A stretch of 64,000 bases of DNA, taken from the NCBI GenBank assembly GCA_043803765.1, contig JAZDJQ010000018.1, positions 32,001 through 96,000 of the forward strand, read 5' to 3'. Both the position numbers and the translations under genes were made by a program. The stretch comes from Candidatus Iainarchaeum sp. Lineage in GTDB: Archaea; Iainarchaeota; Iainarchaeia; Iainarchaeales; VGJJ01. Below are positions 1 to 64,000 of this stretch, in pieces (the stretch's first letter is position 1; the number at the start of each line of letters is the position of its first letter). The notes beneath the pieces were generated by a model. The model was not told where the DNA came from. It saw only the letters and a list, made by a program, of their open reading frames with translations, and ran no database searches.

Positions 1-73
1 CGGATTGATGTACGAACAACGCTCAACAATACGATATATCAAACGAGCGTCTTTCTCAATGTTGAAAAGTAAT

Positions 74-1240
74 TCAACTGCTTTTTTCTTTTGCGTAGAA
101 TGCAGTTAAGTATTTCCGCAGATTCGCAAGAAATAAGGATTCATCTTCTTTCCGAATACTGCCTCCGGCGGATGGAATGTGTCCACCGGCATTAGCATCG
201 GATAATCCTGCAATGGATTTTTCCAATAAGTCATTCACCGGAATTCTGAAATCCTGCCGACGCGCGGACAGCGTTACCCGTGTTCCATTCGCCACGTCCT
301 GAAGCATAATAACCGTGTAATGAGGATACTTTCGCGATAGCTTGTTGATAAGAAGACTCTTAATAGCATGTTTGGGTCGCACGCTGGAAAGAATCAATTC
401 AATTTTTTCTTCTTTTTCCAATTCCCTTTCCGCACGGTCCATCCATTCATTAATTTCATCCTCTATAACACTTACTAATGAACGAAAGCCCGAGTTCAAT
501 AATTCATTAGGATGAGAAGCATTCGTTATGATACCCAACAATTCTGAAAGCTGATACGATGAGAGAATTTGGGTACAATAAATAATACTACTCATTATAC
601 CAAACGGAGCAGCAAACGGGTCGTCCTTCACAGGATTCAAACCCCATTTTTTAGCCGAAGCATCCACAAAACTTTTCCAACTAGCATACGCCGAATCGGA
701 TGTAATTCCAATACAAGGAATCCAATCCTTGTCACGCATATCCACGACCATGGAAAACAACGTATGAGCAAGAATAGCCGTAGGAAAACTACTGGATTCC
801 GTTTCCCATACAATTTGGGGCTTTAATACAATAAAACGAGGAGAAGAATACTCGTTGTATACCTTATGATGGTCAATCACCAAAATGGGACAAACCGATT
901 CCATTTCCTGCAAAAAAGAAGTAGGCTTTTGCTCAATAGAACGATCCACACTAATCAATTTAGTCAAACCCGCCCCTTTTATTCTACGCACTAATGCATC
1001 ATCGATAAATGAAGAAGAATGACCAAAGGGTTGCACCCACTCAGGAGCGTTCCCACGAAGACGAATAACTCCAATTATTACGCTTGCCGCAGCCGAAAGA
1101 CCGTCCCCATCATCATCGTAAAGAATACCCACTTTGTCTTCCGGAGTAATATTTCTAAGAAAATTCACCGCTTCTTCAAGACGAGACCTGTCCTGCAAGG
1201 GCAATCTACCCACCCAGGAAGGAATACCATCTGGTGCCAT
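74..1240 (-). CDS. DHH-family phosphoesterase (RecJ/GAN-like)
   Basis: Motifs YDDDGDG, SVD, IDHH, TSD and DHHA1 motifs SAR and AGGHIPSAGG. Confidence 0.85.
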   Translation of the reverse strand: MAPDGIPSWVGRLPLQDRSRLEEAVNFLRNITPEDKVGILYDDDGDGLSAAASVIIGVIRLRGNAPEWVQPFGHSSSFIDDALVRRIKGAGLTKLISVDRSIEQKPTSFLQEMESVCPILVIDHHKVYNEYSSPRFIVLKPQIVWETESSSFPTAILAHTLFSMVVDMRDKDWIPCIGITSDSAYASWKSFVDASAKKWGLNPVKDDPFAAPFGIMSSIIYCTQILSSYQLSELLGIITNASHPNELLNSGFRSLVSVIEDEINEWMDRAERELEKEEKIELILSSVRPKHAIKSLLINKLSRKYPHYTVIMLQDVANGTRVTLSARRQDFRIPVNDLLEKSIAGLSDANAGGHIPSAGGSIRKEDESLFLANLRKYLTAFYAKEKSS

Positions 1241-1476
1241 GTATTATTCTCCTATGCCCAATGCTTTTAAGGAACATTTCCCAAAAATGAAGAATGGAAT
1301 CCTTCTCTCATACTAATTCAGCGGGAAGAACCTATTTTCTCCATCAAAATGGACGATTGTTTTATTTCTCGTCAAAAAAACAAGGGTGTCTTTCTGACAT
1401 TCCAGCAGGATATATCATCGTTGAAAGTGAAAAAACCAGCCTCCCGCTACTCAAAAAGATGGAGTGAGAAAAAAAC

Positions 1477-2538
1477 ATGAAGCACGAAAAAATGATGCAG
1501 GAATGGTATGAAAAAAACAATGTGGATGCACTCTATACGAGTACGAACGAACAACTGCAAGACCCGCTTTTTACTAAATTTACTGGAATATATCACACCG
1601 ATTTTTCATTTCGCTTTTTCCAATCACCCGAAAAGAAACTACTGCTCTGCACCCCTCTCGAAAGAAGAGTAGTTAAACATCAGTATAATGGAAGAACTAA
1701 AACCGTTACGACTCAAAAAGAAATCACACACGTCCTGCGCGGATTGTTTGGAAAGAAAAAAATAGGATTAAATCTACGCTATATGACTGCAACACAGTAT
1801 ACTGCACTCAAGAAAACATTTCCACACACCCCATTTAAGGATGTGAGCGAGGCACTTGAAAAGACGCGCACCATCAAAACAAAAGAAGAAAAAAGAAAAA
1901 TAATAGAAGCAGTGAAAATAACACAAGAAATATCAACCAAAATACCGCCACTCTTACGAAAAGGAAAAAAGGAAATAGAAATAGTAGCAGAAATAAATTA
2001 TCACCTTGCACGAGAAGGATGCGGGAACGCTTTTCCTACCATTGTGGCATTTGGAAACAACACACCAAACATTCATCACTTTCCAAGAAATAAAAAATTA
2101 GTAAAAAATGAAATAGTATTAGTTGACTTTGGGGCAAAATACCAAGGATACTGCACCGATGCAACTCGCACGTTTTGTTTTGGGAAAGCAAGCGAGGAAC
2201 AAAAAGAATGGTATGCACGAGTATGGAACGCACAACAAGAAGCATTCAAAACCATTATTCCGGGAAAAAAAGCATTCGATACAATGAAACAAGCAGAAAA
2301 AATACTGGGAAGAAAAATCCCCCACGCAGTAGGACATGGAATAGGATTAGAAACACATGATTACCCAGGAGCTATTCAAGGAAAAGCAGATTGGGAATAC
2401 CAAGAAGGAATGACATTGGCAATCGAACCCGGATACTATGGGAAAGCGTTCGGAATACGAATAGAGGATGACGTCCTTGTTACAAAAAATGGGTGCAAAA
2501 TACTCAGTCATGCGTCCAAAAAACTTGTAGAAATATAA
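1477..2538 (+). CDS. Xaa-Pro aminopeptidase (M24B)
   Basis: Motifs DFGAKYQGYCTD, HAVGHGIGLETHD, IEPGYY, GIRIEDD. Confidence 0.93.
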   Translation: MKHEKMMQEWYEKNNVDALYTSTNEQLQDPLFTKFTGIYHTDFSFRFFQSPEKKLLLCTPLERRVVKHQYNGRTKTVTTQKEITHVLRGLFGKKKIGLNLRYMTATQYTALKKTFPHTPFKDVSEALEKTRTIKTKEEKRKIIEAVKITQEISTKIPPLLRKGKKEIEIVAEINYHLAREGCGNAFPTIVAFGNNTPNIHHFPRNKKLVKNEIVLVDFGAKYQGYCTDATRTFCFGKASEEQKEWYARVWNAQQEAFKTIIPGKKAFDTMKQAEKILGRKIPHAVGHGIGLETHDYPGAIQGKADWEYQEGMTLAIEPGYYGKAFGIRIEDDVLVTKNGCKILSHASKKLVEI

Positions 2539-2561
2539 CCCTGCTTCTCCATACTAGTAGA

Positions 2562-3356
2562 ATGCAACTCGCTCAAGCAAAAGAACGATTAGACAACGCC
2601 CTCGCACGAAAGGATATGATTATGCTCATAGGAGACTGTGAAGTAAAATACGAAGGAAGGGCTGCAAGCAATTTACCAATAGGAAGCCGCTTACTCCTCA
2701 TCAAAGGAGACGGAAGTTTTGCTATTCACCAAAACAGGCTACTGCGTCCAACGAATTACCTGATGAGCAGTTCATGGTCTACTGTACTCGACGAGGAAAA
2801 AAACACGCTGATTATTACCGCAACAAAACGCAGTCCAAAAGAAACACTCAGCGTATTCCTAAAAAATGTTGAAATGTTAAACGTGCACGTGATGGAAGAC
2901 CATGCTGCTGATTTCAAACTTGTTGGAACGGAAAAAGAACTAAATGACCAGCTCATGAACGATTTAGAAGTATTAGAAAAAGGATTGAAACCATTGAAAC
3001 AAGAAGACGTGTTACGCAAGGGATTTGTGGATATTTTAGCAGAAGACAAGAATGGCAATCTCGTCATCATTGAACTTAAACGAAAACAAGCAGACTATAA
3101 TGCGGTCATGCAGTTGCAACGCTACGTGAACGAATTGAGGAAAATAAAAAACAAAACCGTTCGAGGAATTATTGTGGCTCCTTCTATTGGGAGGCCTGCA
3201 CTTGAACTATTGAAAAACAATGGAAATGAATATTATTCATTCGAATTCGATGTAACGCAACCGCGGGCAACAATAAAGGGAATTGATACAAAACAACGGA
3301 CTATTTTTCAAGCATTAGAAGGAAATACGGCCGTGAAAAAAAAGAAAAAAGAATGA
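2562..3356 (+). CDS. nucS: Endonuclease NucS/EndoMS
   Basis: CEVKYEGRA, LLLIKGDGSFAIH, PTNY, E..L, VDIL...IELKR, QLQRY; start moved to ATG 2562. Confidence 0.92.
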   Translation: MQLAQAKERLDNALARKDMIMLIGDCEVKYEGRAASNLPIGSRLLLIKGDGSFAIHQNRLLRPTNYLMSSSWSTVLDEEKNTLIITATKRSPKETLSVFLKNVEMLNVHVMEDHAADFKLVGTEKELNDQLMNDLEVLEKGLKPLKQEDVLRKGFVDILAEDKNGNLVIIELKRKQADYNAVMQLQRYVNELRKIKNKTVRGIIVAPSIGRPALELLKNNGNEYYSFEFDVTQPRATIKGIDTKQRTIFQALEGNTAVKKKKKE

Positions 3357-3603
3357 TAGGAAAAAATTATCCCTTCATTCCTTCATATATCAAAGGAATG
3401 CCACTCACCATAGCAAGCAAAGCAAATAACTCCCCACAAGAAAATAGACTTATGTATTCCATCCATCCAACAAAATCTCCCCTTACTGAAAGAGCTAATC
3501 ATGAGGGAGTTTAATAAGGAACAACTAGGGTGTGTTCAACAGGTGTACGGGTTTAAAAAAGAAAAAAACATTCAAAGAGAAAGTAAAAGGGGGAAGCCCA
3601 TCC

Positions 3604-6102
3604 ATGCATGGTTTAAGACACATAATCGCCGTATTCGTTTTCATTGTAATCCTATCTAACGCATGGGGATTAGCATCCGACCCGCCCAGTGGATTAGATG
3701 GAACACTTGCTACTATCGCGGAGGAAGGATACCTTACCACGTATACGAGTAGAGGGTGGGGTGCCACCTATGGTTTTCCCCAATCCCAATACTCAATAGA
3801 TGAAACAGACTTCCATGATAATTCGGTTGACTTTGGAGAAATAGGATTATACGGACTAGGACTGGAAAATTTACTCAACCCGCAATATTCCGAGTTAAAT
3901 GTGGGTACGGATTCCCCAGCCAAGATTGAAGAAACCGCCCAATCACTCATTCTATGGGTGTGGACGCCTGCAACGGAGGATTTTGGAATTCATCACCAAG
4001 GAGTAATGCCCAATAATGGAATCACCAACGTAAAAGAAAAAATAATGGGAATCAACACCGCATCCAACGCATGCATACAAGATGCAAGCGTTGCCTACAA
4101 CCAATGGGGTGTTCCAAAAGACACGATTAACAAGCAAACAACTTCTACGCTTTCTTCACTCGCAGGAGAAGGATACCTATTCCTATTAGCGGCAAAACAA
4201 AAAGGAGAAAATGAACAAAAATATATGAAAATAGCCAAAGGAATAGGGGACATGTTCCTCACAACCATTATAACACCGGCAACTACTTCGTTCGGGTTAC
4301 ACCCCGAAAATTTAGTTGACCAGTATAACAACACGATTCCATTAGGAATGATGCCGTCCCAATTTACAATTCTATCCAACTCAGAGGACACTTCCCTTTG
4401 CTCAGACGGAGGGTCAATCAAACTACACGAAAATAGGAAAATATGGATGGCACAAGCCGCGCATTTCTTGAGTTCCCTTGGAACAACAACAGGAGAAACA
4501 AAATACACCGAGGCATCCCAAATCATTACCGATGGAATACTATCAATCCAAGAGTGCGACGGAAGCTTCAAAGATTACACACGATGGGAGGGAGCAGGAA
4601 CGGTTCCTAACAACTGCACTCCAACGGATGGAAGCGACTCATACGAAGCATATCCTGGAAATGTCACCGTAGCGGAAACAAAAGGATTCATTACCGACAC
4701 GGGAATGATACTCTATCTGCTTCAACGAGCAAAATCAGGAATATACACTTCCAGCTTAGCCTACCGGAACGCAGTAACATACTTACTCGAGTTAGAAGAG
4801 AACGATGCAGGATTTGGATACAAGAAAAACGGGGGCCCTATCAAGTATGCCAGTTATTCAATCGATACTGAAAATAGAGCGTTTGCCCAACTATTAGAAT
4901 CGAATGTATTCCTCCGAGCATCCTGTGAAGAAACGAATACGGACGTGCAAAAAAGACTCCAGGATAAGGCCTATGAACTCATTCAAAAATCAGACATTTT
5001 CATTCCAAGCGAATTAGACAGCAAAATCGCCAATGCGATATCCCCCGACCCGGGAATTAATATTCTAGCCGTATCCATGGCGGCAGACAACTGGAAAATC
5101 ATAACAAAGGGATGCCAAGAATGCGGGGACGCAGATGAAGACGGATACATTGACGGAGAATGCGCCGGAGACACTGTAAAATATGATTGCAATGATACTG
5201 ATACTACGATTCATCCGGGAGCAGAAGAAACATGCGATAGGATTGACAACGACTGCGACGGAATAACCGATAATGGATTTGATGAAGACCAAGACGGGCA
5301 TTCCACTTGCGCAGAACCGTCGGACTGCAATGATGCACATGACGAAATATACCCGGGCGCCCCGGAAAAAGATGATGAAATGGATAATGATTGTAATGGA
5401 AAAATAGATGACGCAGGAATAGAAATGAGCATTCTCACCGACTTGAATACCGGAATTGAAGGAGCAGAAGTATTACTTGTTGATTATGGAAATGCATGCG
5501 CTGGTTCATTCGCCAATCCTGCCGAAAACATTGAAGAAATAAAATCACAATGCAGCACTATTGGAAACTGCATTACGGATGAAAACGGGTCCTGCTTTGT
5601 GAATGTGAAAAAAGACGGAAAATTCCAAGCACTCGTACAGTTTTCAGGAGCAAACGCATCATCCAATCCGTATGAATATGCTGCAGGACAGCACATTCTC
5701 ATTCGCATTGCATTCGACACGAATAACATAAGTGCAAATGACAACCAAGAAGTGGGAAAAGGAAACCCTTTCACCGACAACCCGTATATGGTTTGGGGAA
5801 TGATGCTCATCCTACTTATTTTGCTGGGCATCGGATTTGTCTATTTCTATCGAACAGGAAAAATACCGCCCATTACCGAGTGGGGAAAAGGATTTAGAAA
5901 AACCGTAAAAGAAGACAAAAAAGGAACAACCATCCGCTCATTACCCATCGGAGGAAAAATAAAAATTCCTTCACTATCCGCAAATAGAATTGCATCCAAA
6001 ATCGTTTCAGGAAAAATAGAAAAACCAAAACAACCCAAAGTAGGAAACTTCCCGCCAAAGAAAACAGATTATGGAAATAAGAAAGTGTGGCGGGACGTGT
6101 AA
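3604..6102 (+). CDS. Large secreted, membrane-anchored protein with Cys/Asp-rich putative metal-binding repeats
   Basis: N-terminal signal peptide (MHGLRHIIAVFVFIVILSNAWG); repeats DCNDTDTTIHPGAEETCDRIDNDCDG and DCNDAHDEIYPGAPE..DEMDNDCNG; C-terminal TM helix then basic tail. Confidence 0.8.
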   Translation: MHGLRHIIAVFVFIVILSNAWGLASDPPSGLDGTLATIAEEGYLTTYTSRGWGATYGFPQSQYSIDETDFHDNSVDFGEIGLYGLGLENLLNPQYSELNVGTDSPAKIEETAQSLILWVWTPATEDFGIHHQGVMPNNGITNVKEKIMGINTASNACIQDASVAYNQWGVPKDTINKQTTSTLSSLAGEGYLFLLAAKQKGENEQKYMKIAKGIGDMFLTTIITPATTSFGLHPENLVDQYNNTIPLGMMPSQFTILSNSEDTSLCSDGGSIKLHENRKIWMAQAAHFLSSLGTTTGETKYTEASQIITDGILSIQECDGSFKDYTRWEGAGTVPNNCTPTDGSDSYEAYPGNVTVAETKGFITDTGMILYLLQRAKSGIYTSSLAYRNAVTYLLELEENDAGFGYKKNGGPIKYASYSIDTENRAFAQLLESNVFLRASCEETNTDVQKRLQDKAYELIQKSDIFIPSELDSKIANAISPDPGINILAVSMAADNWKIITKGCQECGDADEDGYIDGECAGDTVKYDCNDTDTTIHPGAEETCDRIDNDCDGITDNGFDEDQDGHSTCAEPSDCNDAHDEIYPGAPEKDDEMDNDCNGKIDDAGIEMSILTDLNTGIEGAEVLLVDYGNACAGSFANPAENIEEIKSQCSTIGNCITDENGSCFVNVKKDGKFQALVQFSGANASSNPYEYAAGQHILIRIAFDTNNISANDNQEVGKGNPFTDNPYMVWGMMLILLILLGIGFVYFYRTGKIPPITEWGKGFRKTVKEDKKGTTIRSLPIGGKIKIPSLSANRIASKIVSGKIEKPKQPKVGNFPPKKTDYGNKKVWRDV

Positions 6103-6166
6103 TAGTACACCATTCTTCACAAAAAAAATCCCTACCTATTTCAATCGTTCGGTTTGCCTCGTGTGA

Positions 6167-6502
6167 ATGGGAAAATACCTCATATTGAACACACCCACCT
6201 ACACGGACTCCGTATCAGGATTGAGTTCATTTGAAAAAGAACGAATAGGCAAAATCATTGACCATCTCGCCGAGCAAGGAGATAAAGTAGGTAAACCATT
6301 ATCCGGTTTATCCTTTTTTCGTGAAAAAAAATTCAATGGAAATAGGCTTTATTTTTTAGTATATCCAGAATGGACTACTATTTTAGTTGTAGCCGTTGGC
6401 CCAAAAAAAGTACAGCAAAAAATAATCAGAGAAATCATCCTGCGATTGCCTGAATATAAAATATTTGTACGAAAAATCCTCCTCGAAAAGAAACTCACTT
6501 AG
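6167..6502 (+). CDS. RelE/ParE-like toxin
   Basis: 111 aa, basic; VGKPL..FFREKK..RLYFLV..ILVVAVGPKK pattern fits RelE fold. Confidence 0.65.
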   Translation: MGKYLILNTPTYTDSVSGLSSFEKERIGKIIDHLAEQGDKVGKPLSGLSFFREKKFNGNRLYFLVYPEWTTILVVAVGPKKVQQKIIREIILRLPEYKIFVRKILLEKKLT

Positions 6503-6629
6503 TACGGGGTCGCAATACCGTCACGCGTCCGCCCTTAAGGTCATCCAATGCACGCATGAACGCACGATAGGCAGGATCATTTTCTATCGCCAAATCTTTT
6601 TGCATGGAAACCACTTTAGTTGATGGCAT
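6495..6629 (-). CDS. 44-aa putative antitoxin convergent to RelE-like gene
   Basis: Hand-translated MPSTKVVSMQKDLAIENDPAYRAFMRALDDLKGGRVTVLRPRTK*; paralog at 41861-42001 in the same arrangement. Confidence 0.6.
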   Translation of the reverse strand: MPSTKVVSMQKDLAIENDPAYRAFMRALDDLKGGRVTVLRPRTK

Positions 6630-6884
6630 AGTAATCCTTACATCCCTAACAATTTAAATAAAGAAGGTGAATTTCCAGCGTGCCCCATGAATAAGTTAAA
6701 AAGAAGACAAAAAACAACTGAGTAGGCAACGATATTTAGAAAAAAAAATCGTATCATCTGATGCAATCCAAATATAGATATAGCAAAAAGCCTAAGTATT
6801 TGAACAATTTAATTGGCTTTTTTCATATATCAAACCGTCCGACAAAAGTTCAAAAATTAAAACGGTTTGCTATAACAACACTAA

Positions 6885-8162
6885 TTACCGCACCATCACG
6901 GCTTTCTTTCCTAATTCTTCCTCAATGTATAGCAAGCGATTGTATTTGGCTACACGTTCCGAACGAGAGAGAGAACCCGCTTTCAAGTAATGCGCATTTG
7001 TTCCTACTGCCAAATCGGCGATGAATGAATCCTCCGTTTCCCCTGCACGGTCACTCACAACAAGGGTCCATTTTGCATCACGCGCAAGAGCAATCGCATC
7101 CAATGTCTCGGAAATAGTCCCAACCTGATTGGGTTTCACATTCAACCCATTACTTGCCTTCAAATCCATCACTCGTTTAATTCGAGTTGAATTGGACACC
7201 AAAAGGTCATCGCCCACAATAGGGTGAGTATTTCCAATACGCGAAACGAGTCCTTGAAATCCTTGAATATCATCCTCGGCAAAAGGGTCTTCGAGCAATG
7301 AAATAGGATACTGCGCCACAAGATTAGCATAATAGTTCACAAGCTGACGATACGTAAGCGGTTTATCTTCCACAACATACAAGCCTTTCCTACGAATATG
7401 ACTTCCGGCAATGGACAACCCCACTTTAATTTGCTTTTCAATCCCCAACTCTTTGGCTGTCTCCATAATCGTATCCAATGCGATTCGCACATCACCTGTT
7501 GGAATAGAAAAACCGCCTGTTTCCCCAACATTCACGGCACGAACATCAAACTTTTTAATTAAAATAGGACGAAGCGAATGAACGAATTCACTGCTCCATT
7601 GAAGAGCTTGACTCACGCTTTTTGCTTTCGGAAACTCAATCCCAAATTCCTGAAAAGGCAAATCATTCCCCGCGTGTTTTCCCCCGCTGAAAACATTCAC
7701 CAAAGGAAAAGGAAGAGTCGGTCCGCGAGACTTTCCATTCGCATAAGAAAGAGAATGAATATGCTGATAGAGAGGCTTTTCCTGCACCATCGCACCTAAC
7801 CGCGCAACGGCCATTGAAGTAGCAATCATTGAATTGGCACCCAATTTTGACCTGTTTGGTGTTCCATCCAATTCAATTAACGCTTTATCTACATCACTTT
7901 GTATAATCGCACTCATCTCACGCAATTCACTATTAATAGGCCCGTTCACTGAACGCAATGCTTTCTGCACTCCCATCCCATGAAATGCTTTATCCTCATC
8001 TCTCAAATCATGCGCCTCAAAACGCCCTTTACTCACACCAGCAGGAGCAGTGGCACACGCCACGAAAGAGCCGGAAATAGCCTCTACCTCAATTGTAGGA
8101 ATACCCCTCGAGTCCAAAACCATGCGCCCGTGCACTTTTTCAATAGCAAATGGACTCTTCAT
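6885..8162 (-). CDS. eno: Enolase homolog with substituted catalytic residues
   Basis: LDSRGIPTIEV, LDGTPNRSKLGAN, QEF, VGDDL, KPNQVGT, RSERVAKYNRLL; but VGETGG, GLSIAG, SDRAGET. Confidence 0.9.
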   Translation of the reverse strand: MKSPFAIEKVHGRMVLDSRGIPTIEVEAISGSFVACATAPAGVSKGRFEAHDLRDEDKAFHGMGVQKALRSVNGPINSELREMSAIIQSDVDKALIELDGTPNRSKLGANSMIATSMAVARLGAMVQEKPLYQHIHSLSYANGKSRGPTLPFPLVNVFSGGKHAGNDLPFQEFGIEFPKAKSVSQALQWSSEFVHSLRPILIKKFDVRAVNVGETGGFSIPTGDVRIALDTIMETAKELGIEKQIKVGLSIAGSHIRRKGLYVVEDKPLTYRQLVNYYANLVAQYPISLLEDPFAEDDIQGFQGLVSRIGNTHPIVGDDLLVSNSTRIKRVMDLKASNGLNVKPNQVGTISETLDAIALARDAKWTLVVSDRAGETEDSFIADLAVGTNAHYLKAGSLSRSERVAKYNRLLYIEEELGKKAVMVR

Positions 8163-8240
8163 AGGAAAAACGATCCAAATATTTTGCAGTTGCTAATACA
8201 CGAAAAGGTTTAAGAGAACGGCGGGGTTTTGATGGGAAAA

Positions 8241-8981
8241 TCATTCCACCATGGAAGGGCCCGCCCCCGCCTCGTCTTGTTTTTTCCGTTGAATGACGAC
8301 TTTTTTTAATAATGGGAATCCTTTCCCTCCAAACAATGCTTCGGTAAGCGTAATGTTGACCCATGATTCGAGTTTGGTATAATCGGGTTTGGCCTTATTT
8401 CCTTCGATAATGGAACGCAACTCTTTCCAAGAACGGGAAATATACCACAATCCTGAAATCTTTTCTTTTTGGGGATGATTACGTGAGGTTAGCTCACTTT
8501 CTACAAATGCGACATCCACATTGGAAAAACGCCGAGTGTAAAAACCGTCAAACCAGTAATCATGCCCTACTAGCACCACATCGGAAGGAAGCAATCCCTT
8601 TTTTTCAATGTATGCCATTAATTGAGTCTGACGGCAATAATCATCCGTGCATTCTTTCTCTTGTGCACAACGCTTGGCATATCGTTCCTTGTCAATGGGA
8701 GACATACTATCCAAATACGATTGAGTAACTCCCCATACATTTGCAGGAGGAAAAAAAACATCCAATTCAGCCTCTTTTACCATTTCAAGGCAACGGGATT
8801 GAGGGTAAGAAGATGCCACAAAATACTCGAAATTAGGATGAGAAAGGGAATATTCCCGAAGGGATACTAACCAATTCCGTATCATCGAAATAGTCTTTTT
8901 TGAAGATGAAGAAGGAAGAAGCACTTTTTCCAATACAAAAACAACGGCTCTTTTAGGAGTATGCGAAGAAGGAGAAGGCAT
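8241..8981 (-). CDS. Hypothetical protein, degenerate HAD-like fold
   Basis: AVVFVLEKVL (motif I position), VASS (motif II), VLVGHD...DG (motif IV-like). Confidence 0.5.
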   Translation of the reverse strand: MPSPSSHTPKRAVVFVLEKVLLPSSSSKKTISMIRNWLVSLREYSLSHPNFEYFVASSYPQSRCLEMVKEAELDVFFPPANVWGVTQSYLDSMSPIDKERYAKRCAQEKECTDDYCRQTQLMAYIEKKGLLPSDVVLVGHDYWFDGFYTRRFSNVDVAFVESELTSRNHPQKEKISGLWYISRSWKELRSIIEGNKAKPDYTKLESWVNITLTEALFGGKGFPLLKKVVIQRKKQDEAGAGPSMVE

Positions 8982-9069
8982 GTTCACCATTAAACCCATC
9001 CCCACTTTAAATGAAATTCGTATCACCCAACGAGCGATTTAAAACACCTTTTCACGATAAAGAGTTACT

Positions 9070-9336
9070 ATGAAAGGGTTGGGGCAAACGATGGTAAAAT
9101 CCGCACTCAAATGTGCAGTCTGCGGAAAAAAAGCCACGGAAGCAAGCACGCTGAATATCCCGACATGCAAAGAGCACCAAAATCTCCCAACAAAAACACC
9201 GCAATGCCCTCAATGCGAAGGAAAAATGAGCGTGAAGGCAGGAAAAAACGGGGGGTTCTGGCGATGCGATAATTTCCCAATCTGCTTTGGAACACGCAAC
9301 TTATTGAACCCTGACGAAGAACAGGATATTCTATAA
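9070..9336 (+). CDS. Small Zn-finger protein with topoisomerase C4 zinc ribbon
   Basis: CAVC..CKEH plus CPQCEGKM..K.GKNGGFWRCDNFPIC. Confidence 0.75.
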   Translation: MKGLGQTMVKSALKCAVCGKKATEASTLNIPTCKEHQNLPTKTPQCPQCEGKMSVKAGKNGGFWRCDNFPICFGTRNLLNPDEEQDIL

Positions 9337-9350
9337 TCGTAATTCCACTA

Positions 9351-10004
9351 TTACGAGTCCTTCCCCTCTTTTCCCTCACGCACAACAGGGGGCTCCTTTT
9401 CTTTCCCACGCAAAGGATTGGATATTCGTTCCAAGGGATTAGGAATATTCTCAAGTGCATGACGCAAGCGCTGACTGCGCGACAATTTAGGAGCACTCTC
9501 AACGAGTGCAATCGTAAGAAGACGGTTCTCCAAAACACCATGCCAATGATAATACTTCGAAACATTCTCAACATTGGAATAGAATGAATGAACATCCCCT
9601 ATTTGTCCAGAAAACTTTTCACGAAAATCACGAATAAAGGATTGATACTGGGCAAAGTCGGCGTGAATCGACTCCATCAAAACCGAATGCATTCCAGGAC
9701 CTTCTCCTTCCGTAGCAAATAAAACAGACGGGGCATCCTGCATCCACTGCACCATTTTTTTAACAATAGAAGAAGAAGACGGTTTAATCGTTGTCATCAC
9801 CCAAAAATGAAGACCCAGTTTAGCCAAATTAGGAAGAATAACAAACCGATCAATATATTTCTCATTCATCAAACGAGAACGAAGACGAGTAATCGTAGGC
9901 TGGGACGTCTTAAGTTTGGAGGCTAACTCCCTATCCGAGAGACGAGCATTCTTCGCAAGCGCAAGCAAAATCTCCCGTTCACGCGAAGAAAAGGTATTTT
10001 TCAT
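9351..10004 (-). CDS. Lrp/AsnC-family transcriptional regulator
   Basis: ILLALAKNARLSDRELASKLKTSQPTITRLRSRL wHTH; PNLAKLG linker. Confidence 0.85.
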   Translation of the reverse strand: MKNTFSSREREILLALAKNARLSDRELASKLKTSQPTITRLRSRLMNEKYIDRFVILPNLAKLGLHFWVMTTIKPSSSSIVKKMVQWMQDAPSVLFATEGEGPGMHSVLMESIHADFAQYQSFIRDFREKFSGQIGDVHSFYSNVENVSKYYHWHGVLENRLLTIALVESAPKLSRSQRLRHALENIPNPLERISNPLRGKEKEPPVVREGKEGKDS

Positions 10005-10206
10005 ACACTAAAAATGGTTTTAGAGGGATTTAAGGCTTTTCATCCACCACACAAATCGTATGATAAACCCCGTTCAAATGAAAAATAGAGAGACTCATAC
10101 AATGCTGAAACAAACAAAACACGCCAAAATCTGCATACATGATACAGAATAACGGCGAAAAGGTTTTGACAGGCTTTTATATAATGAAATTCAAGAAAGA
10201 CAACAG

Positions 10207-10305
10207 AGGTGGTTGCCAAGATCGGGAACACGAAAACTCAAACTAAGGTTTGGGAGTTAGGCTCACCCGGCTCGAACGGGAACTTCCGATGACTCCCAAC
10301 CACCT
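10207..10305 (+). ncRNA. Candidate structured ncRNA (~100 nt)
   Basis: TTTTATATA at 10175-10183; closing stem AGGTGGTTG/CAACCACCT, inner stem ATCGGGA/TTCCGAT, two internal hairpins; pyrimidine-rich tail. Confidence 0.45.
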
Positions 10306-10528
10306 TTCCCTATTCTTCACAACAACTCAAAAGCACTCTTCTTCTATCGTCTCCTCGAATTCAAGGGGAGTTGGGGAATGCAACTCCCCGCTCTCTTTGA
10401 ATTATTTTTTTTCACCGGTTCGAATTCTTTATCTTTTATTACACGGCATAGCACAATGGCGCTTTCCTCTCCACCGGCATTAAAACACTTTACCCATGGA
10501 ATGTTTTACTCCACCCTGTTTTACCACT

Positions 10529-13123
10529 ATGATTAAACTCCTCACCCAAAAATACGCAGAAAAAGAGATTTATGCATCTCTCCACCCCCTCCTAGGAGGA
10601 TTCTTCAAACATCATTTTAACGGATTCACCGAACCCCAACAGTATTCCATTGTTTCCATTCACCGGCGCGAAAATATTCTCGTTTCCGCCCCAACCGGAA
10701 CAGGAAAAACACTCTCTGCGTTTGCCGCCGTATTAAGTGAACTCATGCACCTTTCCGACGCAGAACAATTAGAAGAACACGTGTATTGCGTGTATGTATC
10801 CCCACTCCGCGCCCTATCCAATGATATTGAAAAAAACCTCAATCAACCATTAGACGAATTGCAAAAGGCCGCCGAAAAAATAGGAAAAAAGTATGCCATC
10901 CGCATTGGAGTACGAACAGGAGACACGCCTACGCATGAAAGGCAACAAATGACACGAAAACCGCCTCACATTCTCATTACTACGCCTGAAACATTGGCTA
11001 TCGTACTCGCTTCCCCAAAATTCTCCCAAAGCATGAAAAACACGCGATGGTGTATCATTGATGAAATACACTCGCTCGCCAGCGGAAAAAGAGGAACCCA
11101 ACTCGCACTCACAACAGAAGCATTACAACGCCTTTCTCCAAATATGACACGCATTGGACTAAGCGCAACCGTAGCACCACTCGAAGAAATCGCCCACTAC
11201 CTTGTAGGAAACAACACCGAAGGAAAACCACGCCCATGCCAAATAGTCGATGTATCCTCTATCAAAGAAATGGACATGAAAGTCATTTCTCCACTGTCCG
11301 ACTTGATTAATACCACTCAAAAAAAAATGGATGAAGCCGTATACCGCACCCTCGATGACTTAATCGGGACACACCGCACCACGCTTATTTTTACCAACAC
11401 ACGAGCCGCAACCGAGCGGGTGGTGCATCATCTCAAAGAAAAATATCCTTCAAAATACGAAGGACTAATCGGAGCACACCACTCGTCATTATCCCGAACG
11501 CACCGATTACAAGTAGAAAATAGATTAAAAAACGGGGAACTAAAAGTATGCGTGAGCTCCACTTCCCTCGAACTAGGAATTGACATAGGATTCATTGACT
11601 TGGTGATATTATTAGGAAGCCCAAAAGGAGTAGCACGAGCGCTACAACGCACTGGAAGATCAGGACACAAACTGCATGACACGGTAAAAGGACGAATTGT
11701 CGTATTAGACCGAGACGATTTAATCGAATGCGGAGTATTACTTAAAAATGCCCTTGAAAAAAAAATTGACCGCGTATATGTCCCAAAAAACTGCCTCGAT
11801 GTACTCGCACAACACATTTTTGGACTCGTAGTAAATGAACCACGAAATATCGAAGAAGTATACGAGGAAATACGACGAGCATACCCCTATCAAACACTCC
11901 CACGGACGGATTTCCAAGAAGTACTAGATTATCTCTCAGGAGTGTATGCAGGATTAGAAGTTCGGCATGTATACGCCAAAATATGGATCGACGAAAAAAC
12001 AGGTATGATGGGAAAAAGAGGAAAACTAGCACGCGTCATCTATATGACCAACGTGGGAACGATACCTGATGAAGCAAAAGTAAAAGTGAAAATAGGAGAA
12101 CACATCATTGGAACGTTTGATGAAGCATTCATGGACCGACTCAAAAAAGGAGACACATTCGTGCTAGGAGGAAACACGCTAGAGTTTCAATTCGCACGAG
12201 GAATGACGGTGCAAGCAAAATCAGCATCCGGAAAAATTCCAACCGTTCCATCCTGGGTGTCCGAGATGCTTCCATTATCCTATGACTTGGCGGTGGACAT
12301 TCAAAAATTCAGACGACTAATGAATGACCTTTTTTCCTCAAAAAAATCAAAAAAAGAAATCCTCGCATTCATTGATGACTACCTCTACGTAGACAAGAAT
12401 GCAGGAAACGCCATTTATGAATACTTCAATCAGCAATACCGTTTCGCCCAAATACCACGAGATGGACACATTTTGCTCGAACAGGTAAAAATGGAAGGAA
12501 TGACCTATTTTGTATTTCACACGCTTTATGGAAGACGCGTGAATGATGCACTATCACGAGCATACGCCTACACGTTAGGAAGAATGATACACCAAGATGT
12601 AGACATCCTATTAGGAGACAATGGATTCGCACTGCGTTTTGGTGGAAAAGCATCCCCCGAAAAACTCATTTCACTTGTTCATTCGTGGGAACTGCCCAAA
12701 ATAATGAACGTAGCATTACGAACATCGGAAGTATTACGAAGGAGATTTCGACACTGCGCAACAAGAGCATTCATGATTCTTCGAACATACCGAGGAAGAA
12801 CCAAAACAGTAGGAAGACAACAAATGTCCTCACGATTACTGCTTTCGGCCGTACAACGAATGGATGAAAACTTCTCCATACTACGAGAAGCACGAAGAGA
12901 AGTAGTAGAAGACCTCATGGACTTGCCCCACGCAAAAGAAATCGTAACCAAAATAGAACAAGGAATGATTAAAGTAACCATTCTCCCATTGGACACGTTT
13001 TCCCCATTCTCCTTTAACCTAATCGCACAGGGACATTACGATGTAATCCGCCTAGAAGACCGGCTTACCTTTATCAAGCGGATGCACGAAAAAGTGTTGC
13101 AACATGTCGCACAACCCGCCTAA
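10529..13123 (+). CDS. lhr: Lhr-core ATP-dependent helicase
   Basis: APTGTGKT, SPLRAL, TTPE, DEIH, GLSAT, HHSSLS, SLELGID, QRTGRSGH. Confidence 0.93.
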   Translation: MIKLLTQKYAEKEIYASLHPLLGGFFKHHFNGFTEPQQYSIVSIHRRENILVSAPTGTGKTLSAFAAVLSELMHLSDAEQLEEHVYCVYVSPLRALSNDIEKNLNQPLDELQKAAEKIGKKYAIRIGVRTGDTPTHERQQMTRKPPHILITTPETLAIVLASPKFSQSMKNTRWCIIDEIHSLASGKRGTQLALTTEALQRLSPNMTRIGLSATVAPLEEIAHYLVGNNTEGKPRPCQIVDVSSIKEMDMKVISPLSDLINTTQKKMDEAVYRTLDDLIGTHRTTLIFTNTRAATERVVHHLKEKYPSKYEGLIGAHHSSLSRTHRLQVENRLKNGELKVCVSSTSLELGIDIGFIDLVILLGSPKGVARALQRTGRSGHKLHDTVKGRIVVLDRDDLIECGVLLKNALEKKIDRVYVPKNCLDVLAQHIFGLVVNEPRNIEEVYEEIRRAYPYQTLPRTDFQEVLDYLSGVYAGLEVRHVYAKIWIDEKTGMMGKRGKLARVIYMTNVGTIPDEAKVKVKIGEHIIGTFDEAFMDRLKKGDTFVLGGNTLEFQFARGMTVQAKSASGKIPTVPSWVSEMLPLSYDLAVDIQKFRRLMNDLFSSKKSKKEILAFIDDYLYVDKNAGNAIYEYFNQQYRFAQIPRDGHILLEQVKMEGMTYFVFHTLYGRRVNDALSRAYAYTLGRMIHQDVDILLGDNGFALRFGGKASPEKLISLVHSWELPKIMNVALRTSEVLRRRFRHCATRAFMILRTYRGRTKTVGRQQMSSRLLLSAVQRMDENFSILREARREVVEDLMDLPHAKEIVTKIEQGMIKVTILPLDTFSPFSFNLIAQGHYDVIRLEDRLTFIKRMHEKVLQHVAQPA

Positions 13124-13865
13124 AAAAAATCACGATCCAACACCCATTGAAATGGGACCGGGATTCTATTCCATGGGAATTTCCCTATTAATCCCTTCAG
13201 ATGGAACACTTATTCTATCAGATTTACAGTTAGGAATGGAAGAACAATACAACAACCAAGGCGTTTTCATTCCGCGCTTTAATTACACCGAAGTAAAAAA
13301 ACACCTCCAAGAAATTTTCCACCACACCCATCACTTTGACCAAATCATACTGAACGGGGATATTAAACACGGATTTGGAAAAGCAACCGACCAAGAATGG
13401 AAAGAAGTCATTGCATTACTCGAATTCATTTCTCCCCACGCGGAAAAAATACTCATCATCAAAGGAAACCATGATATTGCCATTGAACCCATTGCACGAT
13501 TCGCAAAAATAGAAATAGAAACGGAAGGATTTTTCCTCGAAAAAAGCAAAACATTTGTTTGCCATGGACACGAAATACCCGATGAAAAAAAATGGAAAAA
13601 CGCCCACACGATTGTCATTGGGCATGACCATCCTGCCATCATGCTCAAAGACGGAGCCACCAAACAACAATTCAAATGCTTCCTCATAGGAAACTGGAAA
13701 GGAAAAAGACTCATTGTTGTTCCTTCATTCAATTTTGCCAGCACTGGAAGCGACCCGAGAGAAGGAGTATTATCCCCATTCCTCAAAGGAAACATTCATG
13801 CGTTCCGCGCATGGTTAGTAGAAGACCACGCGTATGACTTTGGAACACTAGATGAATTACCATAA
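13104..13865 (+). CDS. Lhr-associated metallophosphoesterase
   Basis: SDLQLG, NGD, KGNHD, CHGH, GHDHP, PSF; overlaps lhr stop as in known Lhr-MPE operons. Confidence 0.88.
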   Translation: MSHNPPKKNHDPTPIEMGPGFYSMGISLLIPSDGTLILSDLQLGMEEQYNNQGVFIPRFNYTEVKKHLQEIFHHTHHFDQIILNGDIKHGFGKATDQEWKEVIALLEFISPHAEKILIIKGNHDIAIEPIARFAKIEIETEGFFLEKSKTFVCHGHEIPDEKKWKNAHTIVIGHDHPAIMLKDGATKQQFKCFLIGNWKGKRLIVVPSFNFASTGSDPREGVLSPFLKGNIHAFRAWLVEDHAYDFGTLDELP

Positions 13866-13877
13866 ACAGGCAACTTG

Positions 13878-14294
13878 TTATTTCGGATAAAAACGAGCAT
13901 AATATTCCCGCGTCTTTTCCGATTGATGAGAGTGTTGAAGCACTGCACCCAGATAACGAAACGCACTTTTCAATTCGTCCAAAGTAGGCGCACGATAAAT
14001 TGTTATCCCATTTTCAACGCGCGGAGTGAAAATAAAAGCCCGAATGAAAGTACGAATCCTTGTGTACTGCGCGTTTGATAATTTTCCGCGCTTTATAAAA
14101 TGATAAAGCCATGACTGCATGTTCCGTTCAAAAAAAATCCGAGCATTCCATATCATTGTCGCCTGTTCTTGCGTTGTTTTAGCAAAAATCTCGTTCCTCC
14201 CAATTCGGGAAGGAATCCCAATCCAGCTTCTATTTGCATCCCGCTCCCTGCGATAAAAAGGACTCTTATTAATACGAACAATCACACGACCCAT
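13878..14294 (-). CDS. Basic orphan protein
   Basis: ORF fills the gap; start MGRVIVRINK; no recognisable motif. Confidence 0.5.
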   Translation of the reverse strand: MGRVIVRINKSPFYRRERDANRSWIGIPSRIGRNEIFAKTTQEQATMIWNARIFFERNMQSWLYHFIKRGKLSNAQYTRIRTFIRAFIFTPRVENGITIYRAPTLDELKSAFRYLGAVLQHSHQSEKTREYYARFYPK

Positions 14295-14379
14295 AAAGAA
14301 GAAAAGAAAACACTCCACTATAAGAATATGACTCACTCCAAAAGAGAAAGCAAAAAAAATAACGCGTGGTTTTATGGAA

Positions 14380-14544
14380 TTACGTCAGCATGTTCGGAAT
14401 ACCTTTCTCAACAAAATACTGCTTCTTACACTTATCACAGGTGAGGATTTGCTTTTCCTTGTCGAAAAAAAGAGAACCATGGTCAAGGGGACACACCAGC
14501 ACGTTCCGTAGAATGGGAGAGATGTCGTGCAAGGGAGCACTCAT
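14380..14544 (-). CDS. Trm112-like Zn-ribbon methyltransferase activator (54 aa, not in ORF track)
   Basis: Hand-translated MSAPLHDISPILRNVLVCPLDHGSLFFDKEKQILTCDKCKKQYFVEKGIPNMLT*; LVCP..CxxC..Y...GIP.ML signature. Confidence 0.85.
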   Translation of the reverse strand: MSAPLHDISPILRNVLVCPLDHGSLFFDKEKQILTCDKCKKQYFVEKGIPNMLT

Positions 14545-14597
14545 AGGATAGAAAACCCCTGTCCGGGTTTAAAACCCATTGACTCTCAACTAGTTCC

Positions 14598-15773
14598 ATG
14601 ACGGTCTTCCGTACACGAATAGGAGAAAAGGAAATCATCCTTGTTGGAACCGCCCACATCTCCAAGAAGTCCATCGAATTGGTGGAAAAAACCATTTTGG
14701 AAGAACAACCTGATATCGTAGGAGTAGAATTGGATGAACTGCGATTGCAACAATTGTTGCACGGAAACAAGTGGGAAAACACTAACATTCTAGAACTAAT
14801 TCAAACCGGACAAGCAGGGCTGATTTTGCTTAATTTATTTCTATCCAACATGCAAAAACAATTAGGAGAAAAAGTAGGAGTCAAACCCGGAGAAGAAATG
14901 AAAGTCGCCGTTGAACGTGCGAAAGAAATGAAAAAACCACTATTATTGATGGACCGAAGCCTACAAATCACAATGAAAAGAGCCATGGCTGAAATCAGTT
15001 TGTGGGAGAAACTCAAACTAGGAGGAAGTCTCATCATGGGACTATTCGGAGACAACAACGAAACCATTAATGAAAAAAAAATAGAAGAAATGAAAGAATC
15101 CGATTTAGTCACCAAACTCATGCTCGAATTAAGCAAACAATACCCCAAACTAAAAAAAACACTCGTGGACGAACGAGACGCATACATTGCTCACTCCCTC
15201 ATCCAAAGCCCTGGAAAAAAAATAGTAGGCGTTATTGGCATCGGACACGCGCAGGGGATTATTCAGCATTTACAAAACTATGCTAGTGGAAAAAAAGAAG
15301 AAATGCCAACGCTCAACGAATTAATCATTGTTCCAACAAAGAAAAAAAACCACGTAATCGAATGGGGAATTCCCATTGCATTTATTGCTATTCTCGCATG
15401 GATATTCTACACGCAGGGAGCGGAGCTCTCGATTCACTTCATTGGATTCTGGGTGATTGGACATGGGGTACTAGCAGGAAGCGGTGCACTACTTGCTGGA
15501 GCACAATGGAAAACCGTGTTGGGAGTAGTAGCCACCGCATGGTTAGCCGCATTACACCCCCTCATCGCAGCCGGATGGATTGCGGCCGCCATCGAAACAA
15601 AAGAAAACAGTCCCGCCATGAAAGACTTCACCAACTTGAATCAACTGAACAGTGTAGGGGACTTCCGCCGAAACAGGGTAACGCAAATATTACTCATCAC
15701 CGTGCTCACCAATCTCGGAAGCATGGCTGCCACCATCCTTGTGATCCCCTACCTTATCAGCACGCTGGGATAA
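14598..15773 (+). CDS. TraB/PrgY-family protein
   Basis: LVGTAHIS, VELD..R, PGEEM, DR, LVDERD, GIGH, C-terminal TM helices. Confidence 0.9.
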   Translation: MTVFRTRIGEKEIILVGTAHISKKSIELVEKTILEEQPDIVGVELDELRLQQLLHGNKWENTNILELIQTGQAGLILLNLFLSNMQKQLGEKVGVKPGEEMKVAVERAKEMKKPLLLMDRSLQITMKRAMAEISLWEKLKLGGSLIMGLFGDNNETINEKKIEEMKESDLVTKLMLELSKQYPKLKKTLVDERDAYIAHSLIQSPGKKIVGVIGIGHAQGIIQHLQNYASGKKEEMPTLNELIIVPTKKKNHVIEWGIPIAFIAILAWIFYTQGAELSIHFIGFWVIGHGVLAGSGALLAGAQWKTVLGVVATAWLAALHPLIAAGWIAAAIETKENSPAMKDFTNLNQLNSVGDFRRNRVTQILLITVLTNLGSMAATILVIPYLISTLG

Positions 15774-15834
15774 GGATGAAATCTATGAAGAAACGCCCTC
15801 TTTGATTAAATAGAGACTAACTGTCTAATCCACC

Positions 15835-16533
15835 ATGACGGGTATTTTTCGCCGCGTACGGAACCGCATCCTGAAACGAACAACAGGGATGAAAAAGAAA
15901 ACAGTCCCCCGCCTTCCGTCTAACGAAACCCAACTTCACATCAGGGAAACGAAAAGAAAATCCCTCATCTACACGCCGGAAGGAAAAGCATTCATTCAAG
16001 CCCACCCGGGAATCATACGGGATTTCCTTACCGCACGAAGGGAGATACTGAAAGGAAAAGAAGAAGTGAAAAAAGGAAAAATAACCGTCGAATGGTATCA
16101 TGCCGAAGGAGATGTCCATTCAATATTATACAAAATCCGCATCGGAGGGAGATCATTTTTCATCAAGGAGCAAAGGGAGGGTTTCCAAGGACGCGAGTTT
16201 GTCCCAAGATTGGACCTAGCCAAGAGGCAGATCATGGCACTGCACGCCGCACGAAGACTGCTTCGCAACATACCCGGAGTAGAAGTGGCCAACTATCACT
16301 TGGCATGGACCAGTGGAGAAAACTCGTTCCTCATCACGGATTTCTACTATGGGGAGAACTGCAAAAAACTCATGAGGGACTCCACATCCATTTATGAAGG
16401 CATTGTTCCCCGCATCAGAAAAATCCGCGGGATTCTAAGAGGAAAATTGGGTGATGTCAAGGACTACAACATGATCTACCTTCCAGAAACTGACACTATC
16501 ATTGTATTTGACCTAAGAGAATTGACACAATAG
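15835..16533 (+). CDS. Orphan with protein-kinase-like motifs
   Basis: YKIRIGGRSFFIKE (VAIK-like), LITDF hinge, GDVKDYN (catalytic loop DxxxxN), IIVFD. Confidence 0.5.
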   Translation: MTGIFRRVRNRILKRTTGMKKKTVPRLPSNETQLHIRETKRKSLIYTPEGKAFIQAHPGIIRDFLTARREILKGKEEVKKGKITVEWYHAEGDVHSILYKIRIGGRSFFIKEQREGFQGREFVPRLDLAKRQIMALHAARRLLRNIPGVEVANYHLAWTSGENSFLITDFYYGENCKKLMRDSTSIYEGIVPRIRKIRGILRGKLGDVKDYNMIYLPETDTIIVFDLRELTQ

Positions 16534-16550
16534 AAGAAGCGAAAAATCAT

Positions 16551-16952
16551 TCACCGCTCGTGCACCCATTGCACGACCACGCCTGCCACAATCCACTCAA
16601 TGGCACTGAAAACAATCTCGGCAACCGCAACCCCCAAAGGAGCATACCCCATAATCATCACGGGAAACATGATTCCTCCAACAAAAAAAATCATTAAACC
16701 ATAATTCACTCCCTTCCTCCAACCACTACCGGGAATGGACTTTTGAATAATAGGATAAATCAAACCCCATGCCAAACCCACAACTAGAATAGAAAGAAAA
16801 AAGAAAAACGCCCCATTACCTACCATCATATCCTGATATTGTTCTGCAAACCAAATCATCCGCGCAGGATACAACTGATCAAAAAGAATACCCAAAACGA
16901 AAAAAGAGACCGCTGCCAAAACACCTGAAACAATACTCTTCAACAAACTCAT
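16551..16952 (-). CDS. Four-TM membrane protein
   Basis: Four hydrophobic segments; PGSGWRKGVNYGL. Confidence 0.7.
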   Translation of the reverse strand: MSLLKSIVSGVLAAVSFFVLGILFDQLYPARMIWFAEQYQDMMVGNGAFFFFLSILVVGLAWGLIYPIIQKSIPGSGWRKGVNYGLMIFFVGGIMFPVMIMGYAPLGVAVAEIVFSAIEWIVAGVVVQWVHER

Positions 16953-17054
16953 ATAAAGAAAATAATTATTGACTTTTTAAGGATTACGATATCCCGCAAA
17001 AATCCAATAGAGCGCACTCTTACCCTCTCACTATTTTCTAAACATTCAATCATC

Positions 17055-17453
17055 CTACCGTACTATTACACCACTCTTAACCTGCCGTTCACACACCAGC
17101 AGGGAGAATTTCATATCATCATCCAGTGCCGCCAAAAGCATCCCTTGACTTATTACCCCGCCTAGTTTTTTGGACTCCAAATTAGAAACAATACAAATCG
17201 TTTTCCCAATTAATTCCTCTTTACTATACCACGGTTTGACTCCTGCAACAAGAGAACGAGTTTCATCTCCCACTTCCAACGTGAGATGATATAACTTATC
17301 TTTCCCAGGAATATCCTCCACGTTAATGACCTTGGCGGTTTTGAGTTTGACAAAGTTTAGGAATTGGTCAATCGTAATAACACCATCAACATGAGGGGGG
17401 GAATTCGTATGACTCGCATCATTCGGTTTGGGAATATTAGATTGGTTATTCAT
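17055..17453 (-). CDS. tRNA-binding OB-fold protein (Trbp111/CsaA/MetRS C-terminal-like)
   Basis: ITIDQF, DKLYHL..EVG, LVAG, NLESKKLGGVISQGMLLAA. Confidence 0.88.
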   Translation of the reverse strand: MNNQSNIPKPNDASHTNSPPHVDGVITIDQFLNFVKLKTAKVINVEDIPGKDKLYHLTLEVGDETRSLVAGVKPWYSKEELIGKTICIVSNLESKKLGGVISQGMLLAALDDDMKFSLLVCERQVKSGVIVR

Positions 17454-17523
17454 ACACGAAAAAGAGAGGGAATCACTTTTAGCCTTAACGGTGAAATCAG
17501 CCTGCCAAATATTTTTTAGCCAC

Positions 17524-17841
17524 TTACACACGATTTAAATGCCTCAAGTGTGTGATAAGAGCACGATACACTTCTTTACATTTTGCATTGGAAAGTTTGA
17601 TTAGGCGTTTCTCAATACTATGCGCAGTAACCGAAAAAATGTAATTCGTTTTAATAATACTATCAAATGGCAATCCTTCACTAGTAGAAACAGGAACTCC
17701 ATGCATCTTTTCGTTACTGGTTATTCCAGCCACCACAAAATTCCCATAATATTCATACAGAATTAAGGCAGGCCTTACTTTAATCTGCGCCGAATCGGTA
17801 AATGGAATATGGGATAATACAACGTCTCCGGCCTCATACAT
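17524..17841 (-). CDS. MazF/PemK-family toxin
   Basis: GDVVLSHIPFTDSAQIKVRPALIL...GITS. Confidence 0.85.
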   Translation of the reverse strand: MYEAGDVVLSHIPFTDSAQIKVRPALILYEYYGNFVVAGITSNEKMHGVPVSTSEGLPFDSIIKTNYIFSVTAHSIEKRLIKLSNAKCKEVYRALITHLRHLNRV

Positions 17842-18052
17842 GCTCCCACCTCTCATCAGCCGCGTTGTCCCACAAGGCTTTCATCCTCTCTTGTTGAATC
17901 TTAAACAGGAACTCATCGTACTCGCTGGGATGCTTGGCTTTCTTGAATGTTTGAACGAGTTTCAGCAATAATTCGGAATAAGACTGCCGCGGACTCTCCT
18001 TAATGGATTTTAATTCATTGAGCAATTGTTTGGAAACCTGAATGGTGGTCAT
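17834..18052 (-). CDS. Cognate antitoxin (RHH-like)
   Basis: MTTIQVSKQLLNELKSIK...SYSELL..L; acidic C-terminus LWDNAADERWE; overlaps toxin start. Confidence 0.8.
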   Translation of the reverse strand: MTTIQVSKQLLNELKSIKESPRQSYSELLLKLVQTFKKAKHPSEYDEFLFKIQQERMKALWDNAADERWEHV

Positions 18053-18254
18053 CTTTGCTCCCTTCATTGTATAAGTACAATATAATAAGTATATAAGTGT
18101 ATTTAATTCTTCCAAGGGTAAACCGCCAACGGATTGGATTCAACATCTTCCTTTTATTTTTCAATAGGGCTGCCCAACCGAGACGCCAAAGAAGCCCTAA
18201 GATAAGGAGACTAAGTAAGAAATAGAAAAAGTGGGCGCTTGACGGTGTCTGAGT

Positions 18255-18893
18255 CTATCGTTCTTTCCCCGCTTTAAGATAAGGAAGAACCGTTCCTTCC
18301 TTCTCCGCAATGCGAATGAGATTGCGGGCATACCCCATACGTTGCAATGTTCCAATGAATGAAACGAAAGCAATCGCCCAAAGACCATATTCGATTATTT
18401 GAAAAGAAAAAGAAGGAAAAACAACCGAGAGTAATGTAGCGAGGAAAAGCAAGACAAGTTTGTCTGCGTGCTCTCCAATAGCCGGCCAATCCCTATTATC
18501 CGTGATAATCACCAACGCTACACGGGGCTTAGCATACGAGCTCCACAAACTAAAACCAAGCGCTGCCACTCCTGCAAGAGGGTGCATAATCGCCAAGCCC
18601 AAAAACAATAGGATTTCAACCAATTTGTCAATCATGGTTTCAAAGTAGTTCCCCCACAACGTTTGTTTTCCTTGAACACGTGCCACTGTGCCATCCACCC
18701 CATCCCACACTGAAGCAAGAAGCAATCCAATCAATGCAGGAGCATATTGCCCCGTGCTATAAGCAAACGCCGCATACCCTGCAAAGGGAAGGGCGAATAA
18801 AGACACTAGGTTGGGGTTTATCTTCAACCAAATAAAAGGCGTAGCAAGCAGCCCAAAAAAAGGCTTGAAGAATGAACGAAATTGACCCAGCAT
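18255..18893 (-). CDS. CDP-alcohol phosphatidyltransferase
   Basis: PNLVS, DGVDGTVAR...G...E...D motif. Confidence 0.9.
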   Translation of the reverse strand: MLGQFRSFFKPFFGLLATPFIWLKINPNLVSLFALPFAGYAAFAYSTGQYAPALIGLLLASVWDGVDGTVARVQGKQTLWGNYFETMIDKLVEILLFLGLAIMHPLAGVAALGFSLWSSYAKPRVALVIITDNRDWPAIGEHADKLVLLFLATLLSVVFPSFSFQIIEYGLWAIAFVSFIGTLQRMGYARNLIRIAEKEGTVLPYLKAGKER

Positions 18894-19213
18894 AGAACAT
18901 TTCACACAATCGTGGTATTTGAAACCTTATCCCTCATTCCACCTTCCTCCAAAAAAACAAAAAACAAAAAAACGGGAATCAACGAATAAAAACAAAAAAT
19001 TAACACAACCTACGCATCGTTTTTCACCCCCATTTCTCCAAAAAAAGGTAGCATTTACCCCATTTTTGAAAACAAACCCTGGATGAAAAGGAAAAATAAT
19101 ATAAAGTCCAAAGTAAAGAATTCAAAGCCTAATAGGGGGAAGTGGTTTGGTTTTACCAACCTAAACCTAAAAGAACACCTTTTGTTAGGAAAGAAGCACA
19201 GTAAAGAGATGGG

Positions 19214-19600
19214 GTGAAGCAAAAAATGAGTCTAGTCAGTTTAACATTCGGCAATAGCCGAAATAAGATGAGTGTTCCTTCAGAAATACAGGTAATTAGC
19301 CGGCCAGAAGACCATATCGAGGTAACACCGGGGTCGGAACCCAAACTAGAGGTTCAAAAAATTTCCACTTTCATGGGATTTGACGGGGTATATATCATTG
19401 GAAAAGTCACAAGCGGAATGATTGCTCCATTCATGGTGGGCGTTTCTCCCACAGGCAAAAAATTCAGAGTAACCGAGATTGAAAGCAAATACCCCAACTG
19501 CGCAGTAGCCAAACAGGGAATGACAGTAGGGTTAAGCGTAGAAGGAATACACAAAGAAGATGTCATACAGGCTAAAGAATTACAATTCATGGCCAAGTAG
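19214..19600 (+). CDS. Stand-alone EF-Tu domain II-like beta-barrel protein
   Basis: IIGKVTSGMI...VTEIE.....A.QGMTVGLSV; start uncertain. Confidence 0.6.
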   Translation: MKQKMSLVSLTFGNSRNKMSVPSEIQVISRPEDHIEVTPGSEPKLEVQKISTFMGFDGVYIIGKVTSGMIAPFMVGVSPTGKKFRVTEIESKYPNCAVAKQGMTVGLSVEGIHKEDVIQAKELQFMAK

Positions 19601-19805
19601 AAAACAAACCCAATTCCCCCAACTCATCACGAGGCAAACAACCCCCCCCGCTCAGGGGGCATCTTCTAAGCGAACGATTGCGTGCGCATGCGCAGTATGA
19701 ACGAGGCACGATTCGAAAAAGAGGGTGAAAGGCACCCTTATATTTCCCAACAACGTTTTACATGCAACTAGCCAATACGTTAACTACCAGGGGAAATGAT
19801 CACGA

Positions 19806-20165
19806 ATGATGAATGACATGTTCAAAACAGGCCCTACCGATGTAGAACGGTGGACAGAAGGATTGCACGCAGGAATAACAAAATGGAAAGGAGTCAAACA
19901 GAAACGAATGGGATTAGGAGATGCATTTTATTTGAATGGAGAAATTTTCGCCGAGATGAATTATACGATGCGCGAAGTCAAAGTCCGTGTAAAATTAGGA
20001 AAAACACAACAGCAACGAGCAATACAATTAGGAACAGCCCAACCGGAAATGGAACAGAACCAACACAAAGAAGGATGGGTATATGTGAACGTGGATCATG
20101 ATACTCGACTACAGGATGCAATCAACCTCGCACGACAAGCCTACATGGAAAAACAGCGACTATAA
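19806..20165 (+). CDS. Hypothetical protein (YjbR/TfoX/DUF5519-like fold possible)
   Basis: AFYLNGEIFA...GWV.V...A..LAR.AY pattern. Confidence 0.5.
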   Translation: MMNDMFKTGPTDVERWTEGLHAGITKWKGVKQKRMGLGDAFYLNGEIFAEMNYTMREVKVRVKLGKTQQQRAIQLGTAQPEMEQNQHKEGWVYVNVDHDTRLQDAINLARQAYMEKQRL

Positions 20166-20299
20166 TAGCAAATGATTTTTCCACTAAAAACAAACCGGCA
20201 GAAACCCAAATACTTTCATCACGTACAATCCAACAGCACCACCTAGTAGAAAAACAATCACCGTGCAGAGTCGCCTTTTTAACCTCCCATAATATAAAA

Positions 20300-21406
20300 A
20301 TGTGCAACATGACGAATGCACCCATTGACCCGTGGGGAGACACCCTCATCGAGGACTATTCCAGTGTTGCCCGACAATTTGGATTAGAAAAATTTGATGA
20401 AAAACTATTTCCAAAACCAAACCGGCTCATGCGACGCGGAATCGTGTTCGCAGGAAGAGACTTGAAACGCATTGCAGAAAGCATCAAAGAAAAAAAACCA
20501 TTCTATTGCCTAACGGGAATAATGCCATCCTCTGAAAAAATCCATTTCGGAACAAAAGCAGTAGTGGAAAACATCGCGTATTTCCAACAGCACGGAGGAG
20601 AAACATTTGTGTTAGTAGCCGATTTGGAATCAGCTGCCGCACGAGGAGTAAGCGTGGAAGAAGGAAGAAAACGCGCAATGGAATTTCACATTCCAGCCTA
20701 CTTAGCATTAGGATTAGATATTAAAAAAACAAAGTTTTATTTTCAAAGCGAAAACCGCACCGTGACCAAACTCGCATTCGAAGCTGCACAAAAAATAACA
20801 CTCAATGAGTTCAAAGGAGTATATGGAAACGCCGAACCCGGACGAATCATGTCCGCGGTAACGCAAATAGGGGACATGCTCTACCCCCAAGAAAAATACG
20901 GAAAACCTATTCCTGGAATTATTCCAGTAGGAATCGACCAAGAACCGCACATCCGATTATGCAGGGATTATTTGCACAAAATCCAATCAACAAAAAGATT
21001 TATTCCCATTTCTTCACTTTACCATAAATTCCTACCCTCCATGGATGGAGGATTGAAGATGTCCAAATCCAACCCAAAAGGAAACATTTCCCTGCCCGAA
21101 GATAAAAAAATAGCCGAGAAAGTGATTCAATCCGCCTTCACAGGAGGACGCGCCACATTAGCCGAACAAAGGAAACTAGGAGCAATAATTGAGAAAGACA
21201 TGGTGTACGAATTGTTGAAACAACACCTCGTTGAAAGTGATAAGGAATTGAAAAAAATTCATGACGACTACAAGAGCGGAAAAATGCTCTCGGGGGAAAT
21301 AAAACAAATCGCAGTGGAAAAAATGAATGCATTTTTAGAAAAGTTTGACGCGGACGTAAAACATTATCGGAAACATATCAAAGATGTGGAATTTGTACAA
21401 TTCTAA
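20300..21406 (+). CDS. trpS: Tryptophanyl-tRNA synthetase
   Basis: IDPW, LMRRGIVFAGRD, TGIMPS..IHFG, PVGIDQEPH, KMSKS, AFTGGR. Confidence 0.95.
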   Translation: MCNMTNAPIDPWGDTLIEDYSSVARQFGLEKFDEKLFPKPNRLMRRGIVFAGRDLKRIAESIKEKKPFYCLTGIMPSSEKIHFGTKAVVENIAYFQQHGGETFVLVADLESAAARGVSVEEGRKRAMEFHIPAYLALGLDIKKTKFYFQSENRTVTKLAFEAAQKITLNEFKGVYGNAEPGRIMSAVTQIGDMLYPQEKYGKPIPGIIPVGIDQEPHIRLCRDYLHKIQSTKRFIPISSLYHKFLPSMDGGLKMSKSNPKGNISLPEDKKIAEKVIQSAFTGGRATLAEQRKLGAIIEKDMVYELLKQHLVESDKELKKIHDDYKSGKMLSGEIKQIAVEKMNAFLEKFDADVKHYRKHIKDVEFVQF

Positions 21407-21517
21407 AAGAAAAATGATTGTTCTTCAATTCAACTAAATATAGCGAACCGTTTTGATTTTTTAATTTTTCCCAGATGGTTTACCATATGCAAAAAACCCG
21501 TTGAATTTTTCACCCAC

Positions 21518-21904
21518 TCATGCTTTTGTTATAATTTCCACTGGAATACTTGTTTTTTCTTTTATGGAATCAACCCATTGTTGAAAATAAGACTGGTTAT
21601 CCGGCTGACGCAAACAAATCTTATCCACTTTTTTCATTTCGGCAATCTGCACTAATTTTTCAATCGTTTCCCCCCACTCTAAAATATCCGTGCAAAGCCT
21701 TTTGTTTCCCTTTATCTTTTCCTTCATACGCTCAACGAGTTCTCTCCCCCGCATGATTTCACTCGTTTTGAAACCAAAAGAAGAAAGAGAATGAGCATCC
21801 AGAACAAGCAATAGGTATACGACTGAAGCATCCTCCGTGGAATGATAAAGAAAAAAATCCGAACAATCATCCGGATGAAGAACAGGAATCAATACACGCG
21901 ACAT
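21518..21904 (-). CDS. Universal stress protein-like
   Basis: RVLIPV...LLLVLD...WGETIEKLVQIAE..KVDKI...IPVEII. Confidence 0.65.
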   Translation of the reverse strand: MSRVLIPVLHPDDCSDFFLYHSTEDASVVYLLLVLDAHSLSSFGFKTSEIMRGRELVERMKEKIKGNKRLCTDILEWGETIEKLVQIAEMKKVDKICLRQPDNQSYFQQWVDSIKEKTSIPVEIITKA

Positions 21905-21924
21905 AAGGAAACAACCGATTTTAG

Positions 21925-22668
21925 CTATCCAACAAAAGCAAATATGTTCTTTTGCTTCTCAATCACAACTCCGTCTTCTTTAGCAAACTCCAACACAATA
22001 CGGGAAAGAACAGGAGGAATATTCGTTTCACAAGAAATGCTAGCCAAATCCACTTTCTTATGACGCTGAATACAAGATAGTGTTATAGGAGTACTCTTCT
22101 GAAGAAGGCTATTCAACACAATATAATAAAATCCGTCAAATGATTTGATCCCTTTGATTTCCCCCGCCTTAATTCTATCCGCCAAATCATACGATGCCGC
22201 TTTTGCCGCTCCTTCCGTACGCAACACTTGAAAACCATCCCGAATAAGGGAATATTCTTCCACGGGCTTCTCAGGAATAAAAGAGTTTAACTCAACCGAA
22301 AGAATTGGACTCATTTTATCCGAAGTGGCAATCTGATATATTCCTTTATCAAAATGAGGACTAGACTTTTGAATCGTTATTTTTCCCTGAGAGCGCAACA
22401 CGTTAAACGCGGACAATTCTTCATTGGATAATAAACGCTCAAATCTTCCCTCAACCAAATCGGGAGTTTTGTGCGTCTGCATAAGACGAAGGACTTTGCC
22501 TTCCAACACACTTAATGAGGGCTCGACTAATGAAAGAGACCATTCTCCTTTTCCTTTGCATTGAATAGATAGTTCCCCACTCTCGGGCAATTGAACAGAA
22601 TGAAAATCCGCCTCGCTTAAATGAGAACGAAGCCATTCAATGGATAGACGGGGGGAAGGCATACACAC
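21925..22668 (-). CDS. Hypothetical protein with possible C-terminal wHTH
   Basis: Long ORF co-oriented with USP; C-terminal helix-turn-helix-like pattern. Confidence 0.6.
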   Translation of the reverse strand: MCMPSPRLSIEWLRSHLSEADFHSVQLPESGELSIQCKGKGEWSLSLVEPSLSVLEGKVLRLMQTHKTPDLVEGRFERLLSNEELSAFNVLRSQGKITIQKSSPHFDKGIYQIATSDKMSPILSVELNSFIPEKPVEEYSLIRDGFQVLRTEGAAKAASYDLADRIKAGEIKGIKSFDGFYYIVLNSLLQKSTPITLSCIQRHKKVDLASISCETNIPPVLSRIVLEFAKEDGVVIEKQKNIFAFVG

Positions 22669-22730
22669 TATACTGTTGCTACGTGTAAAGATTTAAGGGT
22701 AGTGCGAATAAAACACGCGTATAAATGAAT

Positions 22731-23016
22731 AAAGGCCAATGCAAAGCCACTTTTCTCAGGGGTTTTTACAAAGTAAAAAGGCCCATGCGATAGCAAATTT
22801 TCCCCGGGGTTTTTACGAAGTAAAAAGGCCGAAGTGAAACAACTTTTCCCCGGGGTTTTTATGAAATAAAAAGGCCGAAGCGAAGCATTCTTTTCCCCGG
22901 GATTTTTACGAAGTAAAAAGGCCGAAGCGAAGCAAATTTTCCCCCGGGGCTTTTTCCAACAGGAAAAAGGGCCGACGCGCAAGCTACTTTTCGCCGGCCT
23001 TTTTTAAAAGGCCGAA
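22731..23016. repeat. Tandem array of ~46-47-bp hairpin repeats (6 units plus a partial one)
   Basis: Units start at 22751, 22798, 22844, 22891, 22937, 22988; consensus TTTTCCCCGGGGTTTTTACGAAGTAAAAAGGCCGAAGCGAAGCAAA. Confidence 0.92.
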
Positions 23017-23769
23017 TTACAACTCTCCCATCTTGTGAACAATCAACCCTTCTTTGGAAAAAACCATCTCCGCTACTCCATTATAATGACCTGTTCCCCT
23101 CATTTTGAGTATTTCCAACTGATGCCTTCTCACACGCTGACCGGTCTCATTCTCATTCTGGGAATAGGAAAATTGGATAATCCCATCCGTTAGAAAACCA
23201 ATTTCACCTGCACGAACATCAACGATTCCAGCGAGCTGCTCGGCAATAATCAAACTCGTACAACCCCAACGGACGAGCATTTCAAAAAACAATAATAATG
23301 CTTCCCGCTGTTTGTAGTCATCACGAAATAACAACCCATACGCCGTAATCGAATCAATCACCAAGCGTTTGGCACCAATCTCCGTAATCGTATCACGAAC
23401 CGTACCACCGCCTTCCTCTAACAACTTATTCACCTGATGCGCTTTGTAAAACAAGTGACGAGAAAGATTTTTTTTCTCCAAATCATAAAAATCCCACCCA
23501 AAATTAAGGCAGTGAGAATAAATACTATCCTTGCTTTCAGCAAAACTCAAGTAAACACCCGGTTCGTTCCATTTTACCGCACCATTATACAAGAATTGCA
23601 TGGCAAAAGTCGTTTTCCCCGTTCCGGCATAACCGGCAAGCAACGTATTTGTTTTCTCCTCAAAACCACTGTCAATCAATTCATCAAAGCCCGGAATACC
23701 CGTAGGAACACGCTTGACAGTAGGACGACCCTGCACAATAGAAGTGGGAATATTCACCATGTCCGGCAT
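23017..23769 (-). CDS. KaiC/RAD55-like RecA-superfamily ATPase (single domain)
   Basis: PTGIPGFD, GYAGTGKT, LVIDS, ILKMRGT. Confidence 0.9.
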   Translation of the reverse strand: MPDMVNIPTSIVQGRPTVKRVPTGIPGFDELIDSGFEEKTNTLLAGYAGTGKTTFAMQFLYNGAVKWNEPGVYLSFAESKDSIYSHCLNFGWDFYDLEKKNLSRHLFYKAHQVNKLLEEGGGTVRDTITEIGAKRLVIDSITAYGLLFRDDYKQREALLLFFEMLVRWGCTSLIIAEQLAGIVDVRAGEIGFLTDGIIQFSYSQNENETGQRVRRHQLEILKMRGTGHYNGVAEMVFSKEGLIVHKMGEL

Positions 23770-23868
23770 ACGGAAAAGAAAAGAAGGCAACGTATATAAG
23801 CGATTACCCCCGCTCAACGGCGACAGGGTTCCGCGCGCCTTAAATGGATTCTCCACCCCATCACCGCC

Positions 23869-25791
23869 ATGCTGCCATCATCCATTCCATTTCGATACGC
23901 ACAACCGAGAGAAGGACAAGAAAAAATGATAATGGATGCGCAACGCGCATTCCAAAAAGGAAAAATATTCCTCGCCCACGCCGAAACAGGACTGGGAAAA
24001 ACAGACGCAAGCCTAAGCGCGGCACTATCCGTTGCACTCTCAACGAGCACAAAAAAAACAATCATCTTTCTCACCCCAAAAAACGCACAACATGCGATTG
24101 CACTTGAAACACTTAAGGAGATTAACCAAAAATTCGGACTCAATATCCGAGCCGTTGACTTAGTGGGAAAAAAACACACCTGTTTAGAAGAAACTGTTTC
24201 CCAAAAAGAAGGAAGAGCATTTTATGAAGGATGCAAAAGACGCAAGGAAAGGGAAGCGTGCACGTTCTACAAAAATGTAAGAGGACACAATCCATTACAG
24301 CGAGAAAAAGCAAAAATTTTTAGAGAGGCATTCATGGAACAAAACAAAAAAATACATACTGCCATGGAAATAAAAGAAAACGCGGCCCGATTTGCCATCG
24401 AAGGAATCGAAACAAGCCTATGCCCCTACGAAATAAGCATGGACATGGCCAAAAAAGCCGATGTGATTGTGGCAGACTATTACCACATCTTTTCTCCCAG
24501 CGTGTCCGAACTTGTTCTTCCAAAACTAGGAAAAAAACCAGAAAATTGCATTCTTATTATAGATGAAGCACACAATCTCCCGGATAGAGTAAGAGGACTC
24601 ATGAGCACGTCACTCAACACTAAACAATTACAAAAAGCACAAGACGAAGCACATTACTTGAAAAACGAAGAATTGGAAACATTCCTATTCAAAGCAGAAA
24701 AAAACATTGAAAAAGAAACAAAAAAAATACTCAAAAAAGAAAAACTACTCACCCAAGAGGAATGGAAAAAAATCCTCTCCGAAAAAGAAGAAAACTGGGA
24801 AGACATTGGATTATGGTGCCAAACAGAAGGAGTACGCTATTTAGAAAAAAGCGGAAAAGAAAACGCAGCACTCATCGCATTGGGAGAATTCTTCGAAAAA
24901 TGGGAACAAGACGGAACAGGATACGCACGAATACTCAAAAAATGGGACAATGAAATAGATAGCTCTCTCATGCTGCGAGCACTCGACCCATCCCCTTTAA
25001 CACAAACTATTCTGGGAAAAATGCACTCCGCATTACTCATGTCCGGAACACTCTATCCATTACCAATGTATGCGGACATATTAGGCATTCCCAACGAGAG
25101 AGTCGAAATGGAGTTTTACGCATCCCCGTTCCCAAAAGAAAACAGATTGAATCTCATCTCAACAAAATATACAACCAAATTTACTGAAAGAAATGAAATG
25201 CAATACATTCTCATGGCAGAAGAATTAGGAAAAATAGTCAACCAAATACCCGGAAATACCGTGGTATATTTTCCATCATTCACCATGCTAGACAACATCG
25301 GAAGAAAAATGCGCGATACAACCTTACGACAAATGCTATTTCAAAAAGAAAACATGCGAATGCATGATACACAAAAACTCATTGGAGAATTCAGACAACA
25401 CTCCCGTGGATTCGGAAGCGTCTTACTCGCATGCACCAGCGGAAGCATGGCAGAAGGACTCGATTTCCCAGGAAACGAACTATTAGGCGTTATCATCGTA
25501 GGCGTTCCACTCGCCGAAATGAACGTGGAGACGCAAGCACTTATTGATTACTACGAAAAACGATTCAACAAAGGATGGGAATACGGATACATTTTCCCCG
25601 CCATGGGAAAAGCAGTACAAGCCGCCGGACGACTCATCCGGACACCAACCGATGCCGGAATAGTCGTATTCATGGACAAACGATACACATGGAATAACTA
25701 CAAAGGATGTCTGCCCCCAACCCAAGAATACCACCCCACGAACGAACCCTCCATAAAAGTGAAGGAATTCTGGCAGGGAAAGAAAGGATAA
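23869..25791 (+). CDS. XPD/Rad3/DinG-family Fe-S helicase
   Basis: AETGLGKT, four Cys (HTC, EGC, ACTFY, CPYE), DEAHN, SGT, EGLDF, QAAGRLIR. Confidence 0.92.
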   Translation: MLPSSIPFRYAQPREGQEKMIMDAQRAFQKGKIFLAHAETGLGKTDASLSAALSVALSTSTKKTIIFLTPKNAQHAIALETLKEINQKFGLNIRAVDLVGKKHTCLEETVSQKEGRAFYEGCKRRKEREACTFYKNVRGHNPLQREKAKIFREAFMEQNKKIHTAMEIKENAARFAIEGIETSLCPYEISMDMAKKADVIVADYYHIFSPSVSELVLPKLGKKPENCILIIDEAHNLPDRVRGLMSTSLNTKQLQKAQDEAHYLKNEELETFLFKAEKNIEKETKKILKKEKLLTQEEWKKILSEKEENWEDIGLWCQTEGVRYLEKSGKENAALIALGEFFEKWEQDGTGYARILKKWDNEIDSSLMLRALDPSPLTQTILGKMHSALLMSGTLYPLPMYADILGIPNERVEMEFYASPFPKENRLNLISTKYTTKFTERNEMQYILMAEELGKIVNQIPGNTVVYFPSFTMLDNIGRKMRDTTLRQMLFQKENMRMHDTQKLIGEFRQHSRGFGSVLLACTSGSMAEGLDFPGNELLGVIIVGVPLAEMNVETQALIDYYEKRFNKGWEYGYIFPAMGKAVQAAGRLIRTPTDAGIVVFMDKRYTWNNYKGCLPPTQEYHPTNEPSIKVKEFWQGKKG

Positions 25792-25852
25792 ACCAACCCG
25801 TTTATATTCTATGACTAACGTATTTAACATATAATCGATTTGGTGGTAGTTA

Positions 25853-27118
25853 GTGCCGACAATCAAACAAGCATTGCAGGATTTTAACCCATGGTGGGAA
25901 CGACCAATAAGTGTAGGATTTAGCGAACGCACTATTTACCAAAAAATAAAGCAGTATATCCCCCTCCCCCCTATCATCGCATTTACGGGCCTCCGAAGGG
26001 TTGGAAAAACAACACTGCTCCTAAAAATAGCCGCCGACCGGATTGCCCAAACAAAAAAACCGATGGAGGTGGTATATTTTTCCTTTGATGAATTCAAAAA
26101 CATCGAATTACGGGAGATATTAAACGCATTCGAGGAAATTACCGATCAAAACCTATCTACTGGAAACTATTTAGTGCTTTTCGATGAAATCCAAAAAGCG
26201 AAAAATTGGGAAGAACAACTCAAAACACTCTATGACGTGTTTGGAAAAAATACCAAATTCATCATCTCGGGATCCGAATCACTGTTCATCCACCAAAAAA
26301 CAAAACAGGTTCTCGCTGGAAGAATATTCGAATTCATCATCAAACCATTAAGCTTTTCCGAATATATCACATTCAGGGGAGAAAACATAAAACCCATCGG
26401 GCTCCACGAAAAGAAAATCCAAAGACTATTCGAAGAGTATATCCAGACACAGGGATTTCCAGAACTCGTTCCAATCAAAGAAAAAGAAATCATCCAAAAA
26501 TACCTAAAGGAAAGCATTGCCGATAAAATAATCTATCAAGACATCCCGGGACTGTTTCCAATCAAAAATCCAACCATCATCGAAACACTACTGCACCTGC
26601 TAATGGACGAACCCGGACAACTCATTGACCTTGCAGGATTATCCAGCCAGCTAGCCATCAGCAGACAAACACTCTCAACTTATTTGAATTACCTCGAAAA
26701 ATCATTTCTCCTTCAAAAACTGTACAACTTTTCCCCCAACGCCCGAAAAAGCCAACGAAAACTCAAAAAATATTATCCAACCATCCTATCTTCTCGCCTG
26801 ACTTTCGAACCCGACTCAACCATCCAATCCATTGTTTTTGAATGGATCATGGTACGAGAACTGAATGCCGAATTTTTCTGGAGAGACCCCTATCAAAATG
26901 AGGTGGATATTGTCCTGAGACCAAAAAACCCCATCGAAATAAAATATGGGAAAATAGAAACAAAAGGAATCATCGCATTCATGGAAAAATTCAAAACCAA
27001 TGAAGGAACCATCCTCACCCACCGAATAGAAGAAAGAAAAAAAATAAAAGAAAAAACCATCCACCTCCTGCCCGGCTACAAAAAACTCCTACAAAACGAA
27101 CCCCAATCCAACCCCTGA
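25853..27118 (+). CDS. AAA+ ATPase (AAA_14 + DUF4143 type)
   Basis: NPWW, GLRRVGKTT, FDEIQ, SGS, GFPE, EVDIV...IEIK C-terminal nuclease-like motif. Confidence 0.88.
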   Translation: MPTIKQALQDFNPWWERPISVGFSERTIYQKIKQYIPLPPIIAFTGLRRVGKTTLLLKIAADRIAQTKKPMEVVYFSFDEFKNIELREILNAFEEITDQNLSTGNYLVLFDEIQKAKNWEEQLKTLYDVFGKNTKFIISGSESLFIHQKTKQVLAGRIFEFIIKPLSFSEYITFRGENIKPIGLHEKKIQRLFEEYIQTQGFPELVPIKEKEIIQKYLKESIADKIIYQDIPGLFPIKNPTIIETLLHLLMDEPGQLIDLAGLSSQLAISRQTLSTYLNYLEKSFLLQKLYNFSPNARKSQRKLKKYYPTILSSRLTFEPDSTIQSIVFEWIMVRELNAEFFWRDPYQNEVDIVLRPKNPIEIKYGKIETKGIIAFMEKFKTNEGTILTHRIEERKKIKEKTIHLLPGYKKLLQNEPQSNP

Positions 27119-27129
27119 CTAAAACCAAC

Positions 27130-27260
27130 CCATTTTGACAAAAAGCATTTGCGGGAGAAAACCACAAATTCCCACCCGCCAACACAAAACTACCCGAAAG
27201 GAAAAGAAACCATCCCCCCCAAAAATCAAAGGAATTCTGGAAAAAAAAGGAAACACAACG
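27130..27260 (+). pseudogene. Decayed duplicate of the XPD 3' end
   Basis: gac aaa ... ccg cca aca caa aac tac ... aaggaattctgg matches XPD DK...PPTQEY...KEFW with the same D-to-PP spacing. Confidence 0.55.
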
Positions 27261-27317
27261 CACTACCAAGACCGAGCCAGACCAAAGTATATAAAGGGAC
27301 AGAAATAAGAGAAATAC

Positions 27318-28427
27318 ATGGAACGATGGATTGCATTTGGATTTCTCCTCATACTAGCCGGAGCCGCATTCCTTCACGGGGGGAGTGTTTTTGCCCAGCA
27401 ACTACCTACGAGTGCGCCATCAACTGCCGACGAATGCGTGGTAAAAAACCCCATAACTATTACTATGACAGACGGTCAATACAATATGAGTAATGGAAAG
27501 CCCGTTGCAATTACTCAACTACTCACTACCCCCATACTCCCAAGCGATTTTTTTCCGCGTTCCATTATTTTCGAGCAAGATGGCGTCCAAAAATACTTGC
27601 TCAATATTCAAAAGTTCTCTAATGAAGATAATTCCTTTACTGACGATGAGGTCACTATCCACTCCACCTTATGCTACAACAATAATGGGGTATACACAAA
27701 CTATTGGCCAGAACAGGTTGCGATAGCGAATGATGACGGAGCGGAGTTGGATACACAAAAGAGCAGTGCTGGAAAAATAGACAACATAGAGGTCGATTTA
27801 GACAGTACCGAATCAGAGTTATATATACGCTTCGAGAGTAGTGTTCAAGAGTCGGTTACTATCTATTTTTATTTTACTGAAAGTGCGAATATCTTCAGTA
27901 TAACCTCATTGGCATTTGCGCCAGGTAAGATTTCCGGCCAGACCGTCCTGCGTGCCGAACTAACCGAGGAAACGATTAGTGCGCTGAAGAAAAAAATTCC
28001 CTCATTTAACGGAAAGAGTCAAATGGAAATCACAGGATCGATCACTTTCACGCTCCAAAAGAAAAATTCAAGTGAGGATCCCATCGTATTCACTGTGGCG
28101 ATGAATGGAGAAGGCGCACTAGCAGGCGCAATACCTCCTCGGAGCTACTACAAATGGGATAATCTCACCGCAGGAAATTACCTAGGCACATTCGCCTTTA
28201 ATATAAACGTACCCAATGGCCCGTGGGAGGACATCAGAAAGGATATCACGCTGACTGAAGAGAATCTGTCCTCAACGGATTCAGCGAGGGTAGTGGCTGG
28301 TGATATCTTTCCCCTTTCATTTGGAATTGCTGATATCAAAACGGACGCCTGTATGAAGTGCGAAACAATCCTTTCCTGCCTCGCATGCGTGGATCACACG
28401 ATTGTTTCCCGCTATGACGGCGGATAA
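27318..28427 (+). CDS. Secreted hypothetical protein
   Basis: Signal peptide; beta-rich; C-terminal CMKCETILSCLAC. Confidence 0.75.
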   Translation: MERWIAFGFLLILAGAAFLHGGSVFAQQLPTSAPSTADECVVKNPITITMTDGQYNMSNGKPVAITQLLTTPILPSDFFPRSIIFEQDGVQKYLLNIQKFSNEDNSFTDDEVTIHSTLCYNNNGVYTNYWPEQVAIANDDGAELDTQKSSAGKIDNIEVDLDSTESELYIRFESSVQESVTIYFYFTESANIFSITSLAFAPGKISGQTVLRAELTEETISALKKKIPSFNGKSQMEITGSITFTLQKKNSSEDPIVFTVAMNGEGALAGAIPPRSYYKWDNLTAGNYLGTFAFNINVPNGPWEDIRKDITLTEENLSSTDSARVVAGDIFPLSFGIADIKTDACMKCETILSCLACVDHTIVSRYDGG

Positions 28428-28432
28428 TAGTG

Positions 28433-30070
28433 TTATTTAGTAGAGGGAACCGGTAATAGATTTTCTTTTTTCTTCTCTTTCTTTTCTTCTTTGACGTTCT
28501 TCGGGCTAATGGTTTTGGGAAGGACGTCTTGCACTTTTTTTCGTGCCCGGCTGGAAAAAATAAGAAGTAATGCGATGATGAATAGTATTCCCAAAATAAT
28601 ACTGGAAGCCGCCCCTACAACAAAACCCGTTGCCGATGCGATAAAACCAGGGGATGGACTCGTTGTAAGTAGTTGAGTGTGAACGGGAATTCCATCCGAA
28701 TACACGTCCACGGTAACAGTCCCTTTGGCATCGGATGGAAGAGAAACCCATTTTCCCGTAATATCGATTGATTCCCCTGCTCCTAATGAAAAATGTTCCT
28801 GTGTGAATGAAATACTCCATCCTGCTGGCAAGTCAAGAGGAATAAAGGTGATATTCTCCCATGAATGGGTAGTATTGTTGAACAGAATGAATGAAAAATC
28901 CCGTGATTCCAATGGAGCCGTTGAAATGGGAGTAGTGGGGGTCGTTGTTTCAATGAGGATGGATATTTTTTCATCAATAGACGAGGAGAGAATAAACACC
29001 GTTTCCTCACGAAAACCAGTAGTATCATCGGAGTGGAACTGAATGGGAACGCGCACAATCGTATGAGAGGGAATGTGCACGTTATGGGAAGGAATTCCAA
29101 CTAATGAAGAGCTGGCTTCTAGAATAACATCCTCATCCTGCAACTCCGTGTTTTCAATCGTGAGAAAAGTGGAAAAAGTGTTCCCTTTCACAATGGAAAT
29201 GGAGTGATAGGGAATGGAAACATTCACATTCGATACGCGTTCAATGGAAAGATTGATTGTTCCAAGATATGTTTTTTGCCCCGTAGCCAAATCATATGCC
29301 TCAAACGAAACAGGGTAATTGCCAAAAGGCATTTTTTTGGAAACCGTGAATTCGATTGTAGAGAAAACGGTTTCTCCACTCTCAACAAAGCGATGCGTAT
29401 CGTTGGCAATGTGAACGCTTACCCCGGGAACCTGCTCTTGTAAGCGAATAAGATAATCCGTAATCGAACCATTATTCTGGAAAGAAACCGACATTGTTTC
29501 TTTCCCTTCACGAGGAAGAGAAATAGTGGAAGTGGAAAGAAACACATTGGAAAGAAACGGAGATAATGTGGAATAGGAAGTAGTAGCGTACTCAAAATGG
29601 GATTTTTTTCCTATGTGAATAAGCAGTGGAATGGATTGGGAGAAAGACTGATTGTCCAAGAATGTGCTCACCGTTATTGTGGCATAATAGTCTCCCTGTT
29701 CCATATGGGGAGACGCACGCACGGTGAAAGGACGGCTCATGGAAATGGGAGTAGAAAAGGATTCTAACTGCCCATCAATCGTAATACCGGAAGGAGAAGT
29801 CGTTTCAAATGAAATACTCGCAGGAGTTGAAAGTATTCCGTCAAAATAGATGGAAATTGTTCCTGAAACACTTGTTCCGGGCTGCAATCCTACTTCCGAA
29901 GGAGTAATCACTGCCTGCACCGGAACATACGCATGAACTTGCGTGGCAAAAACCACAATAAATAATCCAACAAAAATAAGGAAGAAACGAATAGGGTTGC
30001 ACAAAATAGGTGTTACTACCTTATTGTTCGCCCAAGAACGATTTTTTGAAACAGGCCATTTTGCCGTCAT
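28433..30070 (-). CDS. Ig-like repeat cell-surface protein, C-terminal TM anchor
   Basis: Signal peptide, S/T-rich beta modules (LPAGWS..F, GES), ATGF motif + TM + basic tail. Confidence 0.75.
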   Translation of the reverse strand: MTAKWPVSKNRSWANNKVVTPILCNPIRFFLIFVGLFIVVFATQVHAYVPVQAVITPSEVGLQPGTSVSGTISIYFDGILSTPASISFETTSPSGITIDGQLESFSTPISMSRPFTVRASPHMEQGDYYATITVSTFLDNQSFSQSIPLLIHIGKKSHFEYATTSYSTLSPFLSNVFLSTSTISLPREGKETMSVSFQNNGSITDYLIRLQEQVPGVSVHIANDTHRFVESGETVFSTIEFTVSKKMPFGNYPVSFEAYDLATGQKTYLGTINLSIERVSNVNVSIPYHSISIVKGNTFSTFLTIENTELQDEDVILEASSSLVGIPSHNVHIPSHTIVRVPIQFHSDDTTGFREETVFILSSSIDEKISILIETTTPTTPISTAPLESRDFSFILFNNTTHSWENITFIPLDLPAGWSISFTQEHFSLGAGESIDITGKWVSLPSDAKGTVTVDVYSDGIPVHTQLLTTSPSPGFIASATGFVVGAASSIILGILFIIALLLIFSSRARKKVQDVLPKTISPKNVKEEKKEKKKENLLPVPSTK

Positions 30071-30104
30071 GTTGCTGATTGCTCCTTTTTTTATCGTATG
30101 CGCC

Positions 30105-31895
30105 CTACTTGACCCACTTGCTGGCCCATGCAGGACTCTTTTTAGGAAAATGCCCAATAATCCATAGGACTAAGAGAATGAGCAGGACAACTATTCCCAA
30201 CCCTATTCCCTGTGCCCCAAACAAGAATCCCGTGAAACCAGCAAGGAATCCTGTTTCATACACATTCAAAGTGAACGGAATACTTGTTTCGGCATGGGGG
30301 GAAGTAACCACTAGGATGGGATAGTAGGTCATTTCATTAGTAAAGTCGCTCGTTTTAAGTGTAAATGCATACGTTCTCGTCTGATGAGGAGCGAGCACCG
30401 TGTTTTGCTCCCCAATCAAAATTAATCCGCTTCCTTTCACTCCCACCATTTTGAAATGAACACCAAAGATAGAATTATCCGTTGGGTTTTGTAATGTTAT
30501 TTCAAACGTCTTATCTTGTCCCTTCACCATATTCAATACGGTGGGGGCGGATACTACATTGATAACGGATGGGAGTTCTCCATCAAATGAAATAATATCA
30601 AATGATAGAGGAATACTCAATGCATGACTGCCTCCGTTGATCTGGATGAAATTATTTACCCCGTCCACGGAAGTATCCTCGTGAGCATACACGCTCAACG
30701 TGACGATTTGTGATTTTCCTGCAGGAATATTCGAAGAAGAGGGATTGAAAACAAAGTCCACGTCCGGAATATCCTGTTTCATTCCAAAAGAAACCGTTTG
30801 AGACACATCTCCTTTGTTGTGCACAATAAATACGGCATCTTGGGACTGTCCTTTGACCAATGTGTAAAACGTGGAAACGCTTTCCGCTTCCAAATAGGAA
30901 AGAGGAAGCACTTTCATGTTAACCGACTGGGAAGTAGTATAGTCTCCTGCTGTTGCCGAAATCTTCACCGGATACGTTCCTGCAGGCGTTTCCAATCCGG
31001 GAAACAAGGACAAATCAAGCGTGAGCGTTTCTAAACTATTAAGAGTAAAATCCAACGAGTTAGCAGGAATAATCGAATCAACCGTTACGTGAACATTTTG
31101 TTTATTCGTTGTAAGATTCTTCAACGTAATAGGAAATAACGTTGTTTGCAGTTTCTTCAAGTCCTTCGGCTTTTTGGGAAGCGTGAGAGAAATGGTTTTC
31201 TCTGGGAAAACAGGGCAGTCATTCACACTCACAACGAAGGGGCGCAGTACGACTATTTGGGATGTTTCCGCCCAAATGGTTCCTTCATGCAAACCGATGT
31301 TGTGGGGGGAAGTGGAAATGGAAAGCGAGACAATTTCCGTAGTGGAACTGGCTAATTCAAATGATTCATCCTGAAATGTTGGAAAAAGAATGGGTTGTTC
31401 CCCGTGTAACAATACAAGCGTGTCATTTCCTGAAATGTTTTTTACTGAAACATTGAGCGTTCCCACATAGTCGTTCCCGCAAACCGATTGGTCAAATACG
31501 GAAACAGTCAAGTAGGGATTGTTCCCCACATACACCGTAATAGGAACTTCTACTAGTTGCCCGTCCATATCCACTTTTACTACTACATCGTATGTTTCAT
31601 GGTCGGCATCATCTGAAGCGGAAACAACAATACCAATAGTAGTAGACTCGTACCCGTTCAAGGAAAACTTTTTCAGAGTAGGAATAGCGGTAATAAAACC
31701 CGAATCGCTCTTGGCGGATATTTTCACCTCATGTTTTTCAAAATCAACATTATGCACATTAAGAGAAAGAGTCGCCGTCATTCCTTCCAGTAATGAAACG
31801 GAGGAAGGACTCTCCATGCTGGAAGTGAATGGAAACGCAGTAACAAGACTCGTGAAAGCAGCTAATACTACGATGATGGATATGATGTGACGCAT
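30105..31895 (-). CDS. Ig-like repeat cell-surface protein, C-terminal TM anchor
   Basis: Signal peptide; repeated V.N...modules, TPAGTYPV; FTGF motif + TM. Confidence 0.8.
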   Translation of the reverse strand: MRHIISIIVVLAAFTSLVTAFPFTSSMESPSSVSLLEGMTATLSLNVHNVDFEKHEVKISAKSDSGFITAIPTLKKFSLNGYESTTIGIVVSASDDADHETYDVVVKVDMDGQLVEVPITVYVGNNPYLTVSVFDQSVCGNDYVGTLNVSVKNISGNDTLVLLHGEQPILFPTFQDESFELASSTTEIVSLSISTSPHNIGLHEGTIWAETSQIVVLRPFVVSVNDCPVFPEKTISLTLPKKPKDLKKLQTTLFPITLKNLTTNKQNVHVTVDSIIPANSLDFTLNSLETLTLDLSLFPGLETPAGTYPVKISATAGDYTTSQSVNMKVLPLSYLEAESVSTFYTLVKGQSQDAVFIVHNKGDVSQTVSFGMKQDIPDVDFVFNPSSSNIPAGKSQIVTLSVYAHEDTSVDGVNNFIQINGGSHALSIPLSFDIISFDGELPSVINVVSAPTVLNMVKGQDKTFEITLQNPTDNSIFGVHFKMVGVKGSGLILIGEQNTVLAPHQTRTYAFTLKTSDFTNEMTYYPILVVTSPHAETSIPFTLNVYETGFLAGFTGFLFGAQGIGLGIVVLLILLVLWIIGHFPKKSPAWASKWVK

Positions 31896-31898
31896 GGT

Positions 31899-32423
31899 TT
31901 ATCCTCCCACTCGGTTCTTGATACGTGCAACGAGGGCAATAAGCAATACAAAAATAATGAACAATAGTATTCCATTCACTATCCAATCGGAAAAAGAACC
32001 CATACTCGCTAATCCGGTAAAAAGGAAATGACTATTTTCGTCCTGTTCAAAAGAAGGTGTATTGATTCGTGTAAACGCGATTGGAACAAACACTTCCTCT
32101 TGTGCCGTTGAAACTCTAATTTGTCCAGTGAAAGAATCGCCTAATTGTAAATAGTTGAGAGGAAGGGCATAGACGGTAATAATTTTGTGTGATTTTCCAG
32201 GAATAGTAGCATATCCTTCTTCCGTTGAAAAATCCAAAGTAAATGGACCAATAGGAGAAAAGGAAAAGGTTTGGGATTGTGTTTGAGTATTTGTAATAGT
32301 GAGAGGAATGGCGGTTGGAATCGTTCCGCTCATTTTAATGATTGAAAGGGGGGCCTCGACTGAGAGTCCACGTACAAACGTGAGGGCCAAGAAGAATGCC
32401 AGTACGAGAATGACTAACCGCAT
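31899..32423 (-). CDS. Small Ig-like surface protein, TM anchor
   Basis: Signal peptide, single beta module, FTGL motif + TM. Confidence 0.75.
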   Translation of the reverse strand: MRLVILVLAFFLALTFVRGLSVEAPLSIIKMSGTIPTAIPLTITNTQTQSQTFSFSPIGPFTLDFSTEEGYATIPGKSHKIITVYALPLNYLQLGDSFTGQIRVSTAQEEVFVPIAFTRINTPSFEQDENSHFLFTGLASMGSFSDWIVNGILLFIIFVLLIALVARIKNRVGG

Positions 32424-32522
32424 TTTGTTTGACACACCAACCACCTTTCACTTATTCATGTGAATACACTACATAGTGTGGAGGTTCTATTTAAAGATTG
32501 GCAGTATTTTAATAAATCCCCT

Positions 32523-32969
32523 ATGCTCGATGAATTCATCGAAAATACCGAGGGCATAAGTGCCCAAATTCTATCATTTGACGAAGAAGTAGCTACTTGT
32601 AAGCAGGCCCAGGCCCTCGAAAAGACCATTCCCATAGTCAAAACAATCGTTTTAACCCACACGGAAGGGCATCTTCTTGCAATTCTCCTATCCAATGATA
32701 AAGTGGATTATGGGGCGATTCAGCAATTAACAGGCAAAAAGGAAGTGCGCCTTGCCACGCATGAGGAAGTAGAACCGTGCACCGGATACAAAGTAGGAGG
32801 AGTACCCCCTATTAGCATCTATGGAATACCTACTCTTCTTGATGAAAAAGTACTATCCCACCATTGGGTGTTAGCAGGAGGAGGAGACTCGTTTAGTTTA
32901 CTCAAAATACAATCCAATGACATCCGCACATATGGATTTGAAGTCAACGTCGCACGCATTACAAAGTAA
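32523..32969 (+). CDS. YbaK/ProX aminoacyl-tRNA editing domain protein
   Basis: IVKTIV, RLAT..EV...TGY.VGGVPP, AGGG. Confidence 0.9.
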   Translation: MLDEFIENTEGISAQILSFDEEVATCKQAQALEKTIPIVKTIVLTHTEGHLLAILLSNDKVDYGAIQQLTGKKEVRLATHEEVEPCTGYKVGGVPPISIYGIPTLLDEKVLSHHWVLAGGGDSFSLLKIQSNDIRTYGFEVNVARITK

Positions 32970-33002
32970 AAGAAAAAAAGAAAGAAATGAAAATGGAAAG
33001 AA

Positions 33003-33386
33003 TTAGCAGAAAGAAGTAGTGCAGTAAAAACCAAACCCATTTGAGTGATAATAAAAATCAAGAGTAGTGTGCACAGGAGCAGTCTGAGGATAATAATACC
33101 CGTAATTCCCATAATTTCCATACATGGAATAGGAAGGATACACCCCATAGGAACCGGACAAATACCCCGGAGGATAATATCTTCCACCGCCTAAAACAGG
33201 ATAACCCGAATTAGGATAATACGCATAATACGTCCACCCCTGATTCATTCCAGAAGGTTGGTAAAATGATCCGGCATACAATTGGTTAGACTGATACGTC
33301 TCAGGAACATACGCAGGCCACGCAGAGACCAATGAAGAAAAAGAAAGAAGAATCATCGCCAACCCAAAAAAACGAATAAAACTCAT
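33003..33386 (-). CDS. Secreted Tyr/Gly/Pro-rich low-complexity protein
   Basis: Signal peptide; YGNYGNYGYYYP-type content. Confidence 0.7.
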   Translation of the reverse strand: MSFIRFFGLAMILLSFSSLVSAWPAYVPETYQSNQLYAGSFYQPSGMNQGWTYYAYYPNSGYPVLGGGRYYPPGYLSGSYGVYPSYSMYGNYGNYGYYYPQTAPVHTTLDFYYHSNGFGFYCTTSFC

Positions 33387-33486
33387 TCACGTTCCTCCGT
33401 TAATAATAGTCCCTTTGAAGTATAAAAGGAAAACCATTTTATGTATACAATTTTCGGTATTGGACGAAAAATGGAGTGAACCAAAA

Positions 33487-33975
33487 TCAATCAAAACAGG
33501 GGCAATCCCCTACATCATCCCAAAAATCATCCCAAGAATCCTCAAATTTATCCCATTCGCCTTTCTTAATAGTCTTTTGAGCCGATTTAGGATTACCCAC
33601 CCCTTTGTATGAAATAATCCCATTCGTCTTAACCGTACCATGCCGATTGAGATAATTACTCTTATTCACGGGTGATTTTTCTTTTTTAATCGTAATACCA
33701 GTTGCAACAGTAGGATTGGAAAAGCAAGGTTGCCCGCAGGGAAGGGAAGGAACCAAATACGCAGGAGCGGAAATGGGGGCAATATAGACATTCGCCACAA
33801 TAGGAGGATACGTTCCCGCATGTACCGGAATCACTCCTGTCGTATACGAAGGATAAACCTTGTGATAATAAGAAGGAGCAGAAGGAACGGAAAAAGAATA
33901 CTCTTCAGCATGGGCGGAAGCATTCACCCCAAGCAGAACAAAGAAGACCAAACCAAAAAAGAAAAAAGGACGCAT
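33487..33975 (-). CDS. Secreted Pro/Tyr-rich protein
   Basis: Signal peptide; C-terminal WDDFWDDVGDCPCFD. Confidence 0.65.
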   Translation of the reverse strand: MRPFFFFGLVFFVLLGVNASAHAEEYSFSVPSAPSYYHKVYPSYTTGVIPVHAGTYPPIVANVYIAPISAPAYLVPSLPCGQPCFSNPTVATGITIKKEKSPVNKSNYLNRHGTVKTNGIISYKGVGNPKSAQKTIKKGEWDKFEDSWDDFWDDVGDCPCFD

Positions 33976-34070
33976 ATCAAATAACCAATGGACCCATTCC
34001 CATTATAACAAATACACCTAAAACGAAGAAAAAAAAAGAGAGCAGGGAGTAATACTCCCGCCTGCTACTA

Positions 34071-34250
34071 CTAGAAGTCAAATGGCTTGAGGGTCTTGCG
34101 CCCGCCACCATTACAACGATCCACGGCGCGTTTCATCAGCATCTCAACCTGGTCGTTAAGCGCATCATACGCGTCGGAGGACATCATCATGTTCTTTCCA
34201 CGAATGAAATCCGCTACCTTGGACTTGACAATGAATGTTTCATTTGCCAT
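34071..34250 (-). CDS. Small histone-fold protein (DUF1931/Bd0055-like)
   Basis: MANETFIVKSKVADFI...SSDAYDALN..V..L...AV.R....GRKTLKPFDF; GGGAGG Shine-Dalgarno upstream. Confidence 0.8.
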   Translation of the reverse strand: MANETFIVKSKVADFIRGKNMMMSSDAYDALNDQVEMLMKRAVDRCNGGGRKTLKPFDF

Positions 34251-34390
34251 AACGTCATTCCTCCCAACCACCCGCTACATTAGGCGAAGCGAGCAATCAC
34301 GAAAGTAGAATGGCTCAAAGTATAAAAGGGTTCACCCCCGCAACACTAAAATTTGGGGGTTATAAGGCAAAGTAAAGGGAAATAGAAAAA

Positions 34391-34453
34391 TACGCCGTCC
34401 GTTCGCCCATCATTCATCATGATTCAGGAAGATGCATCTCGTCATCCGGCGTA
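34391..34453 (-). ncRNA. C/D-box guide sRNA
   Basis: Minus strand: TACGCCG stem, C ATGACGA, guide GATGCATCTTC, D' CTGA, C' ATGATGA, guide ATGATGGGCGAA, D-like CGGA, CGGCGTA stem. Confidence 0.7.
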
Positions 34454-34494
34454 ACACGTTTAACGGGAACAACCCGATAAAAAACCAGCACTCT

Positions 34495-37400
34495 TTACTG
34501 AACGGGTTCAATAGGCTTGAATCCAAACGTATCATAGTATTGAAGAAGCTTGAATAAGTAGGCCGCTCCAACAAAAAACACGACTTCTAAAATAGCAAAA
34601 ACAAAACCATAGGATAAACCAAACTGCCACCCCACCAAGAGGGGAATGGAAAAGAAAACGAGACCCAGCATTGAGCGCAACAACCTCTGCCGCTGCCTCT
34701 CATTATCCGCTACAATTCGAAAGAACACACGACGAAATACCATGTCGGATGCAATCCCGGCTAACGTACAAAGACCCAAGAAAATGGCATTCGCACTTGG
34801 TCCGGTTACTTCAACCAAATCAGACGCGGACAAGATAAGATGATTAGCAATGTTGTTGATTGTTTCAATTATCTGTTCGGGAATCACAATACCCGTTCCC
34901 ACTATTTCCAGTTCACCATTATCATTCGTCTTCACCACACCGCTCAAAGGAGGAACAAGAGGTACAATTGTATTATCCGTTTTGTTATTGGAAGGAATAG
35001 ATTCTGAAACCAACAAGAATGAAAAAGATGATTCGCTGGAATTACCATATTCGTCTTCCGAAATGATAGTTACGTCAACCGGAGTATGCGTTGATTGAAA
35101 TGAAAGAATATCCGCATCCACATTCACCACGCATTCCAAAAAATCGTTTGCGGATTGCGTGCAGACGGGTTCATTCTTGTTCGCTGCCCCATTGATCAGC
35201 ACCTCTGCCTTTGGAGAGGAACCGAATCCAGAATAGTCCTGTAAAACAAAATGAATGCTCTCTGGAAAATAAGAGACAGAACCCGTTGGTTCATAACTTT
35301 CAATGTGGGGCCCATGAAAATCAAGCACCATTCCTGAAATATTTTTTACTGCTGTCGAAAAACCATCCTCATTTCCCTCGAATCGAATAGAGTATTCCCC
35401 TTCAGGCAAATCATCCGGAATGGCAACAGGAGTGTTACAATTGAATGCCAAATCCGCCATCGTACAGATTGACTCTACCCCTTCATAATTCGCCACATCA
35501 ATCGAACCCAAATCAACTACTTTTCCATCAGTGCCCTCCGCCAACATTCTCACATCTAAATCAATAGCAAATGTAGCATGATTCATTACGAATACAGCAT
35601 TCTGTATTGCTTGGTTTTGTGAGTGCCAGACCGCCCCGGGAGAAGGATACGAAACCGTTACATCGAGTTGACTTCCATCCACGGTGATTTTTCCATCCCC
35701 GCTTGTAATCTCTGCCATTTCTCCTGCCGAATCCATGACATTTACTTTCAAATAAAAACTCCCCTCGGGAACGAGGAGCCCTTTCAACGGATTAAAAATG
35801 ACAATATTGATGGTGCAGTTATCTGAATCACCTGAAGCGGTACAGGAAATGTTGAATGCATTATCCACATTCCTCCATTCGTTTATCGTATAGTCTTCTC
35901 CCCCAGGGGTCAATCCAAAATACACTTTAGCATAATGCGCATCTCCAATATCCGGATCCGTAATAGTGAAAGCAACCGCCTTCTTGAACGGAGTATCAGA
36001 TGGATTCGAAAGAGTATTCTGCCACACTGCCGAAACAGGAATCAAATTAGACAACACAGGAGGAGAATTGGAAAAATCAAGAATATTGGAAAGAACAATC
36101 GCTGTTCCCGCAGAATTCCTCCGCATGAATGCAATCGTCTCATTCGTAAGACCTGATGCAGAATACGAACCAAAAAAATCCCCTCCGCCAATCAACTCAT
36201 CATCATAGTTTCCATGAGAGAGCGGACGAAAAGAATAGTGTTCCTGCCCATGAAAATCAATGAATAAACCAAGTATATGACGGTTGCCCGCATCATCTCC
36301 TTCTGCAATCAAAACAGCTTTGTCTTGGTCGGACTGAGAAACAAATGGAATAACTACTTCCCCAATATTTAATCCATCTATTGATGAAACCCACGAGGAA
36401 ATATTCTTCCATCCATCTCCAGAGGAACCATCCCCTGAAGGAGAAATGGAAATACTTCCATCCATGCACGTTCCGGATGGACAACGATACGCCGCTACCT
36501 CATTTCCCATCCGCGATACTACAAGAAGAGAATCATTCCCATACGCGATGGAAGGAAAAGAAAACGCCCCACTCCCAAGAAGGACTGGAGCCAACCATGA
36601 ACCATCCCCTACGTTGAATAAAGAAAAATAAAGGGATGAATCGGGTCCACTCGAATATGCATCCAACCAAACTGCATACACTCTTCCAAGATTATCAACT
36701 GCAATCTCGGGGAAACGAGGATTACCATTATGAACTCCTTGCGTAATATCCGGCCCACTTAATGAAGAAAACCAAGCACTATGCGAAGCACAAGAAGATG
36801 ACACTAAACAATACTTGTGAAATATTCCATCAATGCGCAACGCATCATTGATCTGCATATCATCAAAGAGAATATGCACATACTGTCCGTCCACTGCAAT
36901 CTTGGGACGACCAAATGAATACTTCCAAGTGAAAGAAGGAGCCCCCGTTTCATCCAAAAGTGGATCCAAAATGCGGGTGGGAGTCTGCCATGAGGAAGCA
37001 CTACCACAATTTCCTGATGCGCATTGAGTATAGTAGATGGTGCTCTTCTCATTCGTTTTATCCTTCACCGTAAACGCAAGATGAACGGTTCCATCCGGAT
37101 CAATGGCAAGAGAAGCATCGATAACACTTACTCGGGAAAAAGAGGTGCCCGCGGGAAGAGAAGCAGGAGGAATAATGGATTTCAATGAAAAACCATCCGA
37201 CCAACCCGATATTCCAGAGGAAGACATCGCAATCATAGGACCTGCTGCATTGTAGTAAACCCCAACCCACTTACCAGTAGGAAGACGCACGATCGAGTTG
37301 GAACGAGAATCATTCTCGGCATACATCCCCGATCCAGTAATGGTATCGGACTCGGAAACATCTACCATCCAAACATTGGGATTGAGAAGCGGATCGCAGT

Positions 37401-37779
37401 TACCATTCTCCTCACAGCACCGCCCCCAAATATCCGTAAAACCCCAATTCGAATAGGACGGTTGGGCCGTGCAGAATTTTGAACTCGAAAGATTGAAGGC
37501 GCTCGAACAAATTTTGTTCGACGTCGAAGGAAAACAATCATCTTGTGGACAAATAATAAGATTCCGGTAACCGGAAACTGACTCACAACCCGCAATGAAT
37601 GTGCCCATCCCATGAATCGGAGTGGGATTATCAATGGTTATTTTCCCCCATTCCGCGGAATCACCGGCATCTTCATCCGATCCATTCGTGTCACCCGCGC
37701 CTCCAATCTGACCCGCCACTATTGGAGCAAATGAAACCCACATTATGAAAAGGAGGAGAACCCACTGCGGACGCATCAC
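34495..37779 (-). CDS. Large surface protein, BNR/beta-propeller-like plus Ig-like domains, C-terminal multi-TM
   Basis: Signal peptide; repeats like P.IAVD..G.V...W, IYY..C....W; three C-terminal TM helices. Confidence 0.75.
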   Translation of the reverse strand: MMRPQWVLLLFIMWVSFAPIVAGQIGGAGDTNGSDEDAGDSAEWGKITIDNPTPIHGMGTFIAGCESVSGYRNLIICPQDDCFPSTSNKICSSAFNLSSSKFCTAQPSYSNWGFTDIWGRCCEENGNCDPLLNPNVWMVDVSESDTITGSGMYAENDSRSNSIVRLPTGKWVGVYYNAAGPMIAMSSSGISGWSDGFSLKSIIPPASLPAGTSFSRVSVIDASLAIDPDGTVHLAFTVKDKTNEKSTIYYTQCASGNCGSASSWQTPTRILDPLLDETGAPSFTWKYSFGRPKIAVDGQYVHILFDDMQINDALRIDGIFHKYCLVSSSCASHSAWFSSLSGPDITQGVHNGNPRFPEIAVDNLGRVYAVWLDAYSSGPDSSLYFSLFNVGDGSWLAPVLLGSGAFSFPSIAYGNDSLLVVSRMGNEVAAYRCPSGTCMDGSISISPSGDGSSGDGWKNISSWVSSIDGLNIGEVVIPFVSQSDQDKAVLIAEGDDAGNRHILGLFIDFHGQEHYSFRPLSHGNYDDELIGGGDFFGSYSASGLTNETIAFMRRNSAGTAIVLSNILDFSNSPPVLSNLIPVSAVWQNTLSNPSDTPFKKAVAFTITDPDIGDAHYAKVYFGLTPGGEDYTINEWRNVDNAFNISCTASGDSDNCTINIVIFNPLKGLLVPEGSFYLKVNVMDSAGEMAEITSGDGKITVDGSQLDVTVSYPSPGAVWHSQNQAIQNAVFVMNHATFAIDLDVRMLAEGTDGKVVDLGSIDVANYEGVESICTMADLAFNCNTPVAIPDDLPEGEYSIRFEGNEDGFSTAVKNISGMVLDFHGPHIESYEPTGSVSYFPESIHFVLQDYSGFGSSPKAEVLINGAANKNEPVCTQSANDFLECVVNVDADILSFQSTHTPVDVTIISEDEYGNSSESSFSFLLVSESIPSNNKTDNTIVPLVPPLSGVVKTNDNGELEIVGTGIVIPEQIIETINNIANHLILSASDLVEVTGPSANAIFLGLCTLAGIASDMVFRRVFFRIVADNERQRQRLLRSMLGLVFFSIPLLVGWQFGLSYGFVFAILEVVFFVGAAYLFKLLQYYDTFGFKPIEPVQ

Positions 37780-37888
37780 GGGGAGAAGGAAAACCGCATA
37801 AAAAGGTTTTCCATTGGCGGAAGCGAAGAAGGGTTTATAACAGGTTTTTGGGTTATTTTATGCTAGATACTACGCGGAGGAAATACAA

Positions 37889-38281
37889 ATGGAAGAAGAA
37901 AATAAAACGGAAGCTGCCCCTCAGGAAACGACCGGAAACATAGAGGAAGAGGGATCGATTGAAGAGAGTAAACTCCCATTTCCCCGCGCCACTGTAACCA
38001 ACATGATGCGCCAATACCTTGATAGCGGAAAACAAATCAAAGGACAAGTAAAAGACGAAATGAATATTTGGTTAGGAAAAATGGTGGAACGCATCGCCAA
38101 AAAAATGAACGCTCATCCTTACACGTATGTCGATTATGGAATGCTACGAGAAGCGATTGAACCCTATGAAAAAATACAAGACGTGGAACAAGAAAAAGAA
38201 CACATCATCAAACAATTAGAAGCAGTCAAAAGCCAATGCGACGTACTCATACGCGAAGTGGATCGAAAGTTCCAGTTATAG
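37889..38281 (+). CDS. Histone-fold protein with acidic N-tail and C-terminal coiled coil
   Basis: LPFPRATVTNMMR...I...VK.EMN.WL...VERIAK......TYVD...L.EA; heptad C-terminus. Confidence 0.65.
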   Translation: MEEENKTEAAPQETTGNIEEEGSIEESKLPFPRATVTNMMRQYLDSGKQIKGQVKDEMNIWLGKMVERIAKKMNAHPYTYVDYGMLREAIEPYEKIQDVEQEKEHIIKQLEAVKSQCDVLIREVDRKFQL

Positions 38282-38285
38282 TATG

Positions 38286-38774
38286 TTATTCCAACCAAGG
38301 AACGGTCCATTTCTTTGCACGCGGATACAGGTGAAGGAAAAAAGAAAAAACAAGAAAGAACACCCACAATGAAACGTAATCCGTAAGAAAATCACTCACG
38401 GAAAAAAGAATAGTGGGATGGGCAAACGTGAACCAGTATCCTACATTATGCAAAATAACTACCCCGAAAAACAATCCTGCTAATTCACCCCAATCCATTT
38501 TATTCGCATGCTTGGCTAACAAAAACACCCATACGGCGATAAGCACATGCATGATTTGGTGGAAAAAAAATTCCCACACATGAAAAAGATTACCAAACGC
38601 AGGAACGGCAACAAACGGGGCATCCCAAAGCAGTGGTTGAGCATAATACGAAATACCATACCCAAACCAAAAATAAAAAATTCCAACCTTAATCCATATC
38701 AGAATTTGAATGGCTAGATAGAACATGAAATATTTCCAAAAAATACGAGGAGGATTTCCCGCAATATCCTTCAT
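38286..38774 (-). CDS. Membrane protein
   Basis: Four hydrophobic segments with His residues (HQIMH, LHN). Confidence 0.7.
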   Translation of the reverse strand: MKDIAGNPPRIFWKYFMFYLAIQILIWIKVGIFYFWFGYGISYYAQPLLWDAPFVAVPAFGNLFHVWEFFFHQIMHVLIAVWVFLLAKHANKMDWGELAGLFFGVVILHNVGYWFTFAHPTILFSVSDFLTDYVSLWVFFLVFSFFLHLYPRAKKWTVPWLE

Positions 38775-38798
38775 GAGTATGTGAAAAAAGAACCGAGA

Positions 38799-39398
38799 TT
38801 AAAAATCCAGTTCATCCCTCACATTCGGCCAACAAGACAATATTTTTATCGAAAAAGGATTACGCCCGCCCAGCAATACTTCCTTAAGCTTGGAAACATT
38901 ATGCACGTTGCGCACATAGCTGGCTTTTTCAAAATCCAAAATAACAGGCTGATCCGAAGTATCAATCAAAATGTTATGCAATTTTCCCCCTAATTGACCA
39001 TGGTCAATCCCCACACGGTCCAAGCGCCGTGCCTGAAGAAATAACCGAGTAAGTACGCGCTCCATTTTAACACGGGAAACACAAGCATCGATAAATGATG
39101 CTAATGGCATTCCATCCACAAACGACATGACGACGATACCGGCGTCCAAATCCACTTCCATTATCTTAGGACCTACTCCTGCCTCATTGGCCATTCGAAG
39201 CAAACGCACTTCTTTCTCAATCATGGCTTTCCTTGTAGAATGGGAATGCTCCACTTTCGCCGCAAAAAACGACCCCTCTTTTTCTAATTTCCAAATCGCC
39301 CCGCTTTTCCCTTTAGCAATGAGAGAAAGACTCGCGTATCCATGAGAAGAAAACCAATTCCCCACATGAGGAGACAAAACCGGAGAAAACACGCTCAT
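38799..39398 (-). CDS. Archaeal RIO-like Ser/Thr protein kinase
   Basis: IAKGKSGAIW, AAKVE, E..LL..AN..GVGP, DHGQL...HNIL, LDFEKAS. Confidence 0.85.
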   Translation of the reverse strand: MSVFSPVLSPHVGNWFSSHGYASLSLIAKGKSGAIWKLEKEGSFFAAKVEHSHSTRKAMIEKEVRLLRMANEAGVGPKIMEVDLDAGIVVMSFVDGMPLASFIDACVSRVKMERVLTRLFLQARRLDRVGIDHGQLGGKLHNILIDTSDQPVILDFEKASYVRNVHNVSKLKEVLLGGRNPFSIKILSCWPNVRDELDF

Positions 39399-39576
39399 GT
39401 AGAAGAAGAGGGTAAACCAGTTCATAAAGCCCCCTATTCAACACCCACATCCATCATGAAAATGGGGGTTTTAAACAGTTACATCCATCTAAATAACTGA
39501 AAACAAGGGCAACTGCCCCAAAAACAAAGAAAATCGTTTTTTGCCAAAATGTTTTCTACCATGGAGGAATACCATC

Positions 39577-41217
39577 ATGTCCGACAACAAGATGAATCGA
39601 CAACTAATGTTTTTACCCGAAGGAAGCCGAAGGGTATTAGGAAGAGACGCTCAACGAATTAACATTCTCATCGCCAAAGCAGTAGCAAACGCAGTAAAAT
39701 CAACACTTGGACCAAAAGGAATGGACAAGATGCTCGTAGACGATCTAGGCGATGTCACCATCTCCAATGACGGAGCCACCATTCTAAGCGAAATGCAAAT
39801 TGACCACCCTGCTGGAAAAATGATTGTAGAAGTAGCCAAAACACAAGACAGTGAAGTAGGAGACGGAACTACAAGTGCAGTAGTATTAGCAGGAGGATTG
39901 CTTGCCAAAGCAGAAAACCTGCTCGACGATGAAATCCACCCTTCCATTATCATTAATGGATATCGACAAGCGGAAAAAAAAGCAAAAGAATTCGCTGCCG
40001 CCATTGCCGACCCGTTATCATTTGATGATACGAAAACGTTAAGGAAAATAGCATTAACTGCCATGACAGGAAAATCGGCTGAAGCCGAAACCCGATTAGC
40101 CGACCTTGTGGTCGATGCGATTCAAACAGTAGCAGAAAAAGAAGACACGCAATACAAAATAGATTTAGAACATATCAAACTGGAAAAGAAAACAGGAGCC
40201 AGCCTGCACGAATCCGAAATGATTAAAGGAATCGTATTGGACAAAGAAGTCGTTCACTCCGGAATGCCTAAATCAGTGGACAACGCCAAAATTGCACTCA
40301 TTGATGCGGCATTGGAAATAAAAGAAACCGAAACCGATGCCAAAATAGAAATAACATCTCCTGACCAATTACAAGCATTCCTAGACCAAGAAGAAGGAAT
40401 GCTCCGAACGATGGTGGAAAACATCCAGAAAAGCGGCGCGAATGTAGTCGTATGCCAAAAAGGAATAGACGATTTAGCCCAACACTTCCTCGCCAAAGCA
40501 GGAATATTAGCCGTACGCCGAGTGAAACAGAGCGATTTGCAAAAACTCGCTAAAAGCACCAATGGAAAAATCGTTTCCCGAATACAAGATATAACAAAAG
40601 AAGACTTAGGTCACGCCAAACTGGTAAGCGAAAAAAGAATCGCAGGAGACCAAATGGTATTCATCGAAGGATGCCGCAACCCCAAAGCAGTCACCATCCT
40701 CATCCGAGGAGGAAGCAATCACGTCGTAGATGAAGCCGAACGCGCCATCCACGACGCATTGGGAGCCGTTACTTCCTCCATTAAAGATGGAAAAGTAGTT
40801 ACGGGCGGAGGAAGCACCGAAATACAAATCGCAATGGACTTACGCGAATTTGCCAAAGACGTTGGGGGAAGAGAACAATTGGCAATCAACGCATTCGCAG
40901 ATGCCATGGAAATCATCCCCAAAACGCTTGCTGAAACAGCAGGAATGGACCCAATTGACACACTGGTAGCATTACGCGCACGCCACAAAGGAAAAGAAGG
41001 AAAATACTTAGGAGTAAATGTCTACGATGCAAAAATTGACGACATGCGAAAATTAAACGTTGTCGAACCATTACGCATTAAGACCCAAGCGATTACGTCC
41101 GCATCCGAAGTCACGCAAATGATATTACGCATCGATGATATCATCGCCGCGTCCTCTTCAGGAAAAGGAATGAGTGGCAAAGGCGGAATGCCCGACATGA
41201 GCGGAATGGAAATGTAA
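39577..41217 (+). CDS. ths: Thermosome (group II chaperonin) subunit
   Basis: [40 protein letters not shown] tail. Confidence 0.97.
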
Positions 41218-41236
41218 TACATTATCCCAATAAGCA

Positions 41237-41277
41237 GGGTGAGGGGAAAAAAATCCGCTCACCCCCCTTTTCTTTTT
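41237..41277 (+). terminator. Hairpin plus T-tract after thermosome gene
   Basis: GGGTGAG/CTCACCC stem followed by TTTTCTTTTT. Confidence 0.5.
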
Positions 41278-41335
41278 CCCCATTTTTACCCACCTAATAA
41301 AAATCGCCCCCTTGTAAGAATAATACCGTTTACAG

Positions 41336-41428
41336 GGACTCGTGGCTTATTCCCGCCTTTTTCATACGGTGATACCGAGGGAGTATGCAGTAGGTTTTAA
41401 CAAACCCACGATAAATGAATACATGCAG
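41336..41428 (+). repeat. tRNA-5'-linked ~92-bp structured unit (copy upstream of tRNA-Ile)
   Basis: Starts GGACTCGTGGCTTA (tRNA-Ile starts GGACCCGTAGCTCA); stems TATTCCC/GGGAGTA, GCC/GGT, GTAGGTTT-TAAC-AAACCCAC. Confidence 0.75.
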
Positions 41429-41502
41429 GGACCCGTAGCTCAGCCTGGTAGAGCAGCGTTCTTATACAGCGTCCGTCGGAGGTTCAAATCCTCCCGGGTC
41501 CA
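41429..41502 (+). tRNA. tRNA-Ile(TAT)
   Basis: Acceptor GGACCCG/CGGGTCC-A; D stem GCTC/GAGC; anticodon loop CTTATAC; T arm GGAGG-TTCAAAT-CCTCC. Confidence 0.88.
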
Positions 41503-41570
41503 CTTTCAATATTGCCCCGCTGAAAAAAAATTCCCTAATTTTAAGAATCCGCCACTCAATGACCTTCGGG

Positions 41571-41895
41571 ATGTCTTTCGGTGTGCTTGAGACAAATACG
41601 TTCTCAGAATTATTTGAGTATCTTGAACCGAACGAGAAGAAATGGATTCGAAAAATAATAAGACAATTGAAAGAAAACCTAACTGTTGGAAAACCACTAG
41701 GGCCTGAATGGTTTAGAGAAAAGAAATGAAGGAAAAAGACTTTATTTTCTCACGTACCCGAACCGAAATAAATCGTTACTGATTGCTTTTGGCGATAAGA
41801 AAAAACAACAAGAGATCATTGATTTAGTACGTAAAAATATGAATGTGTACCAAAAAATAATCAATGAACCGCTTTCCGAATGCGACCATCCCTAA
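41571..41895 (+). pseudogene. Frameshifted RelE-like toxin (paralog of 6167-6502)
   Basis: MSFGVLETNTF...VGKPLGPEWFREKK* (TGA 41727), continuing in +1 frame EGKRLYFLTYPNRNKSLLIAFGDKKKQQEII...HP*. Confidence 0.75.
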
Positions 41896-42001
41896 TATCA
41901 TCGAAACTCGCCTTCATCTGCTCTAAAACATCCGACAATTCCGATGCCTTCCTTTTAGTCAATGGTGTGCGGCGCTCTACTGCAGTAATGGTACGGGACA
42001 T
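41861..42001 (-). CDS. 46-aa putative antitoxin convergent to frameshifted toxin
   Basis: MSRTITAVERRTPLTKRKASELSDVLEQMKASFDDIRDGRIRKAVH*. Confidence 0.6.
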   Translation of the reverse strand: MSRTITAVERRTPLTKRKASELSDVLEQMKASFDDIRDGRIRKAVH

Positions 42002-42433
42002 ATGGTAGCAGGGGCGCAACTCCTATTTAAAATAATCTTTAAAAAAAGACCGAAAGCCCACCGCCTGTCTGTGCATGAAATCCACCTATTGCCCAATCCA
42101 ACTTTGTATTTAAGTCTCGTGGAATCAACATGCCCCATTCCGTTGCCCATTAATGCTTTCCATTGCCTTACGTTGCGCGTTTTATTTTTCTAAATTAAGG
42201 ATTGATAAATCGTTCATACTAAGCATGATACCGCCCCGCTCTGCGCGGAGACAGGTGATACATCATGGAAAACAATACCAACATGCAAAAGAAAAACCAG
42301 TCCAATCAACCGCAAATGGGAAACGATAAAAAAAGACGCGTGTAAGTAAGAATGGGAAAAAAACGGGGGGACGCAAAAAAAAACGGATGAACCCCGCGAA
42401 ATTGTTTCAAAACAAAAACGTTTTCAATCGCAG

Positions 42434-43282
42434 CTAATCCTTCTCTATTATTTCTTTCAATAACTCATTCACAAAATCCATTGAGGCATCGTTCAATAAA
42501 ACCACATCAAACAAACACTTGAATTTTTCTATCTGCTCATCCACTTTGTCATTTAGAAAACCAATTTTTATAACCACCTCGTGGTCAAACCCGCAGAGCA
42601 TCTCGGCATCACCAAGGGAATCACCCAATAACAATACATTCCCACGGCCACGAGCCGATTTTTCATATGGCGTGCCTCGCACAGCGGTTTCATTCTTGTT
42701 TAGCGAATGAATAATAGGATTAGCATAACCCGTCACACAACCTGATGAATCGTATTGATACTTGTTTGAAATCACATGAACGTTTGGAAAAAACAATCCT
42801 TCCTTCTGAAGAAAACCCTCAATTAAATCCGTCACACCGGCAGAGAGAATGAGAATCGGAACATGATGACGGTTCAACGTAGTAATAAAAAAAGGTAATC
42901 CTTTTCGAAGATTAGAGGGTTGTTCCGCGATCATCTTTTCCATTATACTTCGTGATAGGCCATGTTCTGCTATTACTTTCACGTGGGTGGACCACCATTC
43001 CTGCATTTTTTCTTTACGCTCTTCAAGGGAAAGAGAATAATCCGTCTCAAAAGAATGATAGGTATCAAACAACCCGTATGCTTTTTTCACATACTCATCC
43101 GACAAATAATGATATTTTCTAATCAATTCAATCAAGGAGTTGTGTTTTTCTCCATCCCGAAAGGCACACGTAAGCGTCTTGTCATAATCCGCCACCACAT
43201 GCAATTTTCCCAATCCACCCTCTCTCAATGCCTTTTTCTTTTGCTCAAAAACAAGGGGATTTACCACTACTACCGAATCCAT
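42434..43282 (-). CDS. Pyrimidine 5'-nucleotidase (NT5C3/UMPH-1 type HAD)
   Basis: ADYDKTLT, MQEWW..H, LSAG, ISN, IHSLNK, LLGDSLGDAEM, KIGFLN. Confidence 0.88.
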   Translation of the reverse strand: MDSVVVVNPLVFEQKKKALREGGLGKLHVVADYDKTLTCAFRDGEKHNSLIELIRKYHYLSDEYVKKAYGLFDTYHSFETDYSLSLEERKEKMQEWWSTHVKVIAEHGLSRSIMEKMIAEQPSNLRKGLPFFITTLNRHHVPILILSAGVTDLIEGFLQKEGLFFPNVHVISNKYQYDSSGCVTGYANPIIHSLNKNETAVRGTPYEKSARGRGNVLLLGDSLGDAEMLCGFDHEVVIKIGFLNDKVDEQIEKFKCLFDVVLLNDASMDFVNELLKEIIEKD

Positions 43283-43341
43283 AGAAAGAAGGAGTGGTAG
43301 TCTATCCCTTAAAAACAGTCATCCCTCCCATAATTCATACT

Positions 43342-46200
43342 ATGTATTCCCCAAAAGAAGAAGAGAAATGGATTGCCTTCTGGAAGACGAACCAATTGTT
43401 CGAAAAAAGCGTCAAAAACCGCAGTGAAAAAAAATCCTATATCTTCTATGATGGACCGCCTTTCGCTACCGGATTACCCCACCACGGACACATTTTAGGA
43501 TTAACCATCAAAGATGTTTTTCCACGCTACTACACCATGAAAGGCTTTCGAGTTGAACGAAAATGGGGATGGGACTGCCACGGATTGCCCATTGAAAATA
43601 TTGTGGAAAAAAAACAGGGATTGAAAAACAAACGACAAATCGATGAAATGGGAATTGAAAAATTCAATCACGCATGCCAAAAACAAGTATTGGAATACGC
43701 CCATGAATGGGGAAAAACAGTAGAACGAATGGGAAAATGGATTGAATTCAATGACGCGTACAAAACAATGGACCAATCCTACATGGAAACAGTATGGTGG
43801 ATATTCAAAAAATTATATGAAGAAGGACACATTTATGAAGGAAAAAAAATACTCATGTATTGCCCCCGATGCCAAACACCTCTTGCCAAAGCAGAAATAC
43901 AAATGGACAACTCCTACCGCGACGTAAAAGAACCTGCAGTTACAGTAAAATTCAAAATAAAAGGAGAAAAAAACACCTATTTTCTTGCATGGACTACAAC
44001 TCCTTGGACACTCATAGGAAATGCGGCACTCGCAGTAAATGAAAAACGATCCTACAGCAAAATAAGAGCAGGAAACGAAACCTATATTCTAGGAAAAGAA
44101 CGATTAAGTGAAATAAAAGAAAAATATGAAATAATTGAACATTTCCGAGGAGAAAAAATACTCGGAATGGAATACGAACCGCTCTATCACTTAGACACGA
44201 ACAAAAAAGGACACTACATTGTAGCAGGAGGAGACGGAGTAACAGCCGAAGACGGAACAGGAATTGTACACGTCGCATCCTATGGAGAATTCGATTTCGA
44301 CTTAATCACAAAATACGATTTGCCATTATTTACTCACATAGGAAGAGATGGAACACTCCATGGAGGACATGAAGAATGGAAAGGAATGTGGTTCAAAAAG
44401 GCCGACCCGCTCATTATCCAAGATTTAGAAAAAAGAAAACTCGTATACAAAAAAGAAGAACACACGCACTCCTATCCTTTTTGCTACCGATGCGAAACAC
44501 CCCTGTTCTACAATCCAATCAATTCATGGTTCGTACGAATCCAAAACGTAAAAGAAAAACTCATCCAGTGCAACAAAGAAATAACATGGATTCCGGAAGG
44601 GGAAGGAAAATTAAGATTCATGAACATTTTAGAAACCGCCCCCGATTGGACCATTTCACGCAACCGGTATTGGGCCACGGCAATTCCTGTATGGAAATGC
44701 ACCCATTGCAGGGAAATGAAAATCATGGGAAGCGTGAGAGAATTACAAGAAAACGCAATCGAAAAAGTCCCAAACACGATTGATTTACATCGCCATGTGA
44801 TCGACAACATTCACCTAAAATGCACATGCGGAAAAACAATGCAACGCATTCCCGAAGTCATCGACTGCTGGTTCGAATCAGGAAGCATGCCCTATGCCGC
44901 CAAACATTATCCATTTGAAAACAAGGAATGGTTCACGCACCATTTTCCAAGCGACTTTGTTTCGGAATACGTTGGACAGGTAAGAGCGTGGTTCTATTAC
45001 ATGCACGTATTAGGAGTATTACTTTTCCAAAAAGCACCATTCAAAAATGTAATCGTATCCGGAAACATTCTTGCAAGCGACGGAAGCAAAATGGCCAAGT
45101 CACGAAACAATTACACCGACCCTGCGTTATTATTCGAAAAATATGGTGCGGATTCCCTACGATACTATCTTATGCAATCACCCGTAACACAAGCGGTTGA
45201 CATTAATTTCAAAGACGAAGGAGTGCAAGAAGTTTATCGAAAAATCATCCTCCTCTTAGCGAATACACTATCATTCTATGAAATGTATGCGCAACAAAAT
45301 AACAACGTAACGAATCCCCATTCCCCCCATGTATTAGACCAATGGATTATCGCACGATTACATGAAACAATTAATCATGCAACAAAAGCAATGAATGCAT
45401 ACGACATGATTAACACTACTCGTGTGATAGGAGAATTAATCAGTGACTTGTCCACGTGGTATTTGCGCCGCTCACGCGAACGACTAAAAGGAAACGATGC
45501 GCAAGACAAACAAAACTCCGTGCGAACATTAGGATACGTGCTTCACTCCCTAAGCAAAATCATGGCACCCATCACCCCATTCATTGCGGAAGAAATACAC
45601 CAATCGCTTAGAAAAAATTGTAATGAGTTGAAAGAAAGTGTACACTTAGAAGATTGGCCTGCATCAAATGAAAAAGAAGTTGACATGAATCTCATTCAAA
45701 AAATGGTATTCGTACGCGAAGCAGTAAGCCTAGCACTCGAACAACGGGAAAGAGAAAAAATACCCGTACGACAGCCCCTTGCAAAGGCAACCATTTATGG
45801 AATAGAATTGAACACGGAATCACACCCATGGATAATTGATATTTTCAAAGAAGAAGTGAACGTCAAAAAAGTAGAATTCATCAAAGAACCTAAAAACGGT
45901 CAAAAAATGGCCGAACTCGACACACGCATAACGGGGGAACTGCTCGCCGAAGGAGCCGCACGGGAATTCACACGCGTTGTACAGGATTTACGAAAAAATG
46001 CCAAACTCAACCCGGAAGACGAAGTACAAGTATTCATCCAAACAGAAAAAACACTGGAAAAAATGCTCACCCCCCACCTAACCGAAATAAAAGAAAAAGT
46101 GCGGGCCAACAACATTACATTCGCCCAGCCCAAAAGTCAAACAAAAAAAGACACTTCAATCAAAATAAAAGAAAACGATGCACACGTGTGGATTGTGTGA
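43342..46200 (+). CDS. ileS: Isoleucyl-tRNA synthetase (IleRS2/archaeal-eukaryal type)
   Basis: DGPPFATGLPHHGH, WDCHGLP, WTTTPWT, DWTISRNRYW, DCWFESGSMP, KMAKS. Confidence 0.96.
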   Translation: MYSPKEEEKWIAFWKTNQLFEKSVKNRSEKKSYIFYDGPPFATGLPHHGHILGLTIKDVFPRYYTMKGFRVERKWGWDCHGLPIENIVEKKQGLKNKRQIDEMGIEKFNHACQKQVLEYAHEWGKTVERMGKWIEFNDAYKTMDQSYMETVWWIFKKLYEEGHIYEGKKILMYCPRCQTPLAKAEIQMDNSYRDVKEPAVTVKFKIKGEKNTYFLAWTTTPWTLIGNAALAVNEKRSYSKIRAGNETYILGKERLSEIKEKYEIIEHFRGEKILGMEYEPLYHLDTNKKGHYIVAGGDGVTAEDGTGIVHVASYGEFDFDLITKYDLPLFTHIGRDGTLHGGHEEWKGMWFKKADPLIIQDLEKRKLVYKKEEHTHSYPFCYRCETPLFYNPINSWFVRIQNVKEKLIQCNKEITWIPEGEGKLRFMNILETAPDWTISRNRYWATAIPVWKCTHCREMKIMGSVRELQENAIEKVPNTIDLHRHVIDNIHLKCTCGKTMQRIPEVIDCWFESGSMPYAAKHYPFENKEWFTHHFPSDFVSEYVGQVRAWFYYMHVLGVLLFQKAPFKNVIVSGNILASDGSKMAKSRNNYTDPALLFEKYGADSLRYYLMQSPVTQAVDINFKDEGVQEVYRKIILLLANTLSFYEMYAQQNNNVTNPHSPHVLDQWIIARLHETINHATKAMNAYDMINTTRVIGELISDLSTWYLRRSRERLKGNDAQDKQNSVRTLGYVLHSLSKIMAPITPFIAEEIHQSLRKNCNELKESVHLEDWPASNEKEVDMNLIQKMVFVREAVSLALEQREREKIPVRQPLAKATIYGIELNTESHPWIIDIFKEEVNVKKVEFIKEPKNGQKMAELDTRITGELLAEGAAREFTRVVQDLRKNAKLNPEDEVQVFIQTEKTLEKMLTPHLTEIKEKVRANNITFAQPKSQTKKDTSIKIKENDAHVWIV

Positions 46201-46386
46201 TACCAATCATTCCAACTATCCTATTCCACTACCCTATTGCATTCAATATTTCAAAACCATTATCAAAAATATGTAAAAAAAAGGGAAAAATGATTAAATA
46301 GCAAAATCAGCATTTTGTGGAAAAAAAGGATAAAAATACTCAAAAATAAGATAAGCATTAAATACAACAAAAAAGAAAGACCAAAC

Positions 46387-46944
46387 ATGCCATACATCCC
46401 AAACAGAAAAGCAATCCGAAGACAACTAGAAAGACTCAGAGCAAAAGGAATCAAACAATCAACCGAACGAAAAGAAATACTACGAGAAAGAATAAAACAA
46501 GCGTGGAAAGAACGATATGGAGACTTAGAAAAATACTTTGAAAGAGAAGGAATAGACCCATCCAGCAAACTCGCACAAAACATCAAAAGACTAAAAGACC
46601 AAGAACCAAACGTACGAAAGAACGCAGCATGGGAACTCGGAGAAATAAAAGACAAAAGAGCAACACCCTACCTGATAAAAGGACTAGAAGACACAGACCC
46701 AGGCGTACGAGGGGTAGCAGCATGGGCAATCAAACAAATACTCGTCAACGAAAACCAAGCACTCAAAAAAATAAACCAACAACTAGAACGAGAACTACCC
46801 AATCAAGAAAAAAAACAAGCAATACTATTACTATACTTCAGCAGACAAGGAAGACTTCCAACCGAAAAAGAAATACACCAATACACAAAAAAAGCAAAAC
46901 GATCAACAATAAAAAGAATAATGAGAATGCTAGGAATAAACTGA
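46387..46944 (+). CDS. HEAT-repeat (PBS-lyase-like) orphan, extremely A-rich
   Basis: LKDQEPNVRKNAAWELGEI / LEDTDPGVRGVAAWAI. Confidence 0.75.
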   Translation: MPYIPNRKAIRRQLERLRAKGIKQSTERKEILRERIKQAWKERYGDLEKYFEREGIDPSSKLAQNIKRLKDQEPNVRKNAAWELGEIKDKRATPYLIKGLEDTDPGVRGVAAWAIKQILVNENQALKKINQQLERELPNQEKKQAILLLYFSRQGRLPTEKEIHQYTKKAKRSTIKRIMRMLGIN

Positions 46945-47184
46945 ACGTCTTTACCCAAAAACGTTAAACGCCTGCAAGGCAATAAACACAATACACACTA
47001 CTACGGCAACACCCAACACCATTTCGGGGGTTAATTTAGGCCCCCCTTGATCGGTATCAAAAAAACGCTGCACCCCAATCGCGGAACTGGGACCTGCCGC
47101 TTGCGGCTTGTTTTGAGTAAATTTGACCATACTTTCAATTGGACAGCCTTACCCTTATAAATCCGCGCGACGCTCAACAAAACT

Positions 47185-48150
47185 ATGACCCAAATAGAAA
47201 TGCGACCCATTCTCAAGGACACCTACCACATCGTGATCGCGATTGTAATGGTACTTCTCATATTAGGATTAGCCACATGGTCAGGAATCATTCAGTGCCG
47301 GGATATTCCCGGATGGTGCGACGTATACTACACCATAAAAGGACCACCCAAAACACTCATTGTTTTTGGAAATGAAGGATTAGGAGATCCGGACTTGCTT
47401 GCAAGCGCATTACGCGAACCGAATCACGCGGCCGCCACCAACATCTCAAGACAGGATATTGATTTTGTTTCAGCAGGAAACCTAAAACAATTTGACTTAG
47501 TCATTGTTACACGAGCAAGGCAGATATCCACAAGCAAATTAGAAGCATTCATGGAATACGTGGACGCGGGAGGAAGATTAGTATGGACAGGAGACGCAGG
47601 AACGGTATTAGGAGAGAAAGACGAATTTTTGTATTTGGATGACATTGACACAAACAATTCTTTTCTAAACAACAAAATAATCGAAAAGCCTGAAAACATG
47701 CCCCAACATGAATTAATTTCTCCATGGGCAAGAAAAATTACGAGTGAAAAAAGAATCATACGATTTGACCACTATTTGTCCGTGCAATACGAAGGCAACT
47801 GGTGCCAAATACGAGACTGTGAGATTTCACAACAAGTAGGAACGCTTGTTCCTGAATCAGGGGCAGACCACAAACTTATTTACGGAATCAAACAAAACCT
47901 TCAATTATACGGGGACTTTGCCTTAACACAAGATATTGGAATCGGAAGCACGCGAGTGTTAAGCGTGGACACGGAAAGCAACGTGATAGGATTAGACAAA
48001 AAGGAATTAGGAAGAATATTCCCCATCATCGTAACCAGCGGGATAGGAGAACGAATCACCTACTATGCGGTTCCCCCCGAATACTTCATCCAAGAACCGA
48101 TGCAGTATTGGCTATTCATTGAAAACCTATACGATGGGATGCTCCGCTAA
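47185..48150 (+). CDS. Membrane-anchored protein with GATase1-like (flavodoxin) fold
   Basis: N-terminal TM; LKQFDLVIV...EYVDAGGRLVW. Confidence 0.65.
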   Translation: MTQIEMRPILKDTYHIVIAIVMVLLILGLATWSGIIQCRDIPGWCDVYYTIKGPPKTLIVFGNEGLGDPDLLASALREPNHAAATNISRQDIDFVSAGNLKQFDLVIVTRARQISTSKLEAFMEYVDAGGRLVWTGDAGTVLGEKDEFLYLDDIDTNNSFLNNKIIEKPENMPQHELISPWARKITSEKRIIRFDHYLSVQYEGNWCQIRDCEISQQVGTLVPESGADHKLIYGIKQNLQLYGDFALTQDIGIGSTRVLSVDTESNVIGLDKKELGRIFPIIVTSGIGERITYYAVPPEYFIQEPMQYWLFIENLYDGMLR

Positions 48151-48263
48151 TAGTTGCTCAAAAAGGGAATCCAATGGCACAAAACCCCATTCCTTATAAA
48201 CCCCGGAAAACCTTTGAATTGCTATAAGACAACCCCAGTAATTGCGGGTAGGGGACGATAACT

Positions 48264-49118
48264 ATGGCGTACGACGATCAGGCCGGCGGGGATTTACCAC
48301 CATTGGCAGACCACGCGGGTGGAATGCACTTCAACATGGAGGCATTGATTCCAATCATCCTTATCGTGGTTATTGGATTTTTACTTTTAGCACGATTAGG
48401 AGTAGTGGATTCTTCCACTCCACTTGTGGGGCCGATTGTCAGCATCATTTCCCCCAATGCTACTGCTCGTGTACTTGTAATTGGAGCGCCGTCCATTGAA
48501 TTAATGACCGTGTTACAGGCCAACAAGGACATGGTTGGAAATCCTATCATTAAAGCGGCGGAAGCATTCTCACGCAATCCTGAAAATCAGCTAACACAAT
48601 ATGACATTGTGATACTGGACCAAACCGGACAAATATCAAAAGAAATCCCACGACAACTAGGAGACGCATTGCAAGGATATGTGAAGACGGGAGGAAAATT
48701 AATCATTGTGCAAGATTCTGGAATTGAACGACCCGCAGCACTCGACATTTTAGGATGGAAAGCCAATTTTGGAAGTATTGTCCCCGTGAATTGCGACATC
48801 ATCTTAGACGGACAACCTACCTGCAAGCGACCCATTGTCGTAGTAGGAGTCATCTGGCAGCAAGACTACAAACATCCCATCATGCTGGGAATTGAACGCG
48901 TTCCCGCCCAAGCAGAAGCAGGATATTTGGGATTAACCGTATTTGATGTAGGAGTAACAGGAAATGAAATCGCCTACATTGAAGACGCACGAACGGGAAA
49001 AAACTTTCCTGCAATAGTTGAACACGCTCAACTCGGCGGAGGAAAAGTCATCTACTTCAACTACAACCCGGGGATTACCGCAGGAATACTGGAAAACACA
49101 ATCAAGTACCTAAAATAA
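48264..49118 (+). CDS. Membrane-anchored GATase1-like protein, paralog of upstream gene
   Basis: N-terminal TM; LTQYDIVIL...YVKTGGKLI, HPIMLGI, P.IV...GGGKVIYF. Confidence 0.65.
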   Translation: MAYDDQAGGDLPPLADHAGGMHFNMEALIPIILIVVIGFLLLARLGVVDSSTPLVGPIVSIISPNATARVLVIGAPSIELMTVLQANKDMVGNPIIKAAEAFSRNPENQLTQYDIVILDQTGQISKEIPRQLGDALQGYVKTGGKLIIVQDSGIERPAALDILGWKANFGSIVPVNCDIILDGQPTCKRPIVVVGVIWQQDYKHPIMLGIERVPAQAEAGYLGLTVFDVGVTGNEIAYIEDARTGKNFPAIVEHAQLGGGKVIYFNYNPGITAGILENTIKYLK

Positions 49119-49166
49119 AATATACTCTTTCAACGGCCCAATTGAATAATGGGCTATTTTTACTTT

Positions 49167-49841
49167 TTATCTTCTCAACGGAGGCAACCCTAACGCGTCC
49201 CGAACGCGCTGTTTTTTCCTGCCAAGATCAACAAAATGGCTACCCCCACTTTGCTTACCAAAAAAACGGGAATAGAGAGGACCGTATATTTTGGGACTAT
49301 CCAAAAAGAGACGCACATTCATTCCCCCTCGAATAACAACCCGATTTCGGTACAAGAATTCACACAAGAGAAACTCGGCAGGATGACAACCCAGTTGGCG
49401 GGACCACTCCTTATTTTCTCGTGTTTCTATTTCTTTGATCCGGTTCCACACCGAATGATTATCCAGAACACGGGCTAATCGTACCGCTACTTGCCGAGCA
49501 GGGGTAGAATACTCCCGCTGGATGAAAGCAATGTCCAACGTGGCCTTTCCCTCTTTGTTATGCCCCTCTTTAGCATTCAGCACAAACCGCAAATGGTCAT
49601 GGGAATCATACAAGGCATACGTCCGACCGCTAATAGGAAACAGGTCATAGGTATTCCATTTGGTTAATACGCGCAATTCAAAAGAACCGGGTTGCGCTTT
49701 TTTCCTAAACAGGGGAAGAGGGCCCGGCTGGTAGAATGGTAAGGGAACATTGTACCGAGACCTTATTTTCCACCAAGACCATTTCCTTCTCGATGCCCAC
49801 AGCGCCTTTCCCACGCGCACAAAGGATTTTACCCGACCCAT
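49167..49841 (-). CDS. Basic orphan protein
   Basis: 224-aa ORF, Arg/Lys-rich N-terminus. Confidence 0.6.
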   Translation of the reverse strand: MGRVKSFVRVGKALWASRRKWSWWKIRSRYNVPLPFYQPGPLPLFRKKAQPGSFELRVLTKWNTYDLFPISGRTYALYDSHDHLRFVLNAKEGHNKEGKATLDIAFIQREYSTPARQVAVRLARVLDNHSVWNRIKEIETRENKEWSRQLGCHPAEFLLCEFLYRNRVVIRGGMNVRLFLDSPKIYGPLYSRFFGKQSGGSHFVDLGRKKQRVRDALGLPPLRR

Positions 49842-49945
49842 ACGAAAAACCGCATCAAGTGATTAAATAAAAGAATGCTCTCAACAGGAGTTCAGAATCC
49901 AAAGTTTTAACCCCTTTCAGTGCAAAGCCCCCCAACCCGAAATCC

Positions 49946-49990
49946 TTATATAGTCATGACGACATCATGACGACGCATGACGACTCATGA
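49946..49990 (+). promoter_or_regulatory. TATA box followed by four CATGA(CGAC) repeats (putative operator)
   Basis: CTTATATA then TCATGACGAC-A-TCATGACGAC-G-CATGACGAC-TCATGA spanning the start codon. Confidence 0.6.
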
Positions 49991-50462
49991 GGGTGCACAA
50001 CAGAAGGTTCAAGCATTGCTATCTCAGGTTTCCCCCGAGTTTATGGAATTAACCGCCGACATTTCCGAGGTCATAAAGCAGGCTAATAATCCAATGCTCA
50101 TCGCCGCACTGCTCTACAAATTAGCCCAGGAACGCCATCAAACAAACGAACTCATCAAACAGATGGAAAACAAGTATGACGAATTATCCTTCCAATTAAA
50201 GACAAATGGAATGGGCTCCTCCCTCCCAACTCCCAACCAACCGAGCGGAGCTCATTCCATTTCCATTCTACCCGAACAGGACCAAAAAATAATGAAACTC
50301 GTAGAGAGTCATCAAAAAATTGACGCACAACTTGTAAAAGAAAAACTAGGATACAAGAATCCCAATGCCGCATCGCAGCGGTTGAATATTCTCGTTAGAG
50401 CAGGATACTTAGGAAAAATCCAGTCCGGAAAAAAGGTGGTGTTCATTCGAGCGAATGTATGA
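49977..50462 (+). CDS. Coiled-coil plus C-terminal wHTH regulator
   Basis: LPEQDQKIM...DAQLVKEKLGYKNPNAASQRLN.L...G.L.K...GKKV.F. Confidence 0.75.
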   Translation: MTTHEGAQQKVQALLSQVSPEFMELTADISEVIKQANNPMLIAALLYKLAQERHQTNELIKQMENKYDELSFQLKTNGMGSSLPTPNQPSGAHSISILPEQDQKIMKLVESHQKIDAQLVKEKLGYKNPNAASQRLNILVRAGYLGKIQSGKKVVFIRANV

Positions 50463-50678
50463 TACTTCAATCATTTAATTTCATCAACCGGCCGCGGGGT
50501 TTTCAACCTCTCTAACTCCCAACCAAATGAGAAAAAAATCCCGCGCCCCGGCTGATACTTCAGGAAATAAAGAACCAACCCAATTTGCCTACCAAATAAA
50601 AACCAACCCAACCCGGAGCGGGACTCTCACAAGGAGTCCCCTCCTTCTCTTTTTATTATTTTTCCATCCTTCAAAACT

Positions 50679-50842
50679 AAACTACGGCGGGCTGAAGCCC
50701 GCCGGGTTTCACTTCCAATGCGCAGCATTTTTCCGTCAACGCTTTTGCTCGGCAAAAGGGTTGGTGAACGACTTGCCGAGAACTCAACACAAAGCCGATT
50801 CATCCACCCGCTAAAAGCAGGCAGGGTTCTCGGCAAGGGGTT
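50679..50842. mobile_element. IS200/IS605-like miniature (PATE/MITE-like) element
   Basis: Left end AACTAC+GGCGGGCTGAAGCCCGCC hairpin; right end ATTCATCCACCCGCTAAAAGCAGGCAGGG; internal IR CTTGCCGAGAAC/GTTCTCGGCAAG; no transposase. Confidence 0.5.
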
Positions 50843-51439
50843 CTAATACGTTTTCTTAATCCACATTCCAATCGAAATACCCAAAACAACCAAACAAAAA
50901 CCCATCACGAATAATTCCCCCCATGGAATGTAGAACGCACCGTTTGCAATTAATTCTCCCGCATGCAATGCCGTATCCGCCGGAGCGTCCATCACCGTAT
51001 TCTCGAGCACGCCCCCCGCACTTTCAGAAACAACAGAAGCTGATTTAGCTAACATTGTTTCCGCTTCCAATGAATTTGAAAAAAAATCATTCGCATTCCC
51101 AAAAAAACGAACATACGCCAAGTAACTCGTTACGGCAACACCTAACAAACTTGTTCCTAACAACACAAGAATACGATTATCTTGCGGCTGCAACAATGCT
51201 TTCCCTTTCACGGTGAGTTCAATATATTTCCACTTATGACCATCTCCCACCTCCCTCACCAATCCTGCTTTCAGAAGAATATCCACGTGCTCCTTAATCG
51301 TAGGAGGAGATAGATTGAGTTCTTTAGAAAGCTCGGATTGAATTTTTCTCCTTTCCAAAAGGGACTTCAAAACAAGAATGCGCGTCTCGCCCGCTAACGC
51401 TTTGAATACTTCCTGATTAAGGGTAATATCGGGGGACAT
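50843..51439 (-). CDS. ArsR-family wHTH with two C-terminal TM helices
   Basis: FKALAGETRILVLKSL...SELSKELNLSPPTIKEHVDIL..AGLV; two TM segments. Confidence 0.85.
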   Translation of the reverse strand: MSPDITLNQEVFKALAGETRILVLKSLLERRKIQSELSKELNLSPPTIKEHVDILLKAGLVREVGDGHKWKYIELTVKGKALLQPQDNRILVLLGTSLLGVAVTSYLAYVRFFGNANDFFSNSLEAETMLAKSASVVSESAGGVLENTVMDAPADTALHAGELIANGAFYIPWGELFVMGFCLVVLGISIGMWIKKTY

Positions 51440-51589
51440 GAAGATAAATGCGCACCGAGGGACTTTAAAAGAGAATCAATACGCGAAGGGAAAAACCTTC
51501 CAATAAAAGAATACCCTCCGATTACCATTCTCCCGTTGACACATTCCTTATCACCTGCATGGTAATAAAAAAAAGCAAGCCCTGCCAAT

Positions 51590-52069
51590 TTATTCCCCGC
51601 CCAATTCTTGAATTTGAATGCGCAACGCCTCTATTTTCTTTTTACTATCCATCACTTCACTCAACGCAACATCCGCATCCAAATCTTTTACTTGCAGTTC
51701 AATACCCCCTTTCGTATTCCGATTGAATGCAACCCCTTTACCATAAGTAGTACGCAAATGGTCTAACAATTCCTCTTCCTGCAACACCCGCTTTAATTTC
51801 ATACTAATCAAATTTTTGAGCTTATTCAACTCCATAATGTGATTCTCTAATTCCTGCAGCACGTCTGTTTTTTTTGCATTTTCCCCACTAGCAGCAAAAG
51901 AAATAGGAACAGGTTCCAATCCCGCGTCCATCACCGCATCCGTTAACTCATCATGCTTTTTTCTCAACTTTTCAGCACGACGATCAAACAACGCAATATC
52001 GGAATCAATTTTTTTCAACAATGACTGGAGGACTTCCTCTCTACCTTTTAATGAAGTGGAAGGGGACAT
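51590..52069 (-). CDS. Coiled-coil hypothetical protein
   Basis: Heptad-rich helical sequence. Confidence 0.65.
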   Translation of the reverse strand: MSPSTSLKGREEVLQSLLKKIDSDIALFDRRAEKLRKKHDELTDAVMDAGLEPVPISFAASGENAKKTDVLQELENHIMELNKLKNLISMKLKRVLQEEELLDHLRTTYGKGVAFNRNTKGGIELQVKDLDADVALSEVMDSKKKIEALRIQIQELGGE

Positions 52070-52119
52070 GAGCGCACAACCCAACACGGGTTTAAATAGT
52101 TGGGTTTTTTCCTCCCATC

Positions 52120-53430
52120 ATGGCCTCTAACCAAATCAACATGGATTTCGCATCCAAAAATACGGTAGTAGGGCGCGAAGCAGAATACTTGAAAAAGTAT
52201 GGGGAAGAGGGGACTGCGTACATTGGAAAAGTCGTCATGTCGAGCGGGGAAAACCCCGTGTTGGGAAGAAAAGTATTAATGGATGTAGCCAGCCCCCACG
52301 TGGTGTTGATATGCGGCAAGAGGGGTGGGGGAAAAAGCTATAGTCTAGGAGTACTCATTGAAGAATTTGCAAAGTTAGCCCCCGAACTCAAACGAAGAAC
52401 GTCATTAATTGTAGTGGATATGGTGGGAATATTCTGGACATTGAAAGTGCCAGCCAGAGGAAACGAAAAAGAATTATTAGAATGGGGACTCACTCCCGAA
52501 TCATTGCCCGTTCGAATACTGGTTCCAAAGGGAAAAATAGACTTTTACAAAGAAAAACAAATACCGGTTGATGAAGCATTAACACTACGCTGTTCAGAAT
52601 TAGATATCACGGAATGGATGGCATTATTCCGATTCACATGGCATGATGCCGAAGCCATTTTGTTAGGAAGAATAATTGAAAAATTGAAAGAACAACTCGG
52701 AACGCGATTTGGAATGGATGACATTCTCACCGCTATTTCACGCGATGAGGAATCGGACAAACTCACGCAACAATCGCTCAAAAACAGAATCGAGATGGCA
52801 AAAGGATGGGGATTATTAGAAAAAGAAGGAACCAAAATGAAAGACATTGCTGAAGCGGGAAAAATAACCGTGATTGATGTTTCAGCATACCGGCAAGCCA
52901 TTGGAATGGAAGGAACAAAAGATATTATTGTCGCATTATTAGGAAAAAAATTGTTTGAAGAACGCATGTTATATCGAAAAGAGGAAGAAATAAGGTTGAT
53001 GAAAGGACTTGGAAGAGAAAGTGGCATGCCTATTGTGTGGCTGATGATTGATGAAGCCCATATGTTCATGCCAAAAGACGAACCCAATATTGCACTCAAC
53101 GTGTTATTGGAATGGGTGCGCGTAGGAAGACAACCCGGGTTAAGTTTAGTATTAGCCACGCAACGGCCGAACAAATTGCACCCGGATGCCATTTCCCAAT
53201 GCGACTTATTCATTTCCCACCGCATGACCGCACAAGATGATATCATGGCCGTTTCTCAACTACGACCAACGTATATGCACGGGGACTTTGACAAAATATA
53301 TGCCGAAATGCCCCGAGGAAGAGGATACGCATTATTACTCGATGACAACGCCGAAAGCATCTATACCATCCGCATGAGACCGCGCACGACATGGGATGGC
53401 GGGGTAACGGCAAGCGCATTCACGAAATAG
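52120..53430 (+). CDS. HerA/FtsK-superfamily (DUF87-like) ATPase
   Basis: HVVLICGKRGGGKSY, IDEAH, GRQPGLSLVLATQRP. Confidence 0.85.
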   Translation: MASNQINMDFASKNTVVGREAEYLKKYGEEGTAYIGKVVMSSGENPVLGRKVLMDVASPHVVLICGKRGGGKSYSLGVLIEEFAKLAPELKRRTSLIVVDMVGIFWTLKVPARGNEKELLEWGLTPESLPVRILVPKGKIDFYKEKQIPVDEALTLRCSELDITEWMALFRFTWHDAEAILLGRIIEKLKEQLGTRFGMDDILTAISRDEESDKLTQQSLKNRIEMAKGWGLLEKEGTKMKDIAEAGKITVIDVSAYRQAIGMEGTKDIIVALLGKKLFEERMLYRKEEEIRLMKGLGRESGMPIVWLMIDEAHMFMPKDEPNIALNVLLEWVRVGRQPGLSLVLATQRPNKLHPDAISQCDLFISHRMTAQDDIMAVSQLRPTYMHGDFDKIYAEMPRGRGYALLLDDNAESIYTIRMRPRTTWDGGVTASAFTK

Positions 53431-53500
53431 GGAAAAAAAACCATTCTTTCGAGACTCGTTCCAACACCCCTTAAAAGGAAGTTGAGTCCGTTTCTGCCAT

Positions 53501-54820
53501 ATGGTTCATGAGTATACGCAAAAGCGCGCATCCGAGAAGTGGCGCATGATCGGATTACTTGTCTATTTCCTTTTTGTTGGAATAGTCGCATATGGAGTAT
53601 TCACGCTCCCCCTTTTTCACATTATGATTAGTTTTTCCATCCTATTTCTATACCTCGGGTGTTTTTTTCTATTAACGTATATCGAACATGAACGAAAACC
53701 TACTCCCATTCTACAGAAATGGCCCTCGCTCGCCATTGTGATTCCTGCCTACAACAGGGGGGAAAGCCTCCGAACATGCCTCGAGTGTGTGACAAAAATA
53801 CAGTATCCAAAAAAAATGCAGATTTTAGTCGTGGATGACGCTTCCACGGACCACACGCAACAAATATTAGAAGAATTCAAGAAGAAAGGAATTCAATCCA
53901 TCCGACAACCCCAGAATGGGGGAAAATCCCACGCCATCAACACGGGAATAAAAAAAGTAAAAGGAGAAATCATCGTCGTGATGGACGGGGACAGTTATCC
54001 CGCCCCTGACTCGGTAATGAAACTCGTCCCTAATTTTTATTCCCATGAAAACGTAGGAGCAGTTACTACGATTGTACGCGTGCATAATCGAAAAGGATTA
54101 CTGCAACGTATCCAAGAAGTAGAATATTTCCTCGAATTCGGCCTCAAAAATTCCGTGCTGAACACGCTGGACTCGCTTTATGTAACACCCGGGCCATTAT
54201 CCGCGTACAAAAGAGAAGCATTAGAGAAAGCAGGAGGATACGATGAACACAACATCACGGAAGACATGGAAATAACATTCCATTTACACAAATTAGGATA
54301 CCGTATTGTATTAGAACCGGACGCGCAAGTATTCACCGATGTCCCGGATACGATTCCAAAATTATACAAACAAAGACAACGATGGAGCTATGGGGGGTGG
54401 CAAACCATTCACAAATACAGGAAAGACTTATTCTCCAAACAAAAATTCTTTTTTAGAATATTTTTTCCTCTACGCGTATTACTCGATATTTCTGCCGTAT
54501 TTTTCCTCATGCTTGCCACACGAATGGGAATGGGATATTTCCACGACATCCAAGGAACACTCACAGCATATTCCACCATTTCATTCGAAACGATTGTTTT
54601 TCCGCCGTTCTATTTGAACAGCCACGTTCTCCTCTATCTTCTCATTGTAGTACTAACATTACTCATGGCCTATTTTGGAACACGGGCGGCAGGAGCACCC
54701 GCACGGCAACTATCACCACTGGGAATATTCCTATTCCTTTCAATCTATTGGGTATTCATCATCTTCATTCAGGCTACGAGCTTATTACGCATTATTTATG
54801 GAGGAAGACAAAAATGGTGA
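53501..54820 (+). CDS. Processive GT2 glycosyltransferase (PgaC/cellulose-synthase-like)
   Basis: IPAYN, DDAS, GKSHA, DGD, TED, QRQRW, multiple TMs. Confidence 0.92.
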   Translation: MVHEYTQKRASEKWRMIGLLVYFLFVGIVAYGVFTLPLFHIMISFSILFLYLGCFFLLTYIEHERKPTPILQKWPSLAIVIPAYNRGESLRTCLECVTKIQYPKKMQILVVDDASTDHTQQILEEFKKKGIQSIRQPQNGGKSHAINTGIKKVKGEIIVVMDGDSYPAPDSVMKLVPNFYSHENVGAVTTIVRVHNRKGLLQRIQEVEYFLEFGLKNSVLNTLDSLYVTPGPLSAYKREALEKAGGYDEHNITEDMEITFHLHKLGYRIVLEPDAQVFTDVPDTIPKLYKQRQRWSYGGWQTIHKYRKDLFSKQKFFFRIFFPLRVLLDISAVFFLMLATRMGMGYFHDIQGTLTAYSTISFETIVFPPFYLNSHVLLYLLIVVLTLLMAYFGTRAAGAPARQLSPLGIFLFLSIYWVFIIFIQATSLLRIIYGGRQKW

Positions 54821-55464
54821 CTAATATTTTTGTACGCGCGGGAATATTCACCGTCATCGTTCTTATCGCATGGTTTCTATTATCCACCGCATTGGAAGGA
54901 GAACGCAACACGCTCTTATTAGGAAAAATTGATACGGTGATTGCAGAGGAAAGCGCGGTAGGAGCTTATCTGGATTATTTAGAAAGCACGGGGAATGTAG
55001 AACGATATTGCCATGTGTTAGAGGAACATATCCAAATTCAAAACGAACGATTATTTTCACTTTTAGCATTACTGGATGAAGCAAGACAGAATAGTTTGCA
55101 AAACCAATACCCTGTTGTTAGACAACGATTCCAATCCGCCAACGCCCGGCTCTTTTTCTCATTGCAAACATACAATTACAAGTGCCCGGCAACCGACCAA
55201 TTGAAACAACCCATCCTATATTTCTTCCCCGATAACATGCCCTGCTCCGATTGTTTGTTACAAGCCCAAATATTAGATGAAATACGCGACACGTGCAGCA
55301 CCCCTATCCAAATATTCGCATTCCCGGTAGAAGGAGGAATCGAAACCGTGGAATTACTCGTGAAAGACTATGGGATTGAAACCACCCCTAGCCTAGTTAT
55401 TAACAACGAGGTATTGAAAGGAGTTCAATCAAAAGGTGGGCTTATGCAGCTCCTGAACTGCTAA
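54814..55464 (+). CDS. Membrane-anchored thioredoxin-like protein
   Basis: N-terminal TM; YFF...CSDC; cis-Pro loop YGIETTPSLVIN. Confidence 0.7.
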   Translation: MVTNIFVRAGIFTVIVLIAWFLLSTALEGERNTLLLGKIDTVIAEESAVGAYLDYLESTGNVERYCHVLEEHIQIQNERLFSLLALLDEARQNSLQNQYPVVRQRFQSANARLFFSLQTYNYKCPATDQLKQPILYFFPDNMPCSDCLLQAQILDEIRDTCSTPIQIFAFPVEGGIETVELLVKDYGIETTPSLVINNEVLKGVQSKGGLMQLLNC

Positions 55465-56733
55465 CTACCCGCGCCAAACCTTCAACACATACGATTCGGG
55501 CTGTGGTTCACAATCAGAGCTAGACAGAACAACATAGAAAGCCGTTTCCTCAACCGCAAAGCGAGTCCTCACTTCGGGAGACACAAGAGATTGATCAAAA
55601 ACCACAAGCTTCGCACCTTGCGAGAGAAATAGTTCAAAATCATTTTTTCCCGGCAAAGGCTCTGCCACGATATTTTGTGAATAGAAATTCACCCATTTAT
55701 CACTCATGACACGGCAGTCATGCAGAGCGGGAAGATCAGGAAGGTGCAGGGGGATGAAAGTGAATGAAACCAATCCGATTCCAGATACGAGCAGTGAAAC
55801 GAACAGGATTCCAAACATCAAACGGGAGTGAGGCGCGCTCGTAGATGAGACCAAAAACGTTTGAGATGGAATAGTCGGAAGCAAAAAACGGGACTCTTTG
55901 ATGCCCGAAAAAAGGACCATTATGAACGAAATGATACCAATGGCAGTCCATTTCCACTCTTTTTGAAAGTGGGCATGCTGGGTCATTAAAATAATGAAGT
56001 AAACGGATAATGGAAAAAGAACCGAAATATCAGGAATAGTAAAGACTCCTTTCTGAATGACATTCAAGTAAAATGATTCATCGACGCTGAAGAATGCGTT
56101 TCCTGTGAGTGAATAATTATACCACAGCCAAGGAACCCAAACAATAATAGATGAAATCGAAAATGAGACAATGGACTTTCGATAATGATAAAATAAAATG
56201 GGTAAAAAGAATAGGTAATTGTAGCGCGAAAGCGTAGCCAAACCAAATAAAGCCCCACCCATCCAAGGGCGAGGAACGAGAAAGGATAAAATCAGAAATG
56301 CCAATGCAAAAATATCTCCCCCCCCATTCGAATGAATTAGAATAGTAGGAAAAAGAAACGCAAAAAGTGAAAATGAAATACTATTTATTTTTTCTTTCTT
56401 GGAAAAATGATAATATAGCCAAACAACGGCAATGAAATAAAGAATCGAAGCCAACATTATCGAAAGGAAGGGAGCCCAACCCCCTGCACCCGCTAAACAA
56501 TGTACCGCACCCGGCAGGGGCGGGCGTAACCACTCAAAATAGTTCCCCACTCCGCAAAACCATTCTCCATGCAATGCATAAACAATAGGATCCCACCACC
56601 CTGAGAACAACCAATAAAGTTGCACCACAAAAAAGATCAAAAAACTCAATAGGAGAACGCGTGGAAGACGAAGTGTTTCATATTCAAACCATAATCGAAT
56701 GCCCCGGAGTATCGACTGAGGGAAAGAATTCAC
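55465..56733 (-). CDS. GT-C (PMT/ArnT-like) membrane glycosyltransferase
   Basis: WDPIVY...E..RPP, GLATLSRY, PWLWYN...GN; many TMs. Confidence 0.75.
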   Translation of the reverse strand: MNSFPQSILRGIRLWFEYETLRLPRVLLLSFLIFFVVQLYWLFSGWWDPIVYALHGEWFCGVGNYFEWLRPPLPGAVHCLAGAGGWAPFLSIMLASILYFIAVVWLYYHFSKKEKINSISFSLFAFLFPTILIHSNGGGDIFALAFLILSFLVPRPWMGGALFGLATLSRYNYLFFLPILFYHYRKSIVSFSISSIIVWVPWLWYNYSLTGNAFFSVDESFYLNVIQKGVFTIPDISVLFPLSVYFIILMTQHAHFQKEWKWTAIGIISFIMVLFSGIKESRFLLPTIPSQTFLVSSTSAPHSRLMFGILFVSLLVSGIGLVSFTFIPLHLPDLPALHDCRVMSDKWVNFYSQNIVAEPLPGKNDFELFLSQGAKLVVFDQSLVSPEVRTRFAVEETAFYVVLSSSDCEPQPESYVLKVWRG

Positions 56734-56800
56734 CTATTGAAAAAGAAAGGAACCTACTTATTTCTTTGTATTACAGGCAGTAAATATAACTCTTGTCGAG

Positions 56801-57136
56801 TTAGCATTCGCATGCTAACCCTAACGCGCACGATTCGAGACGCGAGTTAATCCTTTTCTGTTCGGCAAAAGAAGCAGTAGAACACTCCTTCCGTAAACGC
56901 ATAATTTCAGCATTATGACACCGCACCTGCTCCTCGTATTTCCGCGTCATATCATCCAGCCGTGCCTGCATAATCCTCAATCGACGCAGGGTAAGGGCTC
57001 GAAAAAGTTGTGCATCCCTACTCTGCTTTCGAAAAACGTTCTTGCAACACTTCGAGACAAACATGAACGACAACCAATTACAACGCGTGTCACCGATTCT
57101 TTTAATAGCGCTAACGCCGCTCAAAACACTAGACAT
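56801..57136 (-). CDS. Small Cys-containing coiled-coil orphan
   Basis: 111-aa ORF with GGGAG upstream; co-oriented with tandem paralogs. Confidence 0.5.
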   Translation of the reverse strand: MSSVLSGVSAIKRIGDTRCNWLSFMFVSKCCKNVFRKQSRDAQLFRALTLRRLRIMQARLDDMTRKYEEQVRCHNAEIMRLRKECSTASFAEQKRINSRLESCALGLACEC

Positions 57137-57293
57137 ATAGGGACTCCCTGTCGACTATAATATAGTGGCCTGCAGGCCGCCACGCCGACAGGAACCCAAA
57201 ACACTCACAAGAACTAAAACGAGACCGGCGACCTTTCATCCGCCGGTCCTAACAGACCAGCGGTATTCCCGGTCGCTTAGAATAAAAAAAAAA

Positions 57294-57590
57294 TCAGCGA
57301 CCCGATAGTTTCTGAATAAGCGTGGAGAGATTCTTTATTTTGGTTTCCAATCCCCTGCAATCGGAACGAGCACGTGCTAATTGTTCTTTCAACAACTCTT
57401 TTCTCGGAGCATGTTCACCAATCTCCCTCTCCAATCGAATAATAGCCAATCTTCTTCGAATCAAATCCCTCGACAAACCACCAATCTTGATGCGATACAC
57501 ACGAACTCTGCGATTGATATCAAACGTTTCACGCCGCTCCTTGGATACCTTCCGCTTGAACCAAGCAGGGGATGATCTACGGGATGGCAT
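57294..57590 (-). CDS. Basic coiled-coil orphan (paralog A, 98 aa)
   Basis: YRIKIGGLSRDL.RR..AIIRL.RE...L.EQL.R shared with 57690-57986. Confidence 0.75.
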   Translation of the reverse strand: MPSRRSSPAWFKRKVSKERRETFDINRRVRVYRIKIGGLSRDLIRRRLAIIRLEREIGEHAPRKELLKEQLARARSDCRGLETKIKNLSTLIQKLSGR

Positions 57591-57689
57591 GAACGATCCT
57601 AATAATAATGGAGAATAAAAAAACCACCTACGGAACCCTCTCCATAAACCATCAGAGAAAAAGAACACAAAGAAGAATAAAATTCCTCA

Positions 57690-57986
57690 TTACGAAGACA
57701 TCTTACGGATAAGGGCAGTAAGAGTCTCTATCTTCTCCTGTATTCTCGCAAATTCAATACAATCACGACTCAACTGTTCCAGCAGTATCTTACTATCTGG
57801 AGGATTCTCATTCAACTCCCTCCTTAATCGGATAATGGCTCTTTGCCGAACATCCAAATCCCTACTCAATCCAGCAATCTTTACACGATACTCACGAATG
57901 GTTCTTGCTACACTATGCGCCGATGACTGATAACGAGCGGCCTTACTTTTCCTACGACGAAAAGGAGCCGGACCACGCGGAGACAT
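57690..57986 (-). CDS. Basic coiled-coil orphan (paralog B, 98 aa)
   Basis: YRVKIAGLSRDLDVRQRAIIRLRRE; same length as paralog A. Confidence 0.75.
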   Translation of the reverse strand: MSPRGPAPFRRRKSKAARYQSSAHSVARTIREYRVKIAGLSRDLDVRQRAIIRLRRELNENPPDSKILLEQLSRDCIEFARIQEKIETLTALIRKMSS

Positions 57987-58084
57987 AAAACCGAAAAGAA
58001 ACTTGCTCCATAAAAGGATGACCCTAAAAAAAACATATTCCGGAAGTCCAACCAAAAAAAGAACCCCTGATAGCAAAAACAAAA

Positions 58085-58156
58085 TAGGCCCGGGCAGAGT
58101 CGAACTGCCGTCTCGACCGTGTGAAGGTCGTGTGATAACCGTTACACTACGGGCCT
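58085..58156 (-). tRNA. tRNA-Val(CAC)
   Basis: AGGCCCG/CGGGCCT-A; anticodon arm CGACC-TTCACAC-GGTCG; GTTCGACT T loop. Confidence 0.93.
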
Positions 58157-58263
58157 TTCCTCTCAAAGAAAGGAGCAAAAAAGGCTTATAAAACACGGGT
58201 AGGAAACCCATCCCTTTTGAGAAGAGGGCGAACTTATAAATCAAAAAGGAGTGTTTCACTCGC

Positions 58264-59247
58264 ATGACACGGCATACTTTTTGGATACTCGGATTTCTTC
58301 TATTACTTACTCCAGTGTTAGCCCTTGAATTGGACGCCCCTGAACAAGTCCCATCGTATTCCCCCTTCACGTTCAGAGTGATTCTCCCCTCAACCGAGGC
58401 ATTTTCTACCGCCACGATTATGTTCGACAATATCGGGGTTGCCACGATTTACAACTCAGGAACGTGTCTCATTCAACCTGACTGGATTCCTTTTTTGATT
58501 CACTGCAAAACGTACGATACCGACCCAAAAACAAACGAAGGATTAACTGCCATCATTACGCACACGGGATTTGCTAAAGGAATTCATACCATTTCAATTC
58601 AATCACAAGGAATAGAAGGAAGCTTTTCCAGCACCGAAGTGAAAGTGATTACCCCGCTCGAAGACACGTATAAGGATGAGTTAAATAGTGAGATAACAAA
58701 CGTAAAAGGACGCGTGGAAGAGTTAGAAACATTTTCGCAAGGAGCCCAGCAAAAAATAAATGAAACACAATCCCAACTCGAACAAACGATTCATGAAACA
58801 GGAGAAAAAATCAACACGCTCAAAGACTTGTTAAGTGCCCAATTCAAAAATGCAGAAAAAGTAGTCCAACAATCAAGTGAAACGTTTACCATTCCCTTCT
58901 TATCAGGCAATGGCACGGGGCTTGCAACAGGAGTGAACGCACCCGTATTAGGCATTCTCCTGATTGTAGCATTTGCATCATTAATCCTATTTGCAGGAAT
59001 AGGAAGGAAAAAGAAAACAGGTTTTGGAGGAATCATCCCAAAAGACAATACTCCATTCCTCGCAGGAAATTTAGACACACTATTCAAAGGACTACCCGAA
59101 AAAAAGAATATGGAAGAACGAATTTCTCCCCAACCCAAAAAATGGTCGTCGGATGTAGAAGAGGAATTGCGTGATGATATTGAAAACAATCCGCCTGAAA
59201 AAAGCAAAGTGAACTTTGGTGACCTTATTCGGAATGAAAGGGATTGA
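58264..59247 (+). CDS. Secreted coiled-coil protein with C-terminal TM
   Basis: Signal peptide, Ig-like N domain, coiled coil, TGLATG motif + TM + basic tail. Confidence 0.75.
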   Translation: MTRHTFWILGFLLLLTPVLALELDAPEQVPSYSPFTFRVILPSTEAFSTATIMFDNIGVATIYNSGTCLIQPDWIPFLIHCKTYDTDPKTNEGLTAIITHTGFAKGIHTISIQSQGIEGSFSSTEVKVITPLEDTYKDELNSEITNVKGRVEELETFSQGAQQKINETQSQLEQTIHETGEKINTLKDLLSAQFKNAEKVVQQSSETFTIPFLSGNGTGLATGVNAPVLGILLIVAFASLILFAGIGRKKKTGFGGIIPKDNTPFLAGNLDTLFKGLPEKKNMEERISPQPKKWSSDVEEELRDDIENNPPEKSKVNFGDLIRNERD

Positions 59248-59309
59248 ATTGGTTTTCGCATCCATCTCCTGCTCCTTTAAATGTATTTCAACACCAAGTT
59301 CCTGTATCT

Positions 59310-59393
59310 GCAGGAGTAGCGAAGCGGTCAAACGTGTTGGCCTTAGAAGCCAATGGCTTAGTGCCTTCGGAGGTTCGAATCCTCCCTCCTGCA
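59310..59393 (+). tRNA. tRNA-Leu(TAG)
   Basis: GCAGGAG/CTCCTGC-A; TTGGC-CTTAGAA-GCCAA; long variable arm; TTTAAA promoter ~30 nt upstream. Confidence 0.95.
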
Positions 59394-59425
59394 TTAAATT
59401 CGTATCAAAAAAAATGGAAAAAAAA

Positions 59426-59701
59426 GGCTCCGTGGTATAGCTGGATAATTTCAACGGTCGCCACGACGAGCTATTGGGTAGGGTTTTCAATCCTATTGTA
59501 GACCAATCTGCTGCATGCCCGCGTGGTGCAGTCGGCCGATTTCGCACGGCCACCACGAGGGACTACATGGTTGGATTTTCAATCCAACAGTAGGTCAATC
59601 ATTGTACACTGCCTGTGTGGTGTAGTCCGCCGTTTTCGTCCGGCGGCACCGACGGACTAACGCAGGATTTAACAATCCTGCAATAGGCCAAATAAAATAC
59701 G
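59426..59701 (+). repeat. Three tandem tRNA-5'-linked ~92-bp structured units
   Basis: Units at 59426, 59517, 59611 (tRNA at 59702); each begins with a copy of GCCCGTGTGGTGTAGTC; covarying hairpins. Confidence 0.85.
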
Positions 59702-59775
59702 GCCCGTGTGGTGTAGTCTGGATAGCATAAGGGCTTCCGGAGCCCTTGACCTGGGTTCAAATCCCAGCACGGGTG
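59702..59775 (+). tRNA. tRNA-Arg(CCG)
   Basis: GCCCGTG/CACGGGT-G; AGGGC-TTCCGGA-GCCCT; CTGGG-TTCAAAT-CCCAG. Confidence 0.93.
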
Positions 59776-59776
59776 T

Positions 59777-59856
59777 CTAGGGGTTGTTTTACAATCCCTT
59801 TACCGTTTTCCCCGGGCTTTTCTGAAAAGGCCGGTTCCGAATTCCAGCACGGGTGT
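59777..59856 (+). repeat. Hairpin element plus duplicated tRNA-Arg 3' end
   Basis: TTTTCCCCGGGCTTTTCTGAAAAGGCCGGTTC then CGAATTCCAGCACGGGTGT (13-nt exact match CCAGCACGGGTGT). Confidence 0.8.
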
Positions 59857-59866
59857 TATCTTTCTT

Positions 59867-60163
59867 TCAGAGGAAAGAACGAATACTAGAAACTGGATTG
59901 AGTGATACAATCCAATTTCCAATTAGAAAAAAGAGTTTTCCTCCACTCTTGAGAAGGAAAATTATTCCGATGAGGAATTGAATAAAACATATTATACTTA
60001 GCGCAAGCAACACTCCCGTTATGCGATGACGGGAAAGAAAAGGCCATTTTTCTTCAAGTGAAGCACGAACAAGACCAATGTATACGCTAAGACTGACACG
60101 AAAACAATAGATTTTTTCTTCCACATGAGCGGAAGCTGAATGAAAGAATGCTAGGAACGACAT
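59867..60163 (-). CDS. Small membrane hypothetical protein
   Basis: 98-aa ORF with one TM segment. Confidence 0.45.
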   Translation of the reverse strand: MSFLAFFHSASAHVEEKIYCFRVSLSVYIGLVRASLEEKWPFLSRHRITGVLLALSIICFIQFLIGIIFLLKSGGKLFFLIGNWIVSLNPVSSIRSFL

Positions 60164-60269
60164 GATGAAACACCTATTTGGAGAGTATTACGCCAAAAAC
60201 TAATTTTTGGACGCACCAGCATGAAAAAAGAAACCCTTTATATGGGTTGATTTGCGAGACTATAACATA

Positions 60270-60863
60270 ATGAAACGAATTTCGTTAGAAAACATTCCCT
60301 TTTCATCCCCGCAAAAAGGATATGCTCCGAGGGAAGACTCATGGCTGCTTGCCCACCACCTCCCCAATGCGAAAGGAAAAAAATGCCTCGATATGGGTTG
60401 CGGAAGCGGAATACAGACAGCCGCACTGTTGGTGAATGAAGCAGAAGAAGTATGGTGCGTTGACATCAATCAGGATGCATTAGAAAAAACAAAAAAAATA
60501 GTCGAGAAGTATTTTCCAGGAAAAAAAACACATTATGTCCAATCCAATTTATTTGAAACGATTCTAAATGAAAAATTTGATATTATTGTATTTAATCCAC
60601 CCTATGTTCCAAGCGAAAAAATAAAATGGATGGAAGTAGACGGAGGAAAAAAAGGAAGGGAAATCATTGACGCATTCATTGAAAAAATTCCTTATCATCT
60701 AAATGAAAAAGGAGAATGCTATCTTCTTCAATCATCCCTCAATGGAATACCTATTACCGAAAAAAAAATACGAAAGCATGGAATGAACGGAGTAATTATT
60801 GCACGGCAGAAAATAGCTTTTGAAGAATTGATTATCTTTCGCATCAGTAAAAACAACCTTTAA
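60270..60863 (+). CDS. HemK2/Mtq2-like N5-glutamine methyltransferase
   Basis: YAPREDSWLL, LDMGCGSG, VDIN, FNPPY, GG..G. Confidence 0.9.
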   Translation: MKRISLENIPFSSPQKGYAPREDSWLLAHHLPNAKGKKCLDMGCGSGIQTAALLVNEAEEVWCVDINQDALEKTKKIVEKYFPGKKTHYVQSNLFETILNEKFDIIVFNPPYVPSEKIKWMEVDGGKKGREIIDAFIEKIPYHLNEKGECYLLQSSLNGIPITEKKIRKHGMNGVIIARQKIAFEELIIFRISKNNL

Positions 60864-60890
60864 ATGTACTTTCACCTGCAAATGCATGAC

Positions 60891-60974
60891 GCATGCGTAC
60901 CCAAGCGGTCTAAGGGGCCAGACTCAGACTCTGGTGGCTTAGTGCCTTCGGAGGTTCGAATCCTCCCGCGTGCA
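60891..60974 (+). tRNA. tRNA-Leu(CAG)
   Basis: GCATGCG/CGCGTGC-A; CCAGA-CTCAGAC-TCTGG; long variable arm; TTTAAA promoter. Confidence 0.95.
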
Positions 60975-60975
60975 T

Positions 60976-61083
60976 GTCCAGTTCCGATTGGACCAACCGG
61001 CGTAGCGTGATGGCATGCCATCACTCATCCATTTTTCCCCGGGCTTTTCACAAAAGGCCGGTTCTGAATCCTCCCGCGTGCAT
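60976..61083 (+). repeat. Hairpin element plus duplicated tRNA-Leu 3' end
   Basis: TTTTTCCCCGGGCTTTTCACAAAAGGCCGGTTC then T+GAATCCTCCCGCGTGCAT (18-nt exact match). Confidence 0.8.
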
Positions 61084-61191
61084 CGCGGGTTTCGCCCGGT
61101 CGAAATGAAGTAGCATTATAACGAACCATAACTCGTTTTCGCTCCTTTTGGGCATTTCATTTAATTACCCCTTTTACTATTCCTTCTTTTA

Positions 61192-61251
61192 GGGAATGAT
61201 GACGTAAACCCCGACTGACGAAAGGATGATGAATTAACTCACGTCTGACCC
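61192..61251 (+). ncRNA. C/D-box guide sRNA
   Basis: GGG stem, C ATGATGA (61196), 12-nt guide, D' CTGA, C' ATGATGA (61226), 12-nt guide, D CTGA (61245), CCC; TTTAATTA upstream. Confidence 0.88.
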
Positions 61252-61300
61252 GCTTTCTATTTCCATGGGGGTTAAAAACAGGAAAATGGTTTTCTTACGC

Positions 61301-61999
61301 ATGGTTATTACTTTAACGTTAACCCAAGCCGAATCAAAGAAAGTAATAGAAAAATTAAGGGAATACCCTTCTTTACCTATTCCATCCGCGTATGAGAAGG
61401 CACGCCACCAAGTGGGAGATGCACGTGTAACCGTGTATGCGAGCGGAAAAGTGGTTATCCAAGCAAAAAACAACGAAGTGGAAGAAGCCATTCATGAACG
61501 AATAACGAAATGGTTAGGAAATGAATTAGACGAACTAGTGCTTGGAATGGATGAAACAGGAAGAGGAGAACGGCACGGCCCACTCGTGGTAAGCGGAGTG
61601 TTAGGACAGCGCAACCAACTGCGCGCCGTGAGGGACTCTAAAAAAACACACAACATCAAAGGAGCATATCATACTGCAACCCATAAAAGTAAAATGCAAG
61701 TAAGCGTCTCATTCAATGCTGAAACAATTGACGAACTAAGGAGAAAAGGAATCACGCTCAACGAGATGGAAAGCCATGCCATGCAAAAAATACATGAACT
61801 GATTAACGTTTTTTTCCCTGAATCGATCACGATTGCGGATGGAAAACCTCTTAAAAAAGGAATGAAGGGAATTATTTTTCAAGAAAAAGCAGATGACACC
61901 GAACCAAGTGTAGCAGCAGCAAGTATTGTTGCCAAACATACACGAAATGAGAGTGGAGACCAAAATGAACGGAAAACATGGAAGCGAATTGCGGATTAA
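61301..61999 (+). CDS. RNase HIII-like ribonuclease (TBP-like N domain plus type 2 RNase H)
   Basis: VTVYASGKVVIQ N domain; GMDETGRG, RDSKK, ADG, KAD, VAAASIVAK. Confidence 0.8.
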   Translation: MVITLTLTQAESKKVIEKLREYPSLPIPSAYEKARHQVGDARVTVYASGKVVIQAKNNEVEEAIHERITKWLGNELDELVLGMDETGRGERHGPLVVSGVLGQRNQLRAVRDSKKTHNIKGAYHTATHKSKMQVSVSFNAETIDELRRKGITLNEMESHAMQKIHELINVFFPESITIADGKPLKKGMKGIIFQEKADDTEPSVAAASIVAKHTRNESGDQNERKTWKRIAD

Positions 62000-62018
62000 C
62001 CCGCATTCCAGAATAAAA

Positions 62019-62531
62019 ATGATCAACGCGGCAAAGGCGCCGGATGTTCGATTATGGACAAATGAAAATTTGGCCGAGAAAAAAGAGATTCTTCCTCCAA
62101 AAAGACTAACCCGAGACGAGAGGATAAGATGGTATTCGCAAAGGGATATCAAAATAAGGAGCATTATCAGAAAAGAAAACGAACGAAAAATGAAGATGGA
62201 GGATGAATTCAGGAAAATGGCAAGAAAAGAAGGGCACCTCTCCGAGGAAGCGATCAACAAGATGGAGCCACTGGCCATTAAATTGTTCAGGGTGGAAATG
62301 AGACTGCATCGAATGGAAATATTAGCACTATTGCATCGGACCTATTGGGAAATCGAGGAAAGAAACCCGACACCAGAGGAGTCCAAGCGAATATGGAAAG
62401 AAACCCAAGACGTCATCGAATCCTACCGCAACGTAGAACGGGAAATGATTGAAATGATTAACCATTCCACTGAACGGAAAGGCGGGATAAGAGACATGAT
62501 TATACGATCATTAAGGAAAAAGCGGGATTAG
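62019..62531 (+). CDS. Charged helical orphan
   Basis: R/E/K-rich ORF; start uncertain. Confidence 0.55.
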   Translation: MINAAKAPDVRLWTNENLAEKKEILPPKRLTRDERIRWYSQRDIKIRSIIRKENERKMKMEDEFRKMARKEGHLSEEAINKMEPLAIKLFRVEMRLHRMEILALLHRTYWEIEERNPTPEESKRIWKETQDVIESYRNVEREMIEMINHSTERKGGIRDMIIRSLRKKRD

Positions 62532-63103
62532 AGAACCGCCACCCCTTTTTTCAGGAGAGCAGCCTCCTTCTTAGATAAGGAAAATCGCCGGACGTTTTTT
62601 CCGATCAACGCACTCCCTCCATACGGGTCTAACACCCGCACGGTGAAAGACATTTTTCCTTCTTTGCATTTGGTTAAGTCGCGTATTCTTTCTTTTGCCG
62701 CTTTCGCCTGCTTAGGATTATCACTTTTCATCAGCACGGACAAAACATCCGAAACACGCTCAAGCAGGCCTTCAATATTAGTAAAAAATCCTTCGGCAAA
62801 AGAACCGGGCTCTAATACTACCCCTAATTCTGGAATTTCAACTGTTCCTGAAGAATTGCGAACGATTTTGGTTTCCAAGTCCTTCTCTTTGTGAATACGA
62901 ACATCAAAACCAGTAGGAGAATTGAATTCTAGACTCATCACGTCGGACCATTTCATTCCGCAATGCGAACAAGAAAGAGACTGAAGAAGAATCCTACCAA
63001 AATAAGGAACGTTTTCAACCAATTGAATAATGACGGCCTCCTTCTTACACTGCGGACAAGGAACATGGACAATCGAATGAGGTTCTTCATCTTTTTTCTT
63101 CAT
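62528..63103 (-). CDS. ZPR1 zinc-finger protein (single domain)
   Basis: CPQC...VPYFG...CSHCG, IPELG, TNIEGLL, DPYGGS. Confidence 0.92.
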   Translation of the reverse strand: MKKKDEEPHSIVHVPCPQCKKEAVIIQLVENVPYFGRILLQSLSCSHCGMKWSDVMSLEFNSPTGFDVRIHKEKDLETKIVRNSSGTVEIPELGVVLEPGSFAEGFFTNIEGLLERVSDVLSVLMKSDNPKQAKAAKERIRDLTKCKEGKMSFTVRVLDPYGGSALIGKNVRRFSLSKKEAALLKKGVAVL

Positions 63104-63444
63104 TATGAAACACTCTTCTTCTTTCGTGCATTCCTCACCGGAATGGATTCCAACCAGTTTTTATTCGAATGAAAAGAACGCTCTAATTCCTGCACCCGCT
63201 TCTCAACATCTTCCAAACGGGAAAAAAGCTGGGTTATTTTTACCTGTATTGGGGTAATAGGAGTTTCACGAGAAGAAAAAATGGAATCATTTTCATTAGG
63301 AATTGAAGGAAGGGGAGGGGAAATAGTAGGAGGAATGAATGCGACTCTTACTTGATTTTTTTTCTTAGGAAAAAAATGAACGAGTGCATTCAATAGTAAT
63401 AGAAAAATAGCCACCACCGCTAATACAAAAGAAGTATCAACCAT
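63103..63444 (-). CDS. Membrane-anchored coiled-coil hypothetical protein
   Basis: N-terminal TM, Pro linker, RLEDVEKRVQELE. Confidence 0.65.
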   Translation of the reverse strand: MVDTSFVLAVVAIFLLLLNALVHFFPKKKNQVRVAFIPPTISPPLPSIPNENDSIFSSRETPITPIQVKITQLFSRLEDVEKRVQELERSFHSNKNWLESIPVRNARKKKSVS

Positions 63445-63451
63445 TTCAGCA

Positions 63452-64000
63452 TCACACCCTCGAACTGTTTATAGTTAACGTTGGAAAAAAACGAGCAAAA
63501 AGATGTTCCTGCGCACGCTCAACTTCTTCAAGAGAAACCCCTTTTATTTCCGCCACACGACGCGCAACGAGTGGAATCCAACTCGGGTCAGAAGGCTTCC
63601 CGCCAAAAGGAATAGGAGAATCCGTTTCCAACCCTATCAACTCAAGGGGCTGATTTTGAATAAAGGTATCCATATGAGAAGAATTCAAAATAGCCGGACC
63701 TACCGTGCATACCCATTTTTTCTCAATAATAAGACGTTGCTGGGTTGGATTGCCTGAAAACCAATGCAAAATTACCTTTTGGGCACCCCCCTCGCTTAAT
63801 CGATCCAAACATTGTTGTTTTGCATGACGAGAGTGAACCACAATGAGTTTATCATATTCTACCGCCCATTCAATAAACTGACGAAAAACATGCATTTGCA
63901 ATGATTGCTTCTCAGTCGTATCCCCATACAAAAAATCAAGACCGGTTTCTCCAAGGTAAGGAGCATCTTCCACATGACCCTTATACCAAGCAAGCGTTTT
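63452..64000 (-). CDS. tatD: TatD-family DNase (5' end outside window)
   Basis: GETGLDF, VHSR, LHWFSG, LETDSP; ORF open to window edge. Confidence 0.9.
   Translation of the reverse strand, partial: KTLAWYKGHVEDAPYLGETGLDFLYGDTTEKQSLQMHVFRQFIEWAVEYDKLIVVHSRHAKQQCLDRLSEGGAQKVILHWFSGNPTQQRLIIEKKWVCTVGPAILNSSHMDTFIQNQPLELIGLETDSPIPFGGKPSDPSWIPLVARRVAEIKGVSLEEVERAQEHLFARFFPTLTINSSRV

Follow-up and report, generated by a model that had tools for sequence, protein, structure and literature searches.

The window analysed here is a stretch of 64,000 nt from contig C18 of a Candidatus Iainarchaeum genome (a 1.02-Mb assembly of 19 contigs, 93% complete, with 46 tRNA genes). The window's genes for tRNA-Ile(UAU) and tRNA-Arg(CCG), and the promoter boxes and repeat units described below for them, including their parts, are all on the plus strand. 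An intact tRNA-Ile(UAU) gene is located at 41429-41503 (ARAGORN; Rfam RF00005 at 63 bits). In most archaea, the codon AUA is read by a modified CAU tRNA. Here, AUA is decoded by this UAU-anticodon tRNA-Ile, the gene being present at the same locus in all 16 genus genomes which were read there, and only two tRNAs with a CAU anticodon were found in the genome. Upstream lies a 558-aa ORF (39541-41217), which is read as a thermosome gene, judged from its C-terminal tail alone. Directly 3' of its stop codon, a GC-rich hairpin followed by a T-run (41233-41278) is probably its terminator. In the genus genomes G003, G012, G009 and G016, the hairpin module M described below stands where this hairpin and T-run stand here.

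The space in front of the tRNA gene contains a second, incomplete start of the same gene. Positions 41333-41349 (CAGGGACTCGTGGCTTA) repeat positions -3 to +14 of tRNA-Ile, which are found at 41426-41442 (CAGGGACCCGTAGCTCA) as the start of the living gene. Both strings, three leader bases plus the first 14 tRNA bases, are spaced by 93 nt and are identical at 14 of 17 positions; a local alignment covers -2 to +12. An earlier note on this DNA, made from the letters alone, had reported a copy of the tRNA-Ile 5' end 93 bp upstream. Both strings are present as it printed them, and when the 250-nt upstream flank was shuffled 2000 times by mononucleotides, no shuffle reached 14/17 (maximum 13). A search of both strands of the 1.02-Mb genome gave only three other 14/17 matches, two of them at 5' ends of other tRNAs. 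The upstream copy is hereafter called the stub. With its three mismatches in 17 positions, the Ile stub is decaying. A TATA-like A/T box at 41296-41304, 32-40 nt upstream of the stub, is putatively the old tRNA-Ile promoter. Splicing of the stub to the gene body, as in a split tRNA or a tRNA with a BHB intron, is unsupported: ARAGORN found no intron-bearing tRNA (introns ≤ 116 nt) and no BHB motif was seen by eye.

Stub and gene are separated by an insert of about 76 nt, in which the only ORFs are overlapping chance ones. Its bulk is a module, termed M, at 41350-41419 (alignments A1 and A2 and covariation across 13 units; borders approximate), which consists of a first hairpin region, a linker, a second hairpin and a tail. 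In the outer helix of the first hairpin, TATTCCC (41348-41354) pairs with GGGAGTA (41379-41385) around an inner hairpin. According to A1 and A2, the conserved linker of the Ile unit is CCGA-GGGAGTA and its tail is GATAAATGAA. The second hairpin (41390-41409) has the form GTAGGTTT-TAAC-AAACCCAC. The two-hairpin architecture described in the earlier note is thus present behind the Ile stub, and both hairpins belong to the minimum-free-energy fold. The fold energy of this unit is unexceptional (z = -1.1; 27 of 200 shuffles at least as stable), and the units are not covered by any Rfam family, whether at the gathering score or with E relaxed to 5.

The same unit occurs three times in tandem before the intact tRNA-Arg(CCG) gene (59702-59775; ARAGORN, Rfam). 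Unit 1 (59426-59516; covariance-model match E = 7.4e-11) is the most diverged, as is its stub, the outermost of the array, and it is presumably the oldest. Units 2 (59517-59610) and 3 (59611-59701) complete the array, and the stub of unit 3 matches the start of tRNA-Arg(CCG) at 16/17. The four window units have a mean column identity of 69% with 35 invariant columns. A whole-genome search with an HMM built only from the three Arg(CCG) units gave E = 3.6e-5 (23 bits) for the Ile unit, with a match spanning 41341-41418 (C18 73341-73418). The only other real matches were the units at tRNA-Arg(UCU) and tRNA-Arg(UCG); the next match had E = 0.082. The claim that the Ile unit is a fourth copy of the 59.4-kb unit is therefore sustained.

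All 46 tRNA genes were scanned by comparing the first and last 17 nt of each with its own flanks, with swapped flanks as control. Upstream copies of the own 5' end, which the earlier note had suggested looking for at every tRNA, were detected at a spacing of 72-93 nt for six of the 46 genes (Ile(UAU), Arg(CCG), Arg(UCU), Arg(UCG), Ser(UGA) and Ser(GCU)). Besides Ile, four of these tRNAs have copies at 15-16/17. Downstream copies of the own 3' end were found for 13 of the 46 tRNAs at 13-17/17, and a fourteenth, at tRNA-Thr(GGU), by local alignment. With the flanks exchanged (5' ends looked for downstream, 3' ends upstream), no match exceeded 12/17. Two findings had been named beforehand as speaking against the proposal, namely an alignment to the 59.4-kb units no better than that of shuffled intergenic DNA and a lack of similar cases at other tRNAs. 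Since the Ile unit was retrieved by the HMM at the E-value given above and other tRNAs of this genome carry such copies, the opposite was observed on both counts.

The two serine cases and the 3'-end cases contain other inserts, namely single hairpins with an A/T core, and are a parallel phenomenon distinct from module M. In front of each of the genes for tRNA-Ser(UGA) (C7 19236-19310) and tRNA-Ser(GCU) (C18 15856-15927) is a single-hairpin insert of about 44 nt, on both sides of which the leader and the first 15 tRNA nt are found; at Ser(UGA), this duplication amounts to about 31 nt. Behind tRNA-Arg(CCG) and tRNA-Leu(CAG), hairpin units of this other type (window 59776-59855 and 60975-61082) consist of a T-run/A-run core held in a GC clamp, with TTCYG at the end. 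After each of them, the last bases of the tRNA are repeated from about position 58 on, with the last 17 nt matching at 15/17 for Arg(CCG) and 17/17 for Leu(CAG); within the copy, the T-loop part is longer by one base. Behind tRNA-Thr(GGU) (C14 37003-37075), three partial 3'-end copies lie within about 160 nt, two of which follow AAAAAGTGGGCAA. One match of the 3'-unit motif away from tRNAs (C18:131326) lies without a hairpin or tRNA in a long, presumed coding stretch and was taken as chance. For the 3'-end cores of the two tRNA-Met genes, no further copies were found beyond the genes themselves.

To place module M in a wider frame, a covariance model was built from A2, i.e. from tRNA-upstream units. 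It gave 236 matches in all 17 genomes of the genus, with 1-39 matches per genome at similar genome sizes. In a sample of 101 genomes of the order, all eight members of the genus matched compared to seven of the 93 others, each of the latter weakly with 1-3 matches. The genome studied here has six copies, all already known from the searches above and all at tRNA genes. Flanks were viewed for about 50 of the 236 matches. In 30 sampled loci of the genus, nhmmer detected 35 copies of M. Of these, 22 precede a tRNA in the same orientation, a number which includes two duplicate fetches and one stub-less copy in G003; one is between tRNA-His and tRNA-Arg, four adjoin a tRNA 5' end but lie on the other strand, and eight have no tRNA nearby, several of them directly behind protein stop codons. 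In G002, the richest genome (39 copies), 12 of 18 fetched regions contain M with no tRNA near, in three cases directly after a stop codon, and some copies form arrays with shared spacers as bacterial BIMEs do. M is a genus-specific interspersed repeat, not a tRNA-specific device. The proposed mechanism had been called site-directed in the earlier note, which is only partly supported. In the present genome, all six copies are at tRNAs, but in G002 the 12 regions named above have no tRNA near, and 12 of the 35 copies sampled in the genus are divergent to or far from a tRNA. Therefore, tRNA gene ends are a favoured site, not the sole one.

Stub and module together are found in this genome at tRNA-Ile, tRNA-Arg(CCG) (three times), tRNA-Arg(UCU) and tRNA-Arg(UCG), each unit starting with the first 15-18 nt of its own tRNA. 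In related genomes, they occur at Ile, Arg(UCU), Arg(CCU), Arg(UCG), Arg(CCG) and Thr(UGU). Outside the conserved core are the initial 12-19 nt of every unit, which always copy the downstream tRNA. Thus, the 5' piece is indeed derived from the target and the rest is fixed, as the comparison of Ile with Arg had originally suggested: the same module stands behind the starts of Ile, four Arg isoacceptors and Thr, and also behind 41 nt of the end of an enolase gene (see below). Mean similarity between units of one genome at different tRNAs was 0.73 (n = 17), between units at the same tRNA in different genomes 0.71 (n = 51), and 0.66 (n = 237) as a baseline. A grouping of units by genome instead of by tRNA was dropped as a claim, the measured difference (0.73 versus 0.71) being small; these values do not establish that M has spread recently inside a genome. 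Among the metagenome contigs scanned with the neighbouring 203-aa protein, no close relative was found (best hit 46% identity).

The enolase locus is where an insertion can be followed outside tRNA genes. In G009, M is situated immediately behind the enolase stop codon and is flanked by a direct repeat of 41 nt, which takes in the last 11 codons of the gene together with its stop codon and some bases beyond (alignment score 77; 95th percentile of shuffles 17). The enolase gene end was located in seven loci (G002, G003, G007, G008, G009, G011 and G015), and the other 10 loci were excluded from the comparison. The closest relative at this locus, G011 (88% identity), has the same insertion with the same repeat; G002, G003 and G007 have neither M nor the repeat; G008 and G015 have module-like remnants with no repeat visible. 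In G011, the loop of M's first hairpin additionally holds an insert of 54-55 nt, which has two hairpins and no long duplication. From this sequence arrangement, hairpin loops seem to be targets of further hairpin inserts.

Duplication lengths vary considerably. They are 27 nt at Ile in G010 (12 of them leader), 18 nt at Arg(UCG) in G009, again reaching into the leader, and about 25 nt with a gap at Thr in G016; overall, about 11-41 nt are duplicated. The duplicated segment can extend into the leader and is therefore a target duplication at the DNA level, not a tRNA-shaped part of the element. Of 13 copies of M without a stub, one has a clean flanking duplication, 11 have nothing above shuffles and one has other repeats; the copies without a flanking repeat may be old or may have arrived differently. 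At the tRNA-Ile(UAU) site itself, five of the 16 genomes carry stub and M (one unit in G000, G001 and G010, two in G002 and G006), two carry M remnants without a stub, and nine show only a plain T/A box, some 30 nt upstream. The two remnant sites are G003, where a stub-less module directly follows the thermosome stop codon, and G013, which has the second hairpin only. The A/T promoter-like stretch lies upstream of the stub in the genome studied here and downstream of the module in G003; M therefore sits at different points in these two genomes.

In approximately half of the tRNA genes of the genome, a T/A heptamer begins 30-42 nt ahead of +1. A T/A box at this distance is still present at the stubs of Ile, Arg(UCU) and Arg(UCG). 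The intact genes behind M have the T/A-rich loop of the second hairpin at TATA-box distance instead. For tRNA-Ile, this loop (TTTTAACAAA, 41395-41404) is a candidate replacement TATA box at -34, a position matching the boxes of other tRNA genes. Such a T/A-rich loop was present in 22 of 26 tRNA-upstream copies compared to six of 12 copies elsewhere, in a sample biased by having been picked with a model trained on tRNA-upstream units; the contrast is suggestive. M occupies the place expected for the promoter of tRNA-Ile, and judging from its sequence and position, the second-hairpin loop probably now drives the gene. An alternative is read-through from the old promoter with subsequent trimming of the tRNA-Ile transcript.

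Taken together, we consider it probable that 41333-41428 is the scar of one insertion of M, a mobile non-coding two-hairpin repeat of about 65-75 nt. M would have entered the front of the tRNA-Ile(UAU) gene and duplicated a target of about 17 nt (-3 to +14). The upstream duplicate would have been left behind as a dead stub attached to the old promoter, the downstream duplicate being the start of the living gene, and the loop of M's second hairpin would have taken over the TATA position at -34. Repeated insertion at one place would build arrays such as the three units at tRNA-Arg(CCG), with the oldest unit outermost.

The enzyme searches concerned with the way M moves covered Cas1, RVT_1, Phage_integrase and Y1_Tnp. 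In this 93%-complete genome, there was no match to Cas1 (PF01867; seven of 14 control genomes were positive) and no RVT_1 reverse transcriptase, while three tyrosine recombinase genes were found. An IS200/IS605 Y1 transposase (PF01797) is present once here and in three of the 17 genus genomes, and is missing from G002 (96% complete) despite its 39 copies of M. The Y1 transposase was dropped as the mover because it occurs in three of 17 genomes only and does not track copy number. Its gene in this genome (contig C4, 232-591) is about 260 nt from tRNA-Arg(CCU), and a similar hairpin-rich end sequence was observed upstream of tRNA-Ala(CGC) on contig C2. The variable length of the duplication argues against a transposase with a fixed stagger. 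Since the length varies over 11-41 nt and no matching transposase was found among the families searched, we tentatively favour copying-in at staggered nicks or template switching during replication (at stalled forks), in which other copies of M would serve as template. Movement by an unrecognised recombinase acting in trans is somewhat unlikely in our estimate.

The best of the competing explanations is that M is a functional cis element, i.e. a transcript-end or processing hairpin, a cassette of insulator or terminator and promoter, or a palindrome bound by protein, which is kept because tRNA and mRNA expression needs it, so that spread and stubs would be side effects. It draws on the conservation of the structure. 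The 13 units of A2, which come from five genus genomes, align well and share the order first hairpin, CGA..GGACTA-type linker, second hairpin and ATAGGYC-type tail. RNAalifold predicted two hairpins with compensatory changes at eight of 14 pairs; 88.6% of the alignment cells pair as opposed to 74.6% after shuffling and 31-49% with partners slid, and nine pairs change on both sides, so that both hairpins covary. The loop of the first hairpin contains an invariant TTTC, mostly followed by G, which we take to resemble a UUCG-type loop. Sense-direction copies directly after stop codons, the recurrence of M before tRNA-Arg(UCG) in five species and the T/A-rich second loops at the TATA position of tRNA-upstream copies also fit such an element. 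However, M is patchy at orthologous sites (absent at nine of the 16 tRNA-Ile loci), its copy number ranges from 1 to 39 among genomes of similar size, the Ile copy folds no better than shuffles and its stub decays, and no Rfam family matches. We consider a cis element kept for expression, with mobility as a by-product, unlikely. Considering the covarying hairpins and the positions recurring in five species, M could equally have a function. A pseudoknot pairing the stub with the module was rejected, the partners being non-homologous in position between subfamilies. A third helix of GGACTA with TAGGCC is possible; 78% of its cells pair, but only one of six pairs covaries, and no claim is made for it.

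Even less probable, at about the level of an outside chance, is an origin without any element, in which the units are remnants of tandem duplications of promoter plus tRNA that have lost their middles, the shared sequence being a common promoter and trailer. The phase of the array can indeed also be read as promoter, leader, first 17 nt and trailer-like hairpins; double hairpins similar to M also occur behind tRNA 3' ends (Leu(CAG) in the window, tRNA-His in G011), and G013 and G014 have the second hairpin before the tRNA without a stub. In contrast, the tRNAs which carry units do not have these hairpins in their own trailers, M is also found far from tRNAs and behind protein genes, the break point of the stub recurs at about +12 to +19 in independent tRNAs, and the enolase case is a clean insertion with duplication where the sites of relatives are empty. 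A miniature integrative element mobilised by a tyrosine integrase, with the tRNA piece as attP and the direct repeat as attL/attR, as in archaeal viruses and plasmids which integrate into tRNA genes, would agree with tRNA-end repeats flanking the insert, arrays at one tRNA and the three tyrosine recombinase genes of this genome, but is highly improbable as an account of the units given a non-coding insert of 65-75 nt only, one module combined with end sequences from enolase and at least seven different tRNA species, so that attP would have to be rebuilt for each target, a repeat which is not of fixed length and can include leader sequence, and many copies without any repeat.

If insertion of a mobile repeat is the correct reading, a hairpin repeat repeatedly re-fits the tRNA genes of tiny genomes with imported promoters and makes unusually long and variable target duplications without a recognisable transposase alongside, i.e. 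by an insertion route outside the textbook ones. In practical terms, the stubs give rise to false calls of partial tRNAs, and the modules mark positions of promoters and terminators in lineages in which none have been mapped. More generally, it is conceivable, though speculative, that gene-less hairpin modules of this kind multiply in reduced-genome archaea, and perhaps in CPR bacteria, without a transposase of their own. They would be copied in where DNA is stalled or nicked at the ends of structured genes under heavy transcription, above all tRNA genes, would duplicate 11-41 nt so that the gene survives, and by bringing replacement promoters or terminators would continually rewire tRNA expression signals.

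The literature searches turned up no account of hairpin repeats duplicating the ends of tRNAs. Table S3 of PMC9897764, which lists fragments from other taxa, might contain similar cases. As far as the consulted portion of the source goes, transposons and not these repeats were reported for a Diapherotrites population genome (PMC5905446). REP-like palindromes have been reported in archaea generally, with tRNA-end duplication not mentioned in the portion of that source consulted (PMC12306157). In Thermococcaceae, according to the consulted portion of PMC9897764, tRNA gene fragments flank integrated elements of 9-23 kb. M shares with such att-type fragments the direct repeat of a tRNA end, the preserved intact gene and arrays from repeated insertion, but its insert is only 65-75 nt long and gene-less, is found at many tRNAs and at a protein gene, and has a repeat of variable length. 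Being too small and too promiscuous in its partners, M is therefore not an integrase-type element carrying its own att site.

Compared to MITEs, M is likewise a small, multi-copy, non-autonomous insertion with a target duplication. It differs by lacking terminal inverted repeats, apart from a GGCC which some copies share between their ends, and by a duplication of about 11-41 nt instead of a short and fixed one. No parent element was found in the enzyme searches above. The resemblance to REP sequences and BIMEs (REPINs) comprises short length, lack of coding capacity, GC clamps, high copy number, extragenic and post-stop positions, mosaic arrays and restriction to a lineage. To our knowledge, REPs make no target duplication, have no known preference for tRNA gene ends and are mobilised by RAYTs (Y1 HUH transposases). 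The hosts of M, in contrast, mostly have no Y1 transposase, including the genome richest in copies. Casposons depend on Cas1, insert at the 3' ends of tRNA genes and create target duplications of about 14-15 bp. M likewise targets tRNA gene ends with an unusually long duplication, but it does so at the 5' end, is tiny, duplicates a variable length and resides in a genome without Cas1.

What the first reader, a model, noticed from the sequence alone, without database searches (positions are those of the whole stretch)
59426..59775. Tandem ~92-bp structured units that each copy the 5' end of the adjacent tRNA: candidate tRNA-targeting miniature element or leader RNA
Seen: three units at 91/94/91-bp spacing begin GGCTCCGTGGTATAGCT, GCCCGCGTGGTGCAGTC and GCCTGTGTGGTGTAGTC, versus tRNA-Arg GCCCGTGTGGTGTAGTC. 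Similarity rises toward the tRNA, like a polarised array. Each unit then has a stem (TAGCT/AGCTA, AGTC/GACT, TAGTCC/GGACTA), an inner stem with a TTTC-containing loop, and a 3' bulge (GCCACG, CACCACG, CACC) complementary to the upstream CGTGGTG, so a pseudoknot is possible. A GA(C/G)G linker follows, then a second hairpin with compensatory changes (TAGGGTT/AATCCTA, GTTGGATT/AATCCAAC, GCAGGATT/AATCCTGC). Inference: either repeated insertion at the tRNA D-loop with target duplication, where the TTT(T/A)(C/A)A hairpin ~30 nt upstream of the next 5' end could supply a TATA box, or a selected structured RNA such as a ribozyme or processing signal. I do not recognise it as a described family.
Basis: partly seen in the sequence, partly recalled or inferred. 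Interest (0 to 1): 0.9.

Follow-up and report, generated by a model that had tools for sequence, protein, structure and literature searches.

The report
Hairpin repeat element duplicating tRNA ends
The three units are copies of a small two-hairpin repeat element, common in this group of tiny archaea, that has inserted beside the tRNA gene, left a spare copy of the tRNA's first 17 bases each time, and seems to bring a promoter of its own.

Summary
Three units (window 59426-59516, 59517-59610, 59611-59701) precede tRNA-Arg(CCG), and a fourth (41336-41428) precedes tRNA-Ile(TAT). Each begins with a copy of its own tRNA's 5' end.

They belong to a family I call X, with a ~64-nt core: hairpin B (loop TTTCGN), a CGA-GGGACTAC motif, hairpin hp2, then GTAGGCC. 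A covariance model finds X in 16 of 16 congeneric genomes, at 1-30 copies each. Records with several pattern hits are titled Candidatus Iainarchaeum (DPANN). No Rfam family matches.

Orthologous sites are filled in some genomes and empty in others. Unit 3's core is closer to copies on other contigs than to its neighbours, while its 5' segment follows the local tRNA. So the "tRNA copy" is a duplication of the gene end made at insertion. Other copies duplicate a protein gene's last ~42 nt, a 5S rRNA end, or nothing.

The hp2 loop lies where ordinary tRNA genes here carry their TATA box (about -34). A second family (Y) duplicates tRNA 3' ends: 13 of 46 tRNAs in this genome, including this tRNA-Arg.

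The proposed pseudoknot has no covariation support. The mobilising enzyme is unknown.

Verdict: a new variant of small non-autonomous repeat element, with unusual gene-end duplication and apparent promoter donation.

The parts
59309..59394 (+). tRNA-Leu(TAG). In relatives without X it lies only 14-22 nt upstream of tRNA-Arg(CCG).
59394..59425 (+). Native spacer after tRNA-Leu. TTAAAT at 59394-59399 lies about 32 nt upstream of the first orphan copy and could be a TATA box (inference).
59426..59516 (+). X unit 1, the oldest-looking. Orphan 5' copy 59426-59442 (10/17 to the tRNA), then core and tail.
   Evidence: 73.2 bits
59517..59610 (+). X unit 2. Orphan 5' copy 59517-59533 (15/17).
   Evidence: 85 bits
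59611..59701 (+). X unit 3. Orphan 5' copy 59611-59627 (16/17). Its core is closest to copies on contigs C9 and C7.
   Evidence: 92.7 bits
59628..59645 (+). Unit 3 hairpin B: CGCCG / CGGCG with loop TTTTCGTC.
   Evidence: family-wide 98% paired, 3 of 4 pairs with double changes
59647..59659 (+). Unit 3 conserved CACCGA motif and GGACTA. The latter is complementary both to the orphan copy's TAGTCC and to the element's own TAGGCC.
59662..59681 (+). Unit 3 hairpin hp2: GCAGGATT TAAC AATCCTGC. Its TTTAAC apex starts 34 nt upstream of tRNA +1, at the TATA-box position.
59684..59701 (+). Unit 3 TAGGCC end motif followed by an A-rich tail running up to tRNA +1.
59702..59775 (+). Intact tRNA-Arg(CCG).
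59779..59799 (+). hp2-like hairpin directly after the tRNA: AGGGGTTGT TTT ACAATCCCT.
   Evidence: Similar hairpins follow tRNA-Arg in G005 and on C7.
59806..59855 (+). Y element: T-run, hairpin CCGGGCTTTT/AAAAGGCCGG, TTCCGAAT, then an orphan copy of the tRNA's 3' end (59833-59855).
   Evidence: 59.2 bits
41336..41428 (+). X unit upstream of tRNA-Ile(TAT). It is orthologous to X copies in G001, G002, G006 and G010.
41429..41503 (+). tRNA-Ile(TAT).
61032..61082 (+). Second Y element in the window, downstream of tRNA-Leu(CAG) (60891-60974), with an exact copy of the tRNA's last 16 nt.
   Evidence: 70.8 bits

Best explanation
Each unit is one insertion of a short, non-coding, non-autonomous repeat element (X). 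Its ~64-nt core runs: hairpin B, CGA-GGGACTAC, hairpin hp2, GTAGGCC, A-rich tail. The family is dispersed through all sampled genomes of this Iainarchaeum-like DPANN genus.

At this locus X entered the 5' part of the tRNA-Arg(CCG) gene three times. Each event left an orphan copy of the tRNA's first ~17 nt on the hairpin-B side. The intact gene was kept or re-created on the hp2 side.

The hp2 apex (TTTTCAA or TTTAAC) lies at the standard TATA position. It probably now drives the next unit and finally the tRNA, which in X-free relatives sits 14-22 nt behind tRNA-Leu.

Shown here: family membership, conserved structure, filled and empty orthologous sites, locally derived 5' copies, and the TATA-position coincidence.

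Inferred: promoter use, and the insertion chemistry. My preferred chemistry (about 35%) is single-strand, hairpin-recognising transposition of the IS200/IS605 type, in which GGACTAC acts as a guide that pairs with the flank (TAGNN|) and with the element's end (GTAGGCC|). Alternatives are staggered-cut target duplication, or template switching at the conserved tRNA loops.

The Y element downstream is the mirror case at the T-loop and 3' end.
For: 1. Family. The model R1 finds 6 strong copies in this genome. It matches 16 of 16 congeneric genomes at 1-30 copies each, 1 of 1 sister genus, and 4 of 43 other same-order genomes.

2. Structure. Hairpin B is 98% paired, hp2 93% and the GGACTAC/GTAGGCC helix 84%. 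0 of 500 shuffles reach these values.

3. Insertion polymorphism.
- The Leu-to-Arg spacer is 14, 16, 17 and 22 nt in four congeners, against 95, 166 and 307 nt in three with X material.
- A gene-end site is filled in G009 and G011 and empty in 8 others.
- At tRNA-Ile, 5 of 16 genomes carry X plus an orphan copy, and 9 of 16 have no X and a TATAAA box. In G001, G002 and G010 the native TATAAA box now precedes the orphan copy.

4. Discordance. Unit 3's core matches C9 at 52/62 and C7 at 49/62, but U2 at 41/63 and U1 at 34/63. The 5' segments follow the local tRNA.

5. Flank duplication. 16 of 62 distinct copies score 24 or more, against 1.9% of 1223 shuffled-partner controls. The duplicated targets include non-tRNA sequence: ~42 nt of an ORF 3' end, a 5S rRNA end and a reversed tRNA-Val 3' end.

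6. Promoter. TATA-like words start at -37 to -30 (mode -34) upstream of most of the 46 tRNAs. The hp2 apex starts at -34, -34 and -32 in three X-preceded tRNAs.

7. Targeting. The left flank ends in TA[AG]N0-3 in 17 of 62 copies, against 6.8% of random positions. The flank/GGACTA pairing shows 21 double-change cells against 5.7 in shuffles.
Against: - No partner enzyme was found. Y1_Tnp is in only 3 of 17 genus genomes. The one in this genome belongs to an IS200-like element with different end hairpins. Cas1, the TnpB domain and RVT_1 gave 0 hits here. Large integrases number 0-6 per genome and are missing from four X-bearing genomes.
- IS200/IS605-type insertion makes no duplication, so the orphan copies need an extra assumption, such as use of the next TAGNN in the tRNA as the right end.
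- 46 of 62 copies show no flank duplication. Duplication lengths range from 12 to ~42 nt, which does not fit a fixed staggered cut.
- The orphan copy and GGACTA co-vary at the old, vertically inherited tRNA-Ile copy: TATTCCC/GGGAGTA here against GTAGCT/AGCTAC in relatives. That hints at selection on an RNA or DNA structure beyond mobility.
- There are no expression data, so promoter use is untested.
- The alignment used for the pair counts was fitted to hairpin B, hp2 and the flank helix, which favours those three.
Confidence: 0.6

Rival explanations
1. The unit is a selected cis-acting RNA, such as a structured 5' leader, processing or termination signal, decoy or small RNA. In this reading the tRNA-like 5' end and its pairing with GGACTA are functional, and the family spreads because it is useful.
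For: - Strong covariation in two hairpins, and invariant unpaired motifs (TTTCG loop, CGA).
- Fold z-scores of -2.2 to -4.0 for the three units.
- At the orthologous tRNA-Ile copy, the flank/guide helix is kept by changes on both sides.
- X has persisted at tRNA-Ile across species whose genes are only ~70% identical.
- Many copies sit 0-7 nt after stop codons in the sense orientation, as 3'-UTR elements would.
Against: - 9 of 16 congeners lack X at tRNA-Ile, and 4 of 7 lack it at tRNA-Arg(CCG), using ordinary arrangements instead.
- Copy number varies from 1 to 30 among congeners.
- Copies occur in both orientations relative to neighbouring genes.
- There is no Rfam match.
- ssDNA-recognising transposons show the same kind of covariation.
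- The pseudoknot is unsupported.
Confidence: 0.15
2. The duplicated gene ends are attachment sites rather than target duplications. The mobile unit is core plus tail plus a copy of the gene end. It integrates by recombination with the homologous gene segment, as tRNA-integrating elements do, and so brings its own promoter and gene end.
For: - Similarity between orphan and functional copies usually begins at or within 3 nt of tRNA +1, or at the stop codon. The sequences beyond are unrelated.
- At the G011 gene-end site, the functional copy next to X differs by four synonymous changes within ~12 nt, while the orphan keeps the ancestral state seen in 8 empty-site genomes.
- Y's orphan is a hybrid. 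It has a Y-specific T-loop half (TTCYG) followed by the tRNA-specific 3' strand, like an attR.
- Tyrosine recombinases are present.
Against: - A ~90-nt element would need a different gene fragment for each target: Ile, three Arg, Lys, Val, 5S, ORFs.
- Integrases are absent from 4 X-bearing genomes.
- In G010 and G009 the duplication runs into upstream sequence, 27-30 nt.
- Most copies have no duplication at all.
Confidence: 0.15
3. The array arose locally by tandem duplication or unequal crossing-over of the tRNA promoter and 5' region. The units are decaying pseudo-copies with no mobility.
For: - Head-to-tail arrangement with a 91-94 nt period.
- A similarity gradient toward the tRNA.
- Concerted evolution of flanking copies within genomes.
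- Arrays of different length in relatives.
Against: - The core has no counterpart inside the tRNA.
- Unit 3's core is closer to copies on other contigs than to its neighbours.
- The same core occurs at non-tRNA sites in 17 genomes.
Confidence: 0.05

Closest known systems
IS200/IS605-derived miniature elements (PATEs) and the IS608 guide/cleavage-site mechanism
   Same: - Asymmetric element with two different hairpins near its ends and no terminal inverted repeats.
- Fixed orientation relative to a short flank motif (TAGNN|).
- An internal motif (GGACTAC, just 5' of hp2) complementary to the left flank and to the right end.
- IS608 cleavage sites are recognised by short internal sequences rather than directly by the protein. 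I saw this in the start of the abstract of PMC3201880, in the listing.
   Different: - No cognate TnpA in 14 of 17 genomes.
- The resident IS200-like element has unrelated end hairpins.
- The guide-like motif lies after hairpin B, not between the flank and the hairpin.
- Gene-end duplications of 12 to ~42 nt are not a feature of this family. That last point is recalled, not tested.
Bacterial REP/REPIN elements with RAYT transposases
   Same: - Short, abundant extragenic stem-loops, mostly just downstream of genes.
- Found as singletons, dimers and tandem clusters that include flanking DNA.
- A GTAG tetranucleotide next to the stem-loop (passages of PMC3733652; own data).
   Different: - Here GTAG lies 3' of hp2 and pairs with an upstream CTAC, whereas REPs carry GTAG as an unpaired 5' tag.
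- No RAYT-like single-copy partner flanked by X.
- That paper lists GTAG repeats from bacterial phyla only.
- X has a second hairpin and duplicates gene ends.
tRNA-integrating mobile elements (integrase att sites overlapping tRNA genes)
   Same: An intact tRNA with a partial direct copy of its end beyond the inserted DNA. Y's junction lies in the T-loop, a classic crossover place (that last point is recalled).
   Different: - The inserted DNA is only about 35-75 nt and encodes nothing.
- 5'-end as well as 3'-end copies occur.
- Many different tRNAs are affected: 13 of 46 with 3' copies in one 1-Mb genome.
- There is no consistent integrase.
Repetitive or double hairpin elements of fungal and sponge mitochondria
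   Same: Small mobile-looking hairpin or double-hairpin repeats that fill intergenic regions and sometimes enter genes. Their mechanism is unknown (passages of PMC2800124).
   Different: They occur in organellar, AT-rich contexts. The passages I read mention no gene-end duplication or promoter donation.

Membership tests
IS200/IS605 miniature derivative (PATE) | Hairpins near both ends, no terminal inverted repeats, strand-specific insertion 3' of a short target motif. | tested here: met
   Two covarying hairpins. The left flank ends in TA[AG]N0-3 in 17 of 62 copies against 6.8% of random positions, and position -2 is C in 38 of 62.
IS200/IS605 miniature derivative (PATE) | Internal guide pairing with the left cleavage site (flank) and the right cleavage site (end). 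| tested here: inconclusive
   GGACTAC with GTAGGCC: 83.8% paired against 76.2% in shuffles. With the flank: 64.8% against 56.6%, but the alignment was fitted to that helix. Cleavage was not tested.
IS200/IS605 miniature derivative (PATE) | A Y1 HUH transposase with matching end hairpins in the same genomes. | tested here: not met
   PF01797 is in 3 of 17 genus genomes. Its flanking hairpins (loop TTTA) differ from X's.
IS200/IS605 miniature derivative (PATE) | Insertion without target duplication. | tested here: inconclusive
   46 of 62 copies show none. 16 of 62 show 12 to ~42 nt duplications.
REP/REPIN-RAYT | Unpaired GTAG tag at the 5' end of the palindrome. | tested here: not met
   GTAG lies 3' of hp2 and pairs with CTAC. 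REP geometry is taken from passages of PMC3733652.
REP/REPIN-RAYT | A single-copy RAYT gene flanked by its REPs. | tested here: not met
   R1 finds no X copy on contig C4, where the only Y1 gene lies. Y1 is absent from 14 of 17 genomes.
Classical MITE | Terminal inverted repeats, a short fixed target duplication, and a parent IS. | tested here: not met
   The ends share only GGCC(G). Duplications are absent or 12 to ~42 nt. No parent element was found.
Integrase att duplication at tRNA genes | An integrase-encoding element lies between the intact tRNA and the partial copy. | tested here: not met
   The intervening DNA is 74-77 nt (X) or about 57 nt (Y here) and is non-coding.
Split or permuted tRNA gene pieces | The pieces together encode a complete tRNA, with complementary leader and trailer forming a splice motif. 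| tested here: not met
   The 5' copy (positions 1-17) and the 3' copy (about 58-73) lack the anticodon arm. An intact tRNA lies between them.
Known RNA families (Rfam 15), including ribozymes and riboswitches | A match to a curated covariance model. | tested here: not met
   Only tRNA passes the gathering score. In E-value mode nothing but tRNA scores above 22 bits, and no hit covers a unit.
CRISPR-like array | Identical repeats separated by unique spacers, with cas genes. | tested here: not met
   The 75-nt 'spacers' are homologous to one another. Cas1 gave 0 hits.

The most novel reading that the evidence does not exclude
X and Y would be a previously unrecognised class of transposase-less (or unknown-enzyme) elements of DPANN archaea. 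They enter the D-loop and T-loop regions of tRNA genes, and other gene ends, by guide pairing on single-stranded DNA or by template switching at the conserved tRNA loops. Each regenerates the gene end it interrupts and brings its own promoter (X) or terminator hairpin (Y). The process steadily creates free-standing 5' and 3' tRNA gene fragments next to promoters. That is the kind of raw material needed for the split tRNA genes known from other DPANN lineages.
Probability: 0.2. Interest if true: 0.8.

Novelty: new variant of a known kind. Interest (0 to 1): 0.6.

Why it matters
A third of this 1-Mb genome's tRNA genes are flanked by partial copies of themselves beside small hairpin elements. 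13 of 46 have a 3' copy and 5 of 46 a 5' copy (6 counting the more diverged tRNA-Ile orphan), against 1 and 0 in the reversed controls.

- This shows how compact DPANN genomes tolerate mobile DNA at essential single-copy genes: the gene end is duplicated and the element supplies the promoter.
- It explains lineage-specific rewiring of tRNA transcription. tRNA-Arg changes from being co-transcribed with tRNA-Leu to having its own promoter modules.
- It warns annotators that tRNA-like fragments in these genomes are insertion by-products.
- If the chemistry turns out to be guide-directed or enzyme-independent, it would be a new mode of mobility in archaea and a concrete route to fragmented tRNA genes.

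My seven answered searches found no description of it. Supplementary files were not consulted.

Tried and rejected
- **Tandem Repeats Finder.** It found no array because the units are too divergent. This is not evidence against the repeat.
- **RNAalifold on six copies.** It gave a weak consensus (-5.46 kcal/mol) because MAFFT mis-registered 3-nt and 4-nt loops. I replaced it with model-based alignment.
- **Pseudoknot (5' copy with the CACCGA bulge).** Rejected.
- **Acceptor-stem-like pairing of the 5' copy with AATAGGCC, and reading the units as intron-containing, split or minimal tRNAs.** Considered by eye and rejected. There is no 3' acceptor strand and no anticodon arm.
- **k-turn and bulge-helix-bulge readings.** Considered by eye only and rejected. 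The required GA pairs and bulge geometry are absent. No tool was run for this.
- **RAYT/REP partner.** Rejected.
- **Casposase, reverse transcriptase and TnpB partners.** 0 hits in a 93%-complete genome. Absence from the unassembled 7% cannot be excluded.
- **Large integrases.** Not correlated with X.
- **Pattern scan of genome contigs.** It returned many single hits in bacteria, at about the rate I estimated (not computed by a tool) for 16 specified bases. Only records with several hits, titled Candidatus Iainarchaeum or uncultured archaeon, are informative.
- **Pattern scan of metagenome contigs.** Not analysed further.
- **Pattern scan of viral contigs.** 0 hits.
- **The look-up of sequencing runs.** No run was listed and no RNA holder was listed.
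- **The search of earlier findings.** Closed.
- **Supplementary files of papers.** Not opened.
- **Short target duplications at the young G002 copies.** Inspected by eye only, with no clear result.
- **Correction.** An early working note put the number of tRNAs with 3' copies at about 16. The count is 13 of 46.
Full report
**What is there**

The region between tRNA-Leu(TAG) (59309-59394) and tRNA-Arg(CCG) (59702-75) holds three head-to-tail units of 91, 94 and 91 nt. Each starts with a 17-nt copy of the tRNA-Arg 5' end. Identity to the tRNA rises 10/17, 15/17, 16/17 toward the gene. A 14-base degenerate version of that start occurs 3 times in the window, against 0.00 expected from 100 shuffles.

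A fourth unit (41336-41428) precedes tRNA-Ile(TAT) and mimics that tRNA's start instead. An nhmmer profile of the four units found two more copies in the laid genome. Each lies directly upstream of another tRNA-Arg (TCG on C9, TCT on C7) and each copies its own tRNA's start.

**Anatomy**

After model-based alignment of 40 copies the core reads as follows:
- Hairpin B: 5-6 bp with loop TTTCGN.
- A conserved NNNCGA, then GGGACTAC.
- A 1-4 nt linker.
- Hairpin hp2: 8 bp with a loop of 2-4 nt in most copies.
- (A/G)TAGGCC, then a mostly A-rich tail.

Pair counts support this structure. Hairpin B is 98% paired with 3 of 4 pairs showing changes on both sides. hp2 is 93% paired with 8 of 8 pairs doing so. 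0 of 500 shuffles reach the observed values, and slid controls give 28-49% paired.

GGACTAC pairs with the element's own GTAGGCC. This helix was not in the model and is 83.8% paired against 76.2% in shuffles (0 of 500 as high). GGACTAC can alternatively pair with the end of the left flank, here the tRNA copy's TAGTC. That helix is 64.8% paired against 56.6% in shuffles, but it was part of the model, so the alignment leans toward it.

No Rfam family matches a unit.

**Distribution**

The model matches 16 of 16 other genomes of the genus, at 1 to 30 copies each. It also matches the one sister-genus genome and 4 of 43 further genomes of the order. In total 22 of 61 genomes match, counting the window's own.

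An exact-pattern scan of named genome records gave multiple hits only in records titled Candidatus Iainarchaeum archaeon or uncultured archaeon. Single hits in bacteria are at chance level. The viral collection gave 0 hits.

**Evidence for insertion**

1. *tRNA-Leu to tRNA-Arg spacer.* It is 14, 16, 17 and 22 nt in G003, G010, G013 and G005. It is 95 nt (partial X) in G011, 166 nt (one X with orphan copy) in G004, and 307 nt here.

2. *tRNA-Ile(TAT).* The gene was found in 16 genomes. Five carry X plus an orphan copy (two of them as arrays), one has X at another position, one has a remnant, and nine have no X and a TATAAA box about 36 nt upstream. In G001, G002 and G010 that same native box now sits upstream of the orphan copy.

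3. *A protein gene's 3' end.* G009 and its sister G011 carry X flanked by two copies of the gene's last ~42 nt. Eight other congeners, including this genome, have a single gene end.

4. *Core against 5' segment.* Unit 3's core is 52/62 and 49/62 identical to the copies on C9 and C7. It is only 41/63 and 34/63 identical to its neighbours U2 and U1. The 5' segments do the opposite. The cores move or recombine between loci, and the 5' segments are made locally.

5. *Flank duplication.* Among 62 distinct full-length copies, 16 have flanking direct repeats scoring 24 or more, against 1.9% of 1223 shuffled-partner comparisons. Most involve tRNA 5' ends of 12-20 nt. Others involve a reversed tRNA-Val 3' end, a 5S rRNA 3' end and the ORF end.

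The remaining 46 copies show no duplication. Many of these lie 0-7 nt after a same-strand stop codon, between convergent stop codons, or abut a tRNA end.

**Promoter**

Upstream of most of this genome's 46 tRNA genes, a TTTAAA, TTTTAA or TATAA word starts at -37 to -30, with a mode of -34. The A/T-rich apex of hp2 starts at -34 (tRNA-Ile), -34 (tRNA-Arg CCG) and -32 (tRNA-Arg TCG). Within the array it lies 33 and 35 nt before the next unit's first base. I infer that each unit carries the promoter for whatever follows it. This has not been shown.

**The 3' side**

Directly after tRNA-Arg comes an hp2-like hairpin (59779-59799), then a Y element (59806-59855). Y consists of a T-run, a GC-clamped A/T hairpin, TTCCGAAT, and a copy of the tRNA's T-stem 3' strand, acceptor 3' strand and discriminator.

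Genome-wide, 13 of 46 tRNAs have such a copy of their last 16 nt (4 or fewer mismatches; 5 exact) within 450 nt downstream. 5 of 46 have a 5' copy upstream. The reversed controls gave 1 and 0.

A Y model matches 14 of 16 congeners and several other families of the order. Of the 27 top-scoring Y hits outside this genome that were fetched as loci (of more than 90 listed), 14 have a same-strand tRNA ending less than 400 nt upstream. Of those 14, 6 match the tRNA's last 13 nt at 13/13 and 5 at 12/13. Some Y hairpins carry no tRNA copy.

Y's T-loop half (TTCYG) is element-specific across different tRNAs, and only the bases after it are local. This tRNA is therefore nested between a 5' and a 3' partial copy of itself.

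**Mechanism**

The left flank is non-random. It ends in TA[AG]N0-3 in 17 of 62 copies against 6.8% of random positions, and C is at -2 in 38 of 62. The right end is CAGTAGGCC. So the flank resembles the element's end, and both are complementary to GGACTAC, which lies just 5' of hp2.

That is the logic of IS200/IS605 single-strand transposons. Their cleavage sites are read by short internal sequences next to hairpins near the ends (start of the abstract of PMC3201880, listing). tRNA D-arms (GTAGTC, GTAGCT) and TAG/TAA stop codons would be natural targets.

Several results count against this reading:
- Y1 transposase genes occur in only 3 of 17 genomes.
- The one here belongs to an IS200-like element beside tRNA-Arg(CCT), with unrelated end hairpins.
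- That chemistry makes no duplication.

Cas1, the TnpB domain and reverse transcriptase gave no hit. Integrases are sporadic.

Three ways to obtain the duplications remain open. The first is use of the next TAGNN inside the tRNA as an alternative right end, so that the mobile unit is core plus tail plus tRNA 1-17, which is exactly the 91-94 nt period. The second is recombination with an element-borne gene end. This is favoured by the G011 site, where the functional copy differs by four synonymous changes and the orphan keeps the ancestral state. The third is template switching at the conserved D- and T-loops.

Flanking copies also evolve in concert within genomes. That explains why old orphans still resemble their tRNA.

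**Comparison with known elements**

Against REPs, the location and clustering agree. The GTAG geometry, the partner gene and the taxonomic range do not. Mitochondrial hairpin elements are a loose analogue.

My seven answered literature searches returned nothing describing tRNA-end-duplicating hairpin elements in archaea. I read only listings, abstract starts and the passages named above, and no supplements.

**Verdict**

This is a real, structured, genus-wide repeat element, and its insertion beside or into gene ends explains the "tRNA-copying" units. It is a new variant of small non-autonomous mobile DNA with two unusual properties: gene-end duplication and apparent promoter donation. Its enzyme and chemistry are unresolved.

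Noticed in passing
G000 C7:19236-19310 (-) and C18:15856-15927 (+), outside the window: A different short module lies upstream of two tRNA-Ser genes (TGA, GCT). It has a copy of the tRNA's first 15-16 nt, a GC-clamped hairpin (CCTTTTGCC..GGCAAAAG) and a GCTCTGAC segment complementary to the copied D-arm. There is no hp2-type hairpin before the tRNA.
   Followed up: partly
G000 C1:50053-50263 (locus L004), outside the window: Three Y-type hairpin units lie in tandem downstream of tRNA-Lys(TTT). Only the most distal one carries an exact copy of the tRNA's last 16 nt, the opposite polarity to the X array.
   Followed up: no
G000 C4:1-930 (locus L085): An IS200-like element lies at a contig end, about 100 nt downstream of tRNA-Arg(CCT). 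It has a Y1 transposase of about 139 aa, no tnpB, and flanking hairpins with TTTA loops. The same element occurs in G007 and a related one in G004.
   Followed up: partly
G011, locus L209, at the gene-end X copy: The X copy carries a nested insertion of about 54 nt inside the loop of hairpin B. The insertion is itself made of two small hairpins. These genomes hold several families of small hairpin repeats that insert into one another.
   Followed up: no
G002 loci L067, L069, L071-L077: G002 has a subfamily of near-identical X cores (hp2 = GAGGGAGGG TTAC ACCCTCCC), in loci fetched from three contigs and often in tandem. This suggests a recent burst in a genome where no Y1 transposase was found.
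   Followed up: partly
window 59889-59919: Another hp2-like inverted repeat (GAAACTGGATTG ... CAATCCAATTTC, 92% complementary) lies about 35 nt beyond the Y element.
   Followed up: no
G015 C1:366970-367748: An X copy lies about 170 nt from a 218-aa open frame that matches only the N-terminal 170 residues of the large integrase family. This may be a partitioned or truncated integrase.
   Followed up: no
G000 whole genome: ARAGORN with intron search reported 28 tRNAs, while the Rfam tRNA model found 46. ARAGORN missed tRNA-Arg(TCT) on C7, which carries both X and Y.
   Followed up: partly

Follow-up and report, generated by a model that had tools for sequence, protein, structure and literature searches.

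The tRNA-Arg(CCG) locus and its counterparts in the window

In the window, the stretch of 64,000 nucleotides analysed here (G000:C18:32001-96000), an intact tRNA-Arg(CCG) gene is followed by a short insert and then by a second copy of its own 3' end. The genome to which the window belongs (G000) comprises 1,022,810 bp in 19 contigs with 46 tRNA genes, and an archaeal-type RNase P RNA was found in it. The gene and the features behind it are:

59702..59775, + strand: intact tRNA-Arg(CCG) (ARAGORN; Rfam RF00005, 57.6 bits)
59751-59767, + strand: T-stem/loop/stem of this tRNA
59768-59774, + strand: 3' strand of its acceptor stem
59775, + strand: its discriminator G
59779..59799, + strand: hairpin 1, a small trailer hairpin, AGGGGTTGT/ACAATCCCT, with a 9-bp stem and the loop TTT (from folds)
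59806..59834, + strand: T-run plus family-A hairpin, the dispersed module (from folds; a near-identical hairpin lies at 61037-61061)
59806-59809, + strand: the T-run behind hairpin 1
59812-59834, + strand: hairpin 2 (family A), CCGG-G-CTTTT/AAAAG-G-CCGG, with a G.G mismatch at 59816/59830 (from folds)
59833..59842, + strand: element-borne pseudo-T-loop GGTTCCGAAT = GGTTC-C-GAAT, a T-loop look-alike with 8 bases instead of 7
59843..59856, + strand: orphan copy of tRNA-Arg nt 61-73 plus 1, TCCAGCACGGGTG+T / TCCAGCACGGGTGT, identical at 12/13 positions with T for C at nt 61

The segments AATCCCAGCACGGGTGT (59760-59776) and AATTCCAGCACGGGTGT (59840-59856) match at 16 of 17 positions and lie 80 nt apart, forming a direct repeat of the 3' part of the tRNA up to the gene end, as integrase att sites do. 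The insert (about 67 nt) consists of hairpins only, and neither an integrase nor any other element gene is present inside it, the recombinase genes of the genome being located elsewhere. As DNA, the 83-nt stretch at this locus folds better than all of 200 shuffled sequences (z = -3.95), whereas as RNA 38/200 shuffles fold equally well (z = -0.91). A search of the whole window against Rfam at gathering score returned its five tRNAs only, with no match for the insert. Hairpins of the GGGG...CCCC type similar to hairpin 1 also follow tRNA-Arg(TCT) and tRNA-Arg(GCG) in this genome and occur in G005 and L066. An earlier note on this DNA had placed both hairpins behind tRNA-Arg, had counted 57 nt between the tRNA end and GGTTCC and had seen a downstream duplication of the tRNA 3' end; its coordinates and hairpins are correct, we measured the same distance, and the repeat above is the duplication that it described.

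A second module of the same family is located about one kilobase further downstream, and a tandem array of family-A hairpins lies in another part of the window:

60891..60974, + strand: tRNA-Leu(CAG), the second host of a family-A module in the window (ARAGORN, Rfam)
60976..61083, + strand: insert behind tRNA-Leu(CAG)
60976-60993, + strand: T-arm-like hairpin of this insert, 5-bp stem and 8-nt loop GTTCCGAT
61007-61024, + strand: hairpin of this insert
61032-61061, + strand: T-run plus family-A hairpin
61060-61069, + strand: pseudo-T-loop GGTTCTGAAT
61070-61083, + strand: orphan CCTCCCGCGTGCA+T, identical at 13/13 positions
22733..23016, + strand: tandem array of 6-7 family-A hairpins from at least three subfamilies, with 12-14-nt spacers and no tRNA nearby

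The family-A hairpin behind tRNA-Leu(CAG) (61037-61061) differs from that behind tRNA-Arg(CCG) only in its loop, in the length of the T-run and in one base of the pseudo-loop. The hairpin directly after tRNA-Leu(CAG) (60976-60993) resembles a T-arm mimic with an 8-nt pseudo-T-loop. More tandem arrays with several family-A subfamilies and again 12-14-nt spacers are found at G000:C6:12340-12510 and G000:C11:56190-56300, and tRNA orphans are absent from these as well as from the array in the window. Many of the array spacers hold mini-hairpins similar to GCGAAGC, a type that forms very stable DNA hairpins. Behind the tRNA-Leu(CAG) insert lies a C/D box sRNA (61190-61255; ATGATGA ... CTGA ... ATGATGA ... 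CTGA) that Rfam does not call at gathering score and that shows 94-98% identity in several congeners, compared with about 68% for the adjoining genes.

Tail copies and hairpin modules in the genome and the genus

Counting as a tail copy any stretch within 300 nt that matches nt 61-73 with at most 2 mismatches in 13, we found that 12/46 tRNAs have their own tail repeated downstream, while the cores of other tRNAs, used as control, gave 7/1792. For none of the 46 tRNAs was the own tail found upstream, on the wrong side, or as reverse complement. The tail copies behind tRNAs are not a product of chance, and tRNA-Gln(TTG), whose copy has 3 mismatches, can be regarded as a thirteenth case. By eye, a hairpin and a T-loop look-alike precede all 3' tail copies except those of tRNA-Thr(GGT). 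The 3' inserts measure 44-211 nt, with nothing between this size and 770 nt. The pseudo-T-loop consensus GGTTCYGWAT is present 11 times in the genome, six of them within 400 nt downstream of a same-strand tRNA, a zone that makes up 0.9% of the stranded genome, and the exact hairpin motif is present twice, each time behind a tRNA. The idea that the inserts contain inverted T-arm copies was rejected, as exact 7-8-mers were seen in 0-1 of 30 regions against an expectation of 0-0.5.

Among the 17 genomes of the genus, AAAGGYYGGTTCNGAAT with at most one mismatch occurs at 26 places in nine genomes. At 22 of these places a called tRNA stands 25-311 nt ahead of the motif, and nt 61-73 of that same tRNA come next after it, with about 15-17 tRNA species serving as hosts. 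The other four comprise a tRNA cut by a contig end, an orphan 951 nt away from its tRNA, a place beside an uncalled tRNA-Met-like fragment and a case with non-matching downstream sequence; at tRNA-Leu(CAA) of G002 no match to the tRNA comes after the module. The exact motif is all but restricted to the genus, being found in 7/17 of its genomes compared with 2/198 others of the class, and the reversed control gave 3 hits. Of the eight genomes read at the orthologous tRNA-Arg(CCG) site, five are filled, four of them (G000, G005, G011 and G010) by family A and G004 by another hairpin family, while the site is empty in G002, G003 and G013. The orphan of G010, CCCCGCACCGGCG, resembles the tRNA-Arg of G010 itself. 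In metagenomes a 25-mer taken from the tRNA yielded two loci, one identical to that of G011 and one without the module, this second relative having only the small hairpin at tRNA-Arg(CCG). The earlier note had proposed a second dispersed element family at the tRNA T-loop and had named motif copies random with respect to tRNAs, together with a lack of empty alleles in relatives, as what would refute it; the proposal is supported, as empty alleles occur in three congeners and the position is not random for either the exact (2/2 behind a tRNA) or the looser motif.

Likeness among the hairpins follows the genome and not the tRNA. Their identity averages 0.674 within the same genome at different tRNAs (34 pairs), compared with 0.561 between different genomes at the same tRNA (14 pairs) and 0.584 when both differ (272 pairs). 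In G002 one hairpin is common to all seven copies, at tRNA-Ser, tRNA-Leu(CAA) and tRNA-Leu(TAG), and one and the same unit is present at 3-4 tRNA species in G002 and at two in G011. This likeness within a genome fits a spread within the genome and not a set of tRNA-specific integrative lineages.

One could also think of the insert as a functional, non-mobile part of the tRNA transcription unit, such as a terminator hairpin, a signal for processing or a decoy 3' end maintained by selection. T-runs as well as hairpins with T-runs on both strands could terminate transcription, and with 12/46 tRNAs the arrangement is frequent. However, orthologous sites differ in presence and absence, one site can hold different hairpin families, there is no Rfam match, and the same hairpins stand in arrays far from tRNAs. 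The orphan lies behind the T-runs and would hardly be part of the tRNA transcript. We regard a purely functional trailer as very improbable because of the site turnover, the T-runs before the orphan, the RNA fold that is no better than that of shuffles (z = -0.91) and the arrays far from tRNAs.

Where the element ends and the target begins can be judged from the alignment of tRNAs with their orphans, in which identity begins only at about nt 59-61. The GGTTC-Y-G-W-AT ahead of it is no copy of the local tRNA loop: instead of the A57 of the tRNA the orphans show G57 (Lys, Arg, Pro, Ala, Asn), instead of A58 they show T58 (Leu CAA, Ala TGC, Ser GGA), and in G011 CAAAT stands in place of the GAAT of the tRNA. 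In G000 and its congeners the variant of the pseudo-T-loop goes with the hairpin subfamily, and at tRNA-Arg(CCG), too, it tracks the subfamily and not the local tRNA. The extra T-loop base that the earlier note had reported is indeed there, but it does not stem from a mutated tRNA loop and belongs to an element-borne pseudo-T-loop, since the loop variants follow the hairpin subfamily and differ from the tRNA. On the outer side identity mostly ends with nt 73 or 74, giving a presumably locally templated repeat of 13-17 nt. Identity continues past the tRNA end at tRNA-Gln(TTG) (+7 nt), tRNA-Lys(CTT), tRNA-Asn of G011, tRNA-Arg of G004 and tRNA-Ser(TGA) of G002; the last of these has three stacked copies at one site, and a 21-nt trailer hairpin stands after the tRNA and again after the third, diverged orphan. 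A longer duplication that includes the trailer T-run is unsupported overall, as the 14 nt behind the tRNA and those behind the orphan show no greater likeness in matched than in mismatched combinations (3.25 and 2.80; 30 pairs, permutation p about 0.07). The left ends of the modules are heterogeneous. As no filled and empty site pair with alignable flanks was found among the congeners, whose coding DNA is about 66-70% identical, we infer the boundaries of the moved unit; in the closest pair, G010 and G013, both genomes hold unrelated inserts, which makes the exact boundary unreadable there.

A mirror-image form is present at the 5' side of tRNA genes, where 5/46 tRNAs are preceded at up to 300 nt by a copy of their own nt 1-13 (control 9/1792). 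At tRNA-Arg(CCG) it is represented by the following feature:

59426..59701, + strand: three tandem upstream units of about 90 nt (starting at 59426, 59517 and 59611), mirror-image 5' family

Each unit starts with a copy of a tRNA 5' end followed by two hairpins, and unit 3 repeats nt 1-17 of tRNA-Arg at 16/17 positions. The long hairpin pairs the copied D-region with element sequence (GTAGTCC/GGACTA; the equivalent at tRNA-Ile is TATTCCC/GGGAGTA) and is followed by the second hairpin and by AATAGGCC. The loop of this second hairpin (TTTAACA / TTTTAACAA) lies about 30 nt ahead of the tRNA start, which is the expected position of an archaeal TATA box, and the upstream unit may supply the promoter. 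A degenerate copy of the upstream family is found at 41335-41428, before the rare tRNA-Ile(UAU) (tRNA-Ile(TAT), 41429-41503). At two Ser tRNAs a family-A hairpin was seen by eye in inverted orientation at the 5' side, together with a repeat of nt 1-15.

Mobile module, integrase scar or gene-end replacement

We give a slightly better than even chance to the reading that 59776-59842 is a miniature mobile module, non-autonomous, that on insertion duplicates some 15 bp of local target sequence. The gene-less module would be made up of the small hairpin, the T-run, the GC-clamped and A/T-cored hairpin of a genus-specific family and the 8-nt pseudo-T-loop, of which T-run, hairpin and pseudo-T-loop would in the simplest account form the mobile unit. 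Such a module would insert into a tRNA gene at the T-loop and would leave beyond itself a second local copy of the last 13-17 tRNA bases (nt 59/61 to 73, sometimes plus one). With the tail copy on the far side of the module, the upstream tRNA gene stays complete. The orphan would be made from, or matched to, the local tRNA each time, which would amount to a target-templated duplication comparable to a TSD of about 15 bp. The T-runs of the module probably terminate transcription of the tRNA, as archaeal terminators are oligo-T stretches. Against a duplication of constant length speak tRNA-Ser(TGA) of G002 with its repeated trailer hairpin, tRNA-Gln(TTG) with its 7 extra shared bases and tRNA-Leu(CAA) of G002. 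The data show membership in a family, the link with tRNAs, an orphan that in every instance is local, presence that varies among congeners and hairpins that group by genome, whereas transposition itself, the size and origin of the duplication, the terminator role and any connection with the LAGLIDADG endonucleases at tRNA genes of the genus are inferred.

As in MITEs, the modules are short, non-coding, multi-copy and variable between relatives, but no TIRs matching a transposase-bearing parent were found, the sole inverted repeat being the hairpin, and no parent turned up. No transposase or integrase tied to the modules was found either. Cas1 gave no match in G000 and is missing from 16/17 genomes of the genus, and neither a reverse transcriptase nor a GIY-YIG protein was found in the G000 genome (93% complete). 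A candidate parent and a candidate driver were rejected. One was an IS200/IS605-like element beside tRNA-Arg(CCT), the only element with a Y1 transposase in G000 (gene at G000:C4:232-591, about 260 nt downstream of the tRNA): its ends are unrelated to the modules and unlike 97 tRNA flanks, apart from its own locus and one partial copy of the element end upstream of tRNA-Ala(CGC) on C2. The other was a 184-aa ORF without Pfam match in the tRNA-Ser island of G002, which occurs in 7/17 genomes but not in G000 and of which only 2/10 copies lie near a tRNA.

The direct repeat had led the earlier note to think of attL and attR of an integrative element. In this explanation the insert would be a CIME-like scar or an integrase-less mini-derivative of a tyrosine-integrase element, attL being the tRNA rebuilt by the element and attR consisting of the hairpin, the pseudo-T-loop as an imperfect core-binding site and the resident core. 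The repeat spans the T-loop to the exact tRNA end like integrase att sites of the T-loop sublocation, which reportedly extend over just this part, and the genome has three tyrosine recombinases. Repeats of the same sublocation are found at tRNA-Tyr (six extra cores), tRNA-Met (three) and tRNA-Phe (one), and there they are classical kilobase-scale integrase att repeats, spaced by 0.8-3.6 kb at Tyr and Phe and by several kb at Met, those at Tyr bounding cargo genes. The attR arms of these islands, however, are without the hairpins described here, and the inserts behind the tRNAs are separated from them by the size gap up to 770 nt. Furthermore, instead of a lineage tied to one tRNA core we see one hairpin lineage at many tRNAs per genome, and a 13-nt tRNA-specific core would be hard for an element to change. 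The inverted family-A hairpin at the 5' end of the two Ser tRNAs with its repeat of nt 1-15 also argues against an integrase, as do the viral contigs, in which none of 28 motif matches was accompanied by the family hairpin (by eye). Thus the duplicated tRNA tail of the earlier note stands, but the classical att picture fits poorly with hairpins that group by genome, and we consider it quite unlikely. At tRNA-Tyr itself (G000:C12:125764-135874), six extra 14-nt tail copies split 10 kb into segments of one to a few genes, encoding a carbamoyltransferase, a GDSL-like protein, TauE, a UDG-family protein, Fic and a nucleoside deoxyribosyltransferase-like protein; the region gave no PF00589 integrase, and its layout is that of a tRNA-anchored cassette array.

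Tail and head copies of tRNA genes are also found together with LAGLIDADG endonuclease genes. G000 has 16 LAGLIDADG_3 matches, 14 of them in frames of 1000-1304 aa, which are taken to be putative inteins, and two in short open frames (375 and 355 aa). Both short frames end inside the 5' end of a tRNA, with the stop TAG formed by nt 13-15 of tRNA-Gln(CTG) (G000:C2:10421) and the stop TAA within tRNA-Arg(GCG) (G000:C14:42459). The corresponding double-motif ORFs lie outside the window (329 aa, in G000:C2:9293-10496, encoded at 9446-10432; 349 aa, in G000:C14:41330-42533, encoded at 41424-42470). Across the ORF at tRNA-Gln(CTG), 1128 nt upstream of the tRNA, a 5' orphan AGCCCCGTGGTCTAGTGGTC is present, while at tRNA-Arg(GCG) the upstream side shows only a degenerate orphan-like stretch. 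In the genus, all of the 20 free-standing LAGLIDADG ORFs or remnants counted (one further match was left out) lie within about 1.1 kb of a tRNA. Seventeen abut a same-strand tRNA, seven at the 5' side of Gln(CTG), two at the 5' side of Arg(GCG) and eight at the 3' side of Thr(CGT); the remaining three are near Gly tRNAs on the other strand. Orthologues or remnants of the tRNA-Gln(CTG) ORF occur in 7/17 genomes. The related ORF at tRNA-Thr(CGT) begins 3-6 nt after the tRNA in eight genomes, is reduced to a remnant of about 25 codons in G000, and in G002 and G014 has its stop in the anticodon loop of an orphan tRNA-Thr 3' half. Altogether an orphan gene end across a LAGLIDADG ORF is seen in four cases in the genus. 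An endonuclease ORF between gene ends is thus present at Gln(CTG) of G000 and Thr(CGT) of G002 and G014, and at Arg(GCG) of G000 with the orphan degenerate, but no such ORF lies between orphan and intact gene at tRNA-Arg(CCG).

These genes are a candidate driver of, or model for, the hairpin modules. In a replacement mechanism a LAGLIDADG enzyme would cut the tRNA gene, repair would copy in DNA with a replacement end, and the resident end would become the orphan; the hairpin modules would then be ORF-less remains or hitch-hikers of such elements. Besides the position of both short frames of G000, the 17/20 ORFs or remnants next to same-strand tRNAs, AGCCCCGTGGTCTAGTGGTC and the ORF stops in tRNA-Thr halves, this is supported by the orphans of tRNA-Gln(CTG) in G000. 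The 5' orphan is consistent with the 3' one (C5 with G68), and both equal the functional tRNA ends of G005, while the neighbouring functional gene of G000 differs (T5-A68, G49-C65). Both LAGLIDADG-linked tRNAs of G000 also have a 3' hairpin and orphan. At tRNA-Ser(TGA) of G002 and tRNA-Gln(CTG) of G000 the findings favour incoming DNA equipped with a gene end of its own. On the other hand, no ORF-bearing element was seen at the T-loop position, and the LAGLIDADG ORFs must be old, because they are located at orthologous sites across species, whereas the hairpin modules turn over. A single endonuclease would need to act on some 15 different tRNAs, and the 4-nt overhangs left by LAGLIDADG enzymes do not by themselves give a 15-bp repeat. 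Moreover, the orphans of the hairpin type are near-identical to the local tRNA (0-2 mismatches in 13), unlike the diverged Thr halves. We think it unlikely that the modules are ORF-less derivatives or riders of homing-endonuclease elements that replace gene ends.

A wider hypothesis that would embrace both kinds of locus is an undescribed class of mobile DNA in the tRNA genes of these small archaea, entering at the D-loop, anticodon loop or T-loop and preserving the gene by duplicating or replacing its end. LAGLIDADG genes would be its autonomous members. The 40-200-nt hairpin modules, with a target-mimicking pseudo-T-loop at their end, would be its non-autonomous members, spread among many tRNAs by break repair templated partly by another module and partly by the local gene. 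We put this forward tentatively, as possible although doubtful.

Relation to known elements and possible meaning

Casposons, the Cas1-solo transposons found for example in Aciduliprofundum boonei, are similar to our preferred reading, a mobile module with a short target duplication, in that they insert beside a tRNA TΨC-loop segment with a target duplication of 15 bp, the loop segment acting as 'leader' and the duplicated segment as 'repeat', so that repeated insertion is possible (PMC5137440). Their duplication overlaps the tRNA by only 5 bp (PMC5137440), compared with the last 13-15 nt of the tRNA here. They are also large and encode Cas1 and PolB, whereas the modules here are non-coding and only 1/17 genomes of the genus, not including G000, has Cas1 at all.

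The attL/attR repeats of integrases and their integrase-less, cis-mobilisable derivatives likewise show a direct repeat from the T-loop to the 3' end and leave the gene intact, but here the module has no gene, one hairpin lineage occupies many tRNAs, and a mirror 5' form exists. Fungal mitochondria have mORFs, mobile endonuclease ORFs that bring a replacement for the gene end with them, and also double-hairpin elements. The likeness lies in a duplicated gene end that keeps the function, in small palindromic non-coding relatives and in LAGLIDADG ORFs that stand in the same layout at tRNA genes of this genus. The hosts here, in contrast, are archaeal tRNA genes, and the module at tRNA-Arg(CCG) has no ORF. 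REP/BIME and other palindromes derived from IS200/IS605 share with the modules the short, dispersed and imperfect hairpin, the conserved mismatch and the clusters; they differ in that they are not known to make a target duplication, and the one Y1 element of G000 has unrelated ends. Literature searches outside the subscription journals found no description of such modules. New are the genus-wide tabulation, the proof of an element-borne pseudo-T-loop, the finding that hairpins cluster by genome, the mirror 5' forms and the LAGLIDADG-tRNA fusions.

Viruses and plasmids that integrate classically land in tRNA genes. In this 1-Mb genome it is gene-less DNA that has landed at one tRNA in four, with one family at many tRNAs. 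For annotation the modules are a trap, as they offer pseudo-tRNA ends, false att sites and false island calls, and their orphans keep older tRNA alleles as fossils, as with the tRNA-Gln(CTG) orphans that equal the functional ends of another species. If the duplication of about 15 bp is indeed templated by the target and made in the absence of Cas1, it would point to an undescribed integrase or to a repair route, and if the modules are tied to the LAGLIDADG genes, they would show how homing endonucleases colonise genes without introns or inteins.
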